DNA from: an uncultured archaeon
GTDB taxonomy: Archaea > Iainarchaeota > Iainarchaeia > Iainarchaeales > GCA-2688035
Length of the DNA: 10,447 bases
NCBI GenBank assembly: GCA_964354805.1
Contig: CAYHBD010000031.1
Coordinates: 1 to 10,447 of the forward strand
Reading direction: 5' to 3'
Position 1 is the stretch's first letter; each line of letters begins with the position of its first letter. The notes beneath the pieces were generated by a model, which worked only from the letters and a program-made list of their open reading frames with translations, was not told where the DNA came from and did no database searches. A program made the position numbers and the translations under genes. Below, one piece after another: positions 1 through 10,447 of the stretch.

Positions 1-88
1 TAATGGAAAAATTAAATAAAAAAACTATTTCAATCTCTTTTTGACAAAAGCAATAAAAAAGGCTTGATATAAATAGTATAGGTGTAAA

Positions 89-376
89 ATGCGAAAGCTA
101 AAGCGAATTACTGGGAAAAGGGGTTCAACTGCAAGTGCTTCAACTAGGCAGAAGCTCAACAGAGCAAAGGTTTCCACTGTAAGTGCTTCAACTAGGCAGA
201 AGCTTGCCAGATGGAATCTAAGAACTGCTGCATTGCGAAGAGAAATAAATTCTATCAATGCAGCGCTTAAAACCCCAATCACCCCGGGTTGGGCAAATAA
301 GTTGAAGCGAGATTTAGGGCGCCTAACTGAAGAACTTTCTACCATTCAAACGAAACAAAAGTTATTAGGCAAGTGA
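89..376 (+). CDS. Small, very basic hypothetical protein (95 aa) with an internal repeat and a predicted C-terminal helical hairpin
   Basis: ATG at 89 with AGGTG (SD-like) at 80-84. About 24 K/R versus 4 D/E. STxSASTRQKL occurs twice. Amphipathic segments LRREINSINAALK and LKRDLGRLTEELSTIQ. T-tracts follow the stop. No recognisable family. Confidence 0.7.
   Translation: MRKLKRITGKRGSTASASTRQKLNRAKVSTVSASTRQKLARWNLRTAALRREINSINAALKTPITPGWANKLKRDLGRLTEELSTIQTKQKLLGK
124..204 (+). repeat. In-frame direct repeat, 2 copies, 48-bp period
   Basis: AAGTGCTTCAACTAGGCAGAAGCT is exact at 133-156 and 181-204. It extends to 124-156 vs 172-204 with 2 mismatches in 33 bp. Confidence 0.95.
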
Positions 377-487
377 AAAATGGCATTCTTTTTGCTTGTA
401 ATAGGCATAATTTTTTAATTGCTTAAGCCCTCATTTTTATTGTCTTTTTTGGTGGCTTTGGGTTATTATATGAAGGCAAAATACGCA

Positions 488-1732
488 ATGCATCTGGATT
501 TTTTGCGCAAGGCGGACAAGCCTGTTTTTGAGGCAATAATTGCTGAAAAGAATAGGCAGATGCAGGGCATTGAATTGATTCCAAGCGAGAACCTTGTTAG
601 CCAGGCAGTGCTTGAGGCAATGGGCAGTGTTGCAACAAACAAGTACAGCGAAGGCTATCCTGGGAAAAGATACTATGGCGGCAATGAGTTCATTGATGTA
701 ATAGAGAACCTTGCAATAGAGAGATGCAAAAAACTGTTCAAGGCAGAGCACGTGAATGTGCAACCTTTAAGCGGCAGCCCTGCAAACATGGCTGTTTATT
801 TCGCAACAATGAATGTTGGCGACACCTTTATGGGAATGAAGCTGACAGAGGGAGGGCATTTAACTCATGGCCATCCTGTGAATTTTTCTGGAAAGCTTTA
901 CAAGTGCGTTCAATACGGCGTGAGCAGGGAAACTGAAATGCTTGACTATGATGCAGTTGAAAAACAGGCAATGGAAGCAAAGCCAAAGCTTATTTTAAGC
1001 GGCTATACAGCTTACCCAAGAACAATAGATTTCAAGCGCTTCAGGGAAATCTGCGACAAAGCCGGAGCATTCTGCATGGCGGACATTGCGCACATTGCTG
1101 GCTTGTGCGCTGCAGGGGTCCATGAAAACCCTGTTCCGTTTTTTGATGCTGTTACAACAACAACCCACAAAACACTGAGGGGCCCAAGGGGCGCTGTAAT
1201 AATGTGCAGGGAAGAGTTTGCTGAAAAGATTGACAAAGCCGTTTTCCCAGGGCTGCAGGGCGGCCCGCATGAACACATAATTGCAGCAAAGGCTGTTGCA
1301 TTTGGTGAAGCGCTGAAACCACAATTCGCACAGTATGCAAAGCAGATTGTAAAAAACGCAGCTGCTTTGGCTGAAGAGCTGATGATGCTTGGATTGCGCC
1401 TGGTAAGCAATGGGACAGACAATCACCTTATGCTTGTTGATGTTTTTAAGAGCAAGGGGCTTACTGGAAAGCAGGCAGAGCACGCTTTGGAGCTGGCTGC
1501 TATTTACTGCAACAAGAACACTATTCCCTTTGATACAAGAACTCCCTGGGACCCGAGCGGAATAAGGATTGGCACGCCTGTTCTTACAACAAGGGGGATG
1601 AAAGAGAGTGAAATGAAAGAGGTTGCAAAATTCATTGTAAAAGCATTGGATAATAATGGCAATGAAACAAAGCTTGCTGCAATTAAAAAAGATGTTGCCC
1701 TGTTCTGCAAGCAGTTTCCTTTCTATAAATGA
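488..1732 (+). CDS. glyA: Serine hydroxymethyltransferase, bacterial/THF-dependent type (414 aa)
   Basis: Motifs [30 protein letters not shown], the PLP-lysine motif [27 protein letters not shown] and SGIRIGTP. Start placed at ATG 488 (MHLDFL) from typical SHMT length. ATG 470 is possible; the ORF-track start at 419 lies in T-rich spacer. Confidence 0.98.
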
Positions 1733-1801
1733 TTGTGGCAATTAACTGAAAATTGCGCAAAGTTGTTGTAATTAAATTAATTTCCTTTATAGTTATTTTT
1801 T

Positions 1802-2686
1802 ATGCCGGCAAAGATAATCAATGGAAACGCAGTTGCGCAGCACGTTATTGCAAAAGTGCGGAGGGAGTTAGCGCTTTTGGAGGCAATTAACGTAAAGCCA
1901 ACCCTTGCCGTTGTCCTGGTTGGCGAGAATGCAGCAAGCAAATTGTATGTTGAGAAAAAGCAGCAGATGTGCGAGCAGCTTGGCCTTGGCTTTGAATTGC
2001 GTGCATTAGATGAAAAAATCAGCGAGCAGGAATTAAAGGGAATAATAAATGAATTAAATTACAGCCTGAATGTCCACGGCATACTTGTCCAGCTGCCACT
2101 GCCTGAAAATTTAAGGCAGGAAGCAATCCTGGGCTGCATTTCTCCATTAAAGGATGTTGACGGCTTCAGCGCCCTGAACCTTGGATTGCTTTTCTATGGC
2201 GAAAGCAGCCTTGCTGCATGCACTGCAAAAGCCATAATCAAGCTGATTGAAAGCAGCGGCACAAAAATTGAGGGCGCAAATGTCTGCGTTATAAACCACA
2301 GCATTGTTGTGGGAAAGCCCCTGGCATTAATGCTGCTGCACAGGAATGCAACAGTAACAGTCTGCCACAAATTCACCAAAGACCTTGCATTGCACACAAA
2401 GCAGGCAGACATTCTGATAACTGCTGTCGGCAAGCCTGGTTTGATTAAGGCAGACATGGTCAAGCAAGGCGCTGTTGTGATTGATGCAGGCATTGCCAAG
2501 GCAGGGGATAAAACAGTTGGCGATGTTGATTTTGAGGGCGTGAGCAAGGTTGCCTCTTTCATAACACCAGTTCCAGGCGGAGTAGGCCCAATGACAGTCG
2601 CATATTTAATGGAAAACACCCTTAACGCAGCCCTGCTGCAGCAAAGCCAAAAGCAGGCTGGCCAAAAAAGCAGTGCTGCATTATAA
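1802..2686 (+). CDS. folD: Bifunctional methylene-THF dehydrogenase / methenyl-THF cyclohydrolase
   Basis: LAVVLVG, YxxxK (YVEKK), HGILVQLP, KDVDG, ATVTVCH, VGDVDF and TPVPGGVGPMTVA. Confidence 0.98.
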   Translation: MPAKIINGNAVAQHVIAKVRRELALLEAINVKPTLAVVLVGENAASKLYVEKKQQMCEQLGLGFELRALDEKISEQELKGIINELNYSLNVHGILVQLPLPENLRQEAILGCISPLKDVDGFSALNLGLLFYGESSLAACTAKAIIKLIESSGTKIEGANVCVINHSIVVGKPLALMLLHRNATVTVCHKFTKDLALHTKQADILITAVGKPGLIKADMVKQGAVVIDAGIAKAGDKTVGDVDFEGVSKVASFITPVPGGVGPMTVAYLMENTLNAALLQQSQKQAGQKSSAAL

Positions 2687-2709
2687 CTGCCCGCAATATT
2701 GCTGAAACC

Positions 2710-2748
2710 TTAAAGAAGTTCAGCGGCTTTTTAACTGCATCTTGTCAG
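2710..2748 (-). pseudogene. Degenerate copy (stub) of the last 13 codons of lipA
   Basis: Reads L-T-R-C-S-*-K-A-A-E-L-L-* versus lip[13 protein letters not shown] (2801-2763). 27/39 nt identical without gaps, offset 53 bp. Confidence 0.85.
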
Positions 2749-2762
2749 CAGGCATATCAATC

Positions 2763-3602
2763 TCAGAAAAGCTCAGCCGCCTTGTAGCTGCTTCTAACCA
2801 GAGGTCCTGCAATAACGCGCCTGAATCCTTTTTGCAATGCAATTTCTTTCAATTCACTGAATTTCATTGGTTCAATAAATTCAGCAACAGGCAGGCTCTC
2901 TTTGTTCGGCTGCAGGTATTGCCCAATTGTTAAGAAATCAACCCATGCTGCAATCAAGTCATCCATTGCCCTTAGCACCTCTTCCCTTGTTTCGCCCAGG
3001 CCAAGCATTATGCTGCTCTTTGTGAAAATTTTTTTATTCAATTTCTTTGCATTCAGCAAAACATTCAATGATTGTTCATAGCCTGCCCTTGCATCCCTTG
3101 CAACATGCTGCAGTCTTTCAACAACCTCAATATTGTGCCCGATTACAGCTGGTTTCGCTTCAACAACCTTTTGCAGGCAATCACAATTGCCCTGAAAATC
3201 CGGAATCAGCGCTTCAACCTTTGCGCCGGCTGCATTCGCTGCTTTGATGCATTCGGCAAAATGCAAAGCGCCAAAATCAGGCAAATCATCTCGGTCAACG
3301 GAAGTTAAAACAGCATAGCGCAGCCCGAATTTTTTGATTGCATCAGCAATTTTTTTGGGCTCCAGGGCATCGAGTGCTGTGCCTTTTTTTGCGCTCTGCA
3401 CAGCGCAGAAAGCGCAGTGCCTTGTGCAAGTGCTGCCCAAAATCAGGAAAGTTGCTGTTTTGCTTTTCCAGCATTCAGCAATGTTAGGGCATCTTGCTTC
3501 CTCGCAGACAGTATGCAATCCGGAAGAGTGCAATGTGTTTCTAATTTGATTGAATTCCTCTCCGCCGGCAATCTTAACTTTCAGCCATTCAGGTTTTGGC
3601 AT
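2763..3602 (-). CDS. lipA: Lipoyl synthase (radical SAM)
   Basis: [19 protein letters not shown] (CX4CX5C), CTRHCAFC (CX3CX2C), [28 protein letters not shown] and C-terminal RSSY. ATG 3602 has GGAGTGA upstream and overlaps the gcvPB end; GTG 3611 is an alternative. Confidence 0.98.
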
Positions 3603-4935
3603 TCCGCTCACTCCATCTCAAAACAGGCTCCCTTGCGGCTTTCACAGCGTCCAACCGTTTCACTGGCATGCTGTGCGGAGCGCTTTTAACCAGTTCCGGA
3701 TTTTTTTCCGCTTCTTCCTTTATTTTAATCATTGCATCAGCAAAGCTGTCAAGCGTTTCCCTGCTTTCTGTTTCAGTTGGCTCAATCATCATTGCGCCTT
3801 TTACAATCAGAGGAAAATAAATTGTTGGGGGATGAAATCCATAGTCAAGCAATCTTTTTGCAATGTCATTTGTTGTTACGCCATTTGGCATATCCTTGTC
3901 AGAGATAACGAATTCATGCATGCATTTCCTGTTGAATTGCAAGTGATAATGCTTTCGCAGCCTTTCCATCAGATAGTTTGCATTCAAAACAGCGTTTTCC
4001 GAAACCTCTTTCAATCCGCCTGCGCCGATTGCCCTCAAGTAAGTGTATGCTTTCACCATCACGCCAAAGTTTCCGTAAAAACTACGCACCTTTCCAATGC
4101 TGTCTTTGCCGCTGTAATCCAGCTCATACATATTGCCTTTTTTTTCAATCAAAGGCCTTGGAAGGAATGGAACCAGTTTTTCAATCACTGCAATTGGCCC
4201 TGCTCCAGGGCCTCCAGCGCCGTGCGGTGTGGAAAATGTTTTATGCAAATTCAAATGCATTAAATCAATTCCCAAATCAGCAGGCCTGCAAACGCCGAGC
4301 AATGCATTCAGGTTTGCCCCATCACCGTAAACAAAAGCGCCTTTTTCATGAACTGCCCTGCATACTTCAACAATGTTCCGGTCAAACAGGCCGAGCGTGT
4401 TTGGGTTTGTTATCATTATTGCCGCAACGCTGTTATCAAGTTTCTGCTTCAGGTCGTTCAAATCAATATTGCCTTGCGCATCGCTTTTCACTTCCACTGC
4501 TTCAAACCCGCACATTGAAACGCTTGCAGGGTTTGTCCCATGCGCCGAATCTGGCACCAAAACCTTTGCCCTCTGCTCGCCTTTCTTCCTGAAGTATGCC
4601 TGGATCATTATCATTCCAGTCAGTTCGCCTTGCGCGCCTGCGGCAGGCTGCAGGCTGCATTGCTTGAAGCTTGTTATTTCGCAAAGCATTTTTTGCAATT
4701 CAAACATTAATTGCAATGCTCCCTGAACTGTAGCAAGCGGCTGCAGCGGGTGCAGCCGTGAAAATCCATCCAGCTTTGCAATTTCCTCGCAGATTTTCGG
4801 GTTGTATTTCATTGTGCAGCTTCCGAGCGGATAAAAGCCATTGTCAACACCGAAATTCATCCTGCTCAAGGCAGTGAAGTGCCTTATTACTTCTGGCTCG
4901 CTCAAATTCATGCCCTTTTCAAAGATTAATTTCAT
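3589..4935 (-). CDS. gcvPB: Glycine dehydrogenase (decarboxylating) subunit 2, P-protein beta
   Basis: [48 protein letters not shown], the PLP-lysine motif [13 protein letters not shown], and IEPTETES. Confidence 0.98.
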
Positions 4936-4984
4936 AAAAATCCCTTGCCAAATTCAAATTTCCTTTTTCAAAAACCATTTTCAT
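4919..4984 (-). pseudogene. Stub of the gcvPB 5' end, now a 21-aa out-of-frame mini-ORF ([21 protein letters not shown])
   Basis: ATG overlaps the gcvPA stop (ATGA), with GGAGG at 4996-4992, 7 nt upstream. [12 protein letters not shown] aligns to the gcvPB start [11 protein letters not shown], 18/24 nt over the first 8 codons. Offset 49 bp. Confidence 0.85.
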
Positions 4985-6297
4985 TGCAGGGCCTCCAGTT
5001 CAGCCGCTAGTTTATCTATTTCCCATTTGCTGTTCATTTCAGTTGCAGCCAAAAGAACGCAGTCGCGCAATTCAGGAAAATTTTCCTCAAGCAGAAGACC
5101 GAAAACAATGTTTTTCTGCAGCAGTTTTTCCCGAATTTTTTTAATATCCTTTTTCTTTGCAACAAATTCGTTGAAGAAATTCTTTCCAAAAGGAAATTCA
5201 AAGCCAATCGTCTGCAGTTTTTCAGCAAGGTACAGTGCATTTGCATGGTTTTCCCCTGCAACCTCTTTCAATCCTTTTTTCCCAATGGTTGCAAGGAAAA
5301 CGGTTGCAGCAAGCGCGCCCAATGACTGGTTGGTGCAGATATTGCTGCCCGCCTTTTCCCGCCTGATATGCTGCTCCCTTGCCTGCAAAGTAAGAATGAA
5401 GCCCTCTTTTCCATCGGCATCCGCTGTTTTCCCGACCAATCTCCCTGGAATTTGCCGCAGAAACTGCTGCCTGCATGCAATAACGCCTGCAGCAGGGCCT
5501 CCGAAATTCATTGCATTGCCAAAGCTCTGCACATCTGCTGCAACAATATCAGCGCCGCTTTCAGCTGGCTCGCCGATAAAAGGCAATGACATTGCTTCTG
5601 CAATTGCAACAACCAAAAGAGCCTCTTTTGCATGCACTGCTTTTCCAATTTCTGAAAGCTTTTCAATGCACCCAAAAAAATTGGGCTGCTGCACAATAAA
5701 GCAGGCTGTTTCTTCATCAATCGCATCAACCAAATCTTTTGTTTCAATTTCCCGTAATTGCAGGCCGCCTGCGTTTGCATAGGTTTCAACAACAGCCTTG
5801 TATTCAGGGTTAAGGCTTTTTGCAACCAGAACTTCTTTTCTGCCTGTGAAATTTTTTGCCATAACCATTGCTTCTGCTGTTGCTGATGCGCCATCATACA
5901 TGCTTGCGTTTGCAACATCCATTCCAGTGAGCAGGCAGATGTATGTCTGCCATTCAAAGATTGCCTGCAGAATGCCCTGGCTTATTTCAGGTTGGTATGG
6001 CGTATAAGCAGTGTAGAACTCGCTTCTGCTGGTTATTGCAGCTACTGTTGCAGGAATGAAATGGTTATAGCAGCCTGCCCCAATAAAAAGCTGCAACTGC
6101 TTTGCCGTCTTGTTCAATGCAGCAATTGATTCAATTTCCTTTCTAAGTTCTCGTTCATTCAAGGCAGGCTGCAGATTCATTTCCCGTTCAATCAGGACTT
6201 TTTTCGGCACATCGGCGAATAATTCTTTTACATTATTGACTCCGATTTCTTTCAGCATTTCGCGCTTTTCTTTCTCACTGTTAGGTATAAATCGCAC
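4981..6297 (-). CDS. gcvPA: Glycine dehydrogenase (decarboxylating) subunit 1, P-protein alpha
   Basis: FIGAGCYNH, EFYTAYTPYQPEISQG, VANASMYDGASA, FGGP, PGRLVG and REQHIRREKAGSNICTNQ. GTG start with a GGGGG SD-like run. Confidence 0.98.
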   Translation of the reverse strand: MRFIPNSEKEKREMLKEIGVNNVKELFADVPKKVLIEREMNLQPALNERELRKEIESIAALNKTAKQLQLFIGAGCYNHFIPATVAAITSRSEFYTAYTPYQPEISQGILQAIFEWQTYICLLTGMDVANASMYDGASATAEAMVMAKNFTGRKEVLVAKSLNPEYKAVVETYANAGGLQLREIETKDLVDAIDEETACFIVQQPNFFGCIEKLSEIGKAVHAKEALLVVAIAEAMSLPFIGEPAESGADIVAADVQSFGNAMNFGGPAAGVIACRQQFLRQIPGRLVGKTADADGKEGFILTLQAREQHIRREKAGSNICTNQSLGALAATVFLATIGKKGLKEVAGENHANALYLAEKLQTIGFEFPFGKNFFNEFVAKKKDIKKIREKLLQKNIVFGLLLEENFPELRDCVLLAATEMNSKWEIDKLAAELEALQ

Positions 6298-6351
6298 CCA
6301 AAGCCCCCTACAGAAATAAAAAATAATTAAGGTTCTGAAATTCTTTTCCCT

Positions 6352-6744
6352 TTATTTTTTCTTCTTCTCTTCCAGCACAAAAGCGTCATATTGCCTGCTG
6401 TCCAGCAGGTCTTGCAATTCTTTTTCATTGCCGATTTTTATTTTGGCAATCCAGGTGCCATAAGGGTCCTTATTCAAAAGCTCAGGGTTTTTCTCTGCGG
6501 CAGGATTCACTTCTGCAACAGTGCCGCTCACTGGAGCGAAAACATCGCTCACGCTTTTCACGCTTTCAACGCTGCACATTGGCTTGTTCTGCTCTACTTT
6601 TGCGCCAAGCTTGGGCAATTCAACAAAAACTATGTCAGTAAGGCTGTGCTGGGCATAATCAGTTATTCCAACTGTTGCAATATTGCCGGCTAACTTGCAC
6701 CATTCGTGCTCCTTTGTGTATTTCCTATCAGCAGGGCTTGCCAT
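6352..6744 (-). CDS. gcvH: Glycine cleavage system H protein (130 aa)
   Basis: YTKEHEW, VGITDYAQ, lipoyl-lysine motif VESVKSVSD, and LNKDPY. ATG 6744 follows AGGAGATGA; ATG 6753 (ATGA overlap with gcvT) is an alternative. Confidence 0.98.
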   Translation of the reverse strand: MASPADRKYTKEHEWCKLAGNIATVGITDYAQHSLTDIVFVELPKLGAKVEQNKPMCSVESVKSVSDVFAPVSGTVAEVNPAAEKNPELLNKDPYGTWIAKIKIGNEKELQDLLDSRQYDAFVLEEKKKK

Positions 6745-6749
6745 AAAAA

Positions 6750-7832
6750 TCATCTCCTATAAAAGGGCAGCTCAACAACCTTTGCCTTAACCCTTTTTCC
6801 CCTAATATTAATTTCAATTTCTTGCCCAACAGCACTAAATTCTTTTGCTATATATCCTAACCCAATACTCTTTTTTAATGTTGGCGAAAAGCCGGCGCTT
6901 GTTGCAATCCCCACTTTCCCTGAATTTGCAAAAATTTCGCAGCCATGCCTTGCAATGCCTTTTTCAATCAACTCAAATCCAATCAATTTTTCTTTGACAC
7001 CAAGCCTCTTTTGCTTTACCAGCGCCCTTTTTCCAACAAACCCCTTGTTCCAGGAAACGATTTTCTCATAAGGGCAGAGCAGAATGCTGTGTTCCGCATC
7101 AATATCCTGCCCATGCAGAAGCATGCCAGCCTCCAATCGCAGAGTGTCCCTTGCAGCAAGCCCGCAGGGCAGCAAGCCAAATTCCTTTCCAGCCTGCATC
7201 AGCGCATTCCACACTTTCTCCGCATTGCCAGCATCAAAATACAATTCAAAGCCATCCTCGCCAGTGTAGCCGCTCCTGCTCACAAGGCAATCAACGGTGT
7301 TCAATTTAATTTCTTTAAAATTATAGTATTTTATTTTGTTTAAATTTTCTTCAGCCAATTTCTGCAAAACTTTTTCCGCTTTTGGACCCTGCAAATCAAG
7401 CTTTGCCATGGTTTGCCTCAAACCCTCTGCTTTCGCATCAATCCCTTTTGCATTTTTCTGCACCCAAAGCAAATCGCTTTCATATGGGACTGCGTTCACA
7501 ACAAGCCAGAATTTTTCCTTGTTGAATTTGTACACGGTCAAATCATCTAAAATGCAGCCTGCTTCATTGCACATTGCAGCGAGTTTCATTTGCCCTTTTT
7601 TCATTCCGGAAATATCCCTTACAAGCAGCGATTGCAGCAGCTTTTCCGCATCTTTCCCCAGCACCTCTATTTCCCCCATGTGCGAAACATCAAACAGGTC
7701 GCATTGCTGCCTTACGGCATTGTGCTCTGCAATTGGCGAGCCATAGTGCAATGGCAGCATCCAGCCGTGAAAATCGGTCAGTGCTGCGCCAAGCGCTTGG
7801 TGCAATGCAAAAAAAGGCGTTTTGTTTGGCAT
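6750..7832 (-). CDS. gcvT: Glycine cleavage system aminomethyltransferase, T protein (360 aa)
   Basis: KTPF, FHGWMLP, LFDVSHMGE, DD pair, LQGP, SRSGYTGEDGFE and ARDTLRLEAG. Start placed at ATG 7832 (MPNKTP). Confidence 0.98.
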   Translation of the reverse strand: MPNKTPFFALHQALGAALTDFHGWMLPLHYGSPIAEHNAVRQQCDLFDVSHMGEIEVLGKDAEKLLQSLLVRDISGMKKGQMKLAAMCNEAGCILDDLTVYKFNKEKFWLVVNAVPYESDLLWVQKNAKGIDAKAEGLRQTMAKLDLQGPKAEKVLQKLAEENLNKIKYYNFKEIKLNTVDCLVSRSGYTGEDGFELYFDAGNAEKVWNALMQAGKEFGLLPCGLAARDTLRLEAGMLLHGQDIDAEHSILLCPYEKIVSWNKGFVGKRALVKQKRLGVKEKLIGFELIEKGIARHGCEIFANSGKVGIATSAGFSPTLKKSIGLGYIAKEFSAVGQEIEINIRGKRVKAKVVELPFYRR

Positions 7833-7860
7833 AATGAACAAATAGAAGAATAGCAAAAAT

Positions 7861-7904
7861 CCTTAAAGCCAATTGTTGGGCAAAGAATTAGTAAGCCTTA
7901 AAAA
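7861..7904. promoter_or_regulatory. Divergent promoter region with putative archaeal TATA boxes for gcvT (-) and ORF 7927 (+)
   Basis: On +, CTTAAAAA at 7897-7904 begins 30 nt before ATG 7927, preceded by AGTAAGC. On -, TTTAAGG at 7867-7861 begins 35 nt before ATG 7832. Confidence 0.5.
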
Positions 7905-7926
7905 TTTTGGGAAACTATATTGATAC

Positions 7927-8217
7927 ATGGCTCAGCCTTTTCAAAAGAGAAAGTCAAGTGGCTGGGTTTCGCGAAAGCGCCAAGCCCACGGTGAAATGTT
8001 TCTAAGCCAGAGAAAAAAACTTTTAGACAGAAGAACTAGTTTACTGCACGAAATAGGCGCCTTGCAAGATAGGGTGGCTGCTTTGGAAAGAGCAGGCAAA
8101 CTGGATGATTTGCATCCAAAAACAAGCCGCACCAACAGGGAAGTATTTGCCAGTTCGCTCGAAAAAAAGCATAAGAGTTTGAACCGAACAGAAGCCCACT
8201 TAAAGCAGTTTGATTAA
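7927..8217 (+). CDS. Small basic hypothetical protein (96 aa), predicted coiled-coil hairpin
   Basis: Fills the gap between gcvT and the next gene, with an ATG start and a TATA-like box at -30. K/R-rich N-terminus. Heptad-like helices LLHEIGALQDRVAALE and LEKKHKSLNRTEAHLK. Confidence 0.75.
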   Translation: MAQPFQKRKSSGWVSRKRQAHGEMFLSQRKKLLDRRTSLLHEIGALQDRVAALERAGKLDDLHPKTSRTNREVFASSLEKKHKSLNRTEAHLKQFD

Positions 8218-8233
8218 AATCAATGCTAGCCGG

Positions 8234-8284
8234 TTACTTCAGCAGCCCTTTTTCGCGCAGAGCTTGCTCTATGCGCTGCCTTTC
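8234..8284 (-). pseudogene. Stub duplicating the last 17 codons of the glutaredoxin-like gene
   Basis: ERQRIEQALREKGLLK* versus ERQKIEQALKEKGLLK* at 10287-10237. 43/51 nt identical, and the stop-proximal 21 nt are exact. Confidence 0.95.
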
Positions 8285-8288
8285 TGCC

Positions 8289-10127
8289 TTATGGCGGGCA
8301 TCCTGCCCTGTTCCATAGCTTCATTTTCTGCATTAGTGCCAGCATTGTCCTTTCGCCTCTTTTCCACTGGGGAATATATTCGTTTATTAATGTTGGCGTG
8401 TCAACGCATTCTTGTGTTTGAGTGCAACCGCTTTTGTCAAGCGTGCATTGTGCTGTGCATCCAAGCGTTCCGCCTGCGAATCCAAGTGCAGTGCAGGTTG
8501 TTGGCACGTTTGTTGAATCGCATTCCTCGTTTCCTTGTATAATGCCATCGCCGCATTCTGGTACATGGCAAGCTCCGCAGTCCTCTGGGCAATTGGAGCA
8601 GTTTTCCACGATTTGCTCATCGCATATTCTGTCGCCGCAAAAAAGCTCATGTTTTACATTCATCATTGCATCTAAATAGGCTTCTCTTTGCGCATTGTAC
8701 TCTTCTTTTGAATTGCACTCTCTTCGCTCATACTGGCCTCTGGGGTAAGGGGTGGTTCGAGTAGGATCAGAGCCGCAAAGTATTCTTGTAAAACTAGGCG
8801 GGTTTGTTAAAAATTCATAGTCGTCTGTTAATCCCTTTGAAGGCCCCATTTCATATCCATTGGTGTTTTTTGCCAGAGCAATAAGAACCCCATCCCACCC
8901 GGCTGGCTCCCAATACCAAATATGGGTCCTGCCTACATAGTAAGCATAGATTTCATCGTTATAGCTTCCGCCGTGTAGTGCAGGCATTTTAAGGCCGGTG
9001 AGGTTGTAATAATTTTTTCCAGACACTTTGCGATTTACGAAATTCACTTCCTGAAAATAGCGTGAACCCTCTATCCAGCCTTCTGTTCCAAATAAAACTG
9101 CTGGGTTCTCGGAGTCAGAAAAACCAGCAAGAATGTTGTCATAATATTTGTTTCTATACTGTTCATCTCCTTCCGGCGGGTTTTGTTTTGGGGATGGATA
9201 AAAACCAATCAAAAAATCACGGTTAACCTTCTTAACTTCAGTTTTCAAGTTTGTTGCAAGCCCTTTAATATCGTCTGCAAGAAAACTATAATAATCATCT
9301 AAGCAGCCATTTTCACTTAGCCAGACCACTCTTCTTGCTCTTTCTTCAAAACTGGGGCCGGTTGGTTTAGGCGCTTGCCCTTGTGAACATCTTCCAGCGC
9401 TAAGGTATTTGTTAAAAATGAAGTCTTCAAAGCCGAATTCTTCGGTTAGGTAATGGGGTTGGGTAAAACTATCGGAGTATTTAAAATTCCCGATAAGATA
9501 AAGTTCAAAATCAAAGAGGACTCCATCTACTCTATGCCTCTCTGTCTGGTCTAATTTAGCCAAAGCAACAGCAACATCTGTCAAATGTCGCCAGTATTTT
9601 TCATCCCAGGGGCTTACCATGCAGCCCTCTATGCCATTGCTAAAAACTGCTCTATGTTCAGCTACCGCTGATACATAATCACCATAATAAGCATCATCAC
9701 CATCATAATCAGCATCACAGGGTAATTGAAATTTGCTGCTGCCCTGGTACCATCTCTCAAAGTAGTTTGTAAACCAAACTGATACAAAATTCAGCATATT
9801 TTTTTCGTATGCTTTTTCGGAATAATCTACAATTGCCTGAGGCAAGTGATCGGGATACTTTACTCCGTCTGAGAAATCGAGCTGGGCCAGCCTGTGATTA
9901 TCAGTAGAAATAACAAGAGTATTTATTCCGTGTTCTTTGAGTATGTCTATTGCCTCTAAATCGCTAGTGGATGAATTTAAATTCTGGCTGGTAAAGTCTG
10001 CTGCTGCTATTTTCCCCCTCGAAACCATCTCTTGAAAGCTGCCAAGAGCCATGGCGGGGGCTGCTGCAAATAAGAACATTACCGCAAGAGTAATTGCAAT
10101 AAGTACGGCTCTTGGTTTCAATTTCAA
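8289..10127 (-). CDS. Secreted or surface putative glycoside hydrolase-like (TIM-barrel, GHL10-like) protein with Cys-rich repeats and a dockerin-like C-terminal module
   Basis: TTG start. Signal peptide aa 1-27 ending A-M-A. Pattern LKEHGINTLVI ... SPWDEKYW ... VDGVLFDFELY ... LKTEVKKVNRDFLIGFYP resembles GHL10-like barrels. CGDRICD and CGDGIIQGNEECD repeats at about 8639-8420. Terminal CVDTPTLINEYIPQWKRGERTMLALMQKMKLW. The CDS is secure; the family call is by eye. Confidence 0.7.
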   Translation of the reverse strand: MKLKPRAVLIAITLAVMFLFAAAPAMALGSFQEMVSRGKIAAADFTSQNLNSSTSDLEAIDILKEHGINTLVISTDNHRLAQLDFSDGVKYPDHLPQAIVDYSEKAYEKNMLNFVSVWFTNYFERWYQGSSKFQLPCDADYDGDDAYYGDYVSAVAEHRAVFSNGIEGCMVSPWDEKYWRHLTDVAVALAKLDQTERHRVDGVLFDFELYLIGNFKYSDSFTQPHYLTEEFGFEDFIFNKYLSAGRCSQGQAPKPTGPSFEERARRVVWLSENGCLDDYYSFLADDIKGLATNLKTEVKKVNRDFLIGFYPSPKQNPPEGDEQYRNKYYDNILAGFSDSENPAVLFGTEGWIEGSRYFQEVNFVNRKVSGKNYYNLTGLKMPALHGGSYNDEIYAYYVGRTHIWYWEPAGWDGVLIALAKNTNGYEMGPSKGLTDDYEFLTNPPSFTRILCGSDPTRTTPYPRGQYERRECNSKEEYNAQREAYLDAMMNVKHELFCGDRICDEQIVENCSNCPEDCGACHVPECGDGIIQGNEECDSTNVPTTCTALGFAGGTLGCTAQCTLDKSGCTQTQECVDTPTLINEYIPQWKRGERTMLALMQKMKLWNRAGCPP

Positions 10128-10149
10128 TCAATAGATTAAAGCGCTTTGT

Positions 10150-10157
10150 TTAATAAA
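10150..10157 (-). promoter_or_regulatory. Putative archaeal TATA box of the 612-aa gene
   Basis: TTTATTAA begins exactly 30 nt upstream of TTG 10127, with an A-rich stretch upstream and no SD. Consistent with a leaderless transcript. Confidence 0.55.
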
Positions 10158-10220
10158 AATTTATTGTTTGAATTTTAGGGCGGTTCTTGCTTAATCCTTT
10201 AGATTCCTATTTTGCTTTTC

Positions 10221-10236
10221 AAAAATCAGAAAAAAA
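10221..10236 (-). terminator. T-tract (archaeal-type) terminator after the glutaredoxin-like gene
   Basis: TTTTTTTCTGATTTTT immediately follows the TAA. Confidence 0.5.
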
Positions 10237-10447
10237 TTACTTCAGCAGCCCTTTTTCTTTCAGCGCCTGCTCTATTTTCTGCCTTTCAAAGCCCTCGATG
10301 ATTATTCCGTCAATGTCAGTTAAGGGCAGCACTACCTCTTTGCTTCCCTCCGGCCGAACGCTTCTCCTCTTTTCAACCATTTCTTTTGCCCTTCCCTTGT
10401 CCTCTATTACATCATACTCCTCAAATGCAACATTATAGCGCCGCAGC
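10237..10447 (-). CDS. Glutaredoxin/NrdH-like thioredoxin-fold protein, 3' part only (5' end outside window; not in the ORF track)
   Basis: Open frame 10446-10237: LRRYNVAFEEYDVIEDKGRAKEMVEKRRSVRPEGSKEVVLPLTDIDGIIIEGFERQKIEQALKEKGLLK*. It matches the NrdH/YruB-like pattern V-x-F-E-E-x-D-V ... EM ... P-x-x-x-IDG-x-x-I-x-GF. The CxxC site is not visible. Confidence 0.8.
   Translation of the reverse strand, partial: LRRYNVAFEEYDVIEDKGRAKEMVEKRRSVRPEGSKEVVLPLTDIDGIIIEGFERQKIEQALKEKGLLK

Follow-up and report, generated by a model that had tools for sequence, protein, structure and literature searches.

In homology-facilitated illegitimate recombination, which de Vries and Wackernagel reportedly described in 2002, homology on one side is said to anchor foreign DNA, and the resident copy may remain as a stub. 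This process fits one gene-end stub in the DNA studied here, that of the glutaredoxin-like gene X, but not the majority of the short stubs, which are local copies that decay as non-coding DNA.

In long target duplication, a gene block without an integrase lies between direct repeats of more than 30 bp (Nobusato et al. 2000, cited in Furuta et al. 2010, PMC2853133). Such repeats extend over a host gene's 3' end and are present only once in genomes with an empty site; that survey describes 46-bp repeats overlapping a gene end and recovered no archaeal case. Repeats of 51 nt likewise flank the insert beside X and are single-copy at empty sites, but the cargo is a secreted-protein gene rather than a restriction-modification system, and the two repeats, which a single target would leave initially identical, are only 84% identical (43/51 nt, with two three-base codon swaps) and differ in a coding-like manner. 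Thus, they did not arise in place as identical copies.

Microhomology or slippage tandem duplications are short head-to-tail copies of single-copy DNA (PMC8639346; PMC13167724; bioRxiv 10.64898/2026.02.28.708716). Like these, the copies described below are purged from coding DNA, reversible, polymorphic among close relatives, and present in up to three copies. In contrast to them, they affect the ends of about 7% of genes, a sevenfold excess over sister genera, their units are concentrated at 48-54 nt, many young copies depart from a simple tandem, and they part overlapping genes and leave spacers that are then conserved. Microhomology arms mark the known kind, whereas the old copies here are too diverged for unit borders to be placed.

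Gene-end copies in the window and across the genome

The window, meaning the whole stretch of DNA analysed, is 10,447 nt from an uncultured archaeon (Iainarchaeales; GCA-2688035; assembly GCA_964354805.1, contig CAYHBD010000031.1, positions 1 to 10,447). Its features are collected in the table; G000 denotes the genome that was compared with relatives in the copy-number and lineage-excess counts. The orthologue of X in L191 matches the Pfam family PF00462. An exact look-up of gcvH gave no match, and a search of JGI metagenome contigs with gcvT for close relatives returned only proteins of approximately 40% identity.

Table. Genes, gene-end copies and spacers of the window
Feature	Position	Strand	Remark
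glyA	470-1732	+	
glyA-folD spacer, probable decayed copy of glyA 3' end (weak)	1733-1801	+	gapped P 0.024
folD	1802-2686	+	
Copy A, working folD 3' end (QKSSAAL, stop)	2663-2686	+	kept in L188 and L190
Copy B, dead middle copy (lipA 3' stub)	2710-2748	-	27/39 nt to copy C
lipA	2763-3611	-	
Copy C, working lipA 3' end	2763-2801	-	+ strand 2764-2787 reads QKSSAAL-stop
gcvPB	3589-4935	-	
Working gcvPB 5' end, second copy of duplicated unit	4887-4935	-	
gcvPB 5'-end stub, 49 nt	4936-4984	-	ATG overlaps gcvPA stop (ATGA)
gcvPA	4981-6297	-	
gcvH	6352-6753	-	
gcvT	6750-7832	-	
Echo of gcvT 5' region	7977-7998	-	18/22 nt, null P 0.007
X 3'-end stub, downstream of cargo gene	8234-8284	-	43/51 nt to 10237-10287
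612-aa ORF, cargo gene	8289-10127	-	no Pfam match
X-cargo spacer, conserved	10128-10236	-	102/109 nt identical to L191
Gene X, glutaredoxin-like, partial	10237-10446	-	
Working X 3' end, partner of stub	10237-10287	-	

For every gene in the genome, we searched the 200 nt downstream for similarity to the gene's final 60 nt, using permuted pairs as a control. At a score of at least 12, 113 genes carried a 3' echo, against 8.3 in permuted pairs, and at a score of at least 14 there were 72 against 0.33. The gene-end echoes are therefore real, and the proposal of an earlier, sequence-only reading of the window, that its spacers are built from copies of neighbouring gene ends, was borne out genome-wide, at a frequency far above controls. 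An annotation-blind diagonal scan likewise gave 486 matches, compared with 24 in a codon-shuffled control. Gene-end copies were found for 88 of 1233 genes in G000 and for 14 of 1282 across five relatives, the latter set being exceeded approximately sevenfold. The spacers between genes are largely second and third copies, each of approximately 50 nt, of the adjoining gene ends.

Most duplications have a period of 42-72 nt, the commonest being 48-54 nt whether within genes, in spacers or at gene ends, and stub length tops out at approximately 60 nt. Short tandem duplications are expected to be depleted from coding sequence unless they are in frame, and this is what we found: with periods of 40-72 nt, 49 of the 62 in-gene duplications are multiples of three, against 24/75 at gene ends. 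Even within genes there are few units of 18-36 nt, so that the preference for about 50 nt is not accounted for by a generic slippage spectrum. Repeat length is variable (14-53 nt overall; 14-31 nt for perfect repeats), multi-copy arrays occur at some loci, and true tandems of equal period at several. A search for a motif shared by the junctions, suggested by the sequence-only reading, found none, and no dedicated recombination system came to light.

Most spacers have only chance-level matches elsewhere in the genome, and an origin from other genomic regions was rejected on this ground; a few contain dispersed hairpin repeats. There was no excess of spacers that could have been copied from nearby DNA as its inverse. 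Between relatives, spacers are 93-94% identical, compared with 73-81% at third codon positions. This conservation suggests that spacers come under purifying selection once formed, and they probably carry expression signals. No spacer matched Rfam, and no stable RNA folds were detected in spacers (fold z-scores of -1.1 to +1.3).

Copies at the folD/lipA, gcvPA/gcvPB and other short-range junctions

Three clear stubs in the window, of lipA, gcvPB and X, had been read from the sequence, each in the orientation of its parent gene; all three were recovered, with that orientation. For the lipA 3' stub, copy B in the table, the null probability per gene end was 0.007 ungapped and 0.005 gapped. Copy B reads LTRCS*KAAELL* (asterisks, stops), with an in-frame stop and three non-synonymous codons relative to the lipA end. 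The copies are spaced 48 nt (A to B), 53 nt (B to C) and 101 nt (A to C), a head-to-tail repetition of whole units. On the plus strand, A and C encode the same peptide and differ only synonymously, because lipA holds one copy antisense, with its wobble positions coinciding with those of folD. Where a gene end and its echo differ in a seemingly synonymous way, the cause can thus be constraint from an opposite-strand gene rather than a foreign allele.

The plus strand of copy C is the ancestral folD end. In G012, the ends of folD and lipA share 25 nt in antisense, exactly on the copy C segment; L189 has two copies, lacking copy B, and G000, L188 and L190 have three, copy B being near-invariant in L188 and L190. 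This stepwise series, from a 25-nt overlap to two and then three copies of constant unit size, indicates local copying, not allele replacement.

The gcvPB 5' stub aligns at 4984-4949 with 4935-4900, at an offset of 49 nt (gapped null P 0.0005); it has an indel of 3 nt, and its frame differs from that of gcvPB. Its overlap with the gcvPA stop is the ancestral arrangement, kept in place. An overlap of the two genes (ATGA or TTGA) occurs in the majority of nine other genera, the junction being approximately 49 nt shorter in the nine relatives (approximately 61 nt in one), and also, with the stub absent, on the P0004 contig of a near relative (90% lipA identity). L191 shares the stub in a further decayed state. 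The single-copy state is accordingly seen in relatives at gcvPA/gcvPB (most of the nine genera and P0004) and at folD/lipA (G012).

Three weaker echoes had also been proposed. Those after glyA and near X (approximately 10205-10223; gapped P 0.033) are marginal, and that of gcvH is at chance level (P 0.69). The glyA-folD spacer probably descends from a copy of the glyA 3' end that has long been decaying, although the match is weak; it gains some support from L188, where the same spacer contains one further diverged tandem copy of approximately 64 nt. That of L191 does likewise, judged by spacer length, and near relatives differ by unit-sized steps at glyA/folD (64 nt) and, in L191, at gcvT/gcvH (27 nt). 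Separately, we observed an echo of the gcvT 5' region, absent from the sequence-only reading, approximately 187 nt upstream of its parent segment and within a doubtful ORF on the opposite strand.

The sequence-only reading held that both copies had diverged while coding, by mostly synonymous or conservative changes, and named uniform mismatches across codon positions as evidence to the contrary. Within the short-range class, mismatches at positions 1, 2 and 3 number 87/87/127 (29/29/42%; omega approximately 0.35), which is near-uniform, and of the 50 indels 45 break the reading frame. The short-range stubs do not code. Together with the stepwise copying in relatives, this rules against displaced coding alleles for lipA, gcvPB and the short-range class genome-wide; the idea stands for the X stub and the cargo class described below, and the synonymous or conservative pattern for X only, the lipA stub having its in-frame stop and the gcvPB stub its shifted frame.

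In the short-range class, homology continues past the stop codon in approximately 40% of loci (47% identity over the first 6 nt, against 28%). Stop codons of stubs were changed to another stop in 15 cases, against approximately 4-8 expected, and stop-blind detection gave a marginal retention of stops (4 destroyed, 8.7 expected, P 0.07). A few stubs are purely synonymous and look like displaced alleles, such as C9:147846-149171 with 7 synonymous and 0 non-synonymous codons; a heterogeneity test for two classes was not significant (chi-square P 0.14). Among the youngest repeats, of at least 95% identity, the remaining unit matches the flank, as a simple tandem predicts, in only 3 of 22, most being repeat-spacer-repeat arrangements around an unrelated spacer of 16-40 nt.

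A cargo gene beside gene X

The X stub and the working X end lie 2003 nt apart and form the longest direct repeat in the window. The stub reads ERQRIEQALREKGLLK-stop, without indel. Two AAA-to-CGC (Lys-to-Arg) codons and two synonymous changes set it apart from the live end, with which it shares its last 21 nt exactly. The 2-kb insert, between X and gcvT, holds a single ORF for a secreted-type protein of 612 aa with a Cys-rich C-terminus and many paralogues in the genome. The site is empty in G022, G012, G006 and on the P0126 contig, where X lies directly upstream of gcvT, and in L191 is occupied by a 736-aa paralogue of the cargo gene. Seven to ten other cargo-type repeats in the genome have 58% of their mismatches at position 3 and no indels.

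These observations support insertion of a whole gene by recombination at the X stub, where the displaced-allele inference holds. The proposal that cargo can be brought in without an integrase also agrees with the empty site in relatives and the coding-like divergence. We rejected an island of tRNA/att type or driven by an integrase, since no tRNA was found in the window and the insert, whose one ORF matches no Pfam family, contains no integrase, transposase or nuclease gene. An X fragment at the start of G012 contig C55 was rejected as a further stub, as it represents overlapping contig ends of strain variants.

Origin of the copies

We consider it likely that two processes act at gene borders, short local duplication and the entry of cassettes by host recombination. 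Short duplications would arise genome-wide and persist only where harmless, namely across a start or stop codon, in spacers, or in frame in tolerant genes. Over a flush or overlapping junction, a duplication would provide both genes with a separate copy of what they had shared; surplus copies would cease coding and then gather substitutions and frameshifts, and repeated rounds would yield the two- or three-copy arrays that make up an intergenic spacer. By this scheme, the antisense overlap of folD and lipA would have been resolved in two rounds, of 48 and 53 nt, and the ATGA overlap of gcvPA and gcvPB in a single 49-nt round, the new spacers then coming under purifying selection. Cassettes would enter the same borders between two diverged, coding-like copies of a gene end, leaving the 612-aa gene with X on one side and, on the other, a stub from a foreign X allele. 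The molecular route would be slippage or microhomology-mediated duplication for the short stubs and homology-assisted insertion for the cargo. The rarity of simple tandems among young repeats, the scarcity of 18-36-nt units, the switching of stops and the synonymous stubs count against this explanation.

The lineage shows how intergenic DNA can arise in a compact genome, through duplications of a gene's own end that part genes and leave a spacer that is then selected. The series from overlap to two and three copies provides a natural model for overlap resolution and the birth of regulatory spacers, and for why gene borders admit cargo without a mobility enzyme. The sevenfold excess and the favoured size of the unit suggest that a replication or repair step has changed; a missing flap endonuclease was rejected as the cause, as its gene is present. 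A bolder proposal, which we think unlikely, is a lineage-specific junction-remodelling activity, either an enzyme or altered replication or repair, that inserts units of approximately 50 nt at borders, creates regulatory spacers and prepares sites for cassettes. If it existed, the units would consist of a 20-30 nt copy plus new sequence, and cassettes would then move between strains by gene-end homology alone.

The view taken in the sequence-only reading, that all stubs are alleles displaced by uptake of diverged homologous DNA, with homology on one side and an illegitimate join on the other, is quite improbable as a general account. The coding-like X stub and the few synonymous short-range stubs agree with it, as does the ending of similarity within -3 to +5 nt of the stop codon in 46% of cases, against 26% expected. 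Divergence between G000 and L191 is moreover mosaic (third-position identity of 0.86-0.88 for lipA/folD and 0.69-0.77 for gcv genes), indicating that recombination does occur. However, beyond the near-uniform codon positions and frameshifting indels, perfect repeats with unique spacers could not come from a diverged donor, stubs do not exceed about 60 nt, spacers lack matches elsewhere in the genome, and series of one, two and three copies of constant size denote local copying. We are similarly very doubtful of insertion by an enzyme making staggered cuts approximately 20-30 nt apart, with filler or a small element completing repeat-spacer-repeat units of about 50 nt, in the manner of transposon target duplication or ectopic CRISPR spacer integration. 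The layout of young events, the narrow total size in genes, spacers and gene ends, the lineage-specific excess and a dispersed hairpin element bracketed by two perfect repeats of 27-28 nt are all compatible with it, but repeat length is not fixed, spacers are mostly unique and share no motif, true tandems of the same period exist, and 16-19% of spacers exceed the control's 95th percentile as diverged copies of the repeat or flanks, where 5% are expected. Ectopic CRISPR-type integration was rejected specifically, the duplicated segment not being of fixed length, and a diversity-generating retroelement on the mismatch pattern: such an element would confine mismatches to adenines of one copy, whereas here all base classes change, G to A most commonly, and housekeeping genes are affected.

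Finally, we rejected as extremely improbable that the stubs are strain-chimeric artefacts of assembly from a mixed population. The genome is a metagenome bin of 49 contigs, and one relative has overlapping contig ends with strain variants of the X locus, but identity between copies is 69-90%, and they have no more than approximately 9 nt in common at junctions, not enough for a k-mer misjoin. The same three-copy spacer is found in two independent assemblies from other projects, and the gcvPB stub recurs in L191.

Gene-end copies in the window and across the genome

The window is the whole of contig C31 (10.4 kb), one of 49 in a 1.38-Mb archaeal metagenome bin (G000), and carries glyA and folD and, on the opposite strand, lipA, gcvPB, gcvPA, gcvH and gcvT. 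Beyond gcvT lie a doubtful 96-codon ORF, a 612-aa ORF without a family assignment (the cargo gene, 8289-10127, -) and X (10237-10446, -), a glutaredoxin-like gene of which the contig includes the 3' part. The sequence-only reading had proposed that neighbouring spacers hold short second copies, or stubs, of gene starts and ends, and the three clear cases (lipA, gcvPB and X) were found where it placed them, each oriented like its parent gene. Against a null in which gene ends were paired with the flanks of other genes, the lipA stub gave P values of 0.005-0.007, and the gcvPB stub, in gapped alignment, 0.0005. Three weaker echoes fared less well, those of glyA (P 0.024) and next to X (P 0.033) being marginal and that of gcvH (P 0.69) at chance level. 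Echoes absent from that list were also identified: the folD end has a third copy, positions 7977-7998 echo the gcvT 5' region on the opposite strand of the 96-codon ORF, and 118-211 contains a 48-nt tandem copy that stays in frame.

Side ORFs and folD/lipA copies in the window
Feature	Position	Strand	Remarks
95-codon ORF	89-376	+	in-frame 48-nt tandem duplication, copies 118-163 and 166-211
96-codon ORF	7927-8217	+	low coding score, no family; within 7857-8233
copy A	2663-2686		serves folD
copy B	2710-2748		dead
copy C	2763-2801		serves lipA

Genes of G000 were called with a simple purpose-made ORF caller (n = 1274). The last 60 nt were copied no more than 200 nt downstream, at a score of at least 12, in 113 genes versus 8.3 in permuted pairs, and at a score of 14 in 72 genes versus 0.33. 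An annotation-blind scan recovered 486 short-range direct repeats, versus 24 in a codon-shuffled genome; the echoes are genome-wide. These repeats include 64 gene 3' ends with a spacer copy and 27 5' ends, with 88 repeats within spacers and 201 within genes. The period of gene-end copies is most often 48-54 nt within a range of 42-72 nt, a minor second peak lies at about double, and in-gene duplications of this size are in frame in 49 of 62 cases. The rate in G000 is 88 of 1233 genes, versus 14 of 1282 in five relatives from the same family/order (odds ratio 7, P 1e-15), and no echoes were found in one 50-kb piece of E. coli.

Coding status and conservation of the short-range stubs

The stubs had been read as leftovers of displaced coding alleles. 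For the short-range class, comprising the lipA and gcvPB stubs and those found genome-wide, this does not hold: across 88 stubs (688 codons), mismatches at codon positions 1, 2 and 3 number 87, 87 and 127, as predicted for one neutral and one constrained copy and far from a coding-coding comparison, 45 of 50 indels in gapped alignments shift the frame, and two- or three-copy arrays are common in G000. The coding part of the stubs is at most about 60 nt throughout, with one outlier of 114 nt, and at part of the loci similarity runs on beyond the stop codon. The short-range stubs are, as judged from these alignments, dead local copies rather than displaced coding alleles. The genome-wide tests fit tandem duplication and speak against strain exchange as the main cause. 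The mechanism may be more specific than generic slippage, since clean tandems are in the minority among the youngest repeats, most of which have a repeat-spacer-repeat layout whose spacer (16-40 nt) is unrelated, units below about 36 nt are scarce even within genes, stub stop codons switch to another stop above the expected frequency, and a handful of these stubs differ only synonymously.

Some individual loci of G000 were also noted. Perfect 27-28-nt gene-end repeats flank a 59-nt spacer starting GCCTTT at C16:23248-23360 and C9:82132-82780, the sole difference beside the repeat being the stop codon, TGA versus TAA; the spacer at the former locus is a hairpin element present elsewhere in the genome. 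At C16:22976-23095 a 21-nt perfect repeat with a tRNA T-arm-like motif (GGGATTCGAA) surrounds a 78-nt insert containing a dispersed hairpin repeat. A flap endonuclease gene (XPG/Fen1-type) is present at C10:43119-44168, with its own 3' echo 53 nt downstream.

The 76 nt between folD and lipA align without gaps at 93-95% identity among G000 and the relatives L188 and L190, between which lipA third positions are 73-80% identical, and the spacer separating X from the cargo gene shares 94% identity with that of a further near relative, L191. The 95-codon ORF aligns with L191 gap-free at about 80% identity at each of the three codon positions; with such near-equal identity it is probably not protein-coding, despite its listing by gene callers. 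The retention of the spacers and the even conservation of this ORF together indicate that stubs are non-coding yet not free to drift. We infer that the conserved spacers contribute to expression signals; neither a stable RNA fold nor a known RNA family was found that would account for their conservation. Region 7857-8233 has no counterpart in L191, where only 72 nt separate the cargo gene from gcvT, and may be junk assembled from old duplications.

Junctions in related genomes

In the relative G012, folD and lipA are convergent, with a 25-nt antisense overlap that encodes both QKSSAAL-stop and SSYKAAELF-stop. The series comprises one shared copy in G012, two in L189 and three in G000, L188 and L190. 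Copies A, B and C of the window are spaced by 48 and 53 nt, and A and C have nine base differences, with QKSSAAL-stop in both. The third codon positions of folD and lipA are the same nucleotides in this antisense register, so any change in copy C that lipA tolerates is silent for the former folD reading frame too; a foreign allele is thus not needed at this junction. In L191, lipA and folD are separated by a 144-aa gene (L191:14131-14565) that belongs to no known family, at the junction where G000 has dead copy B; the same border therefore accepts duplications and cargo.

The gcvPA stop overlaps the gcvPB start (ATGA or TTGA) in most of nine other genera, and the junction is shorter in these nine, by 49 nt in eight and by about 61 nt in one. 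A contig of P0004, a near relative (lipA 90% identical), has a 4-nt gcvPA/gcvPB overlap, as read from gene coordinates, and L191 retains the gcvPB stub in a more decayed form. Other junctions of near relatives differ by entire units as well: the glyA/folD junction of L188 contains one additional 64-nt diverged copy, and the 135-nt spacer of L191 suggests that it also has an additional copy there. Between gcvT and gcvH of L191, the ribosome-binding region is duplicated over 27 nt, with the motif GAGGTGATTGG occurring twice, 27 nt apart (L191:10075-10125); the G000 genes overlap instead.

The X stub and its cargo gene

X lies directly upstream of gcvT in G022, G012 and G006 and on a contig of P0126. 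In G000, the 51-nt end of X and its copy enclose a 2003-nt block made up of the conserved spacer (109 nt), the 612-aa gene and another 7 nt. Relative to X, the copy carries two Lys-to-Arg codon swaps, each altering all three bases, and two synonymous substitutions; indels are absent, and the final 21 nt match X exactly. Random decay would not yield this pattern, so the X stub derives from another functional allele. The displaced-allele reading stands for this stub, whereas it fails for the short-range ones. At nine other candidate loci in G000 a gene end recurs at a distance of 0.2-2 kb, with one or two called genes between the repeats at five of them, and pooled with X these cargo-type repeats have 58% of mismatches at third positions and no indels.

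When G000 is compared with L191, third-position identity is 0.86-0.88 in lipA and folD, and 0.69-0.77 in gcvT, gcvH, gcvPA and gcvPB, a mosaic divergence indicating that recombination between lineages occurs. [quoted passage not shown] The cargo site of L191 is occupied by a 736-aa paralog, whose identity is 28% over the whole protein and 67% across the final 54 residues, with at most a badly decayed X remnant downstream. In G000 the 612-aa protein is one of a large family, with members on contigs C9 and C16, that has in common a Cys-rich module of some 50-100 residues at the C-terminus; the genome contains 17 further matches, and several members form tandem clusters.
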